Shown here: positions 1 to 64,000 of the stretch, piece by piece
Layout of the letters: each line of letters starts with the position of its first letter
Numbering within the stretch: position 1 is the first letter of the stretch
Assembly: GCA_021734945.1 (NCBI GenBank)
Contig: JAIPIA010000001.1
Span: 308,415-372,414 of the forward strand
Direction: 5' to 3'
Length of the DNA stretch: 64,000 nucleotides
From: Minisyncoccota bacterium
Lineage (GTDB): Bacteria > Patescibacteriota > Minisyncoccia > Phycocordibacterales > CAIZLB01
The notes under the pieces: generated by a model
What the model saw: the letters and a program-made list of their open reading frames with translations, nothing else
Told to the model about the DNA's origin: nothing
The model's database searches: none
Made by a program: the position numbers and the translations under genes

Positions 1-1
1 G

Positions 2-850
2 CCATGTTCGAATATTTTGGTTGTATTTCTTCCTTCTCTCAATGATGTAAGTAAACTCGTTACAGAAATTGTACCCTTCAAACCAGATAGTCTCGAAACA
101 TACGATGATAAAAGTATGATTTTGGCTGTACGATTCTTCTTTGATTTCTTTAAACAACTTGGTTTTTGGGGTGCTATCAAGCTTGGATTACAGTTTATTC
201 CTGAAACATGGATGATTATGATTGGTGGAGTTCCGAAACTTATTCTCATGATTGAATTTACTGGTGAAAATGAAGCTGATGTAAAAAGAAAATTGATGGA
301 AGTAGAACAGCAGATAAAGCACTTTGGTTTCCATATGCACATTGCACATTCAAGTGCTGAGGCAAATAAGTATTGGAAAATTAGACATGAGAGTTTCAAC
401 CTTCTTCGAAAGCATGTAAAAAACAAGAGAACTGCGCCCTTTATCGATGACATTATTGTTAAGCCTGAGTATTTACCTGAATTTTTACCAAAAGTAAAAG
501 CTTTACTTGATGAATATAAACTCGACTATACAGTTCAAGGCCATCTTGGAAATGGAAACTTCCACATCATTCCACTTATGGATCTCAACTCCCCTTTCTC
601 TGCCGATATTATTCTCGAGCTTTCTGCAAAGGTATATACACTTGTAAATGAATATCACGGTTCAATAACAGCTGAGCATAATGATGGAATTATTCGAACA
701 CCATATCTCTTGCAACAATACGGTCAAAACATTGTTAATCTTTTCCAAAAAACAAAAGAGACGTTTGACCCGCAAAACATTTTCAATCCAGGTAAAAAGG
801 TTGGCGGTACGTTCCAGAATATTAAGGATGCTATAAAGAAGAAGAATTAG
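2..850 (+). CDS. FAD-linked oxidase, C-terminal domain (GlcD / D-lactate dehydrogenase family); 5' end lies before the window
   Basis: The ORF is open from the window edge. The C-terminal block (GSITAEHNDG ... FDPQNIFNPGK) is typical of the FAD-oxidase C-terminal domain. Confidence 0.55.
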   Translation, partial: PCSNILVVFLPSLNDVSKLVTEIVPFKPDSLETYDDKSMILAVRFFFDFFKQLGFWGAIKLGLQFIPETWMIMIGGVPKLILMIEFTGENEADVKRKLMEVEQQIKHFGFHMHIAHSSAEANKYWKIRHESFNLLRKHVKNKRTAPFIDDIIVKPEYLPEFLPKVKALLDEYKLDYTVQGHLGNGNFHIIPLMDLNSPFSADIILELSAKVYTLVNEYHGSITAEHNDGIIRTPYLLQQYGQNIVNLFQKTKETFDPQNIFNPGKKVGGTFQNIKDAIKKKN

Positions 851-892
851 GATTTGTACCTTTTCAAGGTAAATTTAATTTAGTGAGAACAA

Positions 893-919
893 TTGGAAGT
901 GCCAAATTGGCACTTCCAA
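893..919. terminator. Perfect 13-bp-stem hairpin (TTGGAAGTGCCAA/ATTGGCACTTCCAA) between convergent genes
   Basis: Inverted repeat read directly; it lies between the stop of the + gene at 850 and the stop of the - gene at 948. Confidence 0.6.
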
Positions 920-947
920 TACAAAACACTAGACTGTAATATTTATA

Positions 948-1475
948 TCAAACTTTAAAGCCAATCTTATTCTTTGGCTTTTTATCCTCTTTTATAAGTA
1001 AGCGAATTACTCGGAAAATTTCTCTAAAATTTGTTTCATTATTCTTTTCCATTTCCTCGACTTTTTCACGGAGCTCTTTGTAGGTATCAACCATTCTTCG
1101 TAGTTTTGTAAATATACGTATTATCTGGATATTGATTTGAATGGCACGTTGACTATTTAAGACACTTGAAAGCATTGCAATTCCCTGTTCTGTGAAAGCT
1201 AGAGGCTCAATTCTAAGCCCTAATTTTAACCTTGAATTGGAGGTCACAAATTGTGACCTCCAATTATCTAGTTCCTCCTTGGTAAATTTAAACATAAAAT
1301 CATCTGGAAATCTTTCAATATTTCTTTTAACAGACTGTTTTAACACCTTAGTAGATGTTCCATATAGGACAGCAAGATCCATATCTAACATCACCTTACC
1401 ACCTCTTATTAAGTAAATCCTTTCTTTAATCGTCTCTATATCTATTGCCGTTTCGATTTGTTTTTCTTTTTCCAT
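948..1475 (-). CDS. ORF6N-domain protein (phage antirepressor/KilA-N-like DNA-binding family)
   Basis: N-terminal segment IRGGKVMLDMDLAVLYGTSTKVLKQSVKRN..FPDDFMF..T..E matches the ORF6N domain pattern. It is the last gene of the minus-strand cluster. Confidence 0.55.
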   Translation of the reverse strand: MEKEKQIETAIDIETIKERIYLIRGGKVMLDMDLAVLYGTSTKVLKQSVKRNIERFPDDFMFKFTKEELDNWRSQFVTSNSRLKLGLRIEPLAFTEQGIAMLSSVLNSQRAIQINIQIIRIFTKLRRMVDTYKELREKVEEMEKNNETNFREIFRVIRLLIKEDKKPKNKIGFKV

Positions 1476-1552
1476 TTTCAGATACTAGCAAAAGTTCCCT
1501 TAAGGAATCTTAAAGAAATTATAAAGAACATTCCAATAATTTATTATTGCTC

Positions 1553-2197
1553 TTACATCTCATACCCTTCAAGCTCCTTAGCAACCTGCTCAACTTTTTT
1601 AATGTCAATTTCATTTAGAGAGATATTACACACTTCCTGAATCTGCTTTTCCAGCACTAGAGCAAGCTGTTTTTTCTTTTCAGTTTTTTCTACATCAGCA
1701 AGCGCGTGCTGACTACCCGCATATCTTCGAATAACCTCATCAAATCGCTCTTCCACAGATACAATTCCTGTAGGAGCAACTCTAAAATCTGAATACGAAC
1801 AAAGTTTTATATACAAATCATCTAAATCTACCGTCAGGTGAAGTCTTGAACTACCAATATTCTCTAGAATATATAGTACTTTTTCAGGAACATTCAATTC
1901 ATGAGCAATTGCCATTGTGACCGTATGTTCGTTATCTCCATATGATTTGATAAATTCCTCAACTCTTCGCAATTCCTTTCTCTCTTCTTCTGTATATAAA
2001 ACATCGTTTGCAATTGGAGACTTAATAATATTGCCCATATCATGAAGCAACATGGCTTTTGTAACTAAATCTATATCTAGTTGAATCTCATGTTTTAATG
2101 ATTGAACAAGAATTCGTGCAACTGCAGCCACGCGATACATGTGATTTCTGAGGACACTTGGTATCTGATATTTTGCGTATATTTCGGAGGTTTTCAT
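1553..2197 (-). CDS. HD-domain phosphohydrolase (YfbR-like)
   Basis: HD motif LLHDMGN with an upstream H (RNHMYRVAAVARIL). It starts 5 bp after the upstream gene stop, so it is probably operonic. Confidence 0.6.
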   Translation of the reverse strand: MKTSEIYAKYQIPSVLRNHMYRVAAVARILVQSLKHEIQLDIDLVTKAMLLHDMGNIIKSPIANDVLYTEEERKELRRVEEFIKSYGDNEHTVTMAIAHELNVPEKVLYILENIGSSRLHLTVDLDDLYIKLCSYSDFRVAPTGIVSVEERFDEVIRRYAGSQHALADVEKTEKKKQLALVLEKQIQEVCNISLNEIDIKKVEQVAKELEGYEM

Positions 2198-2202
2198 GGG
2201 TT

Positions 2203-2745
2203 TTAATTAAATTTGAAAAACTTTTTAACACTCCAGACTTCATTCTCAAATTTCATTAAAGCTATATTATCAAAAAATGATTCAAAATGTTGTAATTCTT
2301 TCGTTTGTAAATATGCAAATATTTCATCTGACTGACTCTGATTCATATGTCGAGCAATAGATATGTGAAATATCCGTTTTGCGAATTTTCTATCCTCATC
2401 AACTTCTCCCAGATCAGAAATACAGCCTTCAATAGTTTTCTCAAATATTGAGCCTCCTTCAACTTTCATGAAAATTGTCTCAAAACTGTTTTCAAAACGA
2501 TTAAAACCACTAATAATAAAAGGTGCAATACTCGTTTTTCTTAGACTAAAATCATTAACAACAGATTGAATTTTTGACTCAATTTCCATAGTATCATCAA
2601 CTTCAAAGGGATACTTTAAAGTAATATGAGCAGGAACTCTTTTTGATAAATTGGAAATACCAAACTGAGCACTCAATTCTTCTGTTAGTTTTTGGAAATA
2701 TTTTTGAACTTCCTCGTTTGCTATATAGGCGATACAGTGTCTCAT
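2203..2745 (-). CDS. 2H phosphoesterase superfamily protein (LigT / 2'-5' RNA ligase / cyclic phosphodiesterase-like)
   Basis: Two H-x-T/S motifs (AHITLKYPF and HISIARH) at the spacing typical of 2H enzymes. Confidence 0.6.
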   Translation of the reverse strand: MRHCIAYIANEEVQKYFQKLTEELSAQFGISNLSKRVPAHITLKYPFEVDDTMEIESKIQSVVNDFSLRKTSIAPFIISGFNRFENSFETIFMKVEGGSIFEKTIEGCISDLGEVDEDRKFAKRIFHISIARHMNQSQSDEIFAYLQTKELQHFESFFDNIALMKFENEVWSVKKFFKFN

Positions 2746-2754
2746 ATTGCTGGA

Positions 2755-3324
2755 CTAATTATACAAATTAATCTTCCTCAACATCAACTCTGGCTTCCCT
2801 GCATTCTGTTCTTCACCTAGGCTAATACCGAGAGTTTTAATAAAGTTTCTAATTCCCTCTTTTACTTCGAGCACTTTATCATCTGATACTTGTTCGAGTT
2901 TTTCTACTTCTAAAAATAATCCAAGGTCTTTAACATCTTCGAGAACTATTTCATATACATCAGTGAGGTACGTGTATTTTGTATTATCAATTCTAACCAG
3001 CTCTTCAAAGCCTAAATGTTGTTGAATTTGCAAAGCGGTGTCGAAGTTATCTATTCCTGTTTCGTATTCGTCTGAGTATGTCCAATTCATTGAGTCATCG
3101 AAGTGATCTACTTTGTAAGCAACTGTGGCTTTGCCGTCTTTAAGTCTGAATCGATAGCAGTTGGTTAGGCGACCGCTTTCGTCAGGTCGAAGTTCTGTTC
3201 GAAGCGGATTATTAAAATATACATCGAGTGTCTCTTTGGCACCCTTGAATTCAAATTGACCAAGGAGTTTTAAGGCTTCTTCTTTAGTGTTTTTTACTTC
3301 AATGAGGATTTCAATTTCTTTCAT
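2755..3324 (-). CDS. CYTH-domain protein (triphosphate tunnel metalloenzyme / class IV adenylyl cyclase-like)
   Basis: N-terminal EIEILIEV (the ExExK-like motif) and an acidic LEVE/EVEKLE C-terminal motif. Size ~190 aa is typical of CyaB/CYTH. Confidence 0.55.
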   Translation of the reverse strand: MKEIEILIEVKNTKEEALKLLGQFEFKGAKETLDVYFNNPLRTELRPDESGRLTNCYRFRLKDGKATVAYKVDHFDDSMNWTYSDEYETGIDNFDTALQIQQHLGFEELVRIDNTKYTYLTDVYEIVLEDVKDLGLFLEVEKLEQVSDDKVLEVKEGIRNFIKTLGISLGEEQNAGKPELMLRKINLYN

Positions 3325-3365
3325 TGGAATATTTTATATCTTATCATCTAAAAGTCTTTACACAG

Positions 3366-4751
3366 CTAATCTTTTAAAAAATAATTATTTATTTCATTAA
3401 AAATTTCTATAATTCTCGCTTCATATTTCGTTTTTATATTTTTACCACTGGTATCAATTAATCCACTGACACCGTCTCTATGTTTAACTTCAGGTTTATC
3501 TCTAATATCGTTAGTGGGGATACATACAAAATTATATTTAGGAAATTCCTTACTGAGCGAACATGCTAAACTAGACATATTATTATCTAGTATGGATGTA
3601 ATTTTTTTAAAACCTAAATCTTCAAGCATTTTAATTACTTTTCGTGTATTTGGGGCACCTCCAACGCCCCACCCATAAAATACTCCATTAGTCTGAATTT
3701 GTTTTATTTCAAGAATCTTATTTAAAAAGACAACGTCTTCTTGTCCTTCTGTTAAGATTATATTATCTTCAAGAAAGAAAATTTCACTAGCATCCAAACC
3801 GAGAATATGTGGATTATTTAAGTTATCTAAAAAAGGAGTAATATCATTAGTGGTTTTTTCTTCTAATTGATAAATTTTTGTTCCAGAAGTCTCTTTAACT
3901 GTTCTTGCAATTCGTCCACCGTTTAAAATTGAAGGCCAACTGACAAAAAAAGGAGAATGAGTAGAGATTATGATTTGTCTATCTTTTGAATATTCTAAAA
4001 GTAATTTTAATAATTTTCTTTGGAGTGACGGATGTAACGACAACTCTGGCTCGTCAATAAATATTAAGTCTTCAGATCGACTATCATACAAAGCATCAAC
4101 AATTGTAAAAACACTCAATAATCCTTCTCCGGCCCCGTCGCTATTATGAGAAGAATTATCATTAATAAACTTTAAATAATAATTTCCATTATCTGCCTGA
4201 TCAATGTTCCAGTTCGGAGAGTATCCTAAAACTTTACTCAATTCCGAATTAAAAGTTGTTGGATCTTTTTGGATTTGGAAAAGTCTATGTGAAAAATTAT
4301 CAAACTGTGAACCTCTAACTGCTTGTAGATTTGAAGTGCTAATATATTGGTTACGATCATAAATACTTTTACCAAAAAATGGGCTGAATGTTCTTCTTGA
4401 TGGTAAAGTTAAGAATTTTACTTTCTCTTTTTCAAGTTTATTTGAAATATACTCTGTTTCGCTTCCTCCATTAGATGTTGTTTTAAGAGTTAAGCTATTA
4501 TCGTCTATGTCGAAAATTGATATTTCAATTTTATCACCAGCTATTTTATTTCTTTTACCTTCCGTAAAGCTCGGGGTTTGATTTTGGGATATAGCTCTGA
4601 ATGCCTCATAAATTGTTGATTTACCGGAGTTATTAGGGCCAACAATAACTGTCAATCCACTACCATTATTTCCATTTTTTGGTACAGCAATATTTAACGT
4701 TTGCTTTTCATTAAAACCTCTTAAGCCTAAAATTTCTATTTTTTTGTACAT
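3366..4751 (-). CDS. OLD-family ATP-dependent endonuclease-like protein (N-terminal ABC-type ATPase + C-terminal Toprim-like region; GajA/OLD-like)
   Basis: Walker A GPNNSGKST, Walker B/D-loop LIFIDEPELSLHP, H-loop ISTHSP, then an acidic ILTEGQEDVVFL Toprim-like segment. The likely start is MYKKIEIL (4751); the longest ORF reaches 4787. Confidence 0.6.
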   Translation of the reverse strand: MYKKIEILGLRGFNEKQTLNIAVPKNGNNGSGLTVIVGPNNSGKSTIYEAFRAISQNQTPSFTEGKRNKIAGDKIEISIFDIDDNSLTLKTTSNGGSETEYISNKLEKEKVKFLTLPSRRTFSPFFGKSIYDRNQYISTSNLQAVRGSQFDNFSHRLFQIQKDPTTFNSELSKVLGYSPNWNIDQADNGNYYLKFINDNSSHNSDGAGEGLLSVFTIVDALYDSRSEDLIFIDEPELSLHPSLQRKLLKLLLEYSKDRQIIISTHSPFFVSWPSILNGGRIARTVKETSGTKIYQLEEKTTNDITPFLDNLNNPHILGLDASEIFFLEDNIILTEGQEDVVFLNKILEIKQIQTNGVFYGWGVGGAPNTRKVIKMLEDLGFKKITSILDNNMSSLACSLSKEFPKYNFVCIPTNDIRDKPEVKHRDGVSGLIDTSGKNIKTKYEARIIEIFNEINNYFLKD

Positions 4752-4803
4752 AGCGTATACAACGAGCGTACGAGTCCTATGTAGCATTCGTACTAGCTCT
4801 TGT

Positions 4804-4904
4804 TGGTTGCGGAGATGGGATTTGAACCCATATCTTTTCCTTTCGAAAAGCTCTAAATAAAAGCTCTTTGAAAGAGAAAGGTGCTACCATTACACCACTC
4901 CGCA
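4804..4904 (-). tRNA. Atypical 101-nt tRNA-like gene (canonical acceptor, D and T arms, encoded CCA; best register gives anticodon UUC with ~31 nt where the variable arm belongs)
   Basis: Acceptor TGCGGAG/CTCCGCA, T-arm ATGGG-TTCAAAT-CCCAT, D-arm GTGT..GCAC. The anticodon arm TTTCT-CTTTCAA-AGAGC closes with only about 4 pairs. There is an internal 9-nt direct duplication AGAGCTTTT. Confidence 0.45.
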
Positions 4905-5186
4905 ATATATATGTTATACCTCAACAGCTCCTCTCAGTCCATCGATATAAAACTAGCTGGCGGGCCCACTCGTCCTCGGTCGTTACACGACCAGTATAGC
5001 TTTTGGATATTCTGTTCGTCTCGCTGGCTGCCCTATTTTCAATACCCGCAGTATACACCCGAAAGTGCCTCAACTCCAGAATATATTCAAAAGCTTTTCT
5101 CCTCCTCGCCGAAAGCGCCCCACGCTTTCTTGGTCCATTTCTGGAGCTAAAAAACCACCCAATAAATTGGATGGTTTTTTGCTCTG

Positions 5187-5258
5187 CGGGCCCACGAGGA
5201 CTCGAACCTCGAACTGCGCGTTTGGAGTGCGATGTTTTACCATTGAAACTATGGACCC
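5187..5258 (-). tRNA. tRNA-Trp (anticodon CCA) with an imperfect anticodon stem
   Basis: Acceptor GGGTCCA/TGGGCCC, D-stem GTTT/AAAC, T-arm CGAGG-TTCGAGT-CCTCG, anticodon loop CTCCAAA. The anticodon stem has 3 central pairs plus 2 terminal mismatches. An intrinsic terminator follows at 5150-5186. Confidence 0.55.
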
Positions 5259-5379
5259 GTGCTAGCTATACTAATCTAAAACGGCTTAAAACTCAATCTC
5301 CCTCGGGAAGTGCGAGCTTTAAATACCCTACTTCGTTCTATACCCACCTCCCCTCAAAATCTGCTAATATAGAGAAATT

Positions 5380-6534
5380 ATGAAAATCACAAAAATAGAC
5401 AAAAGTAGATTACCAGAAGTAGACCTCAACAACCTCCCATTTGGAAAGGTTATGAGTGACCACATGGCAATTTGTTATTACAAAGATGGTGCATGGCAGG
5501 AACCTGAAATCGTCCCTTATGCAAACCTATCTCTATCTCCTTCTACTTCTGCTCTCCATTATGGTCAGGCTGTTTTTGAAGGAATGTCCGCGTATCGAGA
5601 TACATCGTCCTCAAGCGCCACGAATGGCACAAATGATTCGACTGCAAACGCCGCAAACAGTACAGGCGACTCAAACGAAGCAACAAACGAACCTACCGCT
5701 GTACTCTTTCGTATTCGTGACAATGCCACACGAATTTCAAAATCTCTCAAGCGACTCATGATGCCAGAAATACCAGTTGAGCTTTTTGAAAATTGTCTCA
5801 TCGAACTTATTAAGCTTGATAAGAAATGGATTCCTGAAAAGCCCGGTTCATATCTCTACATTCGTCCTTTTGTGTTTGCGACTGACGAATATGTTGGTGT
5901 AAAACCATCTTCAGAATATACATTTATAATTTTCTCTGCACCTACTGGCCCTTATTACTCAAAGAAACTCAAAGTAAAAGTTGAACAAACATATACACGA
6001 GCCGCTCCTGGTGGAGTTGGTGCTGCAAAAGCGGCTGGAAACTACGCAGCTGCAATGCTCGCAACTGCTGAGGCTCAGAAAGAAGGCTTTGATCAAATCG
6101 TATGGACTGATTCACAGACACATGAATATATCGAAGAATCTGGAACAATGAATATCTTTTGTGTTATTGATGGCGTTGTTATTACTCCAAAAACTACAGA
6201 CACTATTCTCGCTGGTATTACTCGAGATTCAGTATGTACAGTTTGCAAAGAACTCAACATCCCTATCGAAGAGCGAAAGATTTCTGTAGCTGAACTCAAG
6301 AGTGCAATGGAAAAAGGAACTCTACAGGGTATGTTTGGAACTGGTACAGCCGTAACACTCATAGAAATCGAATCTGTGACTATTGGCGACCTAACATACA
6401 CACTCCCTGACCTAACAAAAACTCCTGACGGTAAAGGTGGTTTTATTGGTGAATTCTACAAACCCGCACTCGACAAGCTTCGAGCTATCAAAGCTGGTGC
6501 TGACAACAAGTATGGATGGACTACGAAGGTTTAG
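5380..6534 (+). CDS. ilvE: Branched-chain amino acid aminotransferase
   Basis: Conserved class-IV aminotransferase blocks (HYGQAVFEG, YLYIRPF, AAKAAGNYAAAM, GITRD, GTGTA). It carries a ~35-aa S/T/N-rich low-complexity insertion. Confidence 0.8.
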   Translation: MKITKIDKSRLPEVDLNNLPFGKVMSDHMAICYYKDGAWQEPEIVPYANLSLSPSTSALHYGQAVFEGMSAYRDTSSSSATNGTNDSTANAANSTGDSNEATNEPTAVLFRIRDNATRISKSLKRLMMPEIPVELFENCLIELIKLDKKWIPEKPGSYLYIRPFVFATDEYVGVKPSSEYTFIIFSAPTGPYYSKKLKVKVEQTYTRAAPGGVGAAKAAGNYAAAMLATAEAQKEGFDQIVWTDSQTHEYIEESGTMNIFCVIDGVVITPKTTDTILAGITRDSVCTVCKELNIPIEERKISVAELKSAMEKGTLQGMFGTGTAVTLIEIESVTIGDLTYTLPDLTKTPDGKGGFIGEFYKPALDKLRAIKAGADNKYGWTTKV

Positions 6535-6553
6535 TAATACGCGAACAAAGATT

Positions 6554-6592
6554 AAAACCCCACTACTCCTTTTACAGAATAGTGGGGTTTTT
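6554..6592 (+). terminator. Intrinsic terminator after ilvE (CCCCACTA..TAGTGGGG + T-run)
   Basis: GC-rich hairpin followed by TTTTT, directly after the stop codon. Confidence 0.6.
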
Positions 6593-6643
6593 GGTGCACC
6601 AAATTTTAGTACGTTTGATTTCGGTGCGTTGGTTTTTAACAAC

Positions 6644-7477
6644 CTACACCAAATCAAGCACCTGCGGGTTTTTCAACCTTATTAGTGCTGGCAATTCAGT
6701 CAGTTCTTCTCCAGGTGGCTGCCAGAGATTGAACTTAGCGAATCTTTGATTTGAACCGACGTCGATTTGAAGCGTATGGGCGCCATATTTTTCACGAAGA
6801 AAATGACCAGCGGATAGATATGCAGGGCCGTCCTCGTCGTAAAAAAGACGTCTGTGTGCAGTATCATCATCAGTATGCATCACCTTAGCAAAGAATGGTT
6901 TAAGGACTTTAAACAATTCATCAGGATCGTTGAATGGCAAATCCGAGCGACCTTTAAAATCCTCACTCTTGAGTAAACAACGACCTGTTTCGATCATGCG
7001 TTGCCACTTCTGAATCAACTCAGCACCGACCAGCTTTTCAGCTTTAAAGTTTGGAGGTAAATCAGGATTCCTGGTAAATACTCTCTGAATTTCGCATACT
7101 GACTGACTCATGCACGCTTGTGCTTTCTCAAGCGGAATATCCAGGAACCCAACGCTCTCTTGGTCAAAGAGCAAAGACCTGAAGTGGACTTTTGAGTGGT
7201 AACGAATATTTTTGCGAAGAAACTTTTTAAGCATCACAAACAGATTAATAGAGCGCTGCGCTGTTAAGCTCACGCCCGACAAAAGCTGTTTACAATCCTC
7301 ACTGTACTGAGGACAGACAATGACGGCGACAGAAAATTCTCCCGTCGCATCGTAGTGAGATACTGCACGCCAGAGTATTTCGATGATATATTCATTGTCT
7401 TCGTGTGTTGCAACGATTTGTGTAAAGAACTTATGGAGCATGCTCCCGAGTGGATGTTCGAGCAATTTACTTTTCAT
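6644..7477 (-). CDS. Hypothetical protein with no family recognised; noticeably higher GC than its neighbours
   Basis: Long ORF whose composition departs from the surrounding genes. Confidence 0.45.
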   Translation of the reverse strand: MKSKLLEHPLGSMLHKFFTQIVATHEDNEYIIEILWRAVSHYDATGEFSVAVIVCPQYSEDCKQLLSGVSLTAQRSINLFVMLKKFLRKNIRYHSKVHFRSLLFDQESVGFLDIPLEKAQACMSQSVCEIQRVFTRNPDLPPNFKAEKLVGAELIQKWQRMIETGRCLLKSEDFKGRSDLPFNDPDELFKVLKPFFAKVMHTDDDTAHRRLFYDEDGPAYLSAGHFLREKYGAHTLQIDVGSNQRFAKFNLWQPPGEELTELPALIRLKNPQVLDLV

Positions 7478-7576
7478 GTATTGGCCTTTCTGTTTTTTGT
7501 TTGGTTTGTTTTTTTACTGTCTATTTCGCATTTGTATTCACATTACACTTTGTAGTTTTACTTGTGTACTCCATTA

Positions 7577-7615
7577 ACACCAAAGCCCCTCCGTTATCGA
7601 GAGGGGCTTTGGTGT
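7577..7615 (-). terminator. Intrinsic terminator downstream of the peptidase gene (ACACCAAAGCCCCTC ... GAGGGGCTTTGGTGT)
   Basis: 15-bp perfect inverted repeat. Confidence 0.6.
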
Positions 7616-7648
7616 TACGTGCATTTTGAATACAAGTCTCTCGATAGT

Positions 7649-9142
7649 TTAAGTCGTTAGATTGTTCCAAAATCGATTTGTAAAATTGAGCGCTTTAACT
7701 ACATGTTTTTCTGTAAAATTCTCATTCACACCGTGCATATTACAGTCATCATTACAGAGTGAAACCATCGCCATGGGCACCTTGAATATACTCTGAAAAT
7801 CAGCCACTACAGGTATAGATGCACCAATGGATTTGCATATAACTTCCCTTCCATATACGTCAGTAAGCAATGTTTTAACACTACTCAAAGCCTCGTGATC
7901 AGTATCAAGTCTAATAGCCTCACCGTGATCTTCAAATTCTACAGAAACATCTACGTGTGAAGGAGTATTTAGTCGCACAAAATTGGAAATAGATTTGATT
8001 ACCTCACTCGTTTTCTGTGGGTGCACAGTTCTAACATTGAGTCTTACTTCAGCTTTTCCTGGAATAATATTTTTAAATCCTTGCCCTACATATCCACCAG
8101 AAAATCCTGACACCTCGATCGTCGGATATAGCCCTATTTGCTCGTGAGCAGAAAGATTTTTCATAGTGGTAAGTGTTTTAACATCTGCGAGCTTTTGCAC
8201 ATTTTGAACATTAGAAATCTTCTGGTGTTGAGTTCTAGCTTCTTCAGACGGTTCAATCATTCCAGTATAAAATTCTCCAAAACTAATTGCATTTTCAGAT
8301 TTAATTTTAGATACAAGTGTCGCAAGTTCAAGCACTGCGTTTGGAATAGCACCACCATATAGACCTGAGTGTCTGTCGTTGCTAGATGTTGTATATGTCA
8401 CCTTCATATTTCCTCCACCTCTGTATGACATATCGAGAGTTGGATGTTCACCTACTATTTCACCATCGGATATGATAATAAAATCAGGTGCAAGTTCTTT
8501 TTTATTTTCCTTAAGAAGTTTAGCCAAATCCTCATTTCCAGACTCTTCATTTCCTTCAATAACAAAAGTTACGTTCGTAGTAAGTGCCCCGTTTTTAATA
8601 GCATTAAACACACCAACCATATGAGCTAGTATCTGCCCCTTATTATCAACCACACCTCTCGCTACAAGTCTGTCGCCTTTCTTTGTGAGTACAAATGGGT
8701 CAGTACTCCATCCATCAGATTTCTGCGCAGGTTGAACATCGTAGTGGCCGTAGACAAGAATATTTTTTGGTGACGCTGAAGTTTTTGCGGATGCGGCAGT
8801 TTTTGTGGAATTTACACTCGCATTTTTTTCAGCATTATTCTTTGTACTTTTAAGAGCGTTTTTAAGAGCATACTGGGCGACAACGACAGGATTAGTACTT
8901 TTACCTTTGAGAAGTTTCACTTTGAAACCATTTTCTTTAAAAATTTGAGTCAACCAATTCACAGCCTTTTTCATTTCATCTTTGTAAGTAAGGTCTGTTG
9001 AAACAGTCTTAAAAGCCACAAATTCTTTTAAAAGATTCATGTATTCTTTTTGTAAATTCTGTACCGCCAAAATTTGAGACTTACCCTGCGCAGTTTTTTG
9101 ATTTGAATCTCCCCCTTTTGATATGTTTGCTATTTTTTTCAT
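7649..9142 (-). CDS. M20-family metallopeptidase (dipeptidase/ArgE/DapE-like)
   Basis: Motifs YGHYDVQP, GWSTDPF and RGVVDNKG; size ~500 aa. It carries an N/S/T/K-rich low-complexity insert. Confidence 0.7.
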   Translation of the reverse strand: MKKIANISKGGDSNQKTAQGKSQILAVQNLQKEYMNLLKEFVAFKTVSTDLTYKDEMKKAVNWLTQIFKENGFKVKLLKGKSTNPVVVAQYALKNALKSTKNNAEKNASVNSTKTAASAKTSASPKNILVYGHYDVQPAQKSDGWSTDPFVLTKKGDRLVARGVVDNKGQILAHMVGVFNAIKNGALTTNVTFVIEGNEESGNEDLAKLLKENKKELAPDFIIISDGEIVGEHPTLDMSYRGGGNMKVTYTTSSNDRHSGLYGGAIPNAVLELATLVSKIKSENAISFGEFYTGMIEPSEEARTQHQKISNVQNVQKLADVKTLTTMKNLSAHEQIGLYPTIEVSGFSGGYVGQGFKNIIPGKAEVRLNVRTVHPQKTSEVIKSISNFVRLNTPSHVDVSVEFEDHGEAIRLDTDHEALSSVKTLLTDVYGREVICKSIGASIPVVADFQSIFKVPMAMVSLCNDDCNMHGVNENFTEKHVVKALNFTNRFWNNLTT

Positions 9143-9324
9143 TGTAATAAATTATAACTTACTTTTAGTAACCCTAACGTTTGATTGATTAAGTGCGAAT
9201 CAAGACGTTGTATTAAAAGGCTTATGAGAGGATTGAACTCTGCGATAAACCACCTGCGTGTGCAACAGTTTGTCTGAACAAACATTACATGTGCAGGATT
9301 TTTTCCTTCGACTCATGACGCACC

Positions 9325-9525
9325 TTACAGCGTGCAATGACCACCGCAACCTGGACCAGGTATTGGTAGCATATTTTTACGCTTCAGGTTTACTCTCATC
9401 GCTTCTTCTTTTGCCATTTGGTGCTTCGCCTCAGTACTTGAAATACTTTTTGGCTGTGCGACCATATGTGGTGAAATCGAACCGATGCTTCCATTCTGAC
9501 CTAACGATGCACTTGCGTTTTTCAT
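9325..9525 (-). CDS. Small hypothetical ORF (66 aa, ends CGGHC); higher local GC
   Basis: ORF only; no recognisable family. Confidence 0.2.
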   Translation of the reverse strand: MKNASASLGQNGSIGSISPHMVAQPKSISSTEAKHQMAKEEAMRVNLKRKNMLPIPGPGCGGHCTL

Positions 9526-9864
9526 AGTGTGTTTGGATAGTTTATTGTGAATGATACGAACCGAAAAAAGAACAAAGCCAGCTCATCGAGAGCTGGCTTG
9601 TATTATTCACTAGCATTTGCACCAGTATGAGTGCGAAGCTATTTTGTGAATTGGGTATTGAGTGAATCAACACAAGTCAGATCTCGAGAATATGAAAAAG
9701 GAAGCAGGTGCCAAAACCGCTTTGAAATATTCTTATGTCGATAACTTGTGCTGAAAAATTTCTGCATGAGTGCAATACTATGCTAGGTTAAAAATTCTGT
9801 CAAATATGGGTGTGTATAAGAAAAGAAAAACACCCACCTTTCGATGGATGTTTTTCTTTAAGAA

Positions 9865-10020
9865 TTACTTCTTGATTTCTTTGAAGATTTCTCTCTTTCG
9901 AGTCTTCTTACTAAACTTTTTGAATTCGAGTTTTCGCTCTACACCTTTCTTGTTTTTTGTAGTGTAAATAACCTCTCCTGTCTTCTTATTTGCTAGTTTT
10001 ATTAGTCGATCTTGTGCCAT
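9865..10020 (-). CDS. rpmG: 50S ribosomal protein L33
   Basis: Manual translation gives MAQDRLIKLANKKTGEVIYTTKNKKGVERKLEFKKFSKKTRKREIFKEIKK (51 aa), a clear L33 pattern. It is below the 60-aa cut-off of the ORF track. Confidence 0.8.
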   Translation of the reverse strand: MAQDRLIKLANKKTGEVIYTTKNKKGVERKLEFKKFSKKTRKREIFKEIKK

Positions 10021-10115
10021 TTGTTTTAAATATTATTTATTTAAGATTAGCATAAATTCCCAATAAATCAAGGACTCTTTAAAGCCTTGTCCCTGGAATA
10101 TATCTCTAGCAATCT

Positions 10116-10202
10116 TGGTGCGCAGGGAAGGATTTGAACCTTCGAAGCCCATTGGGCGACAGATTTACAGTCTGTTGCGATTGACCACTCCGCCACCTGC
10201 GC
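10116..10202 (-). tRNA. tRNA-Tyr (GTA) with long variable arm, CCA encoded
   Basis: Anticodon arm CAGA-CTGTAAA-TCTG, T-arm GAAGG-TTCAAAT-CCTTC, acceptor GCGCAGG. Confidence 0.8.
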
Positions 10203-10268
10203 ATGAGTGCCATAGTAGCATTTTATTTGAGTGGTTTCAACCCTAAACTTTTATATACATGTACCAAG

Positions 10269-10340
10269 TATCCTTTGTATATCCCTTATGTATCCCTTAT
10301 GTATCCGTTGTGTATCCTTTAGATACTTGATACATGTAGA
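10269..10340. repeat. Five tandem 11-bp units (TATCCNTTNTG; TATCC at 10269/10280/10291/10302/10313) ending in GATACTTGATACATGTA
   Basis: Exact 11-bp phasing read from the sequence. The same terminal 18-mer recurs at 24045-24062. Confidence 0.7.
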
Positions 10341-10384
10341 CCATTATTTCATGAGAGTCACTCACAAAAACTACTACAATATGC

Positions 10385-13126
10385 CTACACACCCGTAGCA
10401 ACCAAACTCTCTCGCACCAAACTGCTTTTCTCTGCTTTTTTCCCCTTCTTCACATCAAGTGTAAATTCACCACTTGCAACACCAAGTGAATTCTTCTCCC
10501 CTTTCTTTGGATCGAAATCAACTTTTACTGTTCCACCACGAACAACATCTTGTTCGATGATAAGAGATGCAACGGAGTTGAGAATCTTGTTTTGAATAAG
10601 TCGCTTGAGCGGACGAGCACCATACTGTGGGTTGTACCCTTCTTTAGCCAAATATTCGACTACAGCAGGAGTAAACTCAAGTTTGATGTCTTTGTCAGTA
10701 AGTCGCTCTTTAACCTTTTGGAGCTCAATAGACACAATGTTTTTAATTGCATCAGGACTTAGAATATCGAAGAGAATAATTTCATCGAGACGGTTCAAAA
10801 ACTCTGGTCGGAAATGTTCTTTGAGTGCTTCATTAACTTTTTCTTTTGTATCTTGATAATTCTCAGCGTCGTTCTTGCTCGCTGTAAATCCAATCTTTTG
10901 CATCTTATCGATATACTGAGCACCAATGTTTGATGTCATGATAATGATTGTATTTTTGAAGTTAATCAGACGGCCTTTTGAATCTGTAAGTCGCCCATTA
11001 TCAAGAACCTGAAGTAATACGTTGAAAATTTCAGGGTGAGCTTTTTCTATTTCATCAAAAAGAATAACTGAATACGGTCGATGCTTAACAATTTCAGTAA
11101 GAGAACCAGCATCTTCGTGTCCAACATATCCTGGTGGCGCGCCAATGATTTTTGATACCGCGTGCTTCTCCATGTATTCAGACATATCTACTCGGATGAG
11201 AGATTTTTCATCATCAAACATAAACTTTGCAAGAGCTTTTGTGAGCTCTGTCTTTCCTACTCCAGTTGGACCAAGGAAAATAAATGAACCAATAGGTCTC
11301 TGTGGATCGTTGATACCAGCACGTGAACGCTTGATAGTTTCAGCAATTTTCTTTACTGCCTCATCTTGTCCAACAACCTGTTTCTTGAGTTCCTCTTCCA
11401 TACGAGTAAGTTTCTTTGCTTCTTCTTCCATCATTCGAGCAACAGGAATACCAGTCCACTTTGCGACTACAGCAGCAATATCACTTTCTGTTATTTCTTC
11501 TTTAAGAATTTTTCGGAAAACTTGAAGTTTCTTGAGTCGTTTTGATTTTGCTTCGAGGTCTTTTTCGAGCATTGGAAGTCGCCCATATCTAATCTCTGCA
11601 ATTTTAGAAAGTTCTGATTTTTGCTCAGCGCGCTCTGCTTCTTGTCTTGCGGTTTCTATTTGCTTCTTGATGTTTTTTATATCAGAAATAGTCTCTTTTT
11701 CATTTATCCATTTTGCTTCAATCTCAGATGTTTGTGATCTGTAATCAGCAATTTCTTTTTCAATTTGTTTGAGTCTATCTTTTGTCTTTGTACTTGTATT
11801 TGAACTACCATCAATTTCTTTTGAGAGAGCTTCCTTTTCAATCTCTAATCGCATAATCTTTCGATGTGCGTCTTCAAGTTCTGCTGGCTTATTTTCAAGT
11901 GAAATCTTGAGAGCTGAAGCAGCTTCATCTATGAGGTCAACAGCTTTGTCAGGTAAAAATCTATCACTAATATATCTTGAAGAAAGATTTACAGCTGCGA
12001 TAATAGAGTCGTCAGTAATACGCACTCCGTGATAGAGCTCATATTTTTCTTTGAGTCCACGCATGATAGAGATAGCATCTTCAATAGATGGTTCTTGTAC
12101 ATATATAGGCTGAAAACGTCTCTGCAATGCTGGATCTTTTTCGATATGTTTCTGGTATTCCTTGAGAGTAGTCGCACCAATAGCTCGAAGTTCTCCTCGC
12201 GCAAGTGCGGGTTTGAGCATATTTGAAGCATCCATAGATCCTTCTGCTGCACCAGCACCTACAATAGTATGGATTTCATCAACAAAAAGAATGATTTTAC
12301 CTTCAGATTTTTCAATTTCTTTGAGAATATTTTTAAGTCGCTCTTCAAACTCACCACGGTATTTTGTACCTGCAATAAGAATGCCCAAATCTAGCGATAC
12401 AAGCTCTTTGTCTTTGAGAGATTCTGGAACATCTCCTGCTGCTATACGACTTGCTAGACCCTCTGCGATAGCTGTTTTTCCTACACCGGCTTCACCAATA
12501 AGAATAGGATTATTTTTTGTACGTCGTGAAAGAATTTGAATAACACGCATTACTTCTGGATCTCGCCCAATCATAGGATCGAGCTTATGCTCACGAGCCA
12601 TAGTCGTAAGGTTACGAGTATATTTTTGAATTGCTTTTTGTTTTTTATTTGAACCGGTATCTCCATGACCTGCTACTTTATTCTGTTTAAATTCTTGAAG
12701 GGCTTTTACAACTGCGTCACGTTCGATCTTGAATCGTGCGAGCATTTCTTTAGCAGGATTACTATTATCAAATATAGAAAGGAAAAGATGTTCTACAGAT
12801 ACAAACTCATCTTTCATAGAGGCTGCAACTTTTGCTGAGTTCTCAATAATCTGTGCCAACTCAGGAGTGAGGTATAGCTGATATGAAGGTGCAATAGTAG
12901 ATGCAGATTCACCACTCTCAATAGCTTCGAGAACATTGTCAGTCAAAAGGAGTGTGTCCACCTCAAGTCGCTCAAGCACAGAAAAAACAATACTGTCCTC
13001 TTGGACAAGCAAAGACGTAAGCAAGTGAATAGGACTCACATGGTTTTGTGCACGCTCTATAGCCAGCTCATGAGCCTTCTTAATCGCTTCTTTTGCTTTT
13101 GTTGTGAAGTGGTTGAATGGTGGCAT
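10385..13126 (-). CDS. clpB: ATP-dependent chaperone ClpB (two AAA+ modules plus middle coiled-coil)
   Basis: 913 aa. Has two Walker A sites ([15 protein letters not shown] and [10 protein letters not shown]), a Clp N-domain and a long coiled-coil M-domain. Confidence 0.9.
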
Positions 13127-13178
13127 ATTGTTGGTTGATTATGTATCTTTTTTCTATAGCTGATTCCTATTCTAACTT

Positions 13179-13260
13179 GGAATACCTGAAATTTCTATGA
13201 AGAAAATCTAAAGTATTACCACATAGCGTCCAGAGTGACTGAAATGACCTCTGGAATGAC
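13179..13260. promoter_or_regulatory. Candidate operator upstream of clpB: repeated GGAAT(A/G)ACC(T/G)GAAAT motifs and the inverted repeat CCAGAG-N13-CTCTGG
   Basis: Motifs at 13179-13192, 13230-13242 and 13244-13257, all 50-130 bp upstream of the clpB start. Confidence 0.3.
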
Positions 13261-13419
13261 CGAAATACCTATCTAGATAGCCATTATAGCATACGAGTCA
13301 AGTATAAACATATCTGAGATATAAGGTGGAAAATCATAGTATTAATGTAGTTTATTTTAAAAAAGAAAAACTCACCGAGGAAGGGTAAGTTCCCCTTTGG
13401 TGAGTTGATTCATGTCAGC

Positions 13420-13899
13420 TTAAATGAGCTGTAACTGCTTTGCTTTCGGCTCTTCAAAGTCTGGTTCCCAACTGTAATTTCCAGTCCCTGGAATTACCCA
13501 GCTTGACCCCAATGGAATCCCGAGACTTCGAAGTGTACTACGCAAAGTCCTGACTCTCGCATATCCCATACCAGAATATTTCCTTACATGTTCTCCGCCA
13601 CTTTCGAGCACCTCACCAATTGTAGTCAAACCATAGCGCAAAAGCGCGCTGCGGATATTATTCCCATCCTCCATCTGAAGGGACTCGAGTGTTCTGATGC
13701 GGAGTTTGGCAAGTTCTGCTTTCTTCAGTTTACGTGGCGGTTTTGAACCTGGTTCAAACTGTTCACCGACAGCACCTACATGAATCGTAACTTTGAGAGA
13801 AACGGTAGCATCGGCCGCCACTATGTTTTGGGCCCGCAACCACACCAACACCATTGCGTTGAATGCCTTTGACTGTTCTTCGTCTAATTTTATTTTCAT
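13420..13899 (-). CDS. Hypothetical protein with a C-terminal RNA polymerase alpha-CTD-like helix-hairpin-helix region; GC-rich ORF
   Basis: IGEVLESGG..RKYSGMGYARVRTLRSTLRSLGIPLG resembles the alpha-CTD fold pattern. GC is clearly above the neighbours. Confidence 0.4.
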   Translation of the reverse strand: MKIKLDEEQSKAFNAMVLVWLRAQNIVAADATVSLKVTIHVGAVGEQFEPGSKPPRKLKKAELAKLRIRTLESLQMEDGNNIRSALLRYGLTTIGEVLESGGEHVRKYSGMGYARVRTLRSTLRSLGIPLGSSWVIPGTGNYSWEPDFEEPKAKQLQLI

Positions 13900-14103
13900 A
13901 GATCTCTTGTGTGTTCTGTGTTTTTTGACGTTTGATTTTTATTCTTACATTCTAATTTAAGTCTAAAAATTATATGAATTTTACCCGCACACTTTATAAC
14001 ACAAAAGATATTTCTTGTACATACTTTCCTCTTTTTTTAAGACCTAAGCGACTGCAATTGAATATATTCCAAATATTGGCAAATATGAAAAATATGAGCA
14101 ATT

Positions 14104-15546
14104 TTATTTTCCAATAACCTCAACAAGAGTCTTTAAAAGACTTCTAACATCCCCCATCGTTGTAAATCTTCCAAGTGTGATTCGCAGAGAACTTTTTCCA
14201 CAATTTTTAGAACTATTATTTGTGTCCTCGCCTCCATTATTACTTGCTTCATCATTTTTCTTTACACCAGTACTCAAAGCCTCAACAACATATGAAGTTG
14301 AATCTTCATTTTTAGATCGACAACTTGTTACCGAAGAAACACATACTCCACGAACATCAAGACGCAGTACCGCGTATTCTGCATCCATTCCCTCCACACA
14401 CATATTTAAATTATTTGGAACACGCAATGCATTTCCATAATGATCATTTTCATAAGTACCATTAAAAATTATTTTTGGAATTTTTTCAGCACTTTCGGCC
14501 TTTTTTATTTCATCAACCAAAAAATCTCGCATCTTACCCAGTCGAGCAGATTCTTTATCTTTTTCAGCAATCGCCAAATCCATGGCATACGCAAATCCTG
14601 AAATACCTGCAACATTCTCAGTTCCCGCTCGAAGATCATTTTCCTGACTACCCCCTATTTGTATAGACGAAATAGACTTTGATTGAATAACACTTCTCTT
14701 TATATATAGAGCACCAACACTTCTCGGACCATAAAACTTTGCACTATCAAGCGTCATCATATCCACGCCAAGTGTAGGAATACGAAGTGAACAAAAAAGT
14801 ACTGCCTGACATGCGTCTGTATGAACGAGCGGATAAATTGAAGAATACGTCATTGGTTTCTCGTTTTTTTCAACAACTAATTCTAGTTTTGCTTTTTTGT
14901 AATGCCGTACAATTTTAGAAATTTCAGAAATTGGCTGAATTGTTCCAATCTCATTATTCACATACATAATAGAAACCAAAATAGTTTCTGGACGAAGTGC
15001 TTTTTTCAATTCTTTTAAATCCACAATTCCATCCGAACCGACTGGAATAAAAGTAACATCACACTCACCTGATTCTTGATATTGGAGCAAAAGCTCTCGC
15101 ACAGCCGGATGCTCTATAACAGACGAGATAATATGAGGCCTTATTTGAGAACTTAGAGACCCAACACTCATCTTGTTTGTGTCATCTCCCTTTTCTACCT
15201 TATCTACCTTTTGTAAATTTGCTCTATAAGCTTTCAAAACACCTTGTATTGCAAGATTATTTGACTCTGTACCTCCTGATGTAAAGACTATCTCATCAGC
15301 ATGAGATTCAAGATGTTTAGCAACCTTAGCCCGAGCCTGTTCGAGCTGCTTAAAAGATTCAACTCCCTCTCTATATAGTGAGCTTGGGTTTGCCGGATAT
15401 TCTTTAGAAATTTTTGATACAAATTTTATAACCCGCTCATCTACTGGCGTCATTGAGGTGTAATCAAGATATATTCTCATTTGATTGTTTTTTAGACTCA
15501 AATTTTGACTTAATTTCTGGCCGAACTTAGAAAAGAAACTGTTCAT
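14104..15546 (-). CDS. Cysteine desulfurase (class V aminotransferase, IscS/NifS family) with insertions
   Basis: Blocks YLDYTSMTP, FTSGGTESNNLAI, HTDACQA and SAKFYGP (PLP lysine); 480 aa. Confidence 0.7.
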   Translation of the reverse strand: MNSFFSKFGQKLSQNLSLKNNQMRIYLDYTSMTPVDERVIKFVSKISKEYPANPSSLYREGVESFKQLEQARAKVAKHLESHADEIVFTSGGTESNNLAIQGVLKAYRANLQKVDKVEKGDDTNKMSVGSLSSQIRPHIISSVIEHPAVRELLLQYQESGECDVTFIPVGSDGIVDLKELKKALRPETILVSIMYVNNEIGTIQPISEISKIVRHYKKAKLELVVEKNEKPMTYSSIYPLVHTDACQAVLFCSLRIPTLGVDMMTLDSAKFYGPRSVGALYIKRSVIQSKSISSIQIGGSQENDLRAGTENVAGISGFAYAMDLAIAEKDKESARLGKMRDFLVDEIKKAESAEKIPKIIFNGTYENDHYGNALRVPNNLNMCVEGMDAEYAVLRLDVRGVCVSSVTSCRSKNEDSTSYVVEALSTGVKKNDEASNNGGEDTNNSSKNCGKSSLRITLGRFTTMGDVRSLLKTLVEVIGK

Positions 15547-15590
15547 AATTTAACTATACAAAAAAGTATTGACTCTGTATACTTTTACAC

Positions 15591-16100
15591 ATGAATTTAG
15601 CATCTGTTGTACAAATCCCTGGACTTGGTCAAACATCTCTCGAATTACTTATTATTATATTACTAGTCCTCATTTGCTTAATACTATTTGGTCTTGTTAT
15701 CCAAGCCCACCGCCGAATCACAAAAATGCTTCGTGGAAATAACACAATGACTATAGAGGAATCTATCATTGAGCTTGCAAAAGAACTTGATACTCTCACT
15801 GACTTCAAGGAAAAAGCTGAGGTATATCACAAGCTTGTAGAACAGCGTCTCCGAAAGTCTGTACAGTCTATTGAAACAAAACGATTCAATCCATTCAAAG
15901 GTTCAGGTGCTGGAGGAAACCAAAGTTTCGCATCTGCTTTTATAAATGAAAATGGTGATGGTCTTATTCTCTCAAGTCTCTACTCTAGTGATCGAATGAG
16001 TGTTTTTGCAAAGCCAGTACAAGGATTTGCTTCATCTTTTGAACTTACAGAGGAAGAAGCATCTGCACTTGAAGACGCACAGAAGAGGGTTATTCTTTAG
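15591..16100 (+). CDS. Membrane-anchored hypothetical protein (DUF4446-like)
   Basis: N-terminal TM helix, then a coiled region and a G-rich FNPFKGSGAGGNQSF block. Confidence 0.35.
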   Translation: MNLASVVQIPGLGQTSLELLIIILLVLICLILFGLVIQAHRRITKMLRGNNTMTIEESIIELAKELDTLTDFKEKAEVYHKLVEQRLRKSVQSIETKRFNPFKGSGAGGNQSFASAFINENGDGLILSSLYSSDRMSVFAKPVQGFASSFELTEEEASALEDAQKRVIL

Positions 16101-16259
16101 GTTTTGCAGTATCAATTTTATAGCAGATGGATTTTATAGGTAGTTTTTGTGTATCCCAAAATTTCAAAAAAGAAAAAACACCGACTTTCGACGGGTTTTC
16201 TCCGTTGAAGCGGTGCTTAGATTTGAGTTGATAGTCATAACAGTTAGTCACGACATTTA

Positions 16260-16784
16260 TCACTCTGCGGCAGGTGGATCTGGAACTTGGTCCTCGAGTT
16301 CACGAATACGTCCCGTGATAATGTCTAGGATGTGTGGCCAGCTCAACGCAGCCTCAGTATAGCTCGACAAAGAATAACTTTTAGCCCAGTCACACTGCTC
16401 TGCATCTCCATCCCATACAAAATGTGTGACACTGAATGCTCTTTTCCCAAAGCAAAAGAAGTATGAGTTTCCTATATTAAAGTCTGAGAACATACTTCCT
16501 GGAGGCGCAATGTTTATCATGACAACAAAAGCGATTTCTTCTGGTTTTGGCCAGTCGAGAATTTTATAGTCATCTTCCAACATTTTCTCTACTCGCAATT
16601 TTTCCGCAGCATTCCTGTAGAACTGACCAAAAGCATCATCTCTGGGACGGATAAGATAGACCCTTTCAGACAACCCATTAAAAAAGGCAATCCATCTCTC
16701 CATTTTTTTCAAGTCTACACTCGGAATGACAATCTGCACCGACGGTGGTTCCGGAACAAGCTCCTTATCATTTTTTTGTGACAT
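16260..16784 (-). CDS. Hypothetical protein; GC-rich ORF
   Basis: ORF only; composition is atypical. Confidence 0.4.
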   Translation of the reverse strand: MSQKNDKELVPEPPSVQIVIPSVDLKKMERWIAFFNGLSERVYLIRPRDDAFGQFYRNAAEKLRVEKMLEDDYKILDWPKPEEIAFVVMINIAPPGSMFSDFNIGNSYFFCFGKRAFSVTHFVWDGDAEQCDWAKSYSLSSYTEAALSWPHILDIITGRIRELEDQVPDPPAAE

Positions 16785-16943
16785 TTGTTTAGGTCTTTCA
16801 ATTTTTGGTTTTTGTGGTTTTTTATGAATTTAAGTCAAACAACGATTTGAGCATCATAGTATTCTTAAGTATAGAAATGTAAAGAAAACCACACTGTATG
16901 GACTCCATGCAACAGTTAACGTCACGGAGAAACTACCTAAAAC

Positions 16944-17043
16944 AAAAGACCCCCTTCGGGGCCTTTTTGCGCATTATTTTAATGAATTTGACTGTTATTT
17001 CTTTGCTGGTTTAGCTTTCTTGGCAACCTTAGCTTTCTTTACC
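16944..17043. repeat. Ghost copy of the rpmF 3' end plus terminator (direct repeat of 17907-17984)
   Basis: A 47-bp identical core, ATTTCTTTGCTGGTTTAGCTTTCTTGGCAACCTTAGCTTTCTTTAC, plus a shared hairpin AAGACCCCTTCGGGGCCTTTT. Confidence 0.7.
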
Positions 17044-17140
17044 TTTTATAGTTTCCACCTTTAAATACATAATCAGCATAAATATTTTAATACAGGTAGC
17101 AATCTTAAGCCCCTGGCAGTATTGCGTCTGCTACCAAATA

Positions 17141-17803
17141 ATGGTAAAAATCTCCTGGAACCCAAACAAAAAGCTTAGTATGACACACGCATCAAACACG
17201 GTACTTAATCCCAAAGAGAATGTTGATGCTGTTGAAGCATTGACGCAGCGGTTTATTGATGGCGATGTAGAAGCCTTTACTGAACTGTATCAAAAAGTTA
17301 GGGGTATCCTGATTTCACATATCAGGCAGATCTTTCGCGGAGCATATGAAGAAGACATCTTTTCTGAAGCAATGGATGCTGCATGGAGGAAAAGACATAC
17401 CTACAATCAGAGAAAAGGCAAACTAGTTTTTTGGCTGACATCAATTGCCAGAAAAAAAGCCATCGATTTCCTGCGAAGGGTCGACGCGAGAGAAAGAATG
17501 TTAGACAGGTACAAAACAGCGTTAAGTTCAGATCCATCAAACAGGATCCATCACGAGGATACTGGAATTCGTCACCTCTTCCAAGAGGAGGAAGGGCAAA
17601 GAATCTTGGAAATCATGAAGAGACACCTTACTGAGGTCCAGGTCCAGGTGATGACTCTTCATTGGATTGCAAGAAAGTCGCAGAGGACAATCTCGGACGA
17701 ACAGAATATTCCACTCGGAACGGTGAAAGATCGCCTAAAATCAGGACTTGGTAATCTGATTCGACACGTCCAAAGGGAACCCTTCTACAAAGACCGCAGC
17801 TGA
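17141..17803 (+). CDS. ECF-type RNA polymerase sigma factor (sigma-70 regions 2 and 4)
   Basis: Region 2 (FTELYQK..DIFSEAMDAAWRKRHTY..FWLTSIARKKAIDFLRR) and region 4 HTH (LTEVQVQVMTLHWIARKSQRTISDEQNIPLGTVKDRLKSG). The true start may be downstream (MTHAS at ~17180). Confidence 0.7.
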   Translation: MVKISWNPNKKLSMTHASNTVLNPKENVDAVEALTQRFIDGDVEAFTELYQKVRGILISHIRQIFRGAYEEDIFSEAMDAAWRKRHTYNQRKGKLVFWLTSIARKKAIDFLRRVDARERMLDRYKTALSSDPSNRIHHEDTGIRHLFQEEEGQRILEIMKRHLTEVQVQVMTLHWIARKSQRTISDEQNIPLGTVKDRLKSGLGNLIRHVQREPFYKDRS

Positions 17804-17937
17804 AGCCATAAGGCAGAGGAAAACCTCTTGCCGGCTCACAGCAGGCGGTTTTTCTTTTGTCTAATTTTATACAAAAATCAAAGGCTATAAACATATGCAA
17901 GTAATGAAAAAGACCCCTTTCGGGGCCTTTTAATTGA

Positions 17938-18198
17938 CTATTTCTTTGCTGGTTTAGCTTTCTTGGCAACCTTAGCTTTCTTTACTTTAGCTTTTGGTTC
18001 CTTCTTAGCAGTTTTGGGTAGTTTCTCTTTTTTAGCAAGAGCGTTCTTACCTTTGTAGAGTCCACATGCAGAACATGCAATGTGCTTTAGTTTAGGCTGT
18101 CCGCAGTTTACGCAAAGAATGAAACCAACACCCTTAAGAGCGTGGTGGCTTCGTCGGTTTCGAGTGTGACCTCGAGTATGTCGCATGTGATTTACCAT
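17938..18198 (-). CDS. rpmF: 50S ribosomal protein L32 with a Lys/Ala-rich C-terminal tail
   Basis: HTRGHTRNRRSHHALK ... C.NCG.PKL.H..C.ACG; C-terminal tail AKKEKLPKTAKKEPKAKVKKAKVAKKAKPAKK. Confidence 0.8.
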   Translation of the reverse strand: MVNHMRHTRGHTRNRRSHHALKGVGFILCVNCGQPKLKHIACSACGLYKGKNALAKKEKLPKTAKKEPKAKVKKAKVAKKAKPAKK

Positions 18199-18409
18199 AG
18201 TTCCTAAAGTATACTTATTTTTCTAATTTTGGCAAACGTCATATATCCACTTTGGTCATTTTGGCCGTCTAGTCTCTTTAAATTACCTGAAGTTTTTATA
18301 AAAATATTTACTAAGATTATGTATGAAAATTGAAAACCGCCTTGGTGGTGGCGGTCTCCTGAGTGGATCAGGTGTATAGTATATATGGTTGATGCACATA
18401 TTTAAACCA

Positions 18410-18703
18410 CTAACGTTTGAAAACATGATTAAGTCTCAGACTAAGCCAGACTTTCAAAAATTTGAGGGATTTAGGCATCCAAAAATTGGCCTCGACATTC
18501 CTAACTTGAATACCTTTGATATCTTGCCGTTGAAGCTCTTGATACTCAGCCAAAACTGCAGCTGAAACATCATTACGGAGGAGACTCATGCCTGTAAAGT
18601 ACTCAGGGTGTTCCATACGATATGTATACACTCTCTCCCCCTCACCAGGACTCCGCTCGTACCAAACAGCAGGTCTCCGATTAGACACAGACAAAATTTT
18701 CAT
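18410..18703 (-). CDS. Hypothetical protein (97 aa) followed by a hairpin terminator
   Basis: ORF plus downstream hairpin ACCGCCACCACCAAGGCGGTTTTC. Confidence 0.35.
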   Translation of the reverse strand: MKILSVSNRRPAVWYERSPGEGERVYTYRMEHPEYFTGMSLLRNDVSAAVLAEYQELQRQDIKGIQVRNVEANFWMPKSLKFLKVWLSLRLNHVFKR

Positions 18704-18841
18704 GATTTAAAATTCTTAAAAGGTTCCAAAATCTTGATCATCCTGGAAACAGCACGGGTTTCAGGCAAGATTAATCTTATGTTATATGAACCTATTATTT
18801 AGTCAATTTTGTATAATTTAGATTTTATTTTTATCTTAATT

Positions 18842-19681
18842 TTACTTACTATTTAAAATATTTTTACAGAAACTTCTTCTATGTTCATCCGACAAACCAA
18901 ACTTTTTCAATGCAAGCCTATGTTTAAGAGTTCCATACCCTTTGTGCACATCAAATTCATATACTGAATATTTAGTATTTTTTGATAACTTTTTCATACG
19001 AGCATCTCGATTAACTTTGGCATAGACTGAGGCAAGTGATATTACGAGCTCTTTTTCATCACCTTTTATAATAGTTTTTTGTGAACCTACAGGAAGTTCA
19101 GTTTTTAATCCCCCATCGAGTAAAACATTCAATTGTTCGAAAGATACTCTCAGCGCCGATAAAGACTCTTCTGAAGATACCTGTTCCACTTGTTTAGAAA
19201 TTTTTGATATTTTCTTTAAGTTTTTATTTACCAGGTCTTTTATACAAACAGCAATTCCCTTTTTATCAATTTCTTCTGCCGACGCACTACTTGTACATGC
19301 ATACAAAAATACTTCATTCACAAGTTTTTGAACTACTTTATACCAAAATTCTCGATCAGATTCTTTCATCTTTTTTGAATCAACTCCGATTGGGTATTCT
19401 TTTTTTACTCCTCCATTTAGCTCACCTGAAGTTCCCATCAATTTTTCTCGAAGATTTGCATAAGTTCGAGCAACACTACCATCAATTAAAAATGCAACAG
19501 CTCCCACAGTTACAGGCCCAGCAAGTGGACCACGACCAACTTCATCTATTCCAACCAACCATTTTTTGCATTCCATAAAATCTGCAGATTTTATGGAATT
19601 TACTACGCTTCCATCGGACTTTGAGAGCGTCTTGGATTTATCCCCAGTTTTGTGATTTTTGGTTTTTTTCATAAAAGTCAT
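18842..19681 (-). CDS. rnhB: Ribonuclease HII with N-terminal extension and internal insertion
   Basis: GIDEVGRGPLAGPVTVGAV, DSKK, SLASVYAKVNRD, HKGYGT..H. Likely start MKKTKNHK (~19672). Confidence 0.75.
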   Translation of the reverse strand: MTFMKKTKNHKTGDKSKTLSKSDGSVVNSIKSADFMECKKWLVGIDEVGRGPLAGPVTVGAVAFLIDGSVARTYANLREKLMGTSGELNGGVKKEYPIGVDSKKMKESDREFWYKVVQKLVNEVFLYACTSSASAEEIDKKGIAVCIKDLVNKNLKKISKISKQVEQVSSEESLSALRVSFEQLNVLLDGGLKTELPVGSQKTIIKGDEKELVISLASVYAKVNRDARMKKLSKNTKYSVYEFDVHKGYGTLKHRLALKKFGLSDEHRRSFCKNILNSK

Positions 19682-19702
19682 AAAAAATGTATACTTAAGT
19701 AT

Positions 19703-22700
19703 ATGGCTTCACCTGATGCATCACAAGCGACCAAACCTGAATCTTACGGCCGATTCGTACACTTACACACACATAGTCACTATAGTCTTCTGCAAGCATT
19801 ACCTAAGACGAAAGCACTCGTAAAAGCTACTATTGAACGTGGTATGCCAGCACTTGCTCTAACAGATGCTGGAAACATGTATGGAACTATTGAGTTCTAC
19901 AAAGAGTGTCAGAAGCAAGGTATCAAACCTATTATCGGAGTGGATTTTTATGTTGCTGTTCGAACTCGTTTTGATAGAGAACCACGTATCGACAACAAAA
20001 GAAGTCGCCTTGTGATGCTAGCTAAAAATTCAGAAGGCTACAGAAACCTAATTAAACTAGTTACAGCATCAAGTATCGAAGGTTTTTACTATAAACCACG
20101 TATTGATAAGGAGCTTATCGAAAAGCACAAAGAAGGTCTTGTTGTGATTAGCCCATCTTTTAGTGGAGATATTGCATATGCACTCAAAGGAAACAATATT
20201 GAACATGCAAAAGAAATTGCTGCATTTTATAAAACACATTTTGGTGATGATTTTTATCTTGAAGTAACACATCATCCTGAGGTTGAAGATCATCAAGAAG
20301 CAATGATTAAAGTCGTGGAGTTTGCAAAAAATGAAGGTATAAAACTCGTTGCTGCTCATGACACGTACTATATTAAACCAACAGACAAAAAGGCACGCGA
20401 GACACTTGTTTCTGTACAAGACCAATTCGGGGCAAAGAGTCGTGAAGATAATGCTGACTTTTCTTTTATCACACAAGAGCAAGCTGAAGAATATTTCAAA
20501 AACTTTCCTATTAATTCTCAAAAAACAAATGATGGTGGACTACAAGGTTCTGGAGCTGAGATGAATCTTGAAGACGATGGATTCGATGACGGTGAAGACG
20601 ATAACTTTGATCCATTTACAGGAGAAGTTATTAACTCTGAAAAAGAAGTTGGTGGCGCTAAAAAGTTTAAAGAAGATCAAAAAGCAGCTGATGCACAAAA
20701 AATCATAGACGCACGAGGAGAAACTATAAACATTGAGTATGCGTTAGATTCATGTAAAGAGATTGTTGATAAATGTAATCTTGAAATCGCACTTGGTAAG
20801 TGGCTCTTCCCTGAATTTACAGTAGAGAGTGGACGTACTGCAGACGATGAACTCCGTGTACTTACATATGCAGGTCTTGAGCGACGAAAAGTAGAACTAA
20901 CAGATGAAGTAAAAACACGTATCGATTACGAACTTGATGTTATTAAAACAAAAGGTTATTCACCATACTTTCTTGTGGTAGCCGATCTTCTACACTACGC
21001 ACACAATAACGGTATTCTCACAAACATTCGAGGATCTGTAGCGGGCTCTATGGTTACGTATCTTACTGGTATTACAAACGTAAACGCTATTGATTATAAA
21101 CTCCCCTTCGAACGATTCTTGAACCCTGAGCGACCCTCTGCTCCCGATATCGATATGGACTTTGCCGATAACCGTCGAGATCAGATGATTCAATATTCTC
21201 GAGAAAAATACGGCGCTGACAAAGTGGCCCAGATTGGAACCTTCGGAACAATGATGGCCAAAGGTTCTATTCGTGACGTGGCACGAGCCATGGGTTTTCC
21301 ATATACACTTGGTGATCAAATTTCTAAACTTATTCCTATGGGCCAACAAGGTTTTGCAATGACAATCGAGCGTGCAATGAATGAAACTCCAGAATTTAAG
21401 GAATTATACGACACTAATCCAGACGTTCGAACGATAGTGGATATGGCAAAACAAATTGAAGGTTGTGCAAGACACATCTCTGTGCATGCCGCAGGTGTAG
21501 TAATTTCTCCAATTCCACTTACTGATATCGTGCCTCTCCAGCTCGATCCAAAAGCAACAGATGGTAACAATACAGGAAGAATTATTACCCAGTACGACAT
21601 GCGTTCTGTAGATGAAAACAACGCTGGACTTTTGAAATTCGACTTCTTGGGAATTAAAAACCTTTCTCAGCTTTCTGATGCTATAAATCTTGTAAAAATA
21701 ATTGAAGGCATCACGATTGACCTAGATGAAATTTCTCTTGAAGATAAAAAGACATTCGAAATGCTTGCACGTGGTGAGACTGAAGGTTTGTTCCAATTGA
21801 ACGGTTCTGGTATGACTCGTTTCTTGAAAGAATTGAAACCAACAACTATTCATGACATCAACGCCATGGTGGCTTTGTATCGACCTGGACCAATGGAAAC
21901 TATTCCAGAATATATTCGTCGAAAAAATGATGCATCGCTCATCAAATACGAAGATCCACGAATGGAAAAATATCTTAAGGAATCATACGGACTCATCGTA
22001 TATCAAGATGACTTGCTCTTTTCTGCTATTGAACTCGCTGGATATTCATGGCTTGAAGCCGACAAGTTCCGAAAAGCTGTAGGTAAAAAGAACCGAGAAG
22101 AAATGGCAGCACAGCGCGAAAAACTTACTGAGGGTATTATCAAAAAAGGCCAGACAAAGGCTTTTGCGGATAGACTTTGGAAGCTTTTCGAACCATTCCA
22201 AGCATACGGATTCAACAAAGCTCATGCCGCAAGTTATGGAAACTTGGCGTACAAGACTTCTTATATGAAGGCTAACTTCCCTGCTATATATATGGCGGCA
22301 GTCCTTACAGGTGCACATGGCGACACAGAAGAAATTTCTATTTACATCAATGAATGTAAGCGACTTGGTATTCCTGTACTTGCTCCAAACATTAATGAAA
22401 GTTTTGGTGACTTCACAGTTATTAAAGGTGAAAAAACTGGTGGAGGTATGGATGCTCAAGGTAATTTTATTCCAGAAGTTCAGCACGACAAGATTCGTTT
22501 CGGACTGTATAGTATTAAAAACTTTGGTGAAGGTATTGGTGATGCAATTATCGCGGAGCGAAAAAATAATGGACCATTCACAACTCTTGAAAATTTCCTC
22601 GATCGAGTGAAAGATAAAAATCTCAACAAAAAATCTCTTGAAGCACTCGTAAAAGCTGGAGCGATGGATGATTTTGGCAATCGATCAGTAATGCTCGCCA

Positions 22701-23626
22701 ACCTTCCTGATTTACTTGAATATAATAAAGAGCAACAGAAGCGACCTGATAACCAAACTTCCCTTTTTGGAATGTTTGATACGGCTCCAGCGGCAAGTGC
22801 TGGTGCAGATAGTGGCAGTAACGGTGGCAATAATAGCGGAAATAATGACGCTGGCAACAATGGAAGCAACGGCACAAATTCAAAAGCAGTGAAAATTGGT
22901 GGATATGGTGAACATCTCAAACTTCGTACTGACAATATTGAAGGAGGGCTAGCTACACAATCACAAATGCTTGCGTGGGAAAAAGAATTACTCGGTCTCT
23001 ACATCACCGGTCACCCACTCGATAAGTATCGGGAAATTCTGGATAAACGAGATATTAATATTGAAAAATTGAAAAAAGTTATTGAAGCTGATGCAGAAGA
23101 ATTTGCTGCAAAGGTTGCCAAAGAAGCAGACGCAAAATCTGCGCTAGAATCAATGGACCGTCAGAAACGTGAATTTGAAGAAGCAAATGGTATTGTAAGT
23201 GATATTGTGAGTGGTTTGGATGGTTCTACTGATGGTGGCGACAAGAAGGACGTCAAAGATGAGAAAAAAGATACTAAGAATACAAAATCAGGAGGAGGCA
23301 ATTCTGGAGAACCTAAAAAACGTTTCAATAAAGAGGAATGGAAAAAGCAGATGCAAGCAAATCAACCAAAGGAACGCCAAGTTGTAGTTGCTGGTATTAT
23401 CGAGGAAGCTAAAGAAATTGCCACAAAGAAAGATCCTACTATCCGTATGATGTTTTTGAGACTTGCAGACTTTACAGGTTCTATTGAGGTCGTAGTATTT
23501 CCAAAAACCTATGAACAATTCAAATCAGTCCTAGTTCCTGAAGCATGCGTCGCAATCAAAGCAAAGACTTCAAGTCGAAATGGTACGCCGAGTTTGATTA
23601 TAGATACCGTGAAGGTGTTGAATTAA
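19703..23626 (+). CDS. dnaE: DNA polymerase III alpha subunit
   Basis: PHP domain FVHLHTHSHYSLLQALP, polymerase core and OB fold; 1300+ aa with N/G-rich and K/E-rich inserts. The ORF opens at 19652; the likely start is MASPD (19703). Confidence 0.9.
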   Translation: MASPDASQATKPESYGRFVHLHTHSHYSLLQALPKTKALVKATIERGMPALALTDAGNMYGTIEFYKECQKQGIKPIIGVDFYVAVRTRFDREPRIDNKRSRLVMLAKNSEGYRNLIKLVTASSIEGFYYKPRIDKELIEKHKEGLVVISPSFSGDIAYALKGNNIEHAKEIAAFYKTHFGDDFYLEVTHHPEVEDHQEAMIKVVEFAKNEGIKLVAAHDTYYIKPTDKKARETLVSVQDQFGAKSREDNADFSFITQEQAEEYFKNFPINSQKTNDGGLQGSGAEMNLEDDGFDDGEDDNFDPFTGEVINSEKEVGGAKKFKEDQKAADAQKIIDARGETINIEYALDSCKEIVDKCNLEIALGKWLFPEFTVESGRTADDELRVLTYAGLERRKVELTDEVKTRIDYELDVIKTKGYSPYFLVVADLLHYAHNNGILTNIRGSVAGSMVTYLTGITNVNAIDYKLPFERFLNPERPSAPDIDMDFADNRRDQMIQYSREKYGADKVAQIGTFGTMMAKGSIRDVARAMGFPYTLGDQISKLIPMGQQGFAMTIERAMNETPEFKELYDTNPDVRTIVDMAKQIEGCARHISVHAAGVVISPIPLTDIVPLQLDPKATDGNNTGRIITQYDMRSVDENNAGLLKFDFLGIKNLSQLSDAINLVKIIEGITIDLDEISLEDKKTFEMLARGETEGLFQLNGSGMTRFLKELKPTTIHDINAMVALYRPGPMETIPEYIRRKNDASLIKYEDPRMEKYLKESYGLIVYQDDLLFSAIELAGYSWLEADKFRKAVGKKNREEMAAQREKLTEGIIKKGQTKAFADRLWKLFEPFQAYGFNKAHAASYGNLAYKTSYMKANFPAIYMAAVLTGAHGDTEEISIYINECKRLGIPVLAPNINESFGDFTVIKGEKTGGGMDAQGNFIPEVQHDKIRFGLYSIKNFGEGIGDAIIAERKNNGPFTTLENFLDRVKDKNLNKKSLEALVKAGAMDDFGNRSVMLANLPDLLEYNKEQQKRPDNQTSLFGMFDTAPAASAGADSGSNGGNNSGNNDAGNNGSNGTNSKAVKIGGYGEHLKLRTDNIEGGLATQSQMLAWEKELLGLYITGHPLDKYREILDKRDINIEKLKKVIEADAEEFAAKVAKEADAKSALESMDRQKREFEEANGIVSDIVSGLDGSTDGGDKKDVKDEKKDTKNTKSGGGNSGEPKKRFNKEEWKKQMQANQPKERQVVVAGIIEEAKEIATKKDPTIRMMFLRLADFTGSIEVVVFPKTYEQFKSVLVPEACVAIKAKTSSRNGTPSLIIDTVKVLN

Positions 23627-23651
23627 GATCAGCCTTAAACTGAAAATTTAA

Positions 23652-23894
23652 TTAATCGAGAATATCTTCAAGCGGCATTGCTTTAAATTTGTATTTATTA
23701 ATGTCTTTTCTAGACCGGCTAATCACTTCTTCAAGATAAGGGTTCATATCGTCGTCAGCCGTGAACTTCACCTCACGTGTCCGTATGAGCTGCCTTAGAA
23801 AAGCATTGATAACACCACTCAATGTTAATCCCATATTATCTATAATCATCTGAGCTTCCCTTTTGACTCTTGCGTCAGCCTTAATGTGAATCAT
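23652..23894 (-). CDS. RelB/DinJ-family antitoxin-like ribbon-helix-helix protein (orphan; no toxin gene adjacent)
   Basis: MIHIKADARVKREAQMIIDNMGLTLSGVINAFLRQLIRTREVKF matches the DinJ pattern. The longest ORF reaches 23918. Confidence 0.55.
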   Translation of the reverse strand: MIHIKADARVKREAQMIIDNMGLTLSGVINAFLRQLIRTREVKFTADDDMNPYLEEVISRSRKDINKYKFKAMPLEDILD

Positions 23895-23992
23895 TGTTGT
23901 CTTTATAGTTGGTCTCATATTTAATATTTAGTCTTGAAGTTAGTTTTAAATTTGATTAAATATGTTTTTAAATATCTTTTGCATATATCAAA

Positions 23993-24120
23993 TATCCAAC
24001 GTGTATCCCTTTTATACTGTTTATGTATCCATAGTGTATCTATTGGATACTTGATACATATACATCAATACTCATTACCTTGATACACATAACTTGATAC
24101 ACACAACTTGATACACCCGC
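23993..24120. repeat. Second TGTATCC repeat array: 11-bp-phased units at 23993/24004/24026/24037, the 18-mer GGATACTTGATACATATA, then three tandem AACTTGATACAC units
   Basis: Read directly. It shares the terminal 18-mer with array 10269-10340 and is flanked by AT-rich DNA (23920-23990 and 24120-24300). Confidence 0.7.
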
Positions 24121-24299
24121 ATCAATTTAATTTTATTTCCATTTTCAGCCAAATATAGTCAATCAAATACGACTCATTCACTCCTAGCCACAACTATAGA
24201 AACATACCAGATCAACATGAAATAGACATAAATTAAATATAAAAAACCTAGCCAATTCATACGCACAAATCTCAAAATATGTGCTAAAATGCCCGTATT

Positions 24300-26138
24300 A
24301 TGAAAAAAGAAACAGACGCGTCTAACGACGCCGTGCACGCTTCAAATAGCGCACAATCAATAGAACATATCAGACACTCGCTAGCTCATCTTCTTGCAAC
24401 CGCAACGGTGAGTTTATATCCTGATACGCTTCTTACGATTGGACCAGCTGTTGAAAACGGTTTCTACTATGACATGGACTTTACTGCCCCACTCAAGGAT
24501 GCAGACCTTCCAGTTATCGAACAGAAAATGCGAGATATTCTCAAAGATTGGACTATTTCAAGTAAAAAAGGCGTAGCACCTGATGCTTGTCATTTCTTAC
24601 ACAAAGAGGTTTCAGTAGACGAAGCACGAGCTTTGTTTGCAAACAACCCATACAAACTTGAACTTATCGAGGAAATTAATGCTAAAGGTGAAAAGATAAC
24701 ACTCTATACAGTAGGTTCTGGAACAGAGTATGAGTTCACAGATCTTTGCCGTGGTGGACATGCTGATGATATGAGTACAATTGATCAAAATTCATTTGCA
24801 CTCACTCGTCTTGCAGGTGCTTATTGGCGAGGTGACGAAAAAAACAAAATGCTCACACGAGTATATGGACTTGCTTTCCAGACTAAAGATGAACTCAAAG
24901 CGTATCAAACGCTCATGGAAGAAGCACGAAAGCGTGATCACCGAATTCTTGGAGAAAAACTCAATCTATTTTGCTTTGATGAATCAATAGGTAAAGGACT
25001 TCCATTATGGCTACCTAAAGGAAATATTGTCAAGGAACAACTAGAAGAATGGGCAAAAGATACTGAAAAGAAATGGGGCTACCAGAGAGTTACAACTCCT
25101 ATTATTACAAAGGAAAACTTATTCTATACATCTGGGCACTTACCTCTTTATAAAGAAAGTATGTATGCTCCTATTCAGATAGAGGATGAGAATTACTACA
25201 TTAAGCCGATGAACTGTCCGTTCCATCACAAGATTTTCTCCGCAAGAATGCGAAGTTACAAAGAGCTTCCTCTCCGTGTTGCTGAATACGGTTGGTGTCA
25301 TAGATATGAAGATTCAGGTAGTCTTTTTGGACTTATGCGAGTGCGAGGAATGCAAATGAACGATGCACATATATATGTTCAGAAAGAAAAGGCTGTTGAA
25401 GAATTTGTTCAAGTCATCAAACTTCATGAGTATTATTATAAAACTCTTGGTATCAAAAACTATGAAATGGAACTCGCTCTCCGCGACCCAAGCAAGATGG
25501 ATAAGTATCATGGAAACGAGGAAGACTGGAAAGACGCTGAACGAATGACAATAGAAGCTATGGAGCAATCCGGGGTGCCTTACAAAGTAGTCCAAGAAGG
25601 AGCTGCTTTTTATGGACCAAAAATGGATTTCCAGATTTTCTCTTCAATAGGACGAGCATTTACAGCATCTACAAACCAACTTGACCTCTACATGGGTAAA
25701 GCATTCGAACTTGAATATGTAGATAATGATGGTGTAAAAAAGACTCCAGCAGTTATTCACAGAGCCCCTCTTGGTACACACGAGCGATTCATTGGTTTTC
25801 TTATTGAGCACTTTGGTGGAGCTTTCCCAGTATGGCTCTCACCTGTTCAGGTAAAGATTGTACCTATCGGCGAACGTCAAATGGAATATGCAACAATTCT
25901 AAACCAAACTCTCCTCGATGCAGACATTCGTGTGGAACTCGATTCATCAAATGATGGATTAGGTAAAAAAATCAGAAGTGCAAAACAGGAAATGATTCCT
26001 TACGTTCTAGTTATTGGAGATAAAGAAATTGAAACAAACACAGTTACTGTTGAAAGCCGAACTGGAAATGAAGGTGCTGTAACTATTGAAGATTTCATAG
26101 GGCGAATTACGTCTGAAATAAAAAACCGAAGTTTGTAA
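24300..26138 (+). CDS. thrS: Threonyl-tRNA synthetase
   Basis: Class II core with HRILGEKLNLF, the zinc-site motif CPFHH and a C-terminal anticodon-binding domain; 612 aa. Confidence 0.85.
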   Translation: MKKETDASNDAVHASNSAQSIEHIRHSLAHLLATATVSLYPDTLLTIGPAVENGFYYDMDFTAPLKDADLPVIEQKMRDILKDWTISSKKGVAPDACHFLHKEVSVDEARALFANNPYKLELIEEINAKGEKITLYTVGSGTEYEFTDLCRGGHADDMSTIDQNSFALTRLAGAYWRGDEKNKMLTRVYGLAFQTKDELKAYQTLMEEARKRDHRILGEKLNLFCFDESIGKGLPLWLPKGNIVKEQLEEWAKDTEKKWGYQRVTTPIITKENLFYTSGHLPLYKESMYAPIQIEDENYYIKPMNCPFHHKIFSARMRSYKELPLRVAEYGWCHRYEDSGSLFGLMRVRGMQMNDAHIYVQKEKAVEEFVQVIKLHEYYYKTLGIKNYEMELALRDPSKMDKYHGNEEDWKDAERMTIEAMEQSGVPYKVVQEGAAFYGPKMDFQIFSSIGRAFTASTNQLDLYMGKAFELEYVDNDGVKKTPAVIHRAPLGTHERFIGFLIEHFGGAFPVWLSPVQVKIVPIGERQMEYATILNQTLLDADIRVELDSSNDGLGKKIRSAKQEMIPYVLVIGDKEIETNTVTVESRTGNEGAVTIEDFIGRITSEIKNRSL

Positions 26139-26154
26139 TTTAAACAAAAGAAGG

Positions 26155-26188
26155 GCCCAGCTGCGCACATTGCGCAGCTGGGCTTTTT
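26155..26188 (+). terminator. Strong intrinsic terminator after thrS (GCCCAGCTGCGCA..TGCGCAGCTGGGC + T-run)
   Basis: 13-bp stem with T-run. Confidence 0.65.
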
Positions 26189-26217
26189 CGATCTTTTTTT
26201 TACCAGTTTCAACTACG

Positions 26218-26754
26218 TCAGAACCTACTGTCCGGGTCATATTGATCAAAAGCCCTGATTGACACGCGATGACGGAGGCATTCTGCCCGCCACCTCCAGA
26301 ACTTATCCGGAGGGAGTTTTGTCAAATTCCCAGCCGTGTCAACGACCCAGAATAGGCCATTAGGATGCTCTGCAGTACGCCGAGTATCCAACCTGGCGTT
26401 ATAGCCCTCGCGAGGTATTGGCGGCGTCACATGTTTTGACTGAGACCTAATAGGTCTCTGGCTAACTTGCGGTGCATTGACCGTTGCCAAAGATGTTCTC
26501 GGCTTCGGCTGAACACTCCTTTGAACCTGAGGCTGCTGGGCTGCAACTGGTTGCGGGTAGCTGTACGTAGGCGCTGGATTGGGCGCCGGGTACTGGTTGT
26601 AGTACAAGATCTCTGGAGGAACCCTATATAGACGTCCATCAAGACCTTTGTAAACACCGACCTGACATGACGTCAAGCAAAGAGCAAGCGCGCACATGAT
26701 AAGGGTTGTACGACCCGCCAGAAATGATGGCGCATTGGAAGCTGTGTGCTTCAT
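26218..26754 (-). CDS. Pro/Gln-rich predicted lipoprotein; markedly GC-rich ORF (visual estimate ~50%+)
   Basis: Signal peptide with lipobox LTSCQ and a proline-rich repeat region. Its composition is very different from the flanking genes. Confidence 0.5.
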   Translation of the reverse strand: MKHTASNAPSFLAGRTTLIMCALALCLTSCQVGVYKGLDGRLYRVPPEILYYNQYPAPNPAPTYSYPQPVAAQQPQVQRSVQPKPRTSLATVNAPQVSQRPIRSQSKHVTPPIPREGYNARLDTRRTAEHPNGLFWVVDTAGNLTKLPPDKFWRWRAECLRHRVSIRAFDQYDPDSRF

Positions 26755-27044
26755 AACTTTCTATCCTCCTAATATACTGCGTGGTTTTACATCAGGGGCG
26801 ATCAGCCCTAGCGACAATTACAATCAACTGTTTTGCTCATCTGTTAGGACGAACTCATTTGAAAGGTGGCTCTACTAACGTTTTTGGAATGCAGTTAATT
26901 CCGAGCTGATTATGTACTATACGGTAAGTATTGTCAATATTGATATTATATTGTACAGTTTAAAAACGCGAATGGAACAAGCCTTGCTTTGGAAAAAGGT
27001 TGAAAACGTTTCTACTCGCAAACCTGTACACTTACTTAGAACAA

Positions 27045-27170
27045 ATGAAAAAAGCACCTACACAGACTTGGATTAACGCCAAGCGATACCGAGGATTGAT
27101 GGTACTTTTTGGAGCAGGAGTAATCCTATGGCTTCAAAATGTCTATGATTTCCTTGGGTGGATTTGGTAA
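27045..27170 (+). CDS. Possible 41-aa hydrophobic small protein (MKKAPTQTWINAKRYRGLMVLFGAGVILWLQNVYDFLGWIW)
   Basis: Manual translation; one TM-like segment; no further support. Confidence 0.15.
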   Translation: MKKAPTQTWINAKRYRGLMVLFGAGVILWLQNVYDFLGWIW

Positions 27171-27453
27171 CCAATCCCCACCCTGACGCAACCACGTTGG
27201 CACACAAGACAATCTTTCTTGCTTCAAAATCAAACTTGAGCAAAAAAGACCTTATGTGCCAGCTTTTTTATTTAAAAGGCTCTCAAAACTTTATATCGCG
27301 CGTAGATATAAAATCTTTGCCAAAAGGGCTAAAATGTTGTATCTTATGGATAAGCGCCTTCAAATCTCGCTTTATTTTTATCTTTTTTGATAGAATCTTG
27401 AACTCCTAGATTTTCTACACAAATTTTCTATACAAAACTCACAATCCCCAACT

Positions 27454-29064
27454 ATGTCAAAAAACCCATCAAAATCACATACAGAAGAAAAAGCATCAAA
27501 AGTGACAAACGAGTCACGGCCTCCTGTTGTGGTTGTGATGGGACATGTTGACCACGGAAAATCGACTCTCCTTGATTATGTTCGAAAAACAAACATTGTA
27601 GACCGAGAAGTAGGAGGCATTACTCAAAGAATGTCTGCCTACGAAGTTATTCACAAAGCAACAAATTCAGACGGTAAAAAAGAAGATAAACACATTACTT
27701 TTCTTGATACTCCAGGACATGAGTCTTTTACAGCTATTCGTTCACGAGGAGCAAATGCAGCTGATATAGCAATCCTTATTGTATCTGCCGAAGACGGTGT
27801 TAAACCACAGACACTTGATGCATACAAAGAGATTAAAGCAGCAGCTCTCCCATATTTAGTTGGTATTAGTAAAGTCGATAAACCAAATGCAAACATAGAT
27901 CGAGTTAAACTCAGTCTGGCTGAAAATGAAATCTACGTAGAAGGTTATGGTGGAACTATTCCATTTGTACCTTTTTCTGGAAAAACTGGTCAGGGTATCG
28001 ACGACCTTCTCGACATGATTCTTCTTACAGCAGAAGTTGAAGATTTCAGTGCTCAAAAAAATGTGCCAGCAGAGTGCCTTGTAATTGAATCAAATAGAGA
28101 CAAAGTGCGAGGGACTACCGCTACACTTATAGTTAAAAACGGTACACTCAAGTCTGGTTCATTCCTAGTAGCAGGAAAAGCTATGTCCCCTGTTCGAATT
28201 ATGGAAAATTTTGCAGGAAAGGCCATCAAAGAAGCAATTCCATCAATGCCAGTACGAATCGTCGGTTGGGATTCTGAACCAGAAGTTGGTGGTATGTGTT
28301 TCTCATTTTCATCCAAAAAAGAAGCCGAAAAATACATTGAGGAAGAAAATGAAAAAGCTTCCAACCAAAAAGATAAGTCTAATCTACCAAGTGGACACTC
28401 AGCATCATTTGGACAAAATATCGGCGTAGGAATGAATGCTGCTACAAGTGAGAGTGAGACAAGCACTGTTCCACTCATTATTAAAGCAGATACGTCTGGA
28501 TCAATTGAAGCCATCAAGTATGAAATTTCAAAATTAAAAATCGACCGAGTCAATCTTCGAATAGTTCAATCTGGAATCGGTGACATAGGTGAACACGAGA
28601 TCAAATCAGCCATTGGTATTCCTGGGACAATTATTATAGGTTTCACTGTAAAAGTAGATGGAGCCACAAAACGATTTGCAGATCAAAACAAGATAATAAT
28701 TCATACGTTCGATATTATTTACAAAATGACGGAATGGCTTGAAGCAGAAGCAAAAGAACGTGCTCCAAAGATTGAAATCGAGGAGCAAAAAGGTGTTGCT
28801 AAGATTCTCAAATTCTTTAGTTCTGTGCGTGACAAACAAGTGATTGGCGCTCGAGTAGAATCTGGTGTAATTTCATTTAATGATGAAATTCGAATCATGA
28901 GACGAGAAAACGAAATCGCACGAGGTCGAGTGCGTGAACTTCAGCAGATGAAGTCTAAAGTGGGCTCTGTCGATGAAGGAAAGGAATTTGGAGCATTACT
29001 CGAATCAAAGATAGAAATCGCTCCTGGTGACAAAATAGAGGCATTTCACACGGTTATAAAGTAG
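27454..29064 (+). CDS. infB: Translation initiation factor IF-2 (short form: G domain plus C-terminal domains)
   Basis: GHVDHGKSTLLD, DTPGH, KVDK and the C-terminal beta-barrel domains; 536 aa. Confidence 0.85.
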   Translation: MSKNPSKSHTEEKASKVTNESRPPVVVVMGHVDHGKSTLLDYVRKTNIVDREVGGITQRMSAYEVIHKATNSDGKKEDKHITFLDTPGHESFTAIRSRGANAADIAILIVSAEDGVKPQTLDAYKEIKAAALPYLVGISKVDKPNANIDRVKLSLAENEIYVEGYGGTIPFVPFSGKTGQGIDDLLDMILLTAEVEDFSAQKNVPAECLVIESNRDKVRGTTATLIVKNGTLKSGSFLVAGKAMSPVRIMENFAGKAIKEAIPSMPVRIVGWDSEPEVGGMCFSFSSKKEAEKYIEEENEKASNQKDKSNLPSGHSASFGQNIGVGMNAATSESETSTVPLIIKADTSGSIEAIKYEISKLKIDRVNLRIVQSGIGDIGEHEIKSAIGIPGTIIIGFTVKVDGATKRFADQNKIIIHTFDIIYKMTEWLEAEAKERAPKIEIEEQKGVAKILKFFSSVRDKQVIGARVESGVISFNDEIRIMRRENEIARGRVRELQQMKSKVGSVDEGKEFGALLESKIEIAPGDKIEAFHTVIK

Positions 29065-29125
29065 AAAACAAAGAATAAGTATCGCACCATAGAAAACGGT
29101 CACGCGATGCGATTTCGCAAATCAA

Positions 29126-29461
29126 ATGGCAACAACAGCACGTACAAACCCATATCGAGACCAACGAACTGAAGACCTCATCAAAGAGATGGCTGGCAAG
29201 TTTTTATCTATCGAATCAAACCGTACTTCCCTCGTAACGGTTACAAATATTAACCTTTACAATAGAGGAAAAAACGTCACTATCTTTTTTACCGTTCTCC
29301 CTGAGGATAAAGAAAAGGCTGTGGCAGATTTTACAAAGCGAAAACGAGGAGATTTTCGAGAATACATGAAAGGTCACTCACGACTCCCTATTATCCCCTT
29401 TGTAGATTTCGAACTCGACTTTGGTGAAAAAAATCGACAAAACGTAGACAGATTGATATAG
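29126..29461 (+). CDS. rbfA: Ribosome-binding factor A
   Basis: ~110 aa, directly downstream of infB in the conserved gene order; KH-like fold pattern. Confidence 0.6.
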   Translation: MATTARTNPYRDQRTEDLIKEMAGKFLSIESNRTSLVTVTNINLYNRGKNVTIFFTVLPEDKEKAVADFTKRKRGDFREYMKGHSRLPIIPFVDFELDFGEKNRQNVDRLI

Positions 29462-29530
29462 TACTAGGACTAGTTATTGACCGTAAATAACTAGGTGAAC
29501 CAAAAACAAAGCAATAGAAGATAGAGACAA

Positions 29531-29604
29531 GACGCAGTGGCGAAGCTGGTCAACGCGACAGTCTGCAAAACTGTTATGCGCCGGTTCGAGCCCGGCCTGC
29601 GTCT
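29531..29604 (+). tRNA. tRNA-Cys (GCA)
   Basis: Acceptor GACGCAG/CTGCGTC, anticodon arm ACAGT-CTGCAAA-ACTGT, T-arm GCCGG-TTCGAGC-CCGGC. Confidence 0.8.
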
Positions 29605-29893
29605 CAAAAATAAGCTAATTTAGTGAGATAAATTTTGTTGGTTAATTTGACGGGCAAATTTGATGGATGAATTAATGAGGGGCGTTTAATATATCTGAGG
29701 CGCGGAACTTATACACAAGTTTCTTATTTGGAACAGAATTATGCACGGTTATAATTCGGGAAAATAACCGCACAAGTCCTATTGAGAAGTATCTACTACA
29801 CCAATTGTCTTTGCTTGGGAAGAAAGAAAGTAATCGCTATTTCATGTTTACTAGACACCAAGAAAATGGTAAATTACAGTTCTGTTAGATAAT

Positions 29894-29977
29894 GCTCGGG
29901 TGGAGAAATGGTAGACTCGGGGGACTTAAAATCCCCTGGCCTCAACAGCCGTGTGGGTTCGAGTCCCACCCCGAGCA
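29894..29977 (+). tRNA. tRNA-Leu (TAA) with long variable arm
   Basis: Anticodon arm GGGGA-CTTAAAA-TCCCC, T-arm TGGGTTCGAGTCCCA, acceptor GCTCGGG. Confidence 0.8.
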
Positions 29978-30134
29978 CAAAGTAAGAAGCTAAAAAGTAT
30001 CAGTCGCAGTGTACAAAATTCAGTCAATTTTCCCTGACTTTATACAAGCGTTTTACCTTGCGAAATAAGCATTTTTTTGTTACTATTTTTTTCTGTATAG
30101 ATTAGCTCACTTTCGTGACTGAACTAATACAAAT

Positions 30135-30207
30135 GCATCCGTAACTCAGTTGGTAGAGTAGCTCCCTCTTAAGGAGACGGTCGTAGGTTCGAATCCTACC
30201 GGGTGCA
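30135..30207 (+). tRNA. tRNA-Lys (CTT)
   Basis: Anticodon loop CTCTTAA on stem CTCC/GGAG, T-arm GTAGG-TTCGAAT-CCTAC, acceptor GCATCCG/CGGGTGC. Confidence 0.7.
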
Positions 30208-30276
30208 CAAGTAAGTTAGAAACTCTGCAAAAGTCAGTCTGCATGCAATTTCCAACTTATGATTTGACCAAAATAT

Positions 30277-30358
30277 GGGCGAGTGGCGGAATTGGTATAC
30301 GCGCTAGTCTTAGGAACTAGTCCCGCAAGGGTTGGAGGTTCGAGTCCTCTCTCGCCCA
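30277..30358 (+). tRNA. tRNA-Leu (TAG) with long variable arm
   Basis: Anticodon arm CTAGT-CTTAGGA-ACTAG, T-arm GGAGG-TTCGAGT-CCTCT, acceptor GGGCGAG. Confidence 0.8.
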
Positions 30359-30512
30359 CAGAAATAAAATAAAAAGTTTATCTTCGGATAGGCTTTTTAT
30401 TTTTATAAATAATGGTTAAATTTACTAAAATTGACTTATATATGAATCTATGTTAATATATATACAGACGATCTTTATTAGATCGTCACCTCACCCACAA
30501 TCCCACTACTCA

Positions 30513-30794
30513 GACATCATGAACTTCAAAATTCTCACCACGTTCACGTCCCTCGTCGTTGCACTGGTTTACCTTTGCTTCGTCACGCCAGAGGTCCTCA
30601 GCCAGCTTTTCAAGATGCAAGAAAAACATCAAGAATGGACGACCATGCAAGATTGGATCAACCCTACTGCGTACTACACAATTAGTACCTTGTACTGGAT
30701 CTTTGCACTAGCACCGGTCGTTGGGCTCGGCATTTACGGACTGCACGACTTGTTCAAGTCCAAACGGTCTAAGTTCGCCCTCCCAAAGGTGTAA
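30513..30794 (+). CDS. Small two-TM membrane protein; GC-rich ORF followed by a terminator
   Basis: ORF from MNFKIL with hydrophobic segments and terminator ACCCGCGCAACACAACGGCGGGTTTTT. The longest ORF starts at 30450. Confidence 0.4.
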   Translation, partial: DIMNFKILTTFTSLVVALVYLCFVTPEVLSQLFKMQEKHQEWTTMQDWINPTAYYTISTLYWIFALAPVVGLGIYGLHDLFKSKRSKFALPKV

Positions 30795-30927
30795 CCAATC
30801 CACCTGTCACAATTCAAAAAGTCATCCTTACGGATGCAACCCGCGCAACACAACGGCGGGTTTTTACATTTAAAAAATTGAGACAAATAAAACACCTTTT
30901 CTTCTAGTTAATAAAAAGCGAGAAAAA

Positions 30928-30970
30928 GAAAACCACATGTATGGATGTAATCCCGGATACATGTGGTTTT
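30928..30970. repeat. Conserved hairpin element, copy 1 (stem CCACATGTAT/ATACATGTGG, loop GGATGTAATCCCGG)
   Basis: Related copies at 42244-42270 and 50548-50586 share the 22-mer TGTATCC(G/A)GGATT(A/G)CATCCAT. Confidence 0.6.
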
Positions 30971-30992
30971 CTGCTTTCGAGCGTTTTTATTT

Positions 30993-31277
30993 CTACTGAC
31001 CAAATATCTGCGTAACGCCAGTATCAGATGGAGATACACCAATAGTGTTCATGATGAGGTTCATTATTCCGAATACTGAGATCATAATGAACATACCAAA
31101 AATTCCGTACATTATGTGCTTACTACCTGTAGCACGCCCATCTTCACTATCAGAATCTTTTATATACATAAAAACGCCATACAAAAAAACCAGTACCGCA
31201 ACAGCAAAGAGCAACATTATTATCGGGTTAATGATAACTTGGTTAATTTTGTGAATAAATGCGAGTGCTGGCTTCAT
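30993..31277 (-). CDS. Small two-TM membrane protein, paralogue 1 of a six-gene tandem family (VirB2/TrbC pilin-like)
   Basis: Shared architecture: TM helix, a charged G/D/E..AR loop, then a second TM helix; some members also have an N-terminal signal peptide. Confidence 0.4.
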   Translation of the reverse strand: MKPALAFIHKINQVIINPIIMLLFAVAVLVFLYGVFMYIKDSDSEDGRATGSKHIMYGIFGMFIMISVFGIMNLIMNTIGVSPSDTGVTQIFGQ

Positions 31278-31303
31278 GTGTTGAATTTATATGTATCGTG
31301 AAC

Positions 31304-31678
31304 CTATCTCTGCTGGAAGTACCCAGCTGCGTTTGGAAGCTGAGGAGCTGCAGGAGCTGTGTTGTCCAAGTTCACACTTCTAACCAAAATATTTACCAAT
31401 CCCCATACAGATACCATTACGAAGAGTGCAACAACACCCCAAATAATATATCCCTGTGCTTCTTTTCGAGCTTCACCATCACCACCAGCAATAACAAATT
31501 TGAAAATACCCCAAAGGAAGATCAATACTGTAAGAGCAATGATGAATGGGATAAGTCTGTTGATGAGGTCGTTTGCCTGAGCCAAAAGTCCGAGTAAACC
31601 TCCAATAGTCTGTGCTCCAGCAATAGCAGGAGTTATGAGTACCAAAAGTGCAGAAAGTTTTAGAAATGTCTTTTTCAT
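31304..31678 (-). CDS. Paralogue 2: signal peptide plus two TM helices with conserved C-terminal block WGVVALFVMVSVWGLVNIL
   Basis: Near-identical nucleotide stretch CCAATCCCCATACAGATACCATTACGAAGAG shared with paralogues 3 and 4. Confidence 0.5.
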   Translation of the reverse strand: MKKTFLKLSALLVLITPAIAGAQTIGGLLGLLAQANDLINRLIPFIIALTVLIFLWGIFKFVIAGGDGEARKEAQGYIIWGVVALFVMVSVWGLVNILVRSVNLDNTAPAAPQLPNAAGYFQQR

Positions 31679-31783
31679 CTTTTAATAACGAATTATAATT
31701 TTATTAAGAGACTTCTTTTTAAAAAGTCGTACTCTAATTATACTTTGTTTTAGCGTTTGAAGATAGCAGGCTGTGGATTGCTT

Positions 31784-32074
31784 CTATCGAACTGGTATCA
31801 ATTGTTCAAGATTTTGAGGAGTTGAGTTGTTCAAATGTAACGATGTTACCAAAATATTTACTAATCCCCATACTGAGACCATTACGAAGAGTGCAACGAT
31901 ACCCCATGTAATATACCCTCGAGCCTCCTCTCTTGCTGCACCATCTGAGCTTGTAACCATTCTAAAAATTCCCCAAATGAACACGAGAACTGTCATAGCA
32001 ATGATAAGAGGCATCACCACGTTTATAAGTTCTTTTATCATCTGTATTATTGCGAATATTCCTGTAGCTCCCAT
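31784..32074 (-). CDS. Paralogue 3 (WGIVALFVMVSVWGLVNIL)
   Basis: Same motif and nucleotide-level conservation as paralogue 2. Confidence 0.5.
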   Translation of the reverse strand: MGATGIFAIIQMIKELINVVMPLIIAMTVLVFIWGIFRMVTSSDGAAREEARGYITWGIVALFVMVSVWGLVNILVTSLHLNNSTPQNLEQLIPVR

Positions 32075-32092
32075 ATATTTATATTATTTAAA

Positions 32093-32449
32093 TTATCTTA
32101 ATTGCGGAATAACTAAGCCTCCTCCGAAAAAAGTGGATGTAAGTATACTTACCAATCCCCATACAGATACCATTACGAAGAGAGAGACGACACCGTACGT
32201 AATAACACCAATCGCCTCTTTTCGGGCATCTTCACTATTACTTCGTACAAGCTGAAAAATTCCCCAGATAAAATAAAGCAGGGTAAGGCCGACGATGAGA
32301 GGTACAAGGGTTTTAATCATACCTATAAATAGTCCCACCAATGAACCAAAGTCATACGCTACCTGACCATAAGCCTGCGTCTGCAAGGGAAAAGTAATAA
32401 GAAGCAGAGCCGCTGCGCTTATAATTTTTTTAGATGATGAAAATTTCAT
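32093..32449 (-). CDS. Paralogue 4 (signal peptide; YGVVSLFVMVSVWGLVSIL)
   Basis: Same family. Confidence 0.5.
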   Translation of the reverse strand: MKFSSSKKIISAAALLLITFPLQTQAYGQVAYDFGSLVGLFIGMIKTLVPLIVGLTLLYFIWGIFQLVRSNSEDARKEAIGVITYGVVSLFVMVSVWGLVSILTSTFFGGGLVIPQLR

Positions 32450-32469
32450 ATGTGTATTTATGTTTTCTA

Positions 32470-32811
32470 TTATATACCTAATTCGTTAACTGTTGCTTGT
32501 ATTGCCGTTGCAATAACTCGAGCTCCCAATACAATAGCTCCTCCAACAATAGTCCATGTCAACGTCTGGTGAGCTGAACTAATCTGCTTTTCGTCCCCTC
32601 TTGCAGTAACATATTTGAAACCAGCAAGAATAAGGAAAAATACAACAACAATAGCACCTAGCAAAATAACAACATCAAGTACTTGAAGCAGGAAGCCATC
32701 TAACGTGCTTGCCTGAATAGGGTTAGTGAAATACTGCTGAGCACTAAGTAAGGTTGGAAGGAGCGTAAAACCAGATGCTAGAAACGTAGTAGTAATTTTT
32801 TTAATATTCAT
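32470..32811 (-). CDS. Paralogue 5 (signal peptide, two TM helices, ARGDEKQ loop)
   Basis: Same architecture. The start is set at MNIKKITTTF; the longest ORF would overlap paralogue 6. Confidence 0.4.
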   Translation of the reverse strand: MNIKKITTTFLASGFTLLPTLLSAQQYFTNPIQASTLDGFLLQVLDVVILLGAIVVVFFLILAGFKYVTARGDEKQISSAHQTLTWTIVGGAIVLGARVIATAIQATVNELGI

Positions 32812-32876
32812 AGCTGTAATTATATAATAGATTTTAATCTTCACAAACTTTTCACTAGTAGCCAAAAGATGAATTC

Positions 32877-33308
32877 CTAGCGCAGCAGACTGTATGCATT
32901 GTCTACTCCCAAAAACTTCAACATGGTTGCCACGAGCAACCAAGCTGCCATAGTGAAAAATATACCTTTTATCACATTACCAAAGATGCCGTTTGCAGTT
33001 TTACGTGCCCCAGTATCATCTCCAGACGTCATATAGAGATACCCTGCATATACCATTGAAACAACAGCCGCCATTGCAGCAAGGTAAATAGCATTTTGGA
33101 GGATATTTTGACCCATTTTCATCAACTGTGGCCATCCACATGCTACTGTCACTTGACCATTAGCACCTTGTACAGGCTTTCCATAACATTCATCTGGGAC
33201 AAACGATACCAACCCAGCAGCGTCAACTACAACCGGTGAAATAAAAGCACTTAATACTGTAAGTATTGTAAAGACTTGCAGTATGAGTAATTTAATTGTT
33301 TTTTTCAT
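32877..33308 (-). CDS. Paralogue 6 (signal peptide, Cys-containing ectodomain, two TM helices, SGDDTGARK loop)
   Basis: Same architecture. Confidence 0.4.
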   Translation of the reverse strand: MKKTIKLLILQVFTILTVLSAFISPVVVDAAGLVSFVPDECYGKPVQGANGQVTVACGWPQLMKMGQNILQNAIYLAAMAAVVSMVYAGYLYMTSGDDTGARKTANGIFGNVIKGIFFTMAAWLLVATMLKFLGVDNAYSLLR

Positions 33309-33313
33309 TTTTA

Positions 33314-34621
33314 TTATTTTACTTTTAGTAATCTATCCAGTTTAAGTTTTGCATCACCAACAGCATTACTTAGCTTATCTTTTCCAGATGTTATCGATTC
33401 AATCATGTCTTTAAATACCAAGTCACTTCCCGCTGGATTTGGATCATGCCATGATTTTGATTGGATAGCCGATCTGTAAAATACAGTCATATATGCGTCC
33501 TTTGCGGGTTCAGCAAGCAAATCACGCCGTACAGGGGGCAAATTATATAAATCTCTCCAGATAACAATAGAATCTTTGTCCGTAAGTTTAGAAATAACAC
33601 CCAACGCCCCCGCAAAGTTTTTAGTATTTTTTACAATTGCAAAAGCAGACATCTTTCCGTACACATTAGGTACACCACCAGCCTCTTGAGGAATCTGAGC
33701 AACATCAAAATTGAGGTTTGGATTTTTATCTTGCAAATGTTGCAGTTCACTTGCGTATCCAAAATAGAAAGCAAGATTTCCACCAAGGAAAGCATCTTGT
33801 GAATTTGGAAGAGATCTATTCCATGTATATAGAGGCTTCGAAGGATTTGCAAAAGATGTATAAAAATCAAGAACTGAAGCAATAGGAGAACTTTCATCAA
33901 GACTTTTTTCGAGGTCTTTATCAATCACTGAATACACTTCATCATTCTGTGGATTTTTCTCAGTAATATTGTTTCCAGATTGGAAGAAAAGTGACGCCAA
34001 AATTTCTTTTGCATTTTTGACATTTGAATATTCACCAAACGGTACTAGTGCTTGCGTTATATTGGAAGTATCAGTTCTTTGAATGATAGAGGGTGCAATT
34101 TGATTCATTTCTTTCCAGGTCTGTGGAGGTCGAGAAATAGCACTCCGAGCAAGTATATTTTTGTTGTAATACATCACCATAGGATCAACAGAAAATGGAA
34201 CTCCCATAATACCGTCTCGAGCAATAAAAATACTTGCTCCATCAATGAAAGTATTGAGGTAATCCCTCTCTGCAAATGTTGTAAAAGGTATTGACTGTAA
34301 CTTATTTTTTTGAGAATACAACATGTCGTCATCCAAGAGTACAGCGTCAGGTCCGTTACCTTCTGCGAGAGCGTTTACAAAGTCAGCTTGAAACGTCTCA
34401 GGGTCTTTCTCAACGTACGTAACATCAATAACCGTAGATCTGATATTGATGTTACGTACCATCTCACTTATATAGTACCCAGGTAGCGTTCCCCAAATTG
34501 TTGCCTTTGGCACTGCGGCACGACTAGAACCTCCAAATCCTGCAAAAACTGCAATACCAACAACAGCAATAAGTATAAAGATTGCGAGAAAAGCTAATTG
34601 AAATGTACTTACGTTCTTCAT
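33314..34621 (-). CDS. Extracellular solute-binding-protein-like protein (ABC-transporter SBP family 1 fold) with an N-terminal TM anchor
   Basis: N-terminal TM helix and ~400-aa periplasmic-binding-protein-like body. No permease or ATPase gene is adjacent. Confidence 0.4.
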   Translation of the reverse strand: MKNVSTFQLAFLAIFILIAVVGIAVFAGFGGSSRAAVPKATIWGTLPGYYISEMVRNINIRSTVIDVTYVEKDPETFQADFVNALAEGNGPDAVLLDDDMLYSQKNKLQSIPFTTFAERDYLNTFIDGASIFIARDGIMGVPFSVDPMVMYYNKNILARSAISRPPQTWKEMNQIAPSIIQRTDTSNITQALVPFGEYSNVKNAKEILASLFFQSGNNITEKNPQNDEVYSVIDKDLEKSLDESSPIASVLDFYTSFANPSKPLYTWNRSLPNSQDAFLGGNLAFYFGYASELQHLQDKNPNLNFDVAQIPQEAGGVPNVYGKMSAFAIVKNTKNFAGALGVISKLTDKDSIVIWRDLYNLPPVRRDLLAEPAKDAYMTVFYRSAIQSKSWHDPNPAGSDLVFKDMIESITSGKDKLSNAVGDAKLKLDRLLKVK

Positions 34622-34662
34622 TGTTTTATATATTTTTTATTTTTGCTTAATTTTTACACAAT

Positions 34663-35325
34663 TTACTCTAAATGCCCTGGATGTTTTGATGCAAAACTCG
34701 TTTCTTCTTCCTGAACATTATACCCTACATTAGTGAGTTCCCCAGGAGTTGGTGTGTGGGTAAGTACATACAACATTCCATAGTGATGCGAACCTGCATC
34801 AATAAAACTCTCAAGATGAAACCCCTCCTTTTCAAAAATTTCTCTCGCCTCATCTTTTGTAACTACATGATCAGGATGTGGACCTATTTGGCCATATGAC
34901 TCATTCCAATCAATAACTACGACTTTTCCATCATGTTTAAGCACTCTTTTAGTTTCAGAAACAATCTCGTCCAAATTTTCGAGTGAAAAAAGTGTATTTG
35001 CAATAACAATCCTATCTACAGATGCAGTCACTAAGCCAGACCCTTTTTTTGACTCCAAATCTCCTTGAATAACCTCCACATTTTGAAGACCGGTACGGAC
35101 AGCCTCATTTTTGATTCTTTTTAAAAAATCAGGATGTGAGTCTATAGCAAATACCCTACCGTATGGACCCACTTTTTTGGCAAGTGCAAGAGTATAGAAT
35201 CCAGCCCCAGAACCAAAATCAGCCACTGTCATACCCTCAGCTACAAATAACTCAGAAATAACTTTGTTAGGATCGGAAAACATGTGCATATATTTTAGCA
35301 TAGTTTTTACCCAAGCAAACAACAT
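34663..35325 (-). CDS. Class I SAM-dependent methyltransferase
   Basis: Motif I VADFGSGAGFYTLALA and an acidic motif II; ~220 aa. Confidence 0.6.
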   Translation of the reverse strand: MLFAWVKTMLKYMHMFSDPNKVISELFVAEGMTVADFGSGAGFYTLALAKKVGPYGRVFAIDSHPDFLKRIKNEAVRTGLQNVEVIQGDLESKKGSGLVTASVDRIVIANTLFSLENLDEIVSETKRVLKHDGKVVVIDWNESYGQIGPHPDHVVTKDEAREIFEKEGFHLESFIDAGSHHYGMLYVLTHTPTPGELTNVGYNVQEEETSFASKHPGHLE

Positions 35326-35340
35326 GTTACAATTTTAAAA

Positions 35341-35976
35341 ATGAATTCTAAAATACCTGCAGAAAACAAGAAACCAAAACTCCGGAAATATGTACTCACA
35401 GGAGGAACTTCTGTTGGAAAAACTACTATTATAGATTTACTAGCAAAACTCGAGCATCCCACTTTTCCAGAATTTTCTAGAATTATTATAAATCGCGAGC
35501 TTAAAAAAGAAGATGGCGTCTTACCTTGGACCAAACCAGATATTTTTCAAGATATGTATGCAAAGGAACAAGTTCGTGAAGAAATGGATATTGAAAAATA
35601 TTTAGGTAATACACGTGAAGAAAAAGACTATATTTTTATGGACAGATGTATTGTCGACGGTATAGCTTTTTGTCAACACGCAGGAGTTGTTGTTCCTCAT
35701 GAAATAGACAATCATATACAGAAATTACGTAAAAATGGCCAAGATTATAACCTTATCTTCATTCTCGGACCGTTGGAAACTTATCATTTTGATGAAGGCC
35801 GTATTTTAAAACCTGAAGAAAGCCTCTCAATACAGGCAATGCTTGAAAAAGCTTATGTAGAGCGTGGATACAAACTTATTCCTGTACCTTTTATGACGCC
35901 CCAAGAGCGTGTGGATTTTATCTTTGCAAAAATTAAAGAGTACGAAGAAAATTTATCTAAACCAAAAAGTAACTAA
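35341..35976 (+). CDS. P-loop NTPase (AAA_28/NadR-kinase-like)
   Basis: Walker A GGTSVGKTT near the N-terminus; ~210 aa. Confidence 0.45.
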   Translation: MNSKIPAENKKPKLRKYVLTGGTSVGKTTIIDLLAKLEHPTFPEFSRIIINRELKKEDGVLPWTKPDIFQDMYAKEQVREEMDIEKYLGNTREEKDYIFMDRCIVDGIAFCQHAGVVVPHEIDNHIQKLRKNGQDYNLIFILGPLETYHFDEGRILKPEESLSIQAMLEKAYVERGYKLIPVPFMTPQERVDFIFAKIKEYEENLSKPKSN

Positions 35977-36951
35977 ATAGACGACATAAGCAAAAGTTAG
36001 GAACATGCCTTGCCACTTCTCAATGGTGTATTTTTTACCAACCAAAAGCACAACAAACAGTAAGACACTAGAAAATATAAGAAAAATAAAATCAATATCA
36101 GAGCCTTTATCTATTGGTAATGGATTTATAACAGAAGTTATACCCAAAATCCAAAAGATATTAAAAATATTAGAACCTACTATATTTCCAATTGCGATGT
36201 CTGACTGTTTCTTGAATGCAGCAACAATTGAAGTCGCCAATTCAGGTAGCGATGTGCCGATAGCAACAATTGTTAGGCCTATCATTGATTCCGAGATTCC
36301 GAACAATGTCGCAATTGAAACTGCCCCGTCAACTATCCATTTTCCACCTACGATAAGGCCAGCCAGCCCGAGCACTATATATATTATACTTTTGGAAATA
36401 GACATCGGAGAACCAACAGACTGGATAGATTCTTTAGAATTATTAATTTGTTCACTCAAATCAGGTGACTCAGGCGATTTGATTTTAGCAATTTTAAATG
36501 TGTATATAAGGAACAAAACAAAAAAGAAAATAAGTACCAATCCATCCAACCTAGAAAGGATATCTATATTACTAGCACCAAAAATACTATCCTTTGAGAG
36601 AATAACGAGTAAAAGAGTTGCACCTATAGCAAACGGTATTTCTCGAAATGCAGTATTTTTATGGACTATTAAAGGAAAAATAAGAGAGCTAACACCTAAA
36701 ATCAAGAGCACATTTGCAATGTTACTTCCAATGATATTTCCAACCGCAAGATCTACGTTTCCTGAAAAAGCAGACATCAGGTTAACTACGAGTTCTGGAG
36801 CAGACGTACCAAATGCCACTATTGTAAGACCTATTACAATACTAGATATACCATATCTCTCAGCGATTGAAACAGACCCGTCAACCAACATATCAGCACC
36901 TTTTACTAACAGCGCGAAACCGACAATAAACAGAAGAATTGTAAGAAACAT
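35953..36951 (-). CDS. Ca2+/cation antiporter (CaCA family, YrbG-like)
   Basis: Duplicated alpha-repeat motifs GTSAPELV and GTSLPELA; ~10 TM segments. Confidence 0.75.
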   Translation of the reverse strand: MFLTILLFIVGFALLVKGADMLVDGSVSIAERYGISSIVIGLTIVAFGTSAPELVVNLMSAFSGNVDLAVGNIIGSNIANVLLILGVSSLIFPLIVHKNTAFREIPFAIGATLLLVILSKDSIFGASNIDILSRLDGLVLIFFFVLFLIYTFKIAKIKSPESPDLSEQINNSKESIQSVGSPMSISKSIIYIVLGLAGLIVGGKWIVDGAVSIATLFGISESMIGLTIVAIGTSLPELATSIVAAFKKQSDIAIGNIVGSNIFNIFWILGITSVINPLPIDKGSDIDFIFLIFSSVLLFVVLLVGKKYTIEKWQGMFLTFAYVVYLVTFWFR

Positions 36952-37031
36952 TATTTTAGGATATTAATTTAAATTAACTACAAGGGAATACTACTACCCT
37001 TTTTTCTTTACTAAACACCGCCGTCAAATCC

Positions 37032-39521
37032 CTACAAGCAGATAACTGACGCCAAACTGTCCCCTTCTCGCAATTTCATGATTCGTACACCCTGTGTATC
37101 TCGTCCAAGAGTTGGGATTTCACTGAGACTACATCGAATAACCTGACTTTTCTTTGAGATAGCAACAGCTTCTTCAAACTCACTATTTACAATACTTGCA
37201 GAGATAAGATCGCCTGTCTTCTCAGTTACTTTTATAGTCTTAATTCCAGAACCACCTCGTCCTTGTACTTTGTATTCTTCGAGTTCTGTTTTCTTTCCAT
37301 AACCGTTCGCAGAAACTACAAAGATAGCACCATCATTTGAACCCTTCTTTATTGCATCAGCACCCACAACTGAAACTTTTTTATCAAGTTTCATTACTCG
37401 TACACCTCCAGCTGCTCGTCCCATTTCTCGTACTTCGTCCTGATCAAATCGGATAGACTGACCGTCTGAAGATACAACCATTACGTTATCGCCTTTTTCT
37501 ACAAATGAAGCTGATACAAGTTCGTCACCAGCATCAAGTCGGATAGCAATGATTCCACTTCGTCGTACATCATGGAAACTTTCTGCAGATACTTTCTTTC
37601 CAGTTCCTTGCTTTGTTACGAGGAATAATGAAAGCTCACTTCCCTTCTTTATTTCTTTTGGCATTGGTAAAATAGAAGTAACCTTTTCTGTACCCTCGAG
37701 TGAAAGGAAATTCATAATAGACTTACCTCGAGTAGCTCGCTTACCTTCTGGAATATCATACATCTTGATCTTGTATGCCTTGCCTTTGTCTGTGAAGAAT
37801 AGAAGTTCACTGTGGTTTGTAGTCGTGATGAGGTGCGTAATAAAATCCTCCTCTTTTGTATTAAGATCAACAACTCCCACTCCACCTCGTTTCTGTTTTC
37901 GGTATTCGTCTGGATCAGTTCGCTTCACATAACCACCTGAAGTGAGTACAAGTACAGATTCTTCATCTGGGATAACGTCTTCTATAGAGAAATTCTTGGC
38001 ACCGTGCTTTATAACTTTTGTTCGTCGGTCATCACCAAATCGCTCTCGAACATCAACAAGTTCATCTTGAATGATTCGCACAACTCGCTTTGGATTCTTG
38101 AGAATATCCTGACACTCTTTGATAAATGCTTGCACGGCAAACAATTGATCCTCAATTTTCTTTCGCTCAAGACCCGCAAGCTTCTGGAGTCGCATTTCAA
38201 GAATTGCAGTAGCCTGTCGTTCTGAGAACTTGAATTCCTTCATCAAATTTGCATGAGCTGTTGGAGTGTCCTTTGAAGCCTTGATGAGCTTGATGATTTG
38301 ATCAATATGATCGAGTGCCTTTTTGAGACCAAGCAAGATATGCTCTTCATCAAGTGCTTTAGCTAGATCGTACTCAGTTCGCCGTCGGATAACCTCTTTT
38401 CGGTGTTTGAGGAATTCTTCAAGACATGTCTTGAGAGAAACAGTTTGTGGCACACCGTCAACGAGTGCAACCATGTTGAAGTGGAACGTTGTTTCAAGCT
38501 GTGTATGTTTGTATAAAAAGTTTAGAACATTTTGTGGGTAACTTCCGTTTTTGAGTTCAATAACAATACGAATATCAGATGTTGATTCATCTCGAAGGTC
38601 CTTGATGCCTTCAAGTTTTTTGTCACGCACAAGATCAGCAATCGACTCAATAAGACTAGACTTATTTACTCGGAAAGGAATAGACGTAATCATAATCTTT
38701 GATTGTCCTGCTTTCTCCTCTATGATTTCAGCTTCACCTCGACACACAACACCTCCTCGTCCGTGAGTATATGCATGAGTAATATCTGATGAACCATAAA
38801 TCACACCTCCCATTGGGAAGTCTGGACCTTTTATAAACTGTAGAAGGTCTTCTGTCGTAGCATCTTCATTTTCAAGTAAATGAGCAGAAGCATCTACAAG
38901 CTCTCGCAAGTTGTGCGGAGGGAAGTTTGTCGCCATACCTACTGCAATACCAAGAATACCGTTGAGTAGTAGGTTTGGAACAGTTGTAGGAAGAACTGAT
39001 GGTTCTTGCTTTGTACTATCATAGTTTGGCACCATGTTTACAGTCTGCTTGTTGATGTCTCGAAGAAGTTCACTCGCAAGCTTTGACATCTTTGCTTCTG
39101 TATATCGAGGGGCAGCTGGGTTGTCGCCGTCTACTGATCCAAAGTTTCCCTGTCCTGCAATAAGTGGATATCGGAGTGTGAAGTCCTGCGCCATACCTGC
39201 AAGAGATGAATAAATAGCAGCATCGCCGTGTGGGTGATAATTACCCATCACTTCTCCCACCACAAAGGCTGACTTACGAAACTTAGCAGAGTATGTAAGA
39301 TTGTTTTGATTCATCGCATACAGAATACGTCGATGTACAGGTTTCAACCCATCACGAATATCTGGAAGAGCACGATCTGTAATAACTGACATGGCATAGT
39401 CAATATAAGACTCTCGCATTTCATTTGTGAGACTTCGTGATTCTATTCGCTCAACGAGCATATTCGCAGCATGATTCGCAGCTTTCTCAGATTCAGATCG
39501 TTCTTCGTATTTTTTTGCCAT
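37032..39521 (-). CDS. gyrA: DNA gyrase subunit A
   Basis: [21 protein letters not shown] (active-site Tyr region), QRDD-like region, C-terminal beta-pinwheel with GyrA-box-like QKRGGVG. Confidence 0.85.
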
Positions 39522-39597
39522 ATTGATTTACAGTGTTTTGTAAAATTCTTAATAAAATAAAATGTCCGCAAAGATTTGCGTATAGCTTTAGTTGCGA

Positions 39598-40065
39598 CTA
39601 TTGTACCAAAACTTCACTCGAAGTGGTAGCTTTATTCTCTTGATTAACCTGCTTTTTTGTATTCAAAATGTCATTTAAGCTCTTTGAGGAGTTGTTTGAA
39701 GAATTATTTGACTCAACATCAACATTATTGTCCTCAGCTACAACATCAGTCGTAAAAACATCTTCACTAGTAGAAGCATTTTCATTTTGAATATTCATAT
39801 CTCCTTCCACAAAACTAGTCCCAGCACCAATTTTCGTTCGAACGTTTGCGTAGCTTTCACCAATAAGAGTGCTCATTTTACTCAAAAAACTTGTTGGACT
39901 TTCAATTTTTGGTTTAGCTGTCAAAATTTGATTTGAATAATTTAAAAAAGAAATAAACCAAAAAAATGCAATTATAGTTGTAATACCCAAACTAACACTA
40001 AGAGTTATTCCCTTTCTTACAGATTCAGGTTTTGAACGAATGTTTTTAATAATTTTTTGAAGCAT
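39598..40065 (-). CDS. Hypothetical membrane-anchored protein with N/S-rich C-terminus
   Basis: ORF plus TM segment. Confidence 0.4.
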   Translation of the reverse strand: MLQKIIKNIRSKPESVRKGITLSVSLGITTIIAFFWFISFLNYSNQILTAKPKIESPTSFLSKMSTLIGESYANVRTKIGAGTSFVEGDMNIQNENASTSEDVFTTDVVAEDNNVDVESNNSSNNSSKSLNDILNTKKQVNQENKATTSSEVLVQ

Positions 40066-40152
40066 TTTTTAAAGTAAGTTTACATCTGAAGTATAGCAGA
40101 TTTTCTAAATATCTTAATTTAAGTCAAATAACTTCTAGTTGCGAAACTATTA

Positions 40153-40812
40153 CTAAACCTGTGGTGCAAGCAACACAATCTCACCTTCCTTGTTTTCCAA
40201 ATCTTTTCGCTTAACTGTAAGTTTATCGATAGCACCAACAGTAGAACCTGCTTCTTTGAGAAAGGCTTTTACGCAATCATCTTTTTCACTTTTGAAATGC
40301 ATTGGGATGACCATCTTTGCTTCGACGTTCATTGCAATCTTGTAGGCTTCTTTCGCGTCATACACCCCACTTCCACCAATAGGTACAAAGAGTAAATCAA
40401 CTACATCAATAGCAGCAGAAAGTGTACTTGGTAGAGCTCCACTTTGTGCACCCAAAAAAAGCATGTTTATACCATCAACACTGAGTGAATAAATAGTATT
40501 TACTCTTTTACCACCTGCACCATTTTCATTATTAATAGTTTTAGGATCATATTCTGAAACTCCGGCAATACCGTGTACAAAGATGCCGTTAGTCTCATAT
40601 TCACCAGGACCTGAAATAACAAACGGAACTGTGTCACCATATGACATATCTTTTCCTCCATTCATGTCAGCGTGTTCGAGAGTTTGTAATACAACATCAG
40701 CACCAAATTTACTTGATTTAAAATCAGAGTCTTTTGATGGTGGATTAATAGCAATAGTAAGGTCTCCGTACTGTAATTTAAAACATTCGTGTCCAAGGTA
40801 TGTAACAATCAT
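40153..40812 (-). CDS. MBL-fold metal-dependent hydrolase (UPF0173-like)
   Basis: MIVTYLGHECFKL N-terminus typical of this family; ~220 aa. Confidence 0.5.
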   Translation of the reverse strand: MIVTYLGHECFKLQYGDLTIAINPPSKDSDFKSSKFGADVVLQTLEHADMNGGKDMSYGDTVPFVISGPGEYETNGIFVHGIAGVSEYDPKTINNENGAGGKRVNTIYSLSVDGINMLFLGAQSGALPSTLSAAIDVVDLLFVPIGGSGVYDAKEAYKIAMNVEAKMVIPMHFKSEKDDCVKAFLKEAGSTVGAIDKLTVKRKDLENKEGEIVLLAPQV

Positions 40813-41094
40813 GCGAGTATTTTAACCTAACTTAGAAAATAAGCAAAAACTTATTAAAAAACTATGCGAAATATAGCCATATATATAGTATATGTCAATA
40901 CAAACACACTCTTCCAAATAGTCTCCTAATGCGATATACTCTCCAAGCTCTTTATTAACCCGAAGTAGATGTAAACCCTGCTGTGTCCCCGCTCACTTGG
41001 TCTGCAAGTCGCAAAGCCTAACCGCTCACGATTCGCAACCAAGCTAGTGCATCCAGTCCACCCAAGCAGAAGCGTCTATTTCACAAACCTAAAA

Positions 41095-42222
41095 ATGACA
41101 AAAACAAAAGATGCAGCGATTCCAGAAGTCTCAAACGACGAACTAGAACTCGCACCAAAAAATGATAGTTACATGGGGAAACTACTCATTGATACAGCTA
41201 ATCCCCCAAGTGTTGGTGACCTTGTTGAAGGTTCTGTTATCGCTATTGATAAGAAAGGTGTATTCATCGATCTTAAACCATACGGAACAGGTATCATCTT
41301 CGGACGAGAGTATGTTAACGCTCGAGATATTATTCGAAAGGTAAATGTTGGAGACAGTATTGCAGCGAAAGTTGTTGATATGAACAATGAAGACGGTTAC
41401 GTCGAATTGTCACTCAAAGAAGCTAAGCAAGCTCTCACATGGAGTGAAGCTGAAGCAGCTATCAAAGCTAAAACTGTATTTGATATCCCAGTACTTGAAG
41501 CAAACAAAGGAGGTCTTCTCCTTACATGGAACGGTATTCACGGATTCCTTCCTGCTTCACAGCTCAAGGCTGATCACTACCCACGTGTAGCTGATGGTGA
41601 CAAGGATCGAATTCTCGAAGAGCTTAAGAAGTTCGTAGGAACAAAGCTTTCTGTAACTATCATCGGAGCTTCTCCAAAAGAAGGTAAGCTTATCTTCTCT
41701 GAAAAGAACCCTGAAACTAAGGACAAAGAGCGAATCATCGGTAAGTACGCTATCAACGATGAAGCTGAAGGAACAGTTACTGGAGTTGTAGACTTCGGTG
41801 TGTTCATCAAGCTCGAAGAAGGTCTCGAAGGACTCGTTCACATCTCAGAAATCAACTGGGCACTCGTTGAAGATCCACGAGCTCTCTACAAAGTTGGAGA
41901 CAAAGTTAAGGTTAAAGTTATCGAAATCAAAGACGGAAAAATCTCTCTTTCTATCAAAGCTCTCCAGCCAAACCCTTGGAAAGAAGCTGAGAAGAAGTAC
42001 AAGAAAGATGACATCGTTTCAGGTGTTGTTATCAAATTCAACAAACACGGTGCGCTTGCTTCAATCGAAGAAGGTGTTGCTGGACTCGTTCACGTTTCTG
42101 AATTCGGTAGTGATATCAAGCTCAAAGAAAAACTAGAGCTCGGTAAAATCTACACATTCAAGATCAATCTCTTTGACGCTAAGGAGCAGAAGATGGCTTT
42201 GAGTTTTGTGGATAAGAAGTAA
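41095..42222 (+). CDS. rpsA: 30S ribosomal protein S1 (four S1 domains)
   Basis: Repeated S1 motifs (GDLVEGSV..., GTVTGVVDFGVFIKL, GLVHISE). The likely start is MTKTKD; the ORF opens at 41047. Confidence 0.8.
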   Translation: MTKTKDAAIPEVSNDELELAPKNDSYMGKLLIDTANPPSVGDLVEGSVIAIDKKGVFIDLKPYGTGIIFGREYVNARDIIRKVNVGDSIAAKVVDMNNEDGYVELSLKEAKQALTWSEAEAAIKAKTVFDIPVLEANKGGLLLTWNGIHGFLPASQLKADHYPRVADGDKDRILEELKKFVGTKLSVTIIGASPKEGKLIFSEKNPETKDKERIIGKYAINDEAEGTVTGVVDFGVFIKLEEGLEGLVHISEINWALVEDPRALYKVGDKVKVKVIEIKDGKISLSIKALQPNPWKEAEKKYKKDDIVSGVVIKFNKHGALASIEEGVAGLVHVSEFGSDIKLKEKLELGKIYTFKINLFDAKEQKMALSFVDKK

Positions 42223-42243
42223 ATAAGTAAAACCTAAAAATAG

Positions 42244-42316
42244 CCCTGTATCCGGGATTACATCCATGCGATTTCGCGAAATCGTGCCGCGCCACCGTCC
42301 TTACGGCGCGGCCTTT
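42244..42316 (+). terminator. Hairpin-family copy 2 (TGTATCCGGGATTACATCCATGCG) plus rho-independent terminator GCCGCGCCACCGTCCTTACGGCGCGGC + T-run after rpsA
   Basis: Read directly. Confidence 0.6.
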
Positions 42317-42513
42317 TTTGTTTTTAATTTGCTCGCTCCTTAATGTTAGAGACATTTATCTGACTGTTTTTAAGGGTTAATTATGAAGAAAATAAATGCC
42401 AAAATAGCCTTAAATATAGGCGTTTTGGTGGTATAGCTTGACATACCTAGGTATAGTGGTAAAATTGTATTCGTAGAGTTCTTTATAGAGTAGTGACGGG
42501 ATTAGTAAGACTT

Positions 42514-42570
42514 GTTGAAGTGAACACAAAGTGGTTCATATTATATGGACCTTTCTGTGTTCACTTCAAC
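42514..42570. promoter_or_regulatory. Perfect 15-bp inverted repeat GTTGAAGTGAACACA-N27-TGTGTTCACTTCAAC
   Basis: Read directly. It lies upstream of the small GC-rich ORFs. Confidence 0.5.
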
Positions 42571-42635
42571 TCGTCTGACGAGTGTGTAAGTGGCGAAACA
42601 ACAACGCAACTAACAACATACAGAGGATAATCACC

Positions 42636-42779
42636 ATGTCACGCAACGCACCCAGTCCAAGCCAGGACAGCACCACAGACGTTCCTCGCGATCCACATCG
42701 CATTGAACCAGCAGATCGCAAATACGATCCTCGCCCACTCACCGACCGTGCTGGTCCATGGGATGAGAATGATGGCTAG
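42636..42779 (+). CDS. Small acidic, Pro/Asp-rich ORF (47 aa from MSRNAP); GC-rich
   Basis: ORF only; composition is atypical. Confidence 0.25.
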   Translation: MSRNAPSPSQDSTTDVPRDPHRIEPADRKYDPRPLTDRAGPWDENDG

Positions 42780-42964
42780 GCCCGCCCTCAAAGCCCCGCC
42801 CCCTCCGACTCCGCAAGATATTTATCCAAAATCTTGCAGGGTCCGGAGAGGGGCTTTTGTTTTGGAAAAAAAGTGATATATTAAAAATCCTTGCGTTTAG
42901 CAATGTGTAATTAATTTAGAATTATTTTAATTATAGACTGCTAAACACAACAATTAGATCTTTT

Positions 42965-43162
42965 ATGTCAAACACAATAAACACAGTTCACCCTGCGGAT
43001 GGAGATTTTATGATGACTTTTGAGCAAGCTCAAAGCATGGCGTTCGACGGGATTCCGAACAGCGATGACGATCAAGACTTCTATCGCAGTGGAGACTCGT
43101 ACGAAAACCCAGCAAACTACGGCGATTCGTTCAAATCGCGGCGTCCTACAGTGAAGGATTAA
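42965..43162 (+). CDS. Small acidic ORF (65 aa, D/E/Y-rich)
   Basis: ORF only, followed by hairpin GTCGACCGG..CCGGTCGAC. Confidence 0.25.
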   Translation: MSNTINTVHPADGDFMMTFEQAQSMAFDGIPNSDDDQDFYRSGDSYENPANYGDSFKSRRPTVKD

Positions 43163-43170
43163 ATTCACCA

Positions 43171-43208
43171 CGTCGACCGGCCCCAATCTTGGGTGTCCGG
43201 TCGACTTT
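43171..43208. terminator. Bidirectional terminator (GTCGACCGGCCCCAATCTTGGGTGTCCGGTCGAC + T-run)
   Basis: Read directly. Confidence 0.55.
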
Positions 43209-43210
43209 TT

Positions 43211-43846
43211 TTATGAATTAAATTGACTCATCGCCTTCTCCCTTCCCTCCTTTATCAGGACATACAAAGCCTCAGCGCCACTTTTTATTACATCTTTTAT
43301 TTCATCCATCTCAGCAGGCTTAAACGGTCCCACAATAAAATCGAGCAACTTATCACCTGTTGGTTTTTTCGGTTTACCTGTTGGAGTTGTTGGACACACA
43401 CCAACTTTGAGACGTGTGAATGCTTCTGTCTTGATTGTTCTTACGATTGATTCTAGACCTTTATGCCCTCCTGAACCACGATTAAAAAGAATCTTTCCGC
43501 GACCGATAGAGAGATCGAGATCGTCATGAACAACGATAAGTTTTTCTGCTTTTTTTACACTTGTTACAAGAGTCTCAAGTGACTTCCCAGACTTATTCAT
43601 AAAAGTATCAGGTAATAGAAGCATTACTTTTTCGCCATTTACTTCACCTGTAACATATTGAGAGTTGTATTTTTTATTAAATGAAAATTCATCAAAGCCA
43701 GTTTGTTTTGCTGCTTTTTTTGTATCTCGCTTTTCAGCTATTTTTTCTGCATTTTTTGCAAAATATTCAACAAGCATTCGCCCCACATTGTGACGAGTGT
43801 TCTTATATTCTTCACCAGGGTTTCCGAGTCCGACGATTATGTACAT
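43211..43846 (-). CDS. pth: Peptidyl-tRNA hydrolase with C-terminal extension
   Basis: N-terminus MYIIVGLGNPGEEYKNTRHNVG; core ~190 aa. Confidence 0.85.
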   Translation of the reverse strand: MYIIVGLGNPGEEYKNTRHNVGRMLVEYFAKNAEKIAEKRDTKKAAKQTGFDEFSFNKKYNSQYVTGEVNGEKVMLLLPDTFMNKSGKSLETLVTSVKKAEKLIVVHDDLDLSIGRGKILFNRGSGGHKGLESIVRTIKTEAFTRLKVGVCPTTPTGKPKKPTGDKLLDFIVGPFKPAEMDEIKDVIKSGAEALYVLIKEGREKAMSQFNS

Positions 43847-43914
43847 AGTGAAATAATATTAGCATTATTAATTATTTTGGAATAGTCGCACATTTATAGT
43901 ATTATATTCGAATC

Positions 43915-44643
43915 ATGAATGATGAAAATAATTCTTTGGGACAGGTTTCTGGACAACCTTCAATGCAAGACAACCTTAATGACACTATTTTAGAGGCAAG
44001 TGAAGTACCAACAGGGACACCTCTTACATTGGAAAAATACGAAACTGAAATATATGACGTCGATGGAGAGCTTAATCCAGTAGCGCCACAGAATACTCAA
44101 AACCATCACAAAGATGGTATCTCTTGGAAATTTATTTTTTTCATTATCATTATTCTTCTACCCATTCGGCTTTTCGTAGCTGAACCATTTTTAGTATATG
44201 GCAGTTCAATGGAACCAAACTTTGATACAGGAGACTATCTTATTGTTGATGAACTTTCATACAGAGTCTCAAATCCAAAACGTGGTGATGTTGTTGTCCT
44301 ACGCCCACCGACAGACGAAACTAAGCATTTCATCAAAAGAATAGTCGGTCTACCAAATGAGACGATTGATGTTAAAGGAGATCAAGTAACTATCTACAAT
44401 GCAGCGAACCCAAATGGTCTACTTTTAAAAGAGCCATATCTTAAGTTTCACAGCGACAAAGAGGCTCACTTTGATCTCAAAGACAACGAGTATTTTGTTA
44501 TGGGTGACAACAGAACAGTGAGTTACGACTCTCGAAGTTGGGGTCCATTGACAAGAGACCACATTACTGGCAAAGCTTTCTTACGTTTGTATCCTTTCAA
44601 TTCTATTAGTATACTTCCCGGCGACAGTTCAAAATTCAAGTAG
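43915..44643 (+). CDS. lepB: Signal peptidase I
   Basis: SSMEPNF (catalytic Ser), KRGDVVV, GDNRTVSYDSRSWGP boxes; N-terminal TM helix. Confidence 0.8.
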   Translation: MNDENNSLGQVSGQPSMQDNLNDTILEASEVPTGTPLTLEKYETEIYDVDGELNPVAPQNTQNHHKDGISWKFIFFIIIILLPIRLFVAEPFLVYGSSMEPNFDTGDYLIVDELSYRVSNPKRGDVVVLRPPTDETKHFIKRIVGLPNETIDVKGDQVTIYNAANPNGLLLKEPYLKFHSDKEAHFDLKDNEYFVMGDNRTVSYDSRSWGPLTRDHITGKAFLRLYPFNSISILPGDSSKFK

Positions 44644-44740
44644 ACCCCTCCTACACAACTTAGGCAAATTTAGAGGATAAAAGTACATAAAACTGAGGCA
44701 AAACAGAAAAATACGTTGCAAAATAACAATTAAACAACAC

Positions 44741-46015
44741 ATGAAAGAAGCAAAGAAAATACAACCTGTCCACATTCACAAAGGTCACATAAAGGCAGAA
44801 TCTACAGCAAAACACTATGGATTTAACCATTTTGGACAGATAAAGGTAGAAAGACAGGATATCGCTAAGGCTAAAAATTTCAAAGATAGTAAGAAGAACT
44901 CTTTCAACGACAAGGACTCTATTTTGAGTTTTGACAATCTTCTTGAGGAAAAAATCGCCCTTGTTCGTGCGTATTTGGATAAACAGATGAATGACATGAG
45001 TCAGCCGCCTATGGTGTACTTTAGTGGACCACTTGAAGGTAATCCTCACACTCATGAAGGTGACAAAAAAGGTGAAAAAACTAAACTTAAGACATTCAAT
45101 TTTGATATCTTAGGAAATTCAAAAAGTATTGCTGATGCTATCGTTATTGAAACAGCTTTTATTATTCTCAAAGAACATCTTGATGACAAAGATGCTGAAC
45201 TCTCGATTGAAATTAACTCTATAGGCGACAAAGATTCATTTGCACGATTCAACAAAGAATTTAGTGGATTTTGTAAAAAGAGATTAACAGAACTTCCAAC
45301 TGAATGGAAAAATGCTTTTAAGAAAGATCCTCTGTCTCTTTTCAAATGTACAGATGAAGCATGTAGTATTCTTCTTGATGAGGCTCCAAAACCTATGAGT
45401 TATCTTTCAGAACAGAGTAGAGACCATTTTCGTGAAGTACTTGAGTACATCGAATCCCTTTCGCTTCCCTACACCATCAATCATTCTTTGATCGGTAGTA
45501 AACACTATTCTTCTGGAACAATTTTCCAAATTGTAAAAATTACTTGCGAAACAACAAAACTCGGCAAGAAGATAGAAAAGCGAGAAGTTTTGGCTATAGG
45601 AGAAAGATATAATACGGTTTCAAAAAAGGCTTGGGGCAAAAAGGAAATTCCTGCAATAGGTGCAACTCTTTTAGTTAATGAAAAAGCTCTCAAAAATATG
45701 AAGGAGTCAGCTAAGCATCCTAAACAGCAAGAAGCTCGATTCTACTTTATTCAACTTGGATATGATGCAAAACTCAAGAGTCTCACAATCATCGAGATGC
45801 TACGTATTGCCAACATTCCTGTCCACCAATCACTCTCGCGTGACAAGATCACGAGTCAGCTAGCCGCTGCAGAAAAGATGGGTGTGCCTTACATTCTAAT
45901 TCTCGGGCAAAAAGAAGCTATCGAAGGAAGTGTGACTATTCGTCACATGCATACACGCGTACAGGAAACAGTACTCGTACATCAGTTGGTTGAGTATCTT
46001 AAAAAACTCAAGTAA
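44741..46015 (+). CDS. Divergent class IIa histidyl-tRNA synthetase-like protein (HisRS or HisZ-like paralogue)
   Basis: FDILGNSK..ADAIVIETAFIIL (HisRS motif-2 region), GERYNTV and a C-terminal anticodon-binding domain (ILILGQKEAIEGSVTIRHM). Motif 1 is not evident. Confidence 0.5.
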   Translation: MKEAKKIQPVHIHKGHIKAESTAKHYGFNHFGQIKVERQDIAKAKNFKDSKKNSFNDKDSILSFDNLLEEKIALVRAYLDKQMNDMSQPPMVYFSGPLEGNPHTHEGDKKGEKTKLKTFNFDILGNSKSIADAIVIETAFIILKEHLDDKDAELSIEINSIGDKDSFARFNKEFSGFCKKRLTELPTEWKNAFKKDPLSLFKCTDEACSILLDEAPKPMSYLSEQSRDHFREVLEYIESLSLPYTINHSLIGSKHYSSGTIFQIVKITCETTKLGKKIEKREVLAIGERYNTVSKKAWGKKEIPAIGATLLVNEKALKNMKESAKHPKQQEARFYFIQLGYDAKLKSLTIIEMLRIANIPVHQSLSRDKITSQLAAAEKMGVPYILILGQKEAIEGSVTIRHMHTRVQETVLVHQLVEYLKKLK

Positions 46016-46140
46016 AGAGATCACTCAGATTTAAAGTATGTTTTGAAATATTTAAAAAGACGAAAACCTCGTGCGCCTGAGTACAAATGAGTACAGAGAG
46101 CGGACGAGGTTTTTGAGTTTTGATACTTGTCACAGAAATA

Positions 46141-46788
46141 TCAAAACCAAGGTGATTGAGGAAAGTGGACACTTGCCATACGAGACCGGAGGATCAGAGT
46201 TCTGCCGACTGGAATATGAGTGATGTTTTCATCCTTTTTATCCAGCATAACAATCCACTTTCCGTTTCCAACACTCGGCGACGAAGCAAGACAACGACCG
46301 AGACAACCGTCATTACGCATGACAGGAATCACGTTTTCACCACCCAACAGAGCAAAAGGTTGATTTGTGTCCCTTTTGATAGGATTCAACCTACTCAAAA
46401 GAGCAATGAGAACGTGCCGAGGAAGAGCATTCTCGTGACTAACACAGTCATTGAAAACACTGATTGGAATCGGCTTATTCACAAGCCTCTTCTTGATAAT
46501 CAACTGATCAAGCACCCGCTCAGGACGTTGATGAGAAAAAGCATCAATGGCGATTTTTGACAAAGTAGAATTGCCAATGGATTCGCTCATCTTCTGCGTA
46601 GCAAGCCCGTCGTCCATGGAGAAAAACATCGGATCTTCGCTGAGATAGGAACCTGCTGGGAGCAAGCCCTCTTCACAGAGAAGCTCAAATGGATTCAACA
46701 TGAAAGTCTGAGTGACGATTGTTGGATGAAGGAAACGCTCAAGTTCTGAGAAACTTCCTCTGTTGTTGTGTAAAAGTTCAATTGGCAT
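46141..46788 (-). CDS. Hypothetical protein; GC-rich ORF
   Basis: ORF only. Confidence 0.4.
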   Translation of the reverse strand: MPIELLHNNRGSFSELERFLHPTIVTQTFMLNPFELLCEEGLLPAGSYLSEDPMFFSMDDGLATQKMSESIGNSTLSKIAIDAFSHQRPERVLDQLIIKKRLVNKPIPISVFNDCVSHENALPRHVLIALLSRLNPIKRDTNQPFALLGGENVIPVMRNDGCLGRCLASSPSVGNGKWIVMLDKKDENITHIPVGRTLILRSRMASVHFPQSPWF

Positions 46789-46978
46789 GGGTATTAATAA
46801 GGGTAACTGAGGTTATCTGAATTTGAATTCGATTTGTACACACCAGAAGTGATATGCAGGAATCGAATCCATGCGGGATTGCGGGGTTTGACAGAGAGAC
46901 GGAACGCCTTTCTAATGTAGAACGGTATCACAAAACACCGTTGCACTCAATGACTCTGCATGATATAGTGGTGCGCAT

Positions 46979-47218
46979 ATGATAAATGTCAATATAGAGA
47001 AAAACGCAACTGAAAGCGCAGCTTCAGTTCTCCGACGATTCACAAAAAAGGTTCAGGAATCAGGTGTTCTTAACCGAGTACGATCTATCAAGTACTCAGC
47101 AAGAAACCTCTCAGATTACAAGAAAAAGAAGGGTGCACTCGAAAAGCTCCGACGAGGAAAGGAACGAGAAACACTTCTCAAACTCGGTAAACTTGTAGAA
47201 ACAAAGAAGCGACGATAA
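46979..47218 (+). CDS. rpsU: 30S ribosomal protein S21
   Basis: ESAASVLRRFTKKVQESGVL..VR..KYSARNLSDYKKK pattern; basic, 79 aa. Confidence 0.75.
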   Translation: MINVNIEKNATESAASVLRRFTKKVQESGVLNRVRSIKYSARNLSDYKKKKGALEKLRRGKERETLLKLGKLVETKKRR

Positions 47219-47305
47219 TCTACAGTTAACCCAGCTTCGGTTCCCTTCCAAAGATTTCCGAGGCTAAAACTTCACTAAAACATACTACGTGGCACACATA
47301 TATAC

Positions 47306-47695
47306 ATGACAAACACATTCTATATATCATCCACAACGAAGACAGCACCGCGTGTAAACGAGGTGCTTTTTCGTCGCATAAAGGATGAGGTACTTGGATC
47401 CAACTACGAACTTGATTTGATGTTTATCGGGCGAACTCGCGCAAAAACTCTCAATTTTAAATTTCGGCAAAAAGATTATGCAACTGATATTTTGAGTTTT
47501 CCTATTGATAAAAGTATGGGAGAAATTTATATGTATCCTGCAAAAGTAAAATCAAAAGCGAAAGAATTTGAAAGAACATACGAAAATTATTTAGTGTTTT
47601 TACTTATCCACGGGTTGTTCCATTTGAAAGGATTCGATCATGGTAGTAGAATGGAGAGTGAAGAAGCACGAGTTCGCGCTTTATTCAAAATTTAA
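47306..47695 (+). CDS. ybeY: Endoribonuclease YbeY (rRNA maturation factor)
   Basis: Metal-binding motif HGLFHLKGFDH. Confidence 0.8.
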   Translation: MTNTFYISSTTKTAPRVNEVLFRRIKDEVLGSNYELDLMFIGRTRAKTLNFKFRQKDYATDILSFPIDKSMGEIYMYPAKVKSKAKEFERTYENYLVFLLIHGLFHLKGFDHGSRMESEEARVRALFKI

Positions 47696-47771
47696 TAATT
47701 AATAATAGAAAAAAGTCGCGCCAACCGGTCGTGTCCAAGAGGACTCGACACGACATGATTCGCAGAATCAG

Positions 47772-49010
47772 TTGCGCGACATGATTTCGCAAAATCAAAT
47801 GGCAAAAGGTCGGAATATCGCAGTCGGCATTGACGTAGGAACACATCAGGTTAAAGTCATTGTCGCTGAAAAGGATTCACAAAAAAGTCCCGAGTTTGAG
47901 AGAGATTCTCTTCCTCGTATTATTGGTAGCGGGATTTCTGAATCAAGAGGTATTCGACACGGTTTTGTTACAAATTTGAATGACGCAGCAAAGAGCATCA
48001 GGTACGCAGTAAGTATTGCGGAAAAATCAGCTGGTATTTCTATAAAGAAAGCTTACATATCTATTGGCGGTGTCGGACTCAGTGCTATTATCTCTGTTGG
48101 TACAGTAGTAGTTACAAAAGCAGACAATGAGATTACAGATCTCGATGTTAAACGTGCCATCGAAGAAAGTGAAAAAGAACTTCCAAACGCGTACATTCAA
48201 AATAGAAAGATTATTCATACTATTCCACTTGAGTACCGTATTGACGGCAAACGCGTACTTGGACGTCCACAAGGACTCAAAGGTGTAAAGCTCGAAGCTC
48301 GAGTGCTCTATATCACATCACTCGCCCACCATTTAAGTGACATTATGCTCGCTCTCGAAGAAGCTGACATTGAAATTATCGATGTTACTGCTTCACCTAT
48401 GGCGGCCAGTCTTGTTACTCTCACAAAGACTCAAAAGATTGCAGGTTGTGTGCTTGCAAATATTGGTGCAGAGACAACATCTATCATGGTGTTTGAAAAT
48501 AATATTCCAGTGTCAATGGAAATTTTCCAAATTGGTTCAAATGATATTACAAATGACCTCGCACTCGGTCTAAAAGTTTCTATAGAAGACGCTGAGCTTA
48601 TTAAACTTGGACAAGGTAAACATGGAGAATTTTCCAAAAGAAAAATAGAAGAAATTGTTGTTGCTCGTCTTTCAGATATTTTTGATTTAATAGAAGATCA
48701 CTTGCGAAAAATTGATCGAAGCGGATTACTTCCTGCAGGTATTATTTTAACTGGTGGTGGATCTGGTATCCCAAATATTGAAGAGTTGTCTCGAATTGCA
48801 CTTCGACTTCCATCAAAACAATCTAGATTGAAGCTTGAAGGAAATACAAAAACAATGTTCCGTGATTTTGAATGGTCAGTCGCCTACGGCCTTGTTATTC
48901 TTGGACTTACAAATGATGATGACGATAGTATCGACATGGGTCTTGGACGCCGATGGCTCAATAAAACTCGGCAAAGCCTCTGGACTTGGATAAAACAGTT
49001 CTTACCTTAA
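47772..49010 (+). CDS. ftsA: Cell division protein FtsA
   Basis: Actin-like ATPase with GIDVGTHQVKVIV and the conserved FtsA-FtsZ gene order. Confidence 0.85.
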   Translation: MRDMISQNQMAKGRNIAVGIDVGTHQVKVIVAEKDSQKSPEFERDSLPRIIGSGISESRGIRHGFVTNLNDAAKSIRYAVSIAEKSAGISIKKAYISIGGVGLSAIISVGTVVVTKADNEITDLDVKRAIEESEKELPNAYIQNRKIIHTIPLEYRIDGKRVLGRPQGLKGVKLEARVLYITSLAHHLSDIMLALEEADIEIIDVTASPMAASLVTLTKTQKIAGCVLANIGAETTSIMVFENNIPVSMEIFQIGSNDITNDLALGLKVSIEDAELIKLGQGKHGEFSKRKIEEIVVARLSDIFDLIEDHLRKIDRSGLLPAGIILTGGGSGIPNIEELSRIALRLPSKQSRLKLEGNTKTMFRDFEWSVAYGLVILGLTNDDDDSIDMGLGRRWLNKTRQSLWTWIKQFLP

Positions 49011-49207
49011 TTTATCCTTTATATACGCCATAATTTAGATATCCTGTCGCCTGTTCTATTTTCTCATTTGTGATATTATTACTCCATATTAACCGGGGAC
49101 TTGTGTTCAGGGTTCTGTAAATTATTGTTCGTGTGTAAATACGAACAAACTTACACAATCATGCTTCACACTCTTTAGAATATTTTTATATAAAATTTAC
49201 CAATACC

Positions 49208-50524
49208 ATGCCTCAAGTAAAATCAGACGTAGAAACATTTGCACGAATAAAAGTAGTTGGTGTGGGAGGTTCAGGAAAGAACGCCACTAACCACATGATC
49301 AACGCTAAAGTAAAGAGCGTAGATTTTCTCGTCGTAAACACAGACGCACAGGACCTTCACAACTCTCTCTCAAAAAAGAAAATCCATATTGGAAAAAACC
49401 TCACAAAAGGTCTCGGTGCTGGAATGAATCCAGAAGTTGGAAAGCGAGCAGCTGAAGAAACAAAAGAAGAAATTCAGGAAGCTCTCAAAAACTCTGACAT
49501 GGTATTCGTAGCTGGAGGACTTGGAGGTGGTACATGTACTGGAGCAGGACCTGTTGTCGCAAAGATTGCCCGAGAAATGGGTTCTCTTACAATTGGTGTA
49601 GTTACAAAACCTTTCTCATTCGAAGGACAAAACCGAATGCGACTTGCTGAACAAGGTCTCGATGACTTGAGTAATGCTGTAGATGCACTCGTAGTCATTC
49701 CAAATGACAAACTACTTGCAGCTGTTGGAAAAGATACTACAGCTAAGCAAGCCTTTGCTATGTGTGATGAAGTACTTCGACAAGCAGTAGAAGGTATCTC
49801 AGACCTTATTACAATGCCAGGTACTGTTGGTAACATTGACTTCGCTGACATCCGAGCAGTTCTCGAAGATGCTGGTTCTGCACTTATGGGTATTGGTACA
49901 GCTTCTGGTGAAAAGCGAGCTGAGGAAGCTGCAAAAGCAGCTATTAGTTCTCCACTTATCGATATCTCTATTCATGGAGCAAAAGGAGTTCTTTTCTCTA
50001 TTGCTGCAGGTGATGATCTTACTATGTGGGAAATTCAGGAAGCTGCAAAAATCATTACAGACTCTGTTGATCCAAATGCCAAGATTATCTTCGGTACAGT
50101 AAAAGACGAGAAGCTCAAGAAGAACGAAATCAAGATTACAGTTATTGCAGCAAACTTCCCTGACTCACACAATGTTCGAAAAATGTTTTTCAATAGTGAT
50201 AATGCAAACGGACCACGGTCTACTTCAAACTCACAGTCTGGAGGGCAATCACAAACAGGCTCAAATTCTCAAAACCTAAATGGTGGTAATTCAGACGATG
50301 ATCGAGAAGAAGTACAGATTTCAGAACCAAAGAAAGGTATTTTCAATTCATTCGGAGGTGGAACACCTGCTCCTGCTCAACCAGCAGTATCTACACAAGC
50401 AGCTCCTACACCGATTGCACCAGTGCAAGAAAAGAAGATAGAGGCTACACCTATCCAGACAACTAACGATGACGATGATTGGGGTGCAGTTCCTGCGTTT
50501 TTACGACGATCAAAACTCAAGTAA
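49208..50524 (+). CDS. ftsZ: Cell division protein FtsZ
   Basis: Tubulin signature GGLGGGTCTGAGPV, IKVVGVGGSGKNA and a low-complexity C-terminal linker. Confidence 0.9.
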   Translation: MPQVKSDVETFARIKVVGVGGSGKNATNHMINAKVKSVDFLVVNTDAQDLHNSLSKKKIHIGKNLTKGLGAGMNPEVGKRAAEETKEEIQEALKNSDMVFVAGGLGGGTCTGAGPVVAKIAREMGSLTIGVVTKPFSFEGQNRMRLAEQGLDDLSNAVDALVVIPNDKLLAAVGKDTTAKQAFAMCDEVLRQAVEGISDLITMPGTVGNIDFADIRAVLEDAGSALMGIGTASGEKRAEEAAKAAISSPLIDISIHGAKGVLFSIAAGDDLTMWEIQEAAKIITDSVDPNAKIIFGTVKDEKLKKNEIKITVIAANFPDSHNVRKMFFNSDNANGPRSTSNSQSGGQSQTGSNSQNLNGGNSDDDREEVQISEPKKGIFNSFGGGTPAPAQPAVSTQAAPTPIAPVQEKKIEATPIQTTNDDDDWGAVPAFLRRSKLK

Positions 50525-50547
50525 AAATTCACTCAAAACAAACAAAA

Positions 50548-50586
50548 CACCTTGTATCCAGGATTGCATCCATACAGGGTGTTTTG
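50548..50586 (+). terminator. Hairpin-family copy 3 (CACCTTGTAT-CCAGGATTGCATCC-ATACAGGGTG + T-run) after ftsZ; second terminator at 50623-50655
   Basis: Read directly. Confidence 0.6.
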
Positions 50587-50698
50587 TTTTTCTTTGTTCA
50601 CTAAAAAATAAAAAACTCAGCCCCGACGCGTTCAACGCATCGGGGCTGTTTTATTGTTGAAGATTCTGTTTGAAGATATCACCTTACTTGTTGGTCGA

Positions 50699-51181
50699 TT
50701 ACCGGAAAATTCGCTGGCCAACTTTGACTGCGAAATTGGCCAGCTTAATGACGATCAAGTAAGAGACTGCAAACGAAAAAATCGTATTGACCCATGGTAA
50801 CAACGTTGTTGTACGCCCAATGACAATGTCATTGATCTTGAGGTTGCTAAGCACCCCCTCGAGAGCTTGGTAAATCTGAGGTTCATAGCTGTTCAGGACG
50901 ACGTTGAGGCCGATGGACATATGGAACCAGAGAAACCCGACGACAATCAGGAGAAGTACGGTACGGATAATATTGACCATCATCTCCGCGAGAAGATTCA
51001 ATTTCACCATGAACCAGCGGAACTTCCGGTATGCACTGCCAAACAATGCATTGAGGAACTCCCAATTAAGGAGGTTATGGCCACTCTTGGTGGTTTCGAC
51101 GGGTGTTTCGGTAACAGTAGGATTAGCGGATTCAGATTGCATAGCAGTGATTGACTGATTGTTGAACTGTTTTGGTTTCAC
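50699..51181 (-). CDS. Hypothetical membrane protein; GC-rich ORF
   Basis: ORF plus TM segments. Confidence 0.4.
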   Translation of the reverse strand: MKPKQFNNQSITAMQSESANPTVTETPVETTKSGHNLLNWEFLNALFGSAYRKFRWFMVKLNLLAEMMVNIIRTVLLLIVVGFLWFHMSIGLNVVLNSYEPQIYQALEGVLSNLKINDIVIGRTTTLLPWVNTIFSFAVSYLIVIKLANFAVKVGQRIFR

Positions 51182-51323
51182 TAGACTTCAAAGAACTAGA
51201 CTTTCGCCCAGAACCCTTGAAGAGATTACTAGGTGAATTGTGTATATAATAGCACAATATTAGGTATTAGTCAATATTTATTAAATGGTGGTATTTCTAC
51301 ATTTTCATATATAATAACCCCAT

Positions 51324-52292
51324 ATGAATACATACGACTTACTTATTATTGGTGGTGGACCAGCGGGTGTTGCAGCAGGTGTTTATGCATCACGAAAACA
51401 ATTAAAAACTCTTTTTGTAACAGAATCTTTTGAAGGACAAAGTGCCGTTTCAGAAGGTATAGAAAACTGGATTGGAACAATCAAGATTAGTGGAGCAGAT
51501 CTCGCAAAGTCTCTTGAAAACCATCTTAAGGCATATGCAGCTGACATTGTAGATATCAAGATTCACTGTCGAGTTACATCTATTTCAAAACACTCTGACT
51601 ATACAGACCTCGCTCCCCTTTTTAGTATTAAAGTTACCGACTCATTCAGTGGAGAAGTTACAGAGTCAGTCGTAAAAAGTATTCTTATTTCAACAGGAAG
51701 TACGCGACGAAAGCTTGAAGCTAAAAATGCAGATATATACGAACACAAAGGACTCACGTATTGTGCAACATGTGATGGACCAGTATTTTCTGGACAGGAT
51801 GTTGCAGTACTTGGTGGTGGAAATGCAGCATTTGAAAGTGCAGCTCAACTTGCAGCATATTGCAAAACTGTGACTATCATTAACAGAAGCGAAACATTTA
51901 GAGCTGATCCTGTAACAGTTGAAAAAGTTTGTGCAAAGGAAAATGTAAAAGTTATAAAGGGTGTAAAAGTCGATGAAATTTTTGGAGAAAAATTTGTAAA
52001 AGGTCTTATTTACTCAAGTTCAAGTATTGAAAATGGAGCACCTCAAACACTCGCAGTTGGCGGTATCTTTGTAGAAATTGGTCTTATTCCGAACACTGCT
52101 TTTGTGAAAGAAGTTGTGGAACTGGACTCATATGGAAAAATTCTCACAGACGCACGGACACAGCGAACAAAAACAGCCGGTATTTGGGCTGCTGGTGACT
52201 GTACAGACGGTTTGTATCATCAAAACAACATTGCAGCAGGTGACGCTGTAAAAGCGCTTGAGGACATCTATATCGCGGTTAGCAAGAGATAG
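51324..52292 (+). CDS. trxB: Thioredoxin-disulfide reductase
   Basis: FAD site LIIGGGPAG, redox-active CATCDG, NADPH site GGGNAA. Confidence 0.85.
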   Translation: MNTYDLLIIGGGPAGVAAGVYASRKQLKTLFVTESFEGQSAVSEGIENWIGTIKISGADLAKSLENHLKAYAADIVDIKIHCRVTSISKHSDYTDLAPLFSIKVTDSFSGEVTESVVKSILISTGSTRRKLEAKNADIYEHKGLTYCATCDGPVFSGQDVAVLGGGNAAFESAAQLAAYCKTVTIINRSETFRADPVTVEKVCAKENVKVIKGVKVDEIFGEKFVKGLIYSSSSIENGAPQTLAVGGIFVEIGLIPNTAFVKEVVELDSYGKILTDARTQRTKTAGIWAAGDCTDGLYHQNNIAAGDAVKALEDIYIAVSKR

Positions 52293-52302
52293 TAAAAGTC
52301 AC

Positions 52303-53679
52303 CTATTCTGCTACATCCAGTTTCCGAGCAATCATTTGAGTAAGTGGCGGCTGGATTACGAGAGTCATCATAATAACCCACATACCGATTGAGATAAGCA
52401 TATTTGCTTCGGCTGTTGATCCTACAGCATTGAGCCCACTGTATGCAGTCTGAACGAGAAGCACAGCCGGAATAACTCCTGTCTCACGGACCCAAGACAT
52501 AAACAAAAGCTCCTTTATACTAAAGGCAATTTTTGGAAATGCTTTCAAGCCCCCAAGAGAAATAAACACTGCAACTGGACGAATTACGAAGATAAAAAGT
52601 AAACCAGCAATTATTCCAAAAAGTGAATGCTCTAGAAGTGTCTGAATATTTACTAATGCTCCGAGTATTATAAATACCGTCGGTTTAGCAATACCCTCTA
52701 CTAATTGATTGAAGAAAGTCTCAGTCTTATTAACTCGTTCATTGAGGACTACAAGTAGACCTGTAATAAAACTCGCGAGATAACCACTTCCTCCAAATAA
52801 TGAAGCAAATGCGTATGACATAATTGGTATAGCAATAAAGAAACCTATATCAGCATGGCATTCTGTCCGAAGCATTCTTTGTCGTACGAAAAATCGAATT
52901 GCATAGAAGCCAATTACTCCAACAATACAGCCAATAACAATCTCCTTTATCAAAAAACCAAGTGAACTTAATGACGCAAGTGCATTAAATCCACTAGAAA
53001 TACTTGTAAATTCTCCCCCACTTCCAAGAAAAGCAATAAAAGCAACAGTCACAAGTGTGCCTGTCACGTCAGTGAGTGCACTCTCAGAAACAACAATATC
53101 TTTAATTCTTTCTTTCTTAAATTTTAATTCTTTTAATACAGGGATAATTGCCGCAGGATCAGTAGATGCAAGTATGGCACCTAAAAGTAATGCAATCGAT
53201 ATACTCATTCCAAAGCCAAATGTACTACTTATAAAAGCCAAACTTCCAGCGAAAAAGAATGTAGACACAGCAAGACCAACAGTCGAAAGAAGTAATGTCG
53301 GCAAAACAATCTTTTTAAAACTAGTAAATGAGATCTCAAGCCCTCCACCAAACAAAATATAGACTGCCGCAATAGTTACAATTAAATTTAATATATGACT
53401 GTTCTCAACCAATGGTTGCAGTAAATCATGCATACTTAGACCAAGAAAAAGAGCAACGAGAAATGATGGGAATATAGTTCCCCTTGATAACGAATAACAA
53501 ATTGTCCCAAGCAAGAATAATCCACCAATAAAAAATAGAGGTTCTATAACCTCTATTTCATGACCAATATGTACCAAAAGGGACGAATACTGTACAAAAA
53601 CAGTATTAAAAATTGCAAAGATAATTACGCTTACCGCCAGAAGATAAAATGAAGAATGATGTCTGAGGTGATGAATCAT
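52303..53679 (-). CDS. Cation:proton antiporter (CPA1/NhaP-type Na+/H+ exchanger)
   Basis: ~12 TM segments and a TDPAA motif. Confidence 0.7.
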   Translation of the reverse strand: MIHHLRHHSSFYLLAVSVIIFAIFNTVFVQYSSLLVHIGHEIEVIEPLFFIGGLFLLGTICYSLSRGTIFPSFLVALFLGLSMHDLLQPLVENSHILNLIVTIAAVYILFGGGLEISFTSFKKIVLPTLLLSTVGLAVSTFFFAGSLAFISSTFGFGMSISIALLLGAILASTDPAAIIPVLKELKFKKERIKDIVVSESALTDVTGTLVTVAFIAFLGSGGEFTSISSGFNALASLSSLGFLIKEIVIGCIVGVIGFYAIRFFVRQRMLRTECHADIGFFIAIPIMSYAFASLFGGSGYLASFITGLLVVLNERVNKTETFFNQLVEGIAKPTVFIILGALVNIQTLLEHSLFGIIAGLLFIFVIRPVAVFISLGGLKAFPKIAFSIKELLFMSWVRETGVIPAVLLVQTAYSGLNAVGSTAEANMLISIGMWVIMMTLVIQPPLTQMIARKLDVAE

Positions 53680-53810
53680 ACTAAAATGCGCCTAGGCACA
53701 AAAAATTAACAATAAGATTCTACTATAGTACAGACTGTCCTATTTGTGAATAGGAGTTGTTCAAAGATAAAAAATAGGCACAAGTAACCGGCACCTATTT
53801 TATGTACATG

Positions 53811-53884
53811 TGGGCGATACAGGATTCGAACCTGTGACCCTTGTCACGTCAAGACAATGCTCTACCAACTGAGCTAACCGCCCC
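53811..53884 (-). tRNA. tRNA-Val (GAC)
   Basis: Acceptor GGGGCGG, anticodon arm TTGTC-TTGACGT-GACAA, T-arm CACAGGTTCGAATCCTGTA. Confidence 0.8.
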
Positions 53885-53964
53885 GATTCTATTATTTTTC
53901 ACAGACTTTTTTATTTTTTCTACCGACTTTCCGTATTGTACAAACTTATAAACTAAATACAAGT

Positions 53965-54780
53965 CTATTCGAGTATGGGTTCATTGGCTTTTACGACATC
54001 TCTATACAACTCGTACATATAGACTACAAAGTAAGGAGTAATCACTAATTGATATATGAAATCAAGAAACAAGTTTAGAGATGTTGTATCAGTTACATCT
54101 GAGGCAACACTTCCCATAAATCCCTTAAATGTCGCAAGTGCAATATTTAACAAAAGTCCCAAAAGTGCAGCTACAACAAGACGAAGGAATACCTCAAACC
54201 AAATTCCCCTTACATATCGTTTACTCATTTGTAATGCTGACTTTCCTCTTTTACCTTCAAACACAAGAAAAAATGAAGCAAATACAAACCATATAGAGAA
54301 GACGACGCCAGGAACAACTAAAAGTACAAACCCTATAAGAATCAACAAACCAGTCAGTAACATTATCCAGAAATAAGGAAAAAGTAACTTTGAAGCAACA
54401 CTGTAAGCTCCAAAAAGAGTGACCTCCGTAGATTTTATATCAGTGGCGTCACCTTCGGTCTCATATTTTTCAGAATCTTTTATACTGGACTGATTCAGGA
54501 CAGTAATCTGTGCAATATAATTAAGAGACGAAACAACAACAGAAATAACCACTACACCCAAAATTAGTGCAGCGATCATAATAAAATCATACTTATCTAG
54601 GTACTTTGAGATGTCCTCAAAATCATCAATCATCGAGAAAATGGACAAACCTGTCAAAACAATTATTACAGGTAAGATGTTTAGTTTTAATAATACCTTG
54701 AAATACTTCTTGTAAGTCTCCCAGGCTATATCAAACAAAATAGTAACGTTTTGGAGCCGTAAAGCTTTTTCTTTATTCAT
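53965..54780 (-). CDS. Hypothetical polytopic membrane protein
   Basis: ORF plus multiple TM segments. Confidence 0.45.
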   Translation of the reverse strand: MNKEKALRLQNVTILFDIAWETYKKYFKVLLKLNILPVIIVLTGLSIFSMIDDFEDISKYLDKYDFIMIAALILGVVVISVVVSSLNYIAQITVLNQSSIKDSEKYETEGDATDIKSTEVTLFGAYSVASKLLFPYFWIMLLTGLLILIGFVLLVVPGVVFSIWFVFASFFLVFEGKRGKSALQMSKRYVRGIWFEVFLRLVVAALLGLLLNIALATFKGFMGSVASDVTDTTSLNLFLDFIYQLVITPYFVVYMYELYRDVVKANEPILE

Positions 54781-54940
54781 CGGACTATTCTATCATATTT
54801 TGACCATTTTTGACCTTTATTATATCAATATTTTGGTCATATTTTGCGTTTTTTTCAAAAAATGTTATATTATTCGCCATCGCTTGGACATACGCACATT
54901 TGTCCAAAATGGGCTTCTAGAGCTCAAAATACGCGATTAT

Positions 54941-55012
54941 GGCCCTATCGTCTATCGGTTAGGACATCGCCTTTTCAAGGCGAGAAGCGGAGTTCGACTC
55001 TCCGTAGGGTCA
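54941..55012 (+). tRNA. tRNA-Glu (TTC)
   Basis: Acceptor GGCCCTA/TAGGGTC, anticodon arm TCGCC-TTTTCAA-GGCGA, T-arm CGGAG-TTCGACT-CTCCG. Confidence 0.8.
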
Positions 55013-55199
55013 CAGGTCAAAATAAAGACACGTCGTAAGGCGTGTTTTTATTTTGCACCCTCGTGGAACTAAGCAAGCCAACTGCTTGGCTTGCGTCGGA
55101 GAGTCGAAAAGGTTCTCCCATATTTTCGAGAAATGAGCAAAACAATCCAATGGTGCGAATTTTGAGAAAATGGGAAACCTGCACTGGTCCTGTAAGGAC

Positions 55200-55218
55200 C
55201 GACTCTCCGTAGGGTCAC
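55200..55218 (+). repeat. 19-bp exact copy of the tRNA-Glu 3' end (CGACTCTCCGTAGGGTCAC), att-like
   Basis: Identical to 54994-55012 of the tRNA, 188 bp downstream. The intervening DNA carries the inverted repeat CGGAGAGTCG/CGACTCTCCG and hairpins. Confidence 0.65.
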
Positions 55219-55334
55219 CATTGACGGATACTATAATACATGTTAAAAATCTTAACAGATGGCGTTTAGGGTTGCTTTAAGGAAGTAACTTATTATTTCT
55301 TGCAAGCATCTTTAAACCTCAACCACATATTGAC

Positions 55335-55640
55335 ATGATCGTTTCCAAATCAATTCAAATTCAACTTGATACCTCCTCTGGAGAGCCCCTCATCAAAATG
55401 ACCGTAGGTAGCGATACTTACATACAATTAACTGTAAAATCGGGTATTCTTGCGGCAGCAATAGCGGCACAACTCGTCAATCTAGGCGCAAAAGACCCTA
55501 TTCTAGGCGTTGCCTTCGATTATGCCGCTACCGTGGCTCAAAACGCACTTGTCGTCTTCGAACCGCTGACAAAAGCACCCGTAGGGCTTTACCTTCGGGA
55601 AGAAGACTTCGTGAATTTTCACGACGCATTCAACCTCTAA
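55335..55640 (+). CDS. Hypothetical protein (101 aa), GC-rich, followed by a terminator
   Basis: ORF plus terminator CACCGACCCAGCGGTGTTTTTTT. Confidence 0.4.
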   Translation: MIVSKSIQIQLDTSSGEPLIKMTVGSDTYIQLTVKSGILAAAIAAQLVNLGAKDPILGVAFDYAATVAQNALVVFEPLTKAPVGLYLREEDFVNFHDAFNL

Positions 55641-55861
55641 TAAATTAGACCACTGGGAAGTCTTCTTAATACAACTTCAACTTAACACCGACCCAGCGGT
55701 GTTTTTTTATATGCTTAAATCCCTACCAGCCTCTGCCACCCCGTAAATTCTTCCACAATATGGTTCCAATTCCCTCTAACTTAGTTCAAATATTTCATAC
55801 CACTCCCAGAAACACACATTAAAATACAAAAGCTATTCAAAAATTTGATACAATTATCTAT

Positions 55862-56293
55862 ATGAAAAAAATAAAAGTTGAAGTGACTGTAAATGCCGAT
55901 ATTAAAAAAGTGTGGGAGCACTGGAACAATACAGAAAGTATTAAAGGTTGGGCATTTGCGAGCGACAGTTGGGAATGTCCGTACGCAGAAAACGATCTAA
56001 AAAAAGGAGGAAGATTTCTAACAAGAATGTCTGCAAAAGACGGCAGTGAGACTTTTGATTTTACTGGTATATACACTGACGTCGTGGAGTATAAAAATAT
56101 AAAATATCTAATGGACAAAGCAGACGGTGAGAATCAACACAGAGAATGTGAGATTATCTTCACTGATTTAGGTGATGGTACTACCAAGATTGAGGAAGAA
56201 TTTTATCCTGAAGAAATTAATAGTGAGGAAATGCAAAAAGGTGGATGGACAAGTATTCTAGAAAACTTCAAGAAATTTGTTTCGAATAATTAA
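55862..56293 (+). CDS. SRPBCC-superfamily protein (AHSA1/START-like)
   Basis: ~140 aa; VEVTVNADIKKVWEHWNN ... GGWTSILENFKKFV pattern. Confidence 0.55.
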   Translation: MKKIKVEVTVNADIKKVWEHWNNTESIKGWAFASDSWECPYAENDLKKGGRFLTRMSAKDGSETFDFTGIYTDVVEYKNIKYLMDKADGENQHRECEIIFTDLGDGTTKIEEEFYPEEINSEEMQKGGWTSILENFKKFVSNN

Positions 56294-56379
56294 TCTTTGA
56301 AAAGATTCACATCCTTTTGAATTTCTTGCAAACGTTTTCTATTTTTAAATTCCCTATTACAACGTACCAGGTCTTTTAT

Positions 56380-56745
56380 CTATTCCCTCTCCTGCTCTTC
56401 CAACTTCACAGCGGCTTCTGGAGTAGATACAGATTTGCCCATGAGAAATAAATTAATTATTCCAAGTGCAACAATCCAATACACAGCCATCGCTAGTAAT
56501 GTTGTCCATTCAAATATACTTCCAGCTACGATATGGCTACTCTGAAAAACTGTGAGAAATGGTGTTGCAAACACATATGTAATACCGTACACAAAACTAC
56601 TAAATCCCGCTTCAGGATTTGCTCCTAATAATTTTAAAATAAAACGAAACGCGAGCAATACTTCAATTATTCCGAGAATATAATAAACAATTTGAGTTCC
56701 ACGATAGAGGTGTTTTGTACTTGATGCGTTGTAAGATGAATTCAT
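56380..56745 (-). CDS. Small polytopic membrane protein (YggT-like?)
   Basis: ORF plus TM segments. Confidence 0.35.
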   Translation of the reverse strand: MNSSYNASSTKHLYRGTQIVYYILGIIEVLLAFRFILKLLGANPEAGFSSFVYGITYVFATPFLTVFQSSHIVAGSIFEWTTLLAMAVYWIVALGIINLFLMGKSVSTPEAAVKLEEQERE

Positions 56746-56995
56746 ATATAAAAAATTTATTTAATAAGTTTAATTGTTCAAATTACTCAATCCAAATTGT
56801 GTGAGATTTAATATTTGAACCTGCTTACTAAAGAAGCCGCTGTATTGGAGAATATATTACTTGTGCGTGTATAAAAAAGAAAAAATGATGGTCATGTTTA
56901 TTAAAAAATATATGAAAGTGAAGCCGCCACAGTCCAGAAAATCTGGGCCGGGCGGCTCTACGTAGTTTCGATGGAGTTTACTAAGACGGCACACA

Positions 56996-57853
56996 TTAAC
57001 CTTCTGGCAAGTTAAACGTCGTGCGCCAATTTGGATCGGCGTGCATATCTTTGAAAGTTGGCAACCTAGATGGGGTAACAACCTTACCTACCAGTGACGG
57101 CGGTACGGCGAATCCATTGAGAGGCACGGCACGGCAGGGCGTTTCGTCCTCTTGTTCCAATTCCATGACAACATCTTCTTGCTTAACACAGACTGACAAA
57201 ATAGTCTGAGGATCTCTCAAGGACATATAGTAAGTAAGATGCTCTTCAGCCAAACCAAAACTCATAGCCTTAATCTTCCCCTTGTCTAAGACCAACTGCC
57301 AAACTATGAAAACCCTTTTGACACTTTCGCCAACCGTCAACTTGTCTGCAAACAGGATTAGCACTTGCTTGTACTTTTTAAAGCGTTCGACAAGGTCATC
57401 TCGAAAAGCCTCTCCGCAATCTTGGTCGTTGACCAGCATAGCGAAAGATGACCAATCAAGTGGAGCGTATATTCCATCGCTCCAGACTCTGTTCATAGCT
57501 TCAAAAGCTTGTCCTACCGTAGTTGGACAACCACCTTCACTTGCGATGGTAAGTGGATTATCCAGCAGACGTGTGTGAAGCGTTGCTTTGGGGTGGATGA
57601 ATTGAAATCCATACTCCCCTTGTTTGATTCCAGCATCGGGGACTTTTATAACCCTTTTGAGTTCACTGAACAGTCGAGGTACAAGGACCGGCATACTGAA
57701 GTCGAGCAAGAAGTTATCAAGCCCTGGACCCGCAGCAGGTTCTCCTATTTCAACGAAATTGCCAGCAGGTTTTTGAGGCTTTGTTTTCCACTTCTCACAT
57801 GCCCATTCCAAAAACTCCGGATGATTTTGCAAAGAACTATCTGCGTTGCTCAT
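56996..57853 (-). CDS. Hypothetical protein; GC-rich ORF
   Basis: ORF only. Confidence 0.4.
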   Translation of the reverse strand: MSNADSSLQNHPEFLEWACEKWKTKPQKPAGNFVEIGEPAAGPGLDNFLLDFSMPVLVPRLFSELKRVIKVPDAGIKQGEYGFQFIHPKATLHTRLLDNPLTIASEGGCPTTVGQAFEAMNRVWSDGIYAPLDWSSFAMLVNDQDCGEAFRDDLVERFKKYKQVLILFADKLTVGESVKRVFIVWQLVLDKGKIKAMSFGLAEEHLTYYMSLRDPQTILSVCVKQEDVVMELEQEDETPCRAVPLNGFAVPPSLVGKVVTPSRLPTFKDMHADPNWRTTFNLPEG

Positions 57854-58069
57854 GACTTAACTCCTTTCTTGGTAAATTGTGAATGAATTCTGTAGAACGC
57901 ATATAAATCATACCCTCATTTTCTTATTTCCGTAAAATTGTGCAGGCTTAAAAAACGTGTTCTAATTTGATTTTCAAGCGTTTTCATAGTAAAGTACTTT
58001 TTTAATAAACGGAGTACTCGGTGGCACTTAACAAAGTGCTCGACAGACTCAGTTACTCAAATTATCCAC

Positions 58070-59539
58070 ATGAAAATCCTCTCTATTGAAACAAGTTGTG
58101 ATGAAACAGCAGTATCCATTATTGAAGCTAGTGGTGATTTAAATTCGCCTCGTTTTACAATTTTAGGTAACGCCCTTTATTCTCAGATAAGCACACATGC
58201 AGAGTACGGCGGAGTCTTCCCTGCTCTGGCAAAACGTGAACATACACTAAACTTGGTTCCGATGCTCAAGCTCGCGACTGAAGAAGCGTTTGAACACGCA
58301 AGTAAAGCCACACAAAATGGTGCAGAAAATAGTACAAACCAAACTACAAACAAAAAAAGTGAGAACGCCCAAGAAACTGCAAACACTGAACTCTCAGCAG
58401 AACTTCGCGCACAGATCTTAGAAATTCTCTCACGTGAAAATGATCTCGGACCAGCACTTTTAGATTTTCTAGACACGCATGAAGTTTTTGGTATTGATGC
58501 AATTGCAGTAACACAAGGACCAGGACTCGAACCGGCACTTTGGGTTGGTATTAGTTTTGCAAAAGCTTTGGCGCTAGCGCTTAATAAGCCGATTATTCCA
58601 GTGAATCACATGGAGGGTCACATAGTATCAGTACTGACAGAGTCTACTGAACTCGACCGAAATGACGATATACACAATAGTAAAACAAATCGAGCCGTTC
58701 AGTTCCCAGCTCTCGCTCTACTCATATCAGGTGGTCACACTGAACTCGTACTCTCAAAGGATTGGCACCAATATGAAGTAATTGGACAAACAGTTGACGA
58801 TGCGGTTGGTGAGGCATTTGATAAAGTGGCTCGACTCATGAATCTACCCTATCCAGGCGGACCAAAGATATCTAGACTCGCAGCCGAGAGTCGTGCTGAG
58901 AATTTAAGAGAGAAATATAAGACTGATACAACCCTTAGCTACGACGCCGGTCTTGGTGAATATCCATGGACACTTCCTCGTCCGATGCTTAAAAGTTCTG
59001 ATTTTAATTTTTCATTTTCAGGATTAAAGACAGCTGTACTTTATGCAGTGAAAGACAAGCTAAAAAATCGAACTGATATTGCTGATATTTCTGCAAATAT
59101 CTCTACCAAAGAATTACACAGTGAACATATTGCCAGCAAAGACACACCTCAATTATCAGAAATAGAAATAAAAACTCTTGCTGAGGAATTCGAAAATGCA
59201 GTCACTGATGTGCTTGTACATAAAACTCGCAAAGCAATTGAAGAAACAAATGCTCAAACACTGATCATTGGAGGTGGAGTTATTGCAAACACACATATTC
59301 GTGAAGCATTCAAAAAAGTAGCTGACCAAACCGGCGTTCAACTTTTTACACCATCAGTTTCTCTTTCAACAGATAACTCTGTGATGATAGGCGTTGCTGG
59401 ATATTTAAGGTGGATTGCTAAAGACAAAGGGATACTGATGCCAGAAAATTTGCGAAAGATAGATGGCACTTTAGATAATGGAGATTTTAGTATGGAAAAA
59501 TTAGCTGAATTTAGAGCAAATGGTAATTTAAGTTTGTAG
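58070..59539 (+). CDS. tsaD: tRNA N6-adenosine threonylcarbamoyltransferase TsaD (Kae1/YgjD family) with large insertions
   Basis: N-terminus MKILSIETSCDETAVSI, metal site HMEGH, ~490 aa versus ~340 typical. Confidence 0.75.
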   Translation: MKILSIETSCDETAVSIIEASGDLNSPRFTILGNALYSQISTHAEYGGVFPALAKREHTLNLVPMLKLATEEAFEHASKATQNGAENSTNQTTNKKSENAQETANTELSAELRAQILEILSRENDLGPALLDFLDTHEVFGIDAIAVTQGPGLEPALWVGISFAKALALALNKPIIPVNHMEGHIVSVLTESTELDRNDDIHNSKTNRAVQFPALALLISGGHTELVLSKDWHQYEVIGQTVDDAVGEAFDKVARLMNLPYPGGPKISRLAAESRAENLREKYKTDTTLSYDAGLGEYPWTLPRPMLKSSDFNFSFSGLKTAVLYAVKDKLKNRTDIADISANISTKELHSEHIASKDTPQLSEIEIKTLAEEFENAVTDVLVHKTRKAIEETNAQTLIIGGGVIANTHIREAFKKVADQTGVQLFTPSVSLSTDNSVMIGVAGYLRWIAKDKGILMPENLRKIDGTLDNGDFSMEKLAEFRANGNLSL

Positions 59540-59616
59540 TTTTAAATTACTTTAAGAAATAAATTAGATTTATTTGACATTTCTTTTGATATAAATATAA
59601 TACAGATATTAGTGGC

Positions 59617-59641
59617 TTCGGCCTCCGAGAAAACCCCGTTA
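59617..59641. terminator. Bidirectional terminator AAAACCCCGTTAAGGGGTTTTTG
   Basis: Read directly. Confidence 0.6.
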
Positions 59642-60043
59642 AGGGGTTTTTGATTTTAAAAATAATTTTATAATTGAAGAATTTATTCTAGAAAAATCTT
59701 CATTATTTAAAGTACAAATTTTTCTCAATAATCTGAGTGAGCTTACACACTTAATTTGAGTAAGTGACACCCAAGCAACAGTTGGATTTTCAATTCTAGT
59801 GTAATGAGGACTATTTGTTTTATCTTTAGTGGTGAGCGGTAATACCCAAAGCATTAAACCATTAAACTTGTTGAGAATTAAAACAGGTCTTTCAAACTTA
59901 CTGTTCTTTCCATTCGATTCAACACCAATATTGGTACCTATTGAACACCACCAAATTTCTCTCTCAGAAAAATAGAAGTCTTGGAGGATTTTCTTATCTA
60001 TCTTCTGCTTCTCTAAATTCCACAGATCAAAATCTTTCTCCAT
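59639..60043 (-). CDS. PemK/MazF-family toxin-like protein (solo; no antitoxin ORF upstream)
   Basis: ERPVLILNKFNGLMLWVLPLTTKDKT block resembles the MazF core. Confidence 0.45.
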   Translation of the reverse strand: MEKDFDLWNLEKQKIDKKILQDFYFSEREIWWCSIGTNIGVESNGKNSKFERPVLILNKFNGLMLWVLPLTTKDKTNSPHYTRIENPTVAWVSLTQIKCVSSLRLLRKICTLNNEDFSRINSSIIKLFLKSKTP

Positions 60044-60185
60044 TAGCGAACATTATCAGAAAATACATAAAATACACTTAAATAAATCTTAAAAATTACC
60101 TAAAATAAAGGCATAAACTACCTCTTCTATAGACCTCAAACAACCCTTATCCAAAGCCCCATTTTCTGCTACACTAGCAGGTATT

Positions 60186-62708
60186 ATGAATAAAAATATC
60201 AATGACAACGGAGGTGCACAAAACGCGCAAAACACGACATCTTCAGCGACAGCGAATAACGGTTCAAACCAAGCTGACACAAATAACGCATCAGCATATA
60301 AAGCACCCAACATTCCTGCTCCGCTTTTATCACCCTACAAACCTGAATCTTCAGAAGTGGTGGTCATTGATATTCATGAAAAAAGCCAGCTCTCAAATCC
60401 TGACATATGTATCAAACTTGGTCTCACGTCAGATGAAGCTGAACACTTCTCTATAATACTTCCCCCTCCAAACGTAACAGGCACACTTCACCTTGGTCAT
60501 GGACTCATGGCATCACTTTCTGATATCAGTATTCGATTTGAACGAATGCGTGGAAAGCGTGCACTTTGGATTCCAGGAACAGATCATGCTGCTATCGCGA
60601 CACAATCTAAAGTAGAAAAAGAAATTTCCAAAAACGAAGGTAAGAGTAGATACGATCTTGGGCGTGAAGAACTTCTCCGACGAGTTGAAGAGTTCGCACA
60701 AGCAAGCCATGACACTATTGTCACACAAACAAAGCGAATGGGTACATCTCTCGATTGGTCACGCGAAGCCTATACACTCGATGCAACCCGAAACCACGCA
60801 GTACGAACAATGTTCAAAAAAATGTACGATGATGGACTTATATATCAAGGTTCTCGTATTGTAAATTGGGATCCAAAGGGTCAGACTACTATTGCTGATG
60901 ACGAGATTGTATACAAAGAAGATACAAGTAAATTTTATTATTTTAAATATGGACCATTCACGATTGGTACAGCACGACCTGAGACAAAATTTGGTGACAA
61001 GTACGTTGTAATGCATCCTAAAGATGAACGGTATAAGCAATATGAGCACGGACAGAAAATTACCGTTGAATGGATTAACGGACCTATCGAAGCCACTATT
61101 ATCAAAGATGAAACTATTGATATGGAATTTGGTACTGGAGTAATGACTATTACCCCATGGCACTCAGGCGTCGATTTTCAACTTGCTGAAAAATATAAGC
61201 TCGACAAAGAACAAATTATTGACCAAAAAGGGCGACTTCTCCCGATTGCTGGGCCAGAATTTGCAGGAATGAAGATTTCAGAGGCGCGAGAAAAGATAGT
61301 TGAAAAACTTGCAAGCAAAGGTCTCGTAGAAAAAATTGAAGATAAGTATATACACAATATTGCAACTGCTGAGCGAACCGGAGGAACAATTGAACCTCAA
61401 ATTATGAAGCAGTGGTTCGTCGCTGTAAACAAACCATTTATACTTCCCTTTTCTGATATAAAAGGCATTGAAGCTGGTAAAGAAACAACTCTCAAACAAA
61501 TCATGCGAGCTGCAGTTGATGGTGGTCAAGTTGAGCTTATTCCAGAACACTACAACAAAACGTATTTTCACTGGATTGATAACCTAAATGACTGGTGTAT
61601 TTCAAGACAGATTTGGTATGGACATCGAATTCCAGTTTGGTACAAAAAAGCTGAAGATGGAACTATTGCTGAAACGTATTGTGATATCTTAAGTCCAAAA
61701 GAAGCTGACAGAGCTGACGCTGACGAATTTGTTCAAGACGAAGACACTCTCGATACATGGTTCTCATCTGGCCTTTGGACTTTCTCTACAATGGGATGGC
61801 CTGAGGCATTTGATACAAAGACTGGTGCTATTCAAGCAGGTTCAGACCTCGCCCGATTTCACCCTACAAGCATTCTCATCACAGGCCCTGATATTATTTT
61901 CTTCTGGGTTGCACGTATGATTCTCATGACAGGCTACGCGATGGGTACAGTTCCATATGAACGTGTATATTTCAACGGACTAGTAAGAGACATGCAAGGT
62001 AGAAAAATGAGTAAATCTTTTGGAAACGGCGGTGACCCTGTAGAAATTTCTGAAAAGTACGGTGCTGACGCCCTCCGAATGTTTTATGCAATGGCTACGG
62101 CTCCTGGAACTGATACCAAACTTGATGAAAACAAGATCAAGGGTTTTAAGCATTTCGCAAACAAGCTATGGAATATTACACGCTTTATTTTGACGATGGC
62201 AGAAGAACAAAAAAATAAGGACGTCTCAAGTACAGCGACATATGATGCAAACTTTTCAGCATGGTCTGCAAAAGATATCGAACTTATCGCTGAACGAGAT
62301 GAACTTATAAAAACTATTACGAAAGAACTGGAGGAACTTCGTTATCATCTTGCTTCAGACAAGATTTACCAATACACATGGTCACGTTTTGCGGACATTA
62401 TTCTTGAAGAATCAAAAATAATATTTAATGGGCGTGCAGAAAAAGTAGATGCAACAGATCCAGAAAATCCAGCAAAAAACCACACAGCACTACCTGCAGG
62501 TACTCAAGAAGAAAAAAATTCTCGAATTCAATTCCTGCTCCATACACTCAGAACGCTTCTTGTAGTTGTTCACCCATTCATGCCGCATGTAACAGAAGAA
62601 CTCTGGTCAATTATTAACACAGGAAAGAGTTTGAACGACATGAGCTCTGAAGAACGTGCTAAAATAAATGCAGCCGATCTGTTGATGGCTCACAAATGGC
62701 CGAATTAA
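60186..62708 (+). CDS. valS: Valyl-tRNA synthetase with N/T-rich N-terminal extension
   Basis: Class I motifs PPPNVTGTLHLGHG and KMSKSFGN, plus an editing domain; 840 aa. Confidence 0.85.
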   Translation: MNKNINDNGGAQNAQNTTSSATANNGSNQADTNNASAYKAPNIPAPLLSPYKPESSEVVVIDIHEKSQLSNPDICIKLGLTSDEAEHFSIILPPPNVTGTLHLGHGLMASLSDISIRFERMRGKRALWIPGTDHAAIATQSKVEKEISKNEGKSRYDLGREELLRRVEEFAQASHDTIVTQTKRMGTSLDWSREAYTLDATRNHAVRTMFKKMYDDGLIYQGSRIVNWDPKGQTTIADDEIVYKEDTSKFYYFKYGPFTIGTARPETKFGDKYVVMHPKDERYKQYEHGQKITVEWINGPIEATIIKDETIDMEFGTGVMTITPWHSGVDFQLAEKYKLDKEQIIDQKGRLLPIAGPEFAGMKISEAREKIVEKLASKGLVEKIEDKYIHNIATAERTGGTIEPQIMKQWFVAVNKPFILPFSDIKGIEAGKETTLKQIMRAAVDGGQVELIPEHYNKTYFHWIDNLNDWCISRQIWYGHRIPVWYKKAEDGTIAETYCDILSPKEADRADADEFVQDEDTLDTWFSSGLWTFSTMGWPEAFDTKTGAIQAGSDLARFHPTSILITGPDIIFFWVARMILMTGYAMGTVPYERVYFNGLVRDMQGRKMSKSFGNGGDPVEISEKYGADALRMFYAMATAPGTDTKLDENKIKGFKHFANKLWNITRFILTMAEEQKNKDVSSTATYDANFSAWSAKDIELIAERDELIKTITKELEELRYHLASDKIYQYTWSRFADIILEESKIIFNGRAEKVDATDPENPAKNHTALPAGTQEEKNSRIQFLLHTLRTLLVVVHPFMPHVTEELWSIINTGKSLNDMSSEERAKINAADLLMAHKWPN

Positions 62709-63538
62709 TTACATCTGTATTCTCATATTTAGGATTTTCAATTTCTAATATAATTATTGTAACTGCACATTTTGTGTTTGCGAGTTACGCAGGTATTGCA
62801 CAGGCATTATCAAACTCACCAACTTTTGTTTTACAATCATTTGTATATGCCTTTATAGGTGGACTTTTTCCTGCACTTATTTGGTTATGGTTTTGGATGC
62901 ACGAAAACCTAGACCATCGAGAACCAAAATACACACTCCGACTTACCTTTTTAGCAGGTATGTGTGCTGTACTACTTGTATTTCCATTTCAAAAACTCAT
63001 TGCTTGGATAATTGGTGGAGAACCAGGAACATGGACCATTATATTCTTGTGGGCAGCCCTCGAAGAATTATTTAAATACTGGGCAGCTTACTTTTTCGCT
63101 CTTCGAAACAAAAGTGAAGTTTTTGATGAACCCATAGATGCCTTTGTATATCTAATGACAGCAGCACTTGGATTTGCAGCTCTGGAAAATACTTTATTTC
63201 TCATCGGACCATTACTACAAGGAAACACGCTCTCATCAATACTTGTAGGAAATATGCGTTTTATGGGAGCAAACCTACTTCATGTTGCATCTTCAGGACT
63301 TCTTTCATTATTTATTGCCTTTGCATATTTTAAACCAGTTTGGAAACAGAGACTTTACACGATTATTGGTCTTTTTGTAGCCTTTCTTTTCCATGCTGGA
63401 TTCAACTTTCTTCTTACCATGATTGATAATGGACTTATTGGAAAAGAAAAAATATTTCTCGCTTTCTCTTTCGTATGGATTACATTGATAATTCTTATAC
63501 TCGCGCTTGAGAAAGTTAAGAAAATCAAGGAGTTTTAG
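62696..63538 (+). CDS. prsW: PrsW-family intramembrane protease
   Basis: EELFKYWAA (the EExxK motif) and FAALEN. It overlaps the valS stop by 13 bp. Confidence 0.7.
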   Translation: MAELITSVFSYLGFSISNIIIVTAHFVFASYAGIAQALSNSPTFVLQSFVYAFIGGLFPALIWLWFWMHENLDHREPKYTLRLTFLAGMCAVLLVFPFQKLIAWIIGGEPGTWTIIFLWAALEELFKYWAAYFFALRNKSEVFDEPIDAFVYLMTAALGFAALENTLFLIGPLLQGNTLSSILVGNMRFMGANLLHVASSGLLSLFIAFAYFKPVWKQRLYTIIGLFVAFLFHAGFNFLLTMIDNGLIGKEKIFLAFSFVWITLIILILALEKVKKIKEF

Positions 63539-63609
63539 CTGCTCTTTTATTTTTCATCTTATACATGTTGGTGTATAATAAAGAGCGAATTAAGTATTAA
63601 TTAAATCAT

Positions 63610-64000
63610 ATGAAAAAAAGATCTTTTTTTGAACGACTGACAGGAAGTATTAATATTGACGATGAAGAATTAGAACATGATGAAGAATCTGACATCGAAC
63701 CACAAATAGAAGTACGTGGAAACGCTCGAACTGAAACATCTCGTGAGAGCCGATTTGCTCCAAAGAGTAGAGGTATTTTTGGGCGTGAAAGAGAAGAAGA
63801 AAGACAAATAACTTCTACATGGAATGAGGAACCGTCAGGCGAAGGAGAGCTTTCTCTAGATGTATTTCAAACTCCTGATGAGATTATCGTACGAGCTATG
63901 ATTCCAGGTGTACGAAAAGATGATATGGATATTTCTATCTCAAGAGACAGTATCACCATCAAAGGCTCAAGAAAAGAAGATAAAATTATCGCTGACCAAG
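63610..64000 (+). CDS. Hsp20/alpha-crystallin family small heat-shock protein (3' end beyond the window)
   Basis: LSLDVFQTPDEIIVRAMIPGVRKDDMDISI ACD pattern; the ORF runs off the window. Confidence 0.65.
   Translation, partial: MKKRSFFERLTGSINIDDEELEHDEESDIEPQIEVRGNARTETSRESRFAPKSRGIFGREREEERQITSTWNEEPSGEGELSLDVFQTPDEIIVRAMIPGVRKDDMDISISRDSITIKGSRKEDKIIADQ

Follow-up and report, generated by a model that had tools for sequence, protein, structure and literature searches.

Orphan antitoxins are common in genome annotation, and their roles are rarely known. The closest described relative of the antitoxin gene discussed here is DinJ of the DinJ-YafQ toxin-antitoxin modules of E. coli and V. cholerae. 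Among other ribbon-helix-helix (RHH) proteins, ParR of plasmid R1 binds 11-bp iterons, and Arc and Mnt are likewise RHH repeat binders. The omega protein of pSM19035 is an RHH protein that acts on 7-bp heptads according to a review (PMC4803016) that refers to PMC1401508. The same review presents MqsA as an antitoxin acting on palindromes beyond its own operon, and DinJ is described as a global regulator in another publication (PMC4996492).

The locus described here lies in a 64-kb stretch of DNA (the window) and places an orphan DinJ-like RHH gene beside a composite repeat that we call Array B. The resemblance to DinJ-YafQ consists of a Pfam RelB/DinJ match, DinJ chains as the best structural matches, a palindrome upstream of the antitoxin gene, and sister lineages that keep a YafQ-family toxin downstream. 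The window differs in having no toxin, in having no sequence-level PDB relative, and in the site itself, which is a 46-83 bp multi-unit composite instead of a short palindrome, lies 37-108 nt from the start codon in toxin-less lineages, and is also found at other loci. As with MqsA, and as reported for DinJ, an operator-like palindrome also stands before unrelated genes (PMC4803016; for DinJ, PMC4996492). However, MqsA belongs to the HTH proteins, its palindrome is short, and its toxin is retained, whereas the copies here are long and near-identical, and therefore look duplicated rather than convergent; regulation is here a candidate role. With omega, ParR, Arc, and Mnt, the array shares 7-bp- and 11-bp-spaced units in a ->->(->)n<-<- arrangement beside an RHH gene, as would be expected if RHH dimers bound cooperatively. 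In contrast to those systems, the window array is chromosomal and multi-locus and its unit sequence is unrelated, and in contrast to omega, ParR, and ParG, there is no partition ATPase (ParA/ParM) gene, the RHH gene being flanked by dnaE and thrS. REP/REPIN and Correia elements are similar in being short imperfect intergenic palindromes with several copies per genome, hairpin potential, and complementary arms, but the element here is low-copy, has a core recognizable as an operator, shows no target-site duplication, has no known RAYT/transposase, and keeps one copy fixed beside the RHH gene.

The Orphan RHH Gene and Array B

The features from dnaE to thrS are as follows.

19652-23626, plus strand: dnaE, DNA polymerase III alpha, a 1324-aa ORF convergent with the RHH gene
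23652-23918, minus strand: orphan DinJ/RelB-type RHH gene, 88 aa, Pfam RelB PF04221
23983-23999, no strand: Array B left arm, ATATATCAAATATCCAA, inverted relative to 24043-24059
24000-24042, plus strand: Array B centre, four 11-bp-phased units
24002, 24011, 24024, and 24035, plus strand: starts of the central units TGTATCC, TTTATAC (degenerate), TGTATCC, and TGTATCT
24043-24062, no strand: Array B right arm, TTGGATACTTGATACATATA, containing the shared 18-mer
24078-24119, plus strand: three 14-bp tandem units, copies of the outer right-arm unit, AACTTGATACAC, lineage-specific and unconserved
24280-24290, plus strand: extended -10-like motif TGTGCTAAAAT, 9 nt before the thrS ATG and ~220 bp from the array
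24300-26138, plus strand: thrS, threonyl-tRNA synthetase, Pfam tRNA-synt_2b, HGTP_anticodon, and tRNA_SAD, divergent from the RHH gene

An earlier, sequence-only reading of this DNA had named dnaE, a DinJ-like RHH gene, and thrS as neighbors, and Pfam assignments agree, with dnaE named by the domains of its orthologues (PHP, DNA_pol3_alpha, and HHH_6). The RHH protein scores 31.1 bits against PF04221 (cut-off 22.4), and its AF2 model has a strand-helix-helix fold with a C-terminal helix. The best PDB folds for this model are DinJ in DinJ-YafQ complexes (9LEW, 4ML0, and 4Q2U; probability 0.94-0.99, E 0.03-0.06), and a search of the PDB by sequence found no relative. The claimed lack of a toxin partner also holds: no toxin gene lies behind the RHH gene, whose stop codon is 25 bp from that of dnaE, and tblastn with three YafQ/RelE relatives as queries found no YafQ-like sequence in the window. 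An exact look-up of the window RHH protein gave no match, and that of L33 returned a near-identical strain only.

Direct reading and counting recover the TATC[CT] units reported at 23993, 24004, 24026, and 24037, which keep a single 11-bp register. A degenerate middle unit had been placed at 24015 in the same register; such a unit exists, best represented by TTTATAC at 24011-24017, which is displaced from the register by about 2 nt. The arms on either side form a 17-nt inverted repeat (I2) that is 88% complementary. Two further repeats were present as described, namely the shared 18-mer GGATACTTGATACATATA at 24045-24062 and the three tandem units, in which TTGATACA begins at 24080, 24094, and 24108 with a 14-bp period. 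The centre is an expanded version of a 16-18 bp operator-like core, and related elements have a single-unit core that agrees with the Array B core CAACGTGTATCC...ATTG. The sides are AT-rich, as had been observed, with 15.6% GC in 23919-23982 and 28% across the whole spacer, compared to 38% for the window. The 16-30% GC of the Array B flanks is usual for intergenic DNA here and unspecific. A search of 23600-24400 against Rfam at E up to 1 gave no match, and no T-box was found before thrS.

A Second Copy in the Window

Array B has a counterpart elsewhere in the window.

10116-10202, minus strand: tRNA-Tyr (locus with promoter, 10116-10240)
10240-10212, minus strand: tRNA-Tyr promoter-like site, TTGAAA-17-TGcTACTAT
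10256-10338, no strand: Array A, the second copy of the 83-bp element, between the clpB stop codon and the tRNA-Tyr promoter, with left arm TACATGTACCAAGTATC, five in-phase TATCC units, and right arm GATACTTGATACATGTA

Arrays A and B align without gaps and have one 83-bp architecture of an inverted arm, four 11-bp units, and an inverted arm. Each arm of Array A carries the 18-mer with 2 mismatches (10256-10273 on the minus strand and 10321-10338 on the plus strand), which brings the matches in the window to 3 against 0.03 expected. These two are the only loci in the 64 kb with at least three in-phase units (five in Array A and four in Array B), and a locus with at least four was seen in 1 of 200 shuffles. 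The motif TGTATCC occurs 13 times in the window against 4.95 expected; five of these lie in the two arrays, three lie in hairpin elements, and the other five equal the chance expectation. The idea of a genome-wide motif is right in part, since dispersed copies of the element do exist; the solo TGTATCC at 16150, one of the last five, is at chance level. Array A starts 16 bp upstream of the tRNA-Tyr -35 hexamer. A relative with an 85% identical ClpB has no equivalent of it ahead of tRNA-Tyr. The DNA-hairpin z-scores of Array A are -3.9 and -4.4, one per strand.

The Same Slot in Related Genomes

All relatives examined have the RHH gene in the slot flanked by dnaE and thrS. In sister lineages a full dinJ-yafQ module fills this slot, with yafQ directly downstream of the RHH gene, and yafQ is present alongside P0009 and P0023. 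The toxin gene is absent from the window and from L001, L005, L042, L043, L045, L047, and L051. Among toxin-less sequences, at least 14 have an intact, DinJ-like RHH protein whose C-terminus is conserved and specific to their clade.

Toxin-bearing loci have a compact palindromic operator built, like the arrays, from TGTATC and AAAGTAT units. It is 30 bp long, for example ATGTATC-TAAAGTATATATATTA-GATACAT, and sits against the dinJ start codon, which the palindrome abuts at the toxin-bearing loci L050 (ATGTATCTAAAGTATATATATTAGATACAT) and L009 (ATACATCTAAAGTATATACTTTGGATGTAT). In the second JAGOSK pair, also toxin-bearing, the homologous core CCAAAGTATATACTTTGG falls inside TTGACA-16-TATACT-7-ATG and overlaps the -10 of this promoter-like, leaderless site. 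The core of the element and the operator of an intact dinJ-yafQ module are homologous.

In all toxin-less lineages an enlarged palindrome of the array family lies upstream of the RHH gene, and a family palindrome was found there in 10/10 lineages read. Both arms co-vary by lineage (GTATC/GATAC or GTACC/GGTAC, with the arms of L042 2 nt longer on each side), and the site is conserved together with the RHH gene. The window clade has a second inverted-arm pair, GTGTAT-S-AAGTATC / GATACTT-S-ATACAC. The distance from the element to the RHH ATG, which spans 37 to 108 nt across the toxin-less lineages, is 64 nt in the window compared to about 108 nt in the closest relative, L001; it differs even between close relatives, and therefore there is no fixed operator position. 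In the comparison with L001 (about 79-80% DNA identity overall), Array B is 88% identical and the spacers are 72-75% identical, the 14-bp repeat zone has 38% of its columns identical, and the zone of the thrS -10 motif reaches 92%.

Dispersed Copies and Their Folding

In related MAGs the element is a palindrome of ~46 bp, GTGTATCAAGTATC-CAACGTGTATCCTTTA-GATACTTGATACAC. JAGOSK01 contains at least 10 copies (7 strict pattern matches and 3 variants), and JAUPUG01 contains 2 copies of the short form. The copies are strictly intergenic and sit in tandem, convergent, and divergent regions in both orientations; 3 of about 12 dispersed copies lie between convergent genes, and orientation relative to the flanking genes is mixed. 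Six JAGOSK copies are near-identical across 46 bp, and between genomes the element is 94-97% identical with flanking DNA that is no longer alignable. The JAGOSK copies retain the operator core, as CCAAAGTATATACATTAG in the RHH-proximal copy, CCAAAGTGTGTACTTTGG in L045b, and CCAACGTGTATCCTTTAG in the common class, which matches the operator at 14/18 positions; most JAGOSK copies thus belong to a class unlike the RHH-proximal one. Reading of the flanks revealed no consistent target-site duplication. The ~15 singleton pattern matches in unrelated taxa lack the element, and the metagenome and viral scans produced chance matches only, all without it. For toxin-bearing genomes, the unbiased sequence covered comes to only ~27 kb.

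Single-strand hairpin z-scores of the canonical copies range from -5.9 to -11.3, and Array B folds weakly with a z-score of about -2. Most arm mismatches read as A.C on one strand and as G.T on the other, and the strand bias of the G.T-compatible ones is about 6-7 to 1. This bias hints at a strand-specific hairpin and is suggestive only. Independent compensatory arm changes in one genome were considered as proof of a hairpin, and this argument is weakened by the change in L020b, which is shared with the RHH-proximal copy and is therefore inherited.

A Candidate Operator and Its Alternatives

Our main reading, to which we assign a probability of about one half, is that Array B is an operator for several dimers of the orphan DinJ-like RHH protein, amplified and dispersed. 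The composite palindrome would descend from a dinJ-yafQ operator, with Array B as the local enlarged copy. In the window clade, yafQ has been lost while the RHH gene remains, the operator has acquired its second inverted-arm pair, and in the window species the centre has also grown from one to four 11-bp units. RHH dimers are predicted to sit side by side on (A/T)GTATC units, and the 11-bp spacing would put the central units on one helix face. Array B would thus be an autoregulatory platform of the orphan antitoxin, and this platform has been copied to other intergenic sites within this small group of Patescibacteria, including Array A before the tRNA-Tyr promoter and the copies of JAGOSK01. 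The orphan antitoxin would thus have several places to bind DNA, and the secondary sites may either regulate neighbor genes or merely persist. Architecture, operator homology, synteny, toxin loss, conservation, and dispersal are observations here, and RHH binding and any regulation are predictions.

The core of this proposal, an operator array for a toxin-less RHH protein, had been put forward from the sequence, and it is sustained by the synteny, by yafQ in the sister lineages, and by the family palindrome. The array is not confined to this locus, however, and the element is also found at other intergenic sites without a fixed gene relation; dispersed repeats without positional preference, which had been named as evidence against the proposal, describe these other copies. 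Further points count against an operator. The distance to the ATG varies, and some copies lie in convergent gaps, where no promoter is expected. The near-identical 46-bp JAGOSK copies look like the outcome of copy-and-paste and not like independently evolved binding sites, the JAGOSK majority class is unlike the RHH-proximal copy, Array A is missing in a relative, and the strand-biased arm mismatches hint at a strand-specific hairpin. A bolder extension of the operator reading, possible but doubtful in our estimation, is that the toxin-less DinJ-type antitoxin of a Paceibacterota lineage has been domesticated as a chromosome-wide DNA-binding protein. Its operator would have been amplified, enlarged by extra arms and by expansion of the 11-bp units, and seeded at many intergenic sites that would now be a regulon or nucleoprotein landmarks, in hosts with very few transcription factors.

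The main rival to the operator reading holds that these are REP/REPIN- or MITE-like selfish palindromes that came from a toxin-antitoxin operator, or inserted beside it, and spread independently of the RHH protein. Array B would then be one copy and its 11-bp units products of loop slippage. Multicopy, strictly intergenic occurrence in every type of gap and in both orientations is what such a family would produce, and so are the full-length near-identity of copies within one genome, the strong hairpins of the canonical copies, the paired changes that keep the arms complementary, the bias of arm mismatches to G.T on one strand, and the orthologous site without Array A in a relative. Arrays A and B also have the same 4-unit expansion, which suggests duplication of one expanded copy. 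We nevertheless consider selfish spread unlikely. There are only about 10 copies in the best-sampled MAG, target-site duplications are not consistent, and no transposase candidate is known within a scope short of genome-wide. The loop is constrained and retains either the operator-like core or further TGTATCC units. Array B folds poorly yet has changed less than its flanks, the RHH-proximal copy keeps its position in all lineages read, and the high identity of the element amid unalignable flanks argues for constraint.

Another protein might also use these sites with the RHH protein as a bystander, for example a winged-helix response regulator or a nucleoid protein, and we regard this as quite improbable. 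Winged-helix response regulators bind 11-bp-phased direct repeats, and the central direct heptamers 11 bp apart resemble PhoB/WalR-type boxes. Several neighbors are translation or central-metabolism genes, and Array A lies directly beside the promoter of tRNA-Tyr. The targets of such a protein would be translation-related genes such as thrS, tRNA-Tyr-rpmG, rpsT, nusB, and infB-rbfA. However, the 11-bp phasing is confined to the window lineage, the ancestral form being one central unit in a palindrome, and the core is homologous to dinJ-yafQ operators. Array B is also ~220 bp from the conserved thrS promoter motif, and some copies lie between convergent genes. A replication origin with iterons and a DNA-unwinding region, the second proposal of the sequence-only reading, has AT-rich flanks and short direct repeats near the replication genes dnaE and rnhB in its favor, and we reject it. 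No site within 1 mismatch of the DnaA box TTATCCACA occurs from 23047 to 25717, and the 26 DnaA-box-like sites in the window against 18.7 expected amount to no enrichment. Neither dnaA nor dnaN is among the 20 ORFs scanned, which include all ORFs of dnaA size and part of the small ones, and no rep gene is adjacent. The GC skew tracks the coding strand without a switch at 24 kb. The element is present twice in 64 kb and at least 10 times in a related MAG, one relative lacks Array A at the corresponding site, and the ancestral form is a 30-bp toxin-antitoxin operator.

In this one chromosomal slot there is a traceable series from dinJ-yafQ with a compact operator, to a toxin-less RHH gene with an enlarged operator, to a scattered operator. 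If the RHH protein binds these sites, the locus would clearly illustrate how a toxin-antitoxin regulator can be recruited to bind DNA at multiple targets, and this in the Patescibacteria, whose very small set of regulators has hardly been studied. Such a case would further indicate that binding sites can spread via duplication instead of point mutation. If the RHH protein does not bind them, the elements would be a REP-like family of operator origin that is seemingly undescribed in the phylum, as a literature search on palindromic repeats in Patescibacteria returned nothing relevant. In either case, phased repeats with AT-rich flanks beside replication genes are not to be taken as an origin.

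Further Observations at the Locus

A terminator role of the element was set aside, as its stem has no following T-run on either strand. The arm hexamer TTGATA was considered as part of an outward promoter, and this was dropped when none of the copies read by eye had a -10-like hexamer 16-18 nt downstream. No convincing RHH promoter was located in the toxin-less loci. The beta-strand residue at position 11 of the RHH protein (H11 or N11) follows neither toxin loss nor the core sequence, given that P0014 has N11 but no toxin and P0023 has H11 together with a toxin. The motif TGTGCTAAAAT upstream of thrS is conserved in L001, L005, L042, L043, L045, L047, and L051 and is probably a near-leaderless thrS promoter.

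Architecture of the Array

Array B, the repeat array between an orphan DinJ/RelB-like ribbon-helix-helix (RHH) gene and thrS, is real and non-random. The spacer that houses it is 381 bp long with a GC content of 28% versus 38% in the window, and the phased units, shared 18-mer, and 14-bp units were all seen where the sequence-only reading had placed them.

Features of the RHH-thrS region
23652-23918, minus strand: RHH gene
23993, 24004, 24026, and 24037: TATC[CT] units of Array B, in one 11-bp register
24045-24062: GGATACTTGATACATATA, after the TATC[CT] units
24080, 24094, and 24108: three TTGATACA units with a 14-bp period, beyond GGATACTTGATACATATA
24300-26138, plus strand: thrS

The intervening unit is degenerate and lies ~2 nt out of register. 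Three or more in-phase units occur at only two window loci, Array B and a second array, Array A (10256-10338), and a locus with four such units appeared in 1 of 200 shuffles. TGTATCC was observed 13 times in the window versus 4.95 expected (five copies in the arrays, three in the three hairpin elements, and five elsewhere). The five copies elsewhere, among them the solo copy at 16150, match the number expected by chance.

Arrays A and B are one and the same element. Their gap-free alignment consists of a left arm of 17-18 nt, then four 11-bp units, then a right arm inverted relative to the left: TACATGTACCAAGTATC [49 nt] GATACTTGATACATGTA in Array A and (ATA)TATCAAATATCCAA [43 nt] TTGGATACTTGATA(CAT) in Array B. 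Array A occupies the gap separating tRNA-Tyr from the stop codon of clpB and begins 16 bp upstream of the promoter-like site TTGAAA-17-TGcTACTAT. A profile built from both arrays found no third copy in the 64-kb window.

Copies in Other Genomes and Conservation

Scanning one genome per species for the exact pattern yielded 24 matches, with seven on four contigs of the MAG JAGOSK01 (Candidatus Paceibacterota Gw_Eff_bin_316) and two in the MAG JAUPUG01; the other 15 were singletons in unrelated taxa without the element, and metagenome and viral scans gave chance matches only. Three more JAGOSK01 copies, all variants, came from profile searches of the retrieved loci. The canonical element is 46 bp long, GTGTATCAAGTATC-CAACGTGTATCCTTTA-GATACTTGATACAC, with arms of 14-18 nt and a single central TGTATCC, and the window arrays are this element with three extra 11-bp units in the centre. 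Gene arrangement around the copies is mixed, and both element orientations are found.

Element copies by neighbouring genes
cysS / membrane-protein gene / dnaB: tandem
pyk / next gene: tandem
eno / next gene: tandem
upstream of nusB-like gene: tandem
downstream of rbfA, facing a pilin-like gene cluster: convergent
CsaA-like gene / next gene: convergent
253-aa ORF / rpsT: convergent

The element is 94-97% identical over ~35 nt between the JAGOSK01 loci and the window, and the only other alignable DNA is a second conserved dispersed family of terminator-like hairpins (core TGTATCCrGGATTrCATCCATrCA). This family contains the TGTATCC heptamer, as the arrays do. It lies at 30930-30965 (-), 42240-42270 (+), and 50545-50580 (+) in the window and at L032:4261-4286 and L013:1774-1821; JAGOSK01 carries it at 85-100% identity with unalignable flanking DNA.

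Identity to L001, the closest relative of the window (overall DNA identity about 79-80%)
Element B: 88%
thrS promoter motif zone (TGTGCTAAAAT, 9 nt before ATG): 92%
Spacers: 72-75%
14-bp repeat zone: 38%

By these figures the 80-bp element is constrained, and the three AACTTGATACAC units arose by a recent duplication of the outer arm unit that is under no constraint.

The RHH Gene and Its Lost Toxin

The 88-aa RHH protein matches Pfam RelB/DinJ. In the AF2 model an N-terminal strand region is followed by two helices and a C-terminal helix, and DinJ chains in DinJ-YafQ complexes are the top PDB matches; a sequence-profile search found no PDB relative. Homologues numbered 10 in a first search and 965 by profile search, with a close clade (P0001-P0022) of at least 51% identity, and the gene lies between dnaE and thrS in every relative examined. 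A toxin gene of the YafQ family comes after it in the lineages of homologues P0009 (60% identity) and P0023 (49% identity) and is absent behind it in the window, L001, L005, L042, L043, L045 (JAGOSK01; RHH P0014, 70% identity), L047, and L051. No YafQ-like sequence occurs anywhere in the window. In an alignment of RHH residues 70-88, the tail splits cleanly by toxin status: toxin-less proteins share (K/R)Y(K/Q)F(K/R)AMPFED, and toxin-bearing proteins have a different motif, GKLGKPMTLEEAL. Because the toxin-less proteins share a distinct motif, the orphan RHH is maintained rather than decaying; conservation of this tail suggests that it has kept a partner or gained a new interaction.

Descent from the Toxin-Antitoxin Operator

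In toxin-bearing loci a compact palindrome abuts the start codon of dinJ, ATGTATC-TAAAGTATATATATTA-GATACAT in L050 and ATACATC-TAAAGTATATACTTTG-GATGTAT in L009. Upstream of the orphan RHH, JAGOSK01 has a copy with the sequence GTGTGTATCAACTATC-CAAAGTATATACATTA-GATAGTTGATACAC; another copy reads ...AAGTATC-CAAAGTGTGTACTTTG-GATACTT..., and common-class copies carry CCAACGTGTATCCTTTAG, which agrees with the operator at 14 of 18 positions. On these matches the element descends from the toxin-antitoxin operator: its inner GTATC units and 16-18 bp core are the operator, to which a second pair of arms has been added. A palindrome of this family lies upstream of the RHH gene in all toxin-less lineages. 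Both arms change together between lineages (GTATC/GATAC versus GTACC/GGTAC in L043, L047, and L051), and the L042 arms are 2 nt longer on both sides.

JAGOSK01 also has a second, complete dinJ-yafQ pair (L027:971-1603, JAGOSK010000002.1) with an antitoxin 35% identical to the window RHH and TTGACA-16-TATACT-7-ATG with CCAAAGTATATACTTTGG over the -10. This core nearly matches that of the dnaE-thrS module of other lineages, and cross-talk between the orphan RHH and the second module is possible.

Operator, Origin, or Selfish Repeat

A replication origin, one of two roles proposed for Array B, is rejected. No DnaA-box-like site with one mismatch or fewer occurs in 23047-25717, such sites are not enriched across the window, dnaA is absent among 20 ORFs scanned (including every ORF of dnaA size), and GC skew, which tracks the coding strand, does not change over at 24 kb. 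The element is also multicopy, and a 30-bp toxin-antitoxin operator as its ancestor contradicts the origin reading further. The RHH-thrS spacer matched no Rfam family.

The evidence best supports Array B as an enlarged operator on which several dimers of the orphan DinJ-like RHH would assemble, and the whole family would be this operator amplified and dispersed; RHH binding and regulation are inferred. The other proposed role, an operator array of the adjacent RHH, survives in essence but was too local, as copies sit elsewhere. Units are spaced 7 bp apart in the arms and 11 bp apart in the centre, arranged ->->(->)n<-<-. This geometry fits that of RHH proteins on repeat arrays, among them omega (heptads) and ParR (11-bp iterons); Arc is a further RHH protein of this type. 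Omega is cited in PMC4803016, which also offers MqsA as precedent for an antitoxin with operator-like sites elsewhere; PMC4996492 calls DinJ a global regulator. The finding relates to two known kinds of feature, antitoxin operators and dispersed palindromic repeats.

A selfish, REP-like element that arose from the operator is a serious rival, given that the element lies at variable distances, 37 to 108 nt, from the RHH ATG, some copies sit between convergent genes, same-genome copies are nearly identical over their full length in a manner resembling duplication, hairpin potential is strong in the canonical copies (z-scores from -5.9 to -11.3, against about -2 for Array B), and the majority of arm mismatches are G.T-compatible on one strand. 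Array A also lacks a counterpart upstream of tRNA-Tyr in a relative with an 85% identical ClpB, in which 22.7 kb held no element copies. No convincing RHH promoter was found. The selfish and operator models are compatible rather than mutually exclusive.

Other Observations

In that relative (L053/L054; JACCDG010179493.1, JACCDT011494822.1), infB-rbfA directly adjoins DUF4446-aminotransferase-clpB, so the thrS-RHH-dnaE-rnhB block is elsewhere or missing, and an additional 151-aa gene lies between clpB and tRNA-Tyr. About 650 bp at 9160-9800, between an M20-peptidase-like gene and the rpmG terminator, held no convincing ORF and no Rfam match; a 66-aa ORF there (9325-9525, minus strand) ends GPGCGGHCTL, and the region could be an undescribed RNA or small peptide gene. 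A 98-nt tRNA at 4807-4904 (-) scores 56.7 bits with Rfam, was not reported by ARAGORN, and may have an intron or unusual structure. The 473-aa AAA_21/AAA_15 ATPase at 3366-4787 (-), with an AbiEii-like Pfam family name, may belong to a defence system or to one resembling a toxin-antitoxin module. Promoter-like motifs lie only 7-9 nt before start codons at 24280-24302 in the window and at L027:1540-1600; TGTGCTAAAAT-9-ATG of thrS is kept in most relatives read, and a dinJ-yafQ pair has TTGACA-16-TATACT-7-ATG, an arrangement suggesting that many mRNAs of this lineage are leaderless or nearly so.

Follow-up and report, generated by a model that had tools for sequence, protein, structure and literature searches.

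Tandem arrays of VirB2-like pilin genes have already been published for Patescibacteria (Wang 2023; Quinonero-Coronel 2025), the later survey comprising 441 arrays of 2–11 genes in 383 assemblies (Quinonero-Coronel et al. 2025; PMC12102498). An array was defined there as at least two genes matching PF18895 or PF04956 (E < 0.001, coverage > 50%), arranged in tandem or with a one-gene gap, in a patescibacterial genome (PMC12102498). Ca. Southlakia epibionticum ML1 carries a six-pilin array inside an essential T4SS cluster, SEML1_0006-0019 (PMC10633639, PMC12857230), and the pilin genes themselves are reported to be essential (PMC10633639). A further related array is the "Sec secreted array" of TM7x. 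VirB4 is present in 2,417 of 3,035 Patescibacteria assemblies. With regard to filaments, only a "potential to elaborate conjugative pili" has been stated for Patescibacteria (PMC12857230), and pili are generally absent from monoderm T4SSs (PMC12102498). Tandemly amplified, divergent virB2 genes are also found in Bartonella and in Anaplasma phagocytophilum (cited in PMC12102498). The T4SS and its pilins are essential in the one genetically tractable species of the CPR/Patescibacteria. We know of no study establishing what the T4SS and pilins of these bacteria transport or touch.

More distant points of comparison are provided by RP4 TrbC and Agrobacterium VirB2 (PF04956), in which a signal peptide precedes a two-helix hairpin with a short charged loop containing basic residues; the solved VirB2/TrbC pilus filaments contain bound phospholipid. 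Small two-helix pilin-like proteins are likewise found in Mycoplasma ICEs (Mbov_0395 and MMCAP2_0565, NF045849), where they are associated with a monoderm (MPF-FATA-type) T4SS. Proteins with the fold of solute-binding proteins (SBPs) can be tied to a T4SS and not to an ABC permease of their own, as is the case for the family-5 peptide binder PrgZ of pCF10 and for ChvE of Agrobacterium, which signals through VirA.

The locus described here is chromosomal and belongs to a Candidatus Paceibacteria MAG (CPR/Patescibacteria; locus tags K9M11_01700-01725). It was analysed within a 64-kb stretch of DNA, referred to as the window, and all of its features lie on the minus strand. Downstream of gyrA, the gene string starts with a class I SAM-dependent methyltransferase (34663-35325; Pfam Methyltransf_31, 70.3 bits), followed by a MalE-like SBP with an N-terminal hydrophobic anchor helix (33314-34621; SBP_bac_8) and six pilin genes. 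The first of these, g6 (g6-type, 32877-33308, 143 aa), encodes a signal peptide, an extracellular Cys-bearing segment and a two-helix hairpin, and the second, g5 (g5-type, 32470-32811 with corrected start, 113 aa), has a conserved NP(I/L) motif before TM1. Next come three genes of a middle class, namely g4 (32093-32449, 118 aa, with signal peptide), g3 (31784-32074, 96 aa, without signal peptide) and, after a 105-nt spacer (31679-31783), g2 (31304-31678, 124 aa, with signal peptide). The last gene, g1 (g1-type, 30993-31277, 94 aa, without signal peptide), is of a type that is nearly always the final gene of its array, and the operon ends at an intrinsic terminator (30923-30971), a hairpin followed by UUUUCUUUUU, with a folding energy of −29.8 kcal/mol (z = −7.95 vs shuffles).

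The six consecutive minus-strand genes of the preliminary description were found as ORFs at these positions and are judged real. Its length range of 94–157 aa holds at the lower end, but not at the upper. The 157-aa version of g5 is an ORF-finder artefact that begins at a TTG (32470-32943) and overlaps g6 by 67 nt, and the ATG at 32811 gives 113 aa instead, a start called identically in GenBank (MCF7865199.1) and in an independent Logan assembly. A pilin HMM run over the window matched exactly six ORFs, g1-g6. In GenBank, g3 alone is named "pilin" (100% identity with MCF7865197.1, a Paceibacteria MAG protein), and the other five of the six genes are "hypothetical protein".

The six-gene array falls within the operational definition of a Patescibacteria VirB2 array given by Quinonero-Coronel et al. 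2025. It shares with the published arrays a tandem set of small pilins that are divergent in sequence, conserved in structure and detectable with PF18895/PF04956, and its highest pairwise identity of 57% is slightly above the 54% maximum of that study. Like the ML1 array, it comprises six pilin genes on the chromosome of a CPR host with no relaxase nearby. The kind of array has been known from publications of 2023–2025, so the locus represents no new kind of system and is largely ordinary in this respect. What distinguishes these loci is the SBP gene that is always attached, and the methyltransferase–SBP pair is not mentioned for ML1 or in Quinonero-Coronel et al. 2025.

Profile comparisons show the six small proteins, predicted helical-hairpin membrane proteins, to be homologous and to belong to the T4SS pilin (VirB2/TrbC) family. 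All six matched PF18895 (T4SS_pilin) with E ≤ 1.1e-4 over 52–69 of the 71 profile positions. Scores for g2 (30.1 bits), g3 (36.3), g4 (28.6), g5 (31.1, or 31.9 when read from its corrected start) and g6 (28.1) exceeded the gathering cut-off, 26.6 bits, and g1 scored under it at 22.6 bits. The profile of g1 orthologues aligned to the g2-type profile with an hhalign probability of 99.7% (E 2.6e-26), the g6-type to the g5-type profile with 99.6%, and such ties connect all classes (99.7%, 99.6% and 97.8%, E down to 1e-26). The assignment to VirB2/TrbC-type pilins, proposed at the outset, was thereby put to a profile test for an unrelated family and survived it, with 28.1–36.3 bits on PF18895 for g2-g6; the name of PF18895 rests on homology, not on experiments with these proteins.

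A second model, PF04956 (TrbC/VirB2, cut-off 27.9 bits), was reached by the 113-aa form of g5 with 27.9 bits, equal to the cut-off, and gave no match for g1, g2, g3, g4 or g6. Among the g5 orthologues, 75/75 match PF18895 and 67/75 match PF04956 (E ≤ 1e-3, best E 5.5e-11), and g5 appears to be the most canonical TrbC/VirB2-like member of the array. The best NCBIfam match of all six proteins was NF045849, significant for g1-g5 (E 3.5e-7 to 0.01) and not significant for g6 (E 0.33). As every score (29.8 bits for g1, 10.7–25.6 for the other five) lies below its cut-off of 40 bits, the array proteins are not members of this equivalog, and their likeness to Mbov_0395 and MMCAP2_0565 is that of small two-helix pilin-like proteins. 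With RP4 TrbC and Agrobacterium VirB2 they have in common the signal peptide, the hairpin and the short charged loop with basic residues. Unlike in these Gram-negative systems, only one of the six paralogue classes reaches PF04956, the host is a monoderm, and no VirB3, VirB4 or VirB5 gene is adjacent.

The SBP gene had been regarded as an orphan located after the array. In fact, it is conserved and, in transcriptional order, immediately precedes the pilins, its stop lying 5 nt from the start of g6, and both are part of one gene string. Across 80 loci with an SBP orthologue, 4–7 pilin ORFs come directly after it in all 75 that extend past the SBP (one to three if the contig breaks off earlier), and at L005 and L006 the SBP stop and the first pilin start overlap by 4 nt. 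In 52 of 65 related loci, the gene next upstream of the SBP is a methyltransferase orthologue, separated from it by a median of 16 nt. The protein scored 79 bits on SBP_bac_8 (cut-off 27) and 43 bits on SBP_bac_1 (cut-off 26). Its AlphaFold2 model (pLDDT 90.5) has a helix at residues 6-27, and the top Foldseek matches are sucrose/maltotriose, mannobiose, cellodextrin and maltodextrin binders (E ~1e-20 to 1e-21). The SBP is thus predicted to be a membrane-anchored, MalE-like binder of oligosaccharides (family 1/8), which sets it apart from PrgZ and ChvE. The window and the annotated flanks of L001 and L004-L008 yielded neither an ABC permease nor a transporter ATPase. The placement of the SBP, and in 52/65 loci of the methyltransferase, before the array leads to a biochemically testable hypothesis, i.e. 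sugar or host-glycan recognition coupled to a pilus.

Within the array, g2 is the best-conserved paralogue, with 67–85% identity to its orthologues vs 29–58% for g5 and g6. Clustering at 90% identity placed it in a cluster of 17 members and left the other five pilins as singletons. The spacer between g3 and g2 contains a putative internal promoter with a −10 box, GTATAAT (31737-31743), as well as a DnaA-box-like CAATCCACA (31772-31780; the window copy has 2 mismatches) and a weak stem-loop (31710-31729). In 44 of 54 arrays, the widest gap is the one before the penultimate pilin gene, and TTATCCACA, allowing at most 1 mismatch, is present in 26 of 52 spacers, corresponding to 4.1 per kb vs a background of 0.34 per kb (Poisson P 2e-19). 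The distance from the DnaA-box-like motif to the −10 box is 23–40 nt across spacers. RNA folding of the g3-g2 spacer was not significant (z = −0.82), and the 5' spacer stem-loop, being confined to close relatives, is not put forward as conserved. The putative upstream promoter region of g2, with its DnaA-box-like site, is the third usable fact to come from the comparison, besides the attached SBP and the ordered gene classes (see below). Being the slowest-evolving paralogue and having its own promoter-like upstream spacer, g2 is a candidate for the major subunit, and the other five pilins may be minor or specialised subunits.

As had been noted before, the window contains no VirB4, VirB6 or relaxase gene. 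None of these, nor VirD4, was matched among ~62 non-nested ORFs of at least 120 aa, and the few ORFs left out are all at most 160 aa long and therefore too short for any of the four. For the flanks, ORFs of at least 400 aa without a homologue in the window were listed at 88 loci and 20 of them were scanned with Pfam. No T4SS machinery within 10 kb of related arrays was found among these 20 large unmatched ORFs, which encode aminoacyl-tRNA synthetases, GyrB, SMC, GroEL, PurL, surface proteins and unknowns. This differs from ML1, where the array is located within the VirB4 cluster. With no machinery gene in the window or the checked 10-kb flanks, the tie between array and T4SS in the source genome is only indirect. 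Two genomes that carry the operon, GW2011_GWA2_40_14 (L049) and Athens0714_16 (L040), are marked "Yes" for the presence of VirB4 in Table S1 of PMC12102498; the published Patescibacteria genome table has no entry for GCA_039795775 or GCA_964550955. A gene for signal peptidase I is located in the window at 43915-44643.

In our view, the data are best explained, with a probability of roughly 0.7, by a string of methyltransferase, anchored sugar-binding protein and pilin genes whose six pilins form a T4SS-assembled heteromeric pilus or conduit for host contact. The pilins would insert into the cell membrane, four of them via Sec signal peptides that are perhaps cut by the signal peptidase I mentioned above. 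A VirB4-type T4SS machine, encoded elsewhere in the genome, would then extract them and assemble a short heteromeric pilus or conduit, in which g2 would serve as the major subunit and the remaining five as minor or specialised ones. At this same structure on the cell surface, the SBP probably binds an oligosaccharide from the host, either to recognise it or to capture it. The whole would serve an episymbiotic lifestyle through host contact or exchange, a role that has also been proposed for the essential pilin array and T4SS of the saccharibacterium S. epibionticum. We know of no filament observed in any Patescibacterium. Moreover, relatives in which two or three pilin units are fused into one polypeptide are many and make up most of the top matches (for example a 354-aa protein encoded at 8525-9589 of L006), and such fusions are awkward for single-subunit extraction into a helical filament.

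The frequent natural fusions suggest units that work side by side, and they lend some weight to an alternative that we regard as unlikely, according to which these VirB2-family homologues build no extended pilus and form a hetero-oligomeric membrane channel or platform, either as part of a T4SS translocon or as the uptake partner of the SBP. The invariable coupling of the array to an SBP, together with the failure to find VirB4 in the checked 10-kb flanks, fits a channel, as does the lack of an ABC permease or ATPase adjoining the SBP in the window or the annotated loci. In addition, monoderm T4SSs are mostly without pili (PMC12102498). Still, canonical TrbC/VirB2 relatives are pilus subunits, no known transporter family is made of VirB2-like hairpins, and one conserved paralogue with its own promoter among divergent others is the typical pattern of major and minor subunits. 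A quite doubtful further reading treats the methyltransferase–SBP–pilin string as a self-contained, Paceibacteria-wide SBP-coupled uptake or adhesion organelle with a DnaA-box-controlled major pilin promoter. In it, the anchored oligosaccharide binder would cooperate directly with a heteromeric VirB2-like filament or conduit in recognising host glycans or taking up sugars from the host, possibly without a classical ABC permease. If true, this would be a novel function for T4SS pilins, and control by a DnaA box would tie production of the appendage to replication or the cell cycle.

The age and order of the paralogues speak for a heteromeric pilus or conduit. Protein identity among the six is 14–57% in pairwise comparison, and for each of them distant relatives possess an orthologue at the corresponding position. 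In the orthologue tree the paralogues group by array position, not by genome (g4, for example, with L1_c and L4_c). The comparison shows four classes, all of them ancient and arranged in constant order: the g6-type with its Cys pair, the TrbC-like g5-type, the g2/g3/g4-type and the short terminal g1-type. The pilin that directly follows the SBP is nearly always of the g6-type, the g1-type is last in most arrays, and the number of middle-class genes differs by species from 1 to 4. Class positions and hallmarks (the cysteines of g6, the NP motif of g5, the short signal-less g1) are retained down to 36% SBP identity, and C41 and C57 of the g6-type are invariant across 61 orthologues. Recent duplication, which the preliminary description had deduced from shared DNA stretches, is not borne out, because all six classes of paralogues are ancient and hold stable positions in relatives.

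The near-identical, conversion-like 30-nt stretches themselves are real and were replicated in three other genomes. The exact run shared by g2 and g4 is 34 nt long, and the best 30-nt windows have 28/30 identical positions for g2/g3 and 27/30 for g3/g4. Over a 33-nt stretch of TM2, codons are identical within each genome and different between genomes. In the encoded LFVMVSVWGLV, paralogues of the same genome share 8–9 of 9 synonymous-capable codons vs ~3 expected (P ~2e-5 to 2e-3). Codon bias was rejected as the sole cause, as ~3/9 identity would be expected from it and non-preferred codons are shared as well (e.g., GTA, which accounts for 12% of Val codons in L004). The pattern fits short-tract gene conversion, which would hold the middle-class paralogues of any one genome to an identical TM2 core.

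Conversion tracts among the middle-class genes, the varying number of these genes across species and the divergence of the paralogues could also be reconciled with interchangeable alternative major pilins that would vary the cell surface or switch the host range, a role proposed for the Bartonella and Anaplasma arrays and suggested for Patescibacteria arrays too (PMC12102498). We hold this to be very improbable. The Bartonella and Anaplasma arrays are interpreted as a single subunit in several antigenic or host-range variants, whereas the present classes are ancient, follow a set order and are each conserved. The retention of class-specific positions and hallmarks indicates non-redundant roles, a notion that the grouping of orthologues by position and the essentiality of the S. 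epibionticum pilin genes (PMC10633639) both fit. Four ancient ordered classes thus argue for a heteromeric machine and against interchangeable variants.

At the protein level, hydropathy analysis gave two hydrophobic segments per mature protein in all six cases, in agreement with the two-TM architecture assumed initially. An N-terminal signal-like segment is present in g2, g4, g5 and g6 and lacking in g1 and g3, consistent with the earlier statement that some members carry a signal peptide, and every charged-loop motif quoted at that stage was recovered from the six proteins. The (Y)GVVALFVMVSVWGLVNIL block, originally ascribed to all members, is confined to g2, g3 and g4; it is degenerate in g1 and different in g5 and g6. 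The loop motif is conserved, several glycines are invariant and W92 is nearly so. In the AlphaFold2 model of g2 (pLDDT 82), a signal helix (residues 2-21) is followed by a hairpin of two helices (27-64 and 68-102), so that the predicted protein combines the features by which a VirB2/TrbC-type pilin is structurally defined: a predicted signal peptide, a two-helix hairpin and a short polar/basic loop. A structure search of this model against the PDB gave nothing significant (best E 0.31; an archaeal conjugative pilin at E 3.9), and PDB sequences searched with the g2-type and g5-type alignment profiles returned zero pilin chains. Fold matches of the g2 model included ion channels, Mediator subunits and similar proteins and were dropped as evidence either way, since a two-helix hairpin is too simple for the fold to discriminate.

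Weak, spurious matches to other membrane families (Claudin_3, DctQ, fumarate reductase subunit D) and the indiscriminate fold search would suit unrelated small hydrophobic proteins, holin-like or immunity proteins whose pilin-profile matches reflect TM composition only, a notion so improbable that we consider it largely refuted by the profile results, given five of six proteins above a curated Pfam cut-off, the agreement of the independent TrbC/VirB2 model across g5 orthologues, the inter-class hhalign values and the conserved loop, glycines and W92. A DctQ/TRAP identity for g5 was likewise discarded, as the weak Pfam matches were judged compositional and the SBP belongs to a type other than DctP.

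Six successive minus-strand open reading frames (ORFs) of 94, 124, 96, 118, 157 and 143 amino acids (g1 to g6, numbered by coordinate and transcribed from g6 to g1) occupy positions 30993-33308. The 157-residue call for g5 arises by mechanical extension to a TTG codon and runs 67 nt into the preceding gene; the true start is the ATG at 32811, giving a protein of 113 amino acids, and a matching start is found in GenBank (MCF7865199.1) and in an independent Logan assembly. Each mature protein contains two hydrophobic segments, all loop motifs quoted in the preliminary description were located in the six ORFs, and pairwise identities range from 14 to 57%. Signal-peptide-like N-terminal segments were found in g2, g4, g5 and g6, and are absent from g1 and g3. 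The AlphaFold2 model of g2 (pLDDT 82) comprises a signal helix and a hairpin of helices 27-64 and 68-102. Under locus tags K9M11_01700-01725, g3 is annotated as "pilin" and the remaining five as "hypothetical protein"; g3 is 100% identical to a GenBank "pilin" on a 383,159-nt contig of a Candidatus Pacebacteria/Paceibacterota MAG. In g6 (32877-33308), the first pilin of every array, C41 and C57 lie between signal peptide and first transmembrane helix and are invariant in 61 orthologues. These cysteines point to an extracellular loop closed by a disulfide bond, a feature that would be unusual among VirB2-type pilins.

The array proteins are members of the T4SS pilin family. The PF18895 (T4SS_pilin) cut-off of 26.6 bits was passed by g2 (30.1), g3 (36.3), g4 (28.6), g5 (31.1) and g6 (28.1), with g1 at 22.6 bits, and g5 with its corrected start scored 27.9 bits against PF04956 (TrbC/VirB2), exactly the cut-off of that model. 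The earlier VirB2/TrbC-type assignment is thus sustained. PF18895 was matched by 75/75 g5 orthologues and PF04956 by 67/75 (best E 5.5e-11). NF045849, the NCBIfam Mycoplasma-ICE pilin-like model, was the top NCBIfam match of all six proteins, each score falling below its 40-bit cut-off. Profile-profile comparison ties the pilin classes together: g1-type with g2-type at 99.7% (E 2.6e-26), g6-type with g5-type at 99.6% (E 9.4e-25), and g5-type with g2-type at 97.8% (E 9.8e-13). Within the 64-kb window, a family HMM matched exactly these six ORFs; in a wider search, 14,001 representatives at 50% identity matched the family at E <= 1e-3. Foldseek and PDB sequence searches returned no significant match to solved pilins, a result regarded as uninformative because the fold is so simple.

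Arrays of this kind have been described before. In the saccharibacterium Southlakia epibionticum, several predicted pilin subunits, themselves essential, are encoded within the T4SS cluster, which is also essential (Wang et al. 2023, PMC10633639); a 2025 review summarizes them as six VirB2-like pilins of conserved structure and divergent sequence (PMC12857230). PF18895 and PF04956 searches across 3,035 Patescibacteria genomes yielded 441 arrays of 2-11 pilin genes each across 383 assemblies, and virB4-proximal VirB2-like genes in 1,135/1,948 assemblies (Quinonero-Coronel et al. 2025, PMC12102498). Such arrays are therefore an established kind of feature, of which the present locus is one more member; the array is confirmed but mostly known, with some comparative detail unreported. 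It is accompanied by a gene for a solute-binding protein (SBP, 33314-34621), and an SBP is mentioned in neither PMC10633639 nor PMC12102498. A literature search found no paper connecting an SBP with a pilin array.

The SBP gene lies upstream of the pilins, ending 5 nt before g6, and does not follow the array as had been stated at first. An SBP alignment was scanned against one genome per GTDB species, giving 178 relatives, the best 80 of which were kept as loci (36-80% identity). Same-strand pilin ORFs directly follow the SBP gene in 75 of these 80, usually four to seven, with fewer (one to three) on contigs that end earlier; the other five loci stop at the SBP gene or a short way beyond it. 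In two loci (L005/L006) the SBP stop and the first pilin start overlap by 4 nt. The SBP is thus part of the pilin locus. Its AlphaFold2 model (pLDDT 90.5; N-terminal helix at residues 6-27) matches, at E values of about 1e-20 to 1e-21, oligosaccharide-binding SBPs: Atu4361 (sucrose/maltotriose), YcjN, a mannobiose binder, a cellodextrin binder and MalE. A SAM-dependent methyltransferase gene (34663-35325; Methyltransf_31/11/25) is located directly upstream, as in 52/65 loci (median gap 16 nt); gyrA lies upstream on the same strand in 62/65, ending less than 1.5 kb from the SBP gene in 54/65. In the window, an AAA_28 ATPase gene (+) and a Na/Ca-exchanger gene (-) at 35341-36951 separate gyrA from the methyltransferase gene. 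With exchanger homologues at one related locus and AAA_28 homologues at none, this pair looks like a local insertion. The surroundings are ordinary chromosome (IF-2, RbfA, four tRNAs, GyrA, ClpB, DnaE, ThrRS, FtsA/FtsZ, signal peptidase I, LeuRS, among others); the tRNAs (Cys, Leu-TAA, Lys-CTT, Leu-TAG) are encoded in a cluster at 29531-30359, between rbfA and the array 3' end. Between array and rbfA, three related loci (L004, L007/L008) carry a Band_7/SPFH gene and a called gene of 179-189 amino acids with no Pfam match; neither is present in this interval of the window.

Divergent Paceibacteria carry orthologous arrays in the same genomic surroundings. Among the best 80 of 178 relatives, gene order is nearly fixed: g6-type, TrbC-like g5-type, one to four middle-class genes (g2/g3/g4-type) and, at the array end, the short g1-type without signal peptide. 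When 28 pilins from five genomes were placed in a tree, each window paralogue clustered with the orthologues at its own array position rather than with paralogues of its own genome. The recent duplication proposed initially is rejected by this topology; the six paralogues are ancient. The near-identical 30-nt stretches reported with it do exist: g2 and g4 share an exact run of 34 nt, and the best 30-nt windows reach 28/30 for g2/g3 and 27/30 for g3/g4. Middle-class paralogues of the same genome share codons in the second transmembrane core LFVMVSVWGLV, with 9/9 identical codons in window g2/g4, in two pilins of a related locus (L001 d/e) and in all three pairs of L004, and 8/9 in L007, where the codon usage of each genome predicts about 3/9 (P about 2e-5 to 2e-3). 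Which codons are shared varies between genomes, and non-preferred ones are among them. This pattern is a signature of short-tract concerted evolution on top of old paralogy, probably through gene conversion. g2 evolves most slowly (67-85% identity to orthologues vs 29-58% for g5/g6), and it alone of the six belongs to a 90%-identity cluster with many members (17).

The genes are separated by 5-65 nt, with one larger gap of 105 nt ahead of g2 (31679-31783, minus strand). The biggest gap precedes the penultimate, g2-type gene in 44/54 complete arrays (median about 100 nt vs about 8 nt elsewhere). These spacers are enriched 12-fold in TTATCCACA (DnaA-box consensus, at most one mismatch), found in 26/52 spacers at 4.1 per kb vs a background of 0.34 per kb across the remainder of the loci (Poisson P 2e-19), usually right behind the preceding stop codon and with a TATAAT-like box 23-40 nt downstream. 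The window spacer, which has equivalents in the related loci (L001-L088), contains CAATCCACA (31772-31780) and GTATAAT (31737-31743). Judged by this motif, the presumed major pilin could be under DnaA-dependent control. RNA folding of the spacer gave no significant structure; downstream of g1, a strong terminator hairpin (-29.8 kcal/mol, z = -7.95) is followed by a U-run.

No VirB4, VirB6, VirD4, relaxase or ABC permease is encoded in the 64-kb window, in agreement with the preliminary description for VirB4, VirB6 and relaxase, and no VirB4 was found within 10 kb of any related array. Support for a link to a T4SS is indirect: VirB4 occurs in 2,417/3,035 Patescibacteria assemblies, two genomes that bear the operon (GW2011_GWA2_40_14, L049, and Athens0714_16, L040) appear as VirB4-positive in Table S1 of PMC12102498, and the usual place of virB4 in Paceibacteria is near dnaA/dnaN. 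We consider it most likely, at roughly 70%, that the array encodes pilin subunits of a Patescibacteria-type T4SS. The pilins would enter the membrane and be assembled, presumably into a filament, by a machine encoded elsewhere; g2 would be the major subunit, the other five specialised minor subunits, and the SBP would recognise or capture glycans on that same structure at the cell surface. As the chief alternative, pilin-family proteins could form an assembly embedded in the membrane without a filament. This is hinted at by natural polypeptides that fuse two or three pilin units, which are frequent in relatives (L006 8525-9589, 354 aa; L042 11423-12151; L064 13576-14313; P0259-P0301) and form the majority among top matches of the representative search. 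Such fusions imply a side-by-side placement of the pilin units and do not fit easily with single-subunit extraction into a filament.

Near the window start, an ORF6N-domain gene (948-1475) and an AAA_21/AAA_15 (AbiEii/OLD-like) ATPase gene (3366-4787) enclose HD, 2'-5' RNA ligase-like and CYTH genes; the group may be a defence or RNA-repair islet. A 98-nt Rfam tRNA match on the minus strand (4807-4904; 56.7 bits) without an ARAGORN call may represent a tRNA with a long variable arm or intron. In a related MAG (L087, 2297-5116, minus strand), a 939-aa protein gives matches at E 2e-22 to the major-vault-protein shoulder domain and to Vault_3 repeats, a vault-type family that is unusual in a bacterium.

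Follow-up and report, generated by a model that had tools for sequence, protein, structure and literature searches.

A conserved folded element downstream of tRNA-Glu belongs to a family of tRNA-linked elements with interchangeable cargo in Patescibacteria

Several described systems bear on a duplicated tRNA 3′ end such as the one analyzed here, and they fall on either side of the divide between mobile DNA and functional RNA. On the DNA side are the islands, prophages and CIMEs that duplicate att sites, CIMEs being att-flanked elements that lack an integrase. The locus downstream of tRNA-Glu(UUC) in the window (the whole 64-kb stretch of DNA that was analyzed) shares with them a direct repeat that starts in the T-loop, an element lying between the repeats, polymorphism and tandem arrays, but it differs in that only 186 nt separate the repeats, neither an integrase nor an ICE remnant is present, purifying selection acts on the conserved, folded interior, and the att core occurs once more in inverted orientation. 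The attP(+) hairpin of the CTX phage and the attC sites of integrons offer a second comparison, since there too inverted arms fold in a strand-specific manner to imitate a double-stranded target, and the outcome of CTX-type integration has the order seen here (copy A, linker, inverted arm, interior, direct arm). Unlike those systems, the present locus has no XerCD/dif or IntI context, its arms copy the end of a tRNA gene, and it is a non-coding unit of ~200 nt for which no recombinase was found. REPIN and MITE hairpins are likewise non-coding, ~150–200 nt in length, bounded by terminal inverted repeats and often situated beside terminators, whereas the arms described here vary from copy to copy, equal the neighboring tRNA and belong to copies that are not dispersed. 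A dispersed element of this kind was rejected, as there are only two model matches in the 64 kb, both 3′ of tRNAs and with different arms.

On the RNA side, the tRNA-like domain of tmRNA, YrlA Y RNA, mascRNA and viral tRNA-like structures all have a coaxial stack resembling that of the acceptor and T-stems, with a discriminator and often CCA, and as in the present case their ends are plausibly processed by tRNA enzymes. The element analyzed here differs from them in that it has no mimic of the T-loop or D-loop but carries a cargo in the T-loop position, its arms are identical to the adjacent tRNA rather than generic, and it has neither an Rfam match nor linkage to rsr or smpB. Its location, in the trailer of a tRNA unit and on the same strand, is that of the 3′ETS sRNAs such as 3′ETS-leuZ of E. 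coli, but those sRNAs are short sponges without structure that RNase E sets free, whereas here a terminator intervenes and the predicted product is a closed mimic of a tRNA end of ~165 nt. A hammerhead or other three-way-junction ribozyme, considered on account of the junction sequences, was rejected because it would require core motifs that the element lacks and because Rfam gives no match; a TIGR-Tas guide array was rejected as well. In such an array, tandem units of ~36 nt carry box C/D motifs and a pair of 9-nt spacers and adjoin a Tas gene with a Nop domain (PMC12045711), while the unit here is ~165 nt with paired 19-nt arms and no Nop-domain protein is encoded among the neighbors scanned.

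The starting point of the analysis was an earlier note, made from the letters of the window, which read the locus as the att-like scar of an integrative element. The exact 19-bp repeat on which that reading was built is real: CGACTCTCCGTAGGGTCAC occurs exactly twice in the window (copies A and C in Table 1), no third match appears in the 64 kb even with 3 mismatches allowed, and two matches were found in 0 of 100 shuffles. The copies are separated by 186 nt (55014–55199; 205 nt from start to start) and not by the 188 bp given in the note. The terminator reported in this spacer was also borne out, with arms at 55018–55032 and 55041–55055. The tRNA gene encodes no CCA, as its end reads ...TAGGGTC-A-CAG, while the distal copy reads ...TAGGGTC-A-CCA because CA directly follows the 19-mer. 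A third, inverted copy lies between the two. The 10-bp inverted repeat CGGAGAGTCG recorded previously is present at 55097–55106, and against the tRNA copy the match extends to 12 nt (TTCGACTCTCCG at 54993–55004 with CGGAGAGTCGAA), taking in the whole T-loop, while against the distal copy it is only 10 nt. The locus is thus made up of three copies of the tRNA end, in the order A (the tRNA), terminator, B (inverted, the left arm), cargo and C (direct, the right arm).

Table 1. Features of the tRNA-Glu locus and of the second element, numbered from the first letter of the window.
Feature	Position	Strand	Description and basis
tRNA-Glu(UUC) gene	54941–55013	+	ARAGORN; Rfam RF00005, 55.4 bits
Copy A of the 19-mer	54995–55013	+	From T-loop C56 through T-stem 3′ strand, acceptor 3′ strand and discriminator to +1 C; exact match
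Bidirectional intrinsic-terminator hairpin	55018–55055	.	tRNA/element boundary; 15-nt arms, 93% complementary; fold; minus-strand terminator prediction
Left arm, acceptor part ACCCU	55057–55061	+	Pairs with AGGGU 55211–55215 in the MFE fold
Side hairpin GCAAGCCAA-CUGC-UUGGCUUGC	55073–55094	+	Fold; covariation helix 1
Left arm, T part CGGAGAGTCGAA	55097–55108	+	Exact reverse complement of tRNA T-loop and T-stem 3′ strand
Cargo helix P2, long irregular hairpin with variable tip	55111–55179	+	Fold; covariation helices 3–5
Junction UGCACUG and hairpin P3 (GUCCU-GUA-AGGAC)	55180–55199	+	Covariation helix 6; L073 alignment
Copy C of the 19-mer, right arm	55200–55218, then CA to 55220	+	Acceptor 3′ strand, discriminator A, CCA
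Variable slot	55221–56379	.	Starts right after the right arm; holds ORF101 and the AHSA1/SRPBCC gene
ORF101	55335–55640		No Pfam match
AHSA1/SRPBCC gene	55862–56293		
Second, degenerate member	4953–5143	−	3′ of tRNA-Trp (5186–5258, −); 36.2 bits, E = 8e-8; same cargo type

The sequence from 55056 to 55222 folds as a single closed three-way structure (z = −5.8), and none of 200 shuffles was equally stable. The T part of the left arm pairs over 10 bp with 55200–55209 (CGGAGAGUCG with CGACUCUCCG, helix 2). The acceptor part of the left arm is degenerate in the window (CACCCTC), the full GUGACCCUA being present in other members of the family described below. The side hairpin, which the earlier note had correctly noticed but had given 8 bp, has a stem of 9 bp (55073–55081 with 55086–55094) closed by the CUGC loop, and its position matches the point at which the D and anticodon domains exit in a tRNA. 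Hairpin P3 abuts the distal 19-mer. From this fold, pairing of the left and right arms is predicted to rebuild the acceptor/T-stem stack of tRNA-Glu, with the cargo taking the place of the T-loop. The note had itself named a degraded tRNA-Glu paralogue as the explanation that would overturn its own, and a pseudogene of this kind would account for the T-stem 5′ strand CGGAG, the T-stem 3′ strand, the acceptor 3′ strand and the discriminator that the element has in common with tRNA-Glu. Nevertheless, the Rfam tRNA model has no match in 55014–55222 at E ≤ 10 and ARAGORN finds nothing there, D and anticodon arms are absent, and the design recurs at other isotypes. Moreover, left arms elsewhere are the Watson-Crick complement of the tRNA 3′ end and not a copy of its 5′ strand (GACCCTA versus GGCCCTA in the tRNA in L028, GGGCGAT versus GGGCGGT in L018), and we regard a pseudogene as scarcely credible.

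The fold is supported by covariation. In a MAFFT alignment of six members, 15 of the 37 predicted pairs show compensatory changes. When 15 members were aligned to a covariance model, 93.1% of the cells pair, versus 72% in column shuffles and 40–50% with slid partners, and 26 of the 37 pairs have changed on both sides, but fitting an alignment to the model, as was done here, inflates such pairing figures, and the value from the independent MAFFT alignment is the safer one. The side hairpin (helix 1) is 100% paired with compensatory changes in 7 of its 8 pairs, and P3 (helix 6) is 98.6% paired with 4 of 5 pairs compensatory. It is the sense strand of the tRNA that folds, because G·U and U·G cells exceed A·C and C·A cells by 22 to 6, and G·U pairs are also found in the clamp formed by the arms in L033, L069 and L070.

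Look-ups of the flanking genes by exact protein sequence gave nothing. A homology search then assigned the window to a Candidatus Pacebacteria MAG, one of whose proteins is 100% identical to the upstream protein. Three syntenic species were found through homologues of the upstream UPF0259 protein. All have the order TrxR, Na/H antiporter, tRNA-Val, UPF0259, tRNA-Glu, a slot of variable content, YGGT, a 285-residue protein and TsaD, with amino-acid identities to the window of ~90% for TrxR and 78–85% for TsaD (91% and 85%, respectively, in L073), and their approximate tree is ((window, L073), (L077, L081)). The comparison of empty and occupied tRNA-Glu sites that the earlier note had called for could therefore be made. 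The element is found in L073–L076, together with the same exact 19-mer repeat and, at the equivalent position, a terminator hairpin homologous to that of the window, and it is absent from L077/L079 and L080–L082, where an identical tRNA is present; the tRNA-Glu sequence is the same in L073, L077 and L081. Between the window and its sister species L073, GGAGAGTCGAAAAG is invariant and a block of 36 nt is identical, running from ACTG at 55183 through P3 and the right arm. Conservation extends also to the tRNA promoter region, the tRNA and the terminator. The sequence of P2 has diverged but its pairing is kept through compensation, and in L073 the left arm no longer has its acceptor part and the side hairpin is gone. 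Identity falls to random exactly past the right arm. The 36 invariant nucleotides and the compensation, set against randomized flanks, argue for purifying selection and not for a decaying scar.

These data bear directly on the proposal that the locus is the passive att scar of a decayed or excised tyrosine-integrase element, or perhaps the edge of an island extending to 57853. It is consistent with the direct repeat of the tRNA 3′ end and with the variable gene slot past it, and genuine decaying scars do exist in relatives, as degenerate second copies that look like true scars lie directly after CCA-bearing tRNA-Glu genes in L077, L006 and L054. In addition, large serine recombinase genes overlap the tRNA-Glu 3′ end in L048 and L045, with the end of the recombinase (...LVTLRRVELRF) encoded antisense to the tRNA end, and the tRNA-Glu 3′ end is a genuine target of integration in this phylum. 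The interpretation in the note is thus supported in part: the repeat is not a chance event and is tied to the tRNA 3′ end, close relatives are polymorphic at the locus, and it is precisely past the distal copy that gene content begins to differ. The scar itself is already contradicted by the pattern of conservation: the spacer is under purifying selection with compensatory covariation, and elements of the same family follow many tRNAs. Nor does the neighborhood favor it. The neighboring ORFs (FtsZ, TrxR, Na/H antiporter, UPF0259, ORF101, AHSA1, YGGT, TsaD, PemK and LeuRS) include no integrase, as the note had also observed, and no recombinase lies near either element in the window. The island cargo that it placed at 55335–57853 is variable only over 55335–56293, the slot holding DsbB in L073, an unrelated 184-residue gene in L077 and nothing in L081, while 56380–57853 consists of syntenic genes conserved in all relatives compared. 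No att copy was found that would close off the slot at its distal end, and the GC content of 55000–56000 (0.40–0.43) lies inside the local range (0.29–0.46). A passive scar is thus highly improbable.

The element is one of many. A scan with the 24-mer of the tRNA 3′ end, using one genome per species, gave 53 loci, all in Patescibacteria, and many of these have a recognizably homologous element after tRNA-Glu, including the six used for the MAFFT alignment; a scan of metagenomes gave 4 loci only. The covariance model was built from the tRNA-Glu elements and then used to find further members, and it matched sequences 3′ of tRNA-Trp in the window itself, of tRNA-Ser(ACU) in L030 and of tRNA-Val in L035 and L018. 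The arms of these members are not Glu-like but equal the 3′ end of the adjacent upstream tRNA and its complement. The right arm of the tRNA-Trp member ends in ...TGGGCCC-G-CCA like tRNA-Trp, but the T part of its clamp is broken and we count it only as a degenerate member, because its fold is no better than that of shuffles (z = −1.15). At least three types of cargo are found between such arms. Type 1 is that of the window; type 2 is a GGGGUCGCG...GUGACC hairpin, sometimes accompanied by another hairpin bearing a GA/GA internal loop; and a third is found in L033 and L053. Members with other cargo adopt the same three-way fold (z = −9.2 for tRNA-Val in L018, −5.3 for tRNA-Ser in L027 and −7.2 for tRNA-Ser in L030). 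Some members (L073, L027) can do without the acceptor-like stem and the side hairpin.

The association with tRNA genes was surveyed in the 250 nt downstream of 96 non-redundant tRNA genes from the Patescibacteria loci. An inverted T-loop/T-stem 12-mer was present in 16 of the 96, a direct acceptor 12-mer in 15 and both in 12, while the upstream controls gave 0 of 92 for either. Copies occur almost only 3′ of tRNA genes, with one exception (L072). At least five members have CCA after the right arm although their own tRNA gene encodes none. Encoded CCA was also considered as a mark of a displaced original tRNA end, but this is not decisive, as about one third of right arms carry CCA compared with 17 of 88 non-viral tRNA genes (~19%). 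Tandem arrays also occur. L043 has two exact units of 145 bp, L070 has three units whose linker hairpins are unrelated, and L031 and L053 each have two different elements. In L069 and L070 the right arms carry lineage-specific variants of the tRNA (TGGGGTC, TTCGATT), with the left arms lagging behind by way of G·U pairs or bulges, and L073 has kept the right-arm acceptor part identical to the tRNA even though the pairing partner of this part has been lost.

The left arm has properties of its own. It often complements the tRNA and its trailer better than it does the right arm (L028, L030, L053 and the window, with 12 versus 10 nt), and in several members it is contiguous with the terminator palindrome (L053, with a perfect stem of 22 bp, L028, L030 and L018). 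In a further reading the element is a functionless by-product of mutation, in which quasi-palindrome template switching at the terminator hairpin would have copied the tRNA 3′ end in inverted form as the left arm and a second switch at the next hairpin would have generated the direct copy. Left arms that run on from the palindrome and complement both the tRNA and the genomic trailer (L053, L028, L030, L018) speak for this, and such a process would match the arms to any tRNA automatically. Yet it explains neither the conserved cargo with its compensatory changes nor the invariance of 36 nt amid randomized flanks, the CCA after the right arm is not copied from the tRNA trailer, and the same cargo recurs in distant lineages, which makes this origin very unlikely.

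We could not find any previous record of these elements. Rfam 15 gave no match to the element at E ≤ 10, permissive thresholds returned only noise for it and for the “X” element, the 18 related loci that were searched yielded tRNAs only with no match to the element, and the literature searched held no description. Based on the data presented herein, we now put forward a hypothetical mechanism in which the element is a functional tRNA-trailer RNA held by a clamp that mimics the acceptor/T-stem stack of the neighboring tRNA, a proposal that in our judgment could equally well prove right or wrong. We infer its transcription, processing and cellular role. The distal 19-mer is the 3′ strand of the closing helices of an element of ~165 nt (55056–55220) in the 3′ trailer of tRNA-Glu, laid out as copy A, terminator hairpin, left arm split by the side hairpin, conserved cargo and right arm. 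Transcription along the tRNA strand would read through the terminator into the element, which would act as a folded RNA. Its paired arms would rebuild the acceptor and T-stem stack of the neighboring tRNA including the discriminator and, here, CCA, with the cargo at the site of the T-loop and the side hairpin where the rest of the tRNA would emerge. Such tRNA-like ends may allow RNase P, 3′ trimming and the CCA-adding enzyme to define and stabilize the element, and the cargo would carry the putative activity of the RNA.

The functional-RNA reading is backed by the fold, the covariation, the strand bias, the selection, the family with its interchangeable cargo, the survey and the CCA. Several points weaken it. 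Between the tRNA and the element stands a strong terminator, and a search for a promoter-like site in the same interval found none; the left arm often fits the tRNA and trailer better than the right arm; and the acceptor-like stem and side hairpin can be lost, as seen in L073 and L027. Furthermore, function as an RNA by itself leaves the identity of the right arm with the tRNA unexplained, since the right arms in L069 and L070 have tracked variants of the tRNA and the acceptor part in L073 is kept while unpaired. It should be noted that the tandem arrays (L043, L070, L031, L053) together with the patchy presence of the element would also fit a mobile element.

A serious rival is a non-autonomous miniature integrative cassette, which we think doubtful but well worth weighing. 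Here the two 19-mers would serve as the cores of attL and attR, crossing-over would take place in the T-loop, and a recombinase encoded elsewhere would insert a unit of core, linker, left arm and cargo at the tRNA 3′ end. The left arm would let the single-stranded or transcribed element fold and so mimic the double-stranded end of the tRNA gene, and the structured cargo would be either load or needed for the propagation of the element itself. The order of copy A, linker hairpin, inverted copy, cargo and direct copy is exactly that predicted, by analogy with the CTX phage, for integration of a dumbbell-shaped circle bearing a folded att site, and the identity between copies always begins in the T-loop, at C56. 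A cassette would also account for the host-lineage variants of the tRNA in the right arms of L069 and L070, the tandem arrays, the presence or absence of the element among syntenic relatives, and the end of homology with L073 exactly at the right arm with varying gene content beyond. One cargo type occurs at several tRNA isotypes and different cargo at one tRNA, and elements with large serine recombinases do target the end of tRNA-Glu. Against this, no recombinase lies near either element of the window, and a single gain or loss fits the tree ((window, L073), (L077, L081)), so that repeated mobility is not seen. L030 and L050 have a common linker hairpin but different cargo, which contradicts movement of linker and cargo as a unit, and retargeting to another tRNA would demand a joint change of both arms. 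We know of no replicating circle of ~200 nt in bacteria. Nor were copies found on the viral contigs scanned: the tRNA-end 24-mer was present in one phage tRNA cluster (L001), which lacks the element, the left-arm 15-mer gave 14 chance matches, none with a model match or tRNA, the P3 18-mer gave 0 matches, and the CUGC-hairpin pattern gave 17 chance matches inside coding regions.

A more far-reaching reading, which we consider doubtful, is that Patescibacteria possess a modular system of small structured cassettes, with at least three types of cargo, situated 3′ of tRNA genes between a copy and an inverted copy of the tRNA end. Such a system may represent a new class of miniature mobile element that has as its attachment site a folded hairpin imitating the end of the tRNA gene or, instead, a tRNA-specific RNA device of masked antisense in which a signal sensed by the cargo opens the clamp. 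If the elements are mobile, no smaller integrative cassette that targets a tRNA would be known, and an att site of the folded-hairpin kind could be built on the end of a tRNA gene. If they are RNAs, they would add a family of conserved non-coding RNAs, so far in no catalogue, to the Candidate Phyla Radiation, of whose RNA biology almost nothing is known to our knowledge, and their design would be unusual in that a clamp copied from the neighboring tRNA surrounds an exchangeable cargo. In either case, duplicated tRNA 3′ ends in these genomes are not automatically the scars of integrases, and this matters for tools that predict islands.

Recombinase genes that run into tRNA-Glu were found at several of the Patescibacteria loci compared (L-numbers in the table), and in each case the product has Resolvase, Recombinase and Zn-ribbon domains. 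The final ~13 codons of these genes (...LVTLRRVELRF..) are the antisense of the tRNA-Glu 3' end, which places the attachment site inside the recombinase gene itself, and the tRNA-Glu copies that they overlap encode CCA. Degenerate copies of the stretch from the T-loop to the 3' end of tRNA-Glu (consensus GCTAGTTCGAGCACTCGAGAAGGGTCA), located 10-20 nt past either tRNA-Glu or an element, look like truly decaying att scars, whereas the 19-mer repeat of the window is perfectly kept.

Features in the window and at the compared Patescibacteria loci
Feature	Location	Strand	Remarks
tRNA, insertion-bearing	window 4807-4904	-	Rfam, 56.7 bits
Second member of the element family	window 4953-5143	-	3' of tRNA-Trp 5186-5258 (-)
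Inverted repeat TTGGACA-N10-TGTCCAA	window 54884-54907		perfect, 7 bp; ~35 nt upstream of tRNA-Glu
285-aa protein gene	window 56996-57853	-	no Pfam match
PemK/MazF-type toxin gene	window 59639-60043	-	adjoins tsaD
Large serine recombinase gene	L048 803-2518	+	overlaps tRNA-Glu 2478-2552 (-)
Large serine recombinase gene	L045 548-2128		overlaps tRNA-Glu 2088-2162
Large serine recombinase genes	L012, L032		overlap tRNA-Glu likewise
Degenerate tRNA-Glu-end copy	L077 ~3625-3660	-	
Degenerate tRNA-Glu-end copies	L006, L054, L069, L072		
Structured element 'X'	L030 ~195-270; L035 ~5110-5215		3' of tRNA-Glu
Structured element 'X'	L020, L019, L040, L008, L016, L023, L025, L026		3' of tRNA-Glu
236-aa ORF	L013 3073-3783	-	no Pfam match; directly between tRNA-Glu and tsaD

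The family of folded elements 3' of tRNA genes has a second member in the window, after tRNA-Trp, and its inner domain is of the same type as that of the tRNA-Glu element (AAAAGCUUUUG...CAAAAGC UAUACUG GUCG-UGUAA-CGAC). Its right arm is closed by TGGGCCC-G-CCA, as in tRNA-Trp, the T-part of the clamp formed by the two tRNA-derived arms has lost its pairing, and the element folds no better than its shuffles. A different structured element, 'X', which has no Rfam match, follows tRNA-Glu at other loci and folds with z ~ -4 to -4.5. Its first hairpin carries a GGA/GA internal loop (GCC-GGA-GCC...GGC-GA-GGC) and its second is GGGGUCGCGA...UUGUGACC, G·U pairs included; tRNA-matched arms surround it in some cases and are absent in others.

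The insertion-bearing tRNA has an apparent UUC anticodon and an acceptor stem (GCGGAGU) that differs from that of the tRNA-Glu at 54941. Although called by Rfam, it is not called by ARAGORN. The 28-nt insertion, within which AGAGCTTTT occurs twice as a direct repeat, lies directly 3' of anticodon-loop position 37, the canonical position of tRNA introns.

Upstream of tRNA-Glu, the inverted repeat is kept in the syntenic relative L073, where the surrounding promoter region is ~85% identical, and this conservation points to a possible role as an operator or promoter element. The ATATTTTGACC motif is repeated farther from the gene on this side, at window 54785-54854.

On the other side, the 285-aa protein is 68% identical in L077, but its identity to the protein encoded at that place in L081 drops to just 28%, even though the adjoining YGGT and TsaD are 80-95% identical; this contrast suggests either very fast evolution or non-orthologous replacement. 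L081 has a PemK gene at the position equivalent to that of the window toxin gene. At two Saccharibacteria loci (L013 and L044), the variable slot that follows tRNA-Glu is filled in yet another way, by the 236-aa ORF, which lies between this tRNA gene and tsaD.
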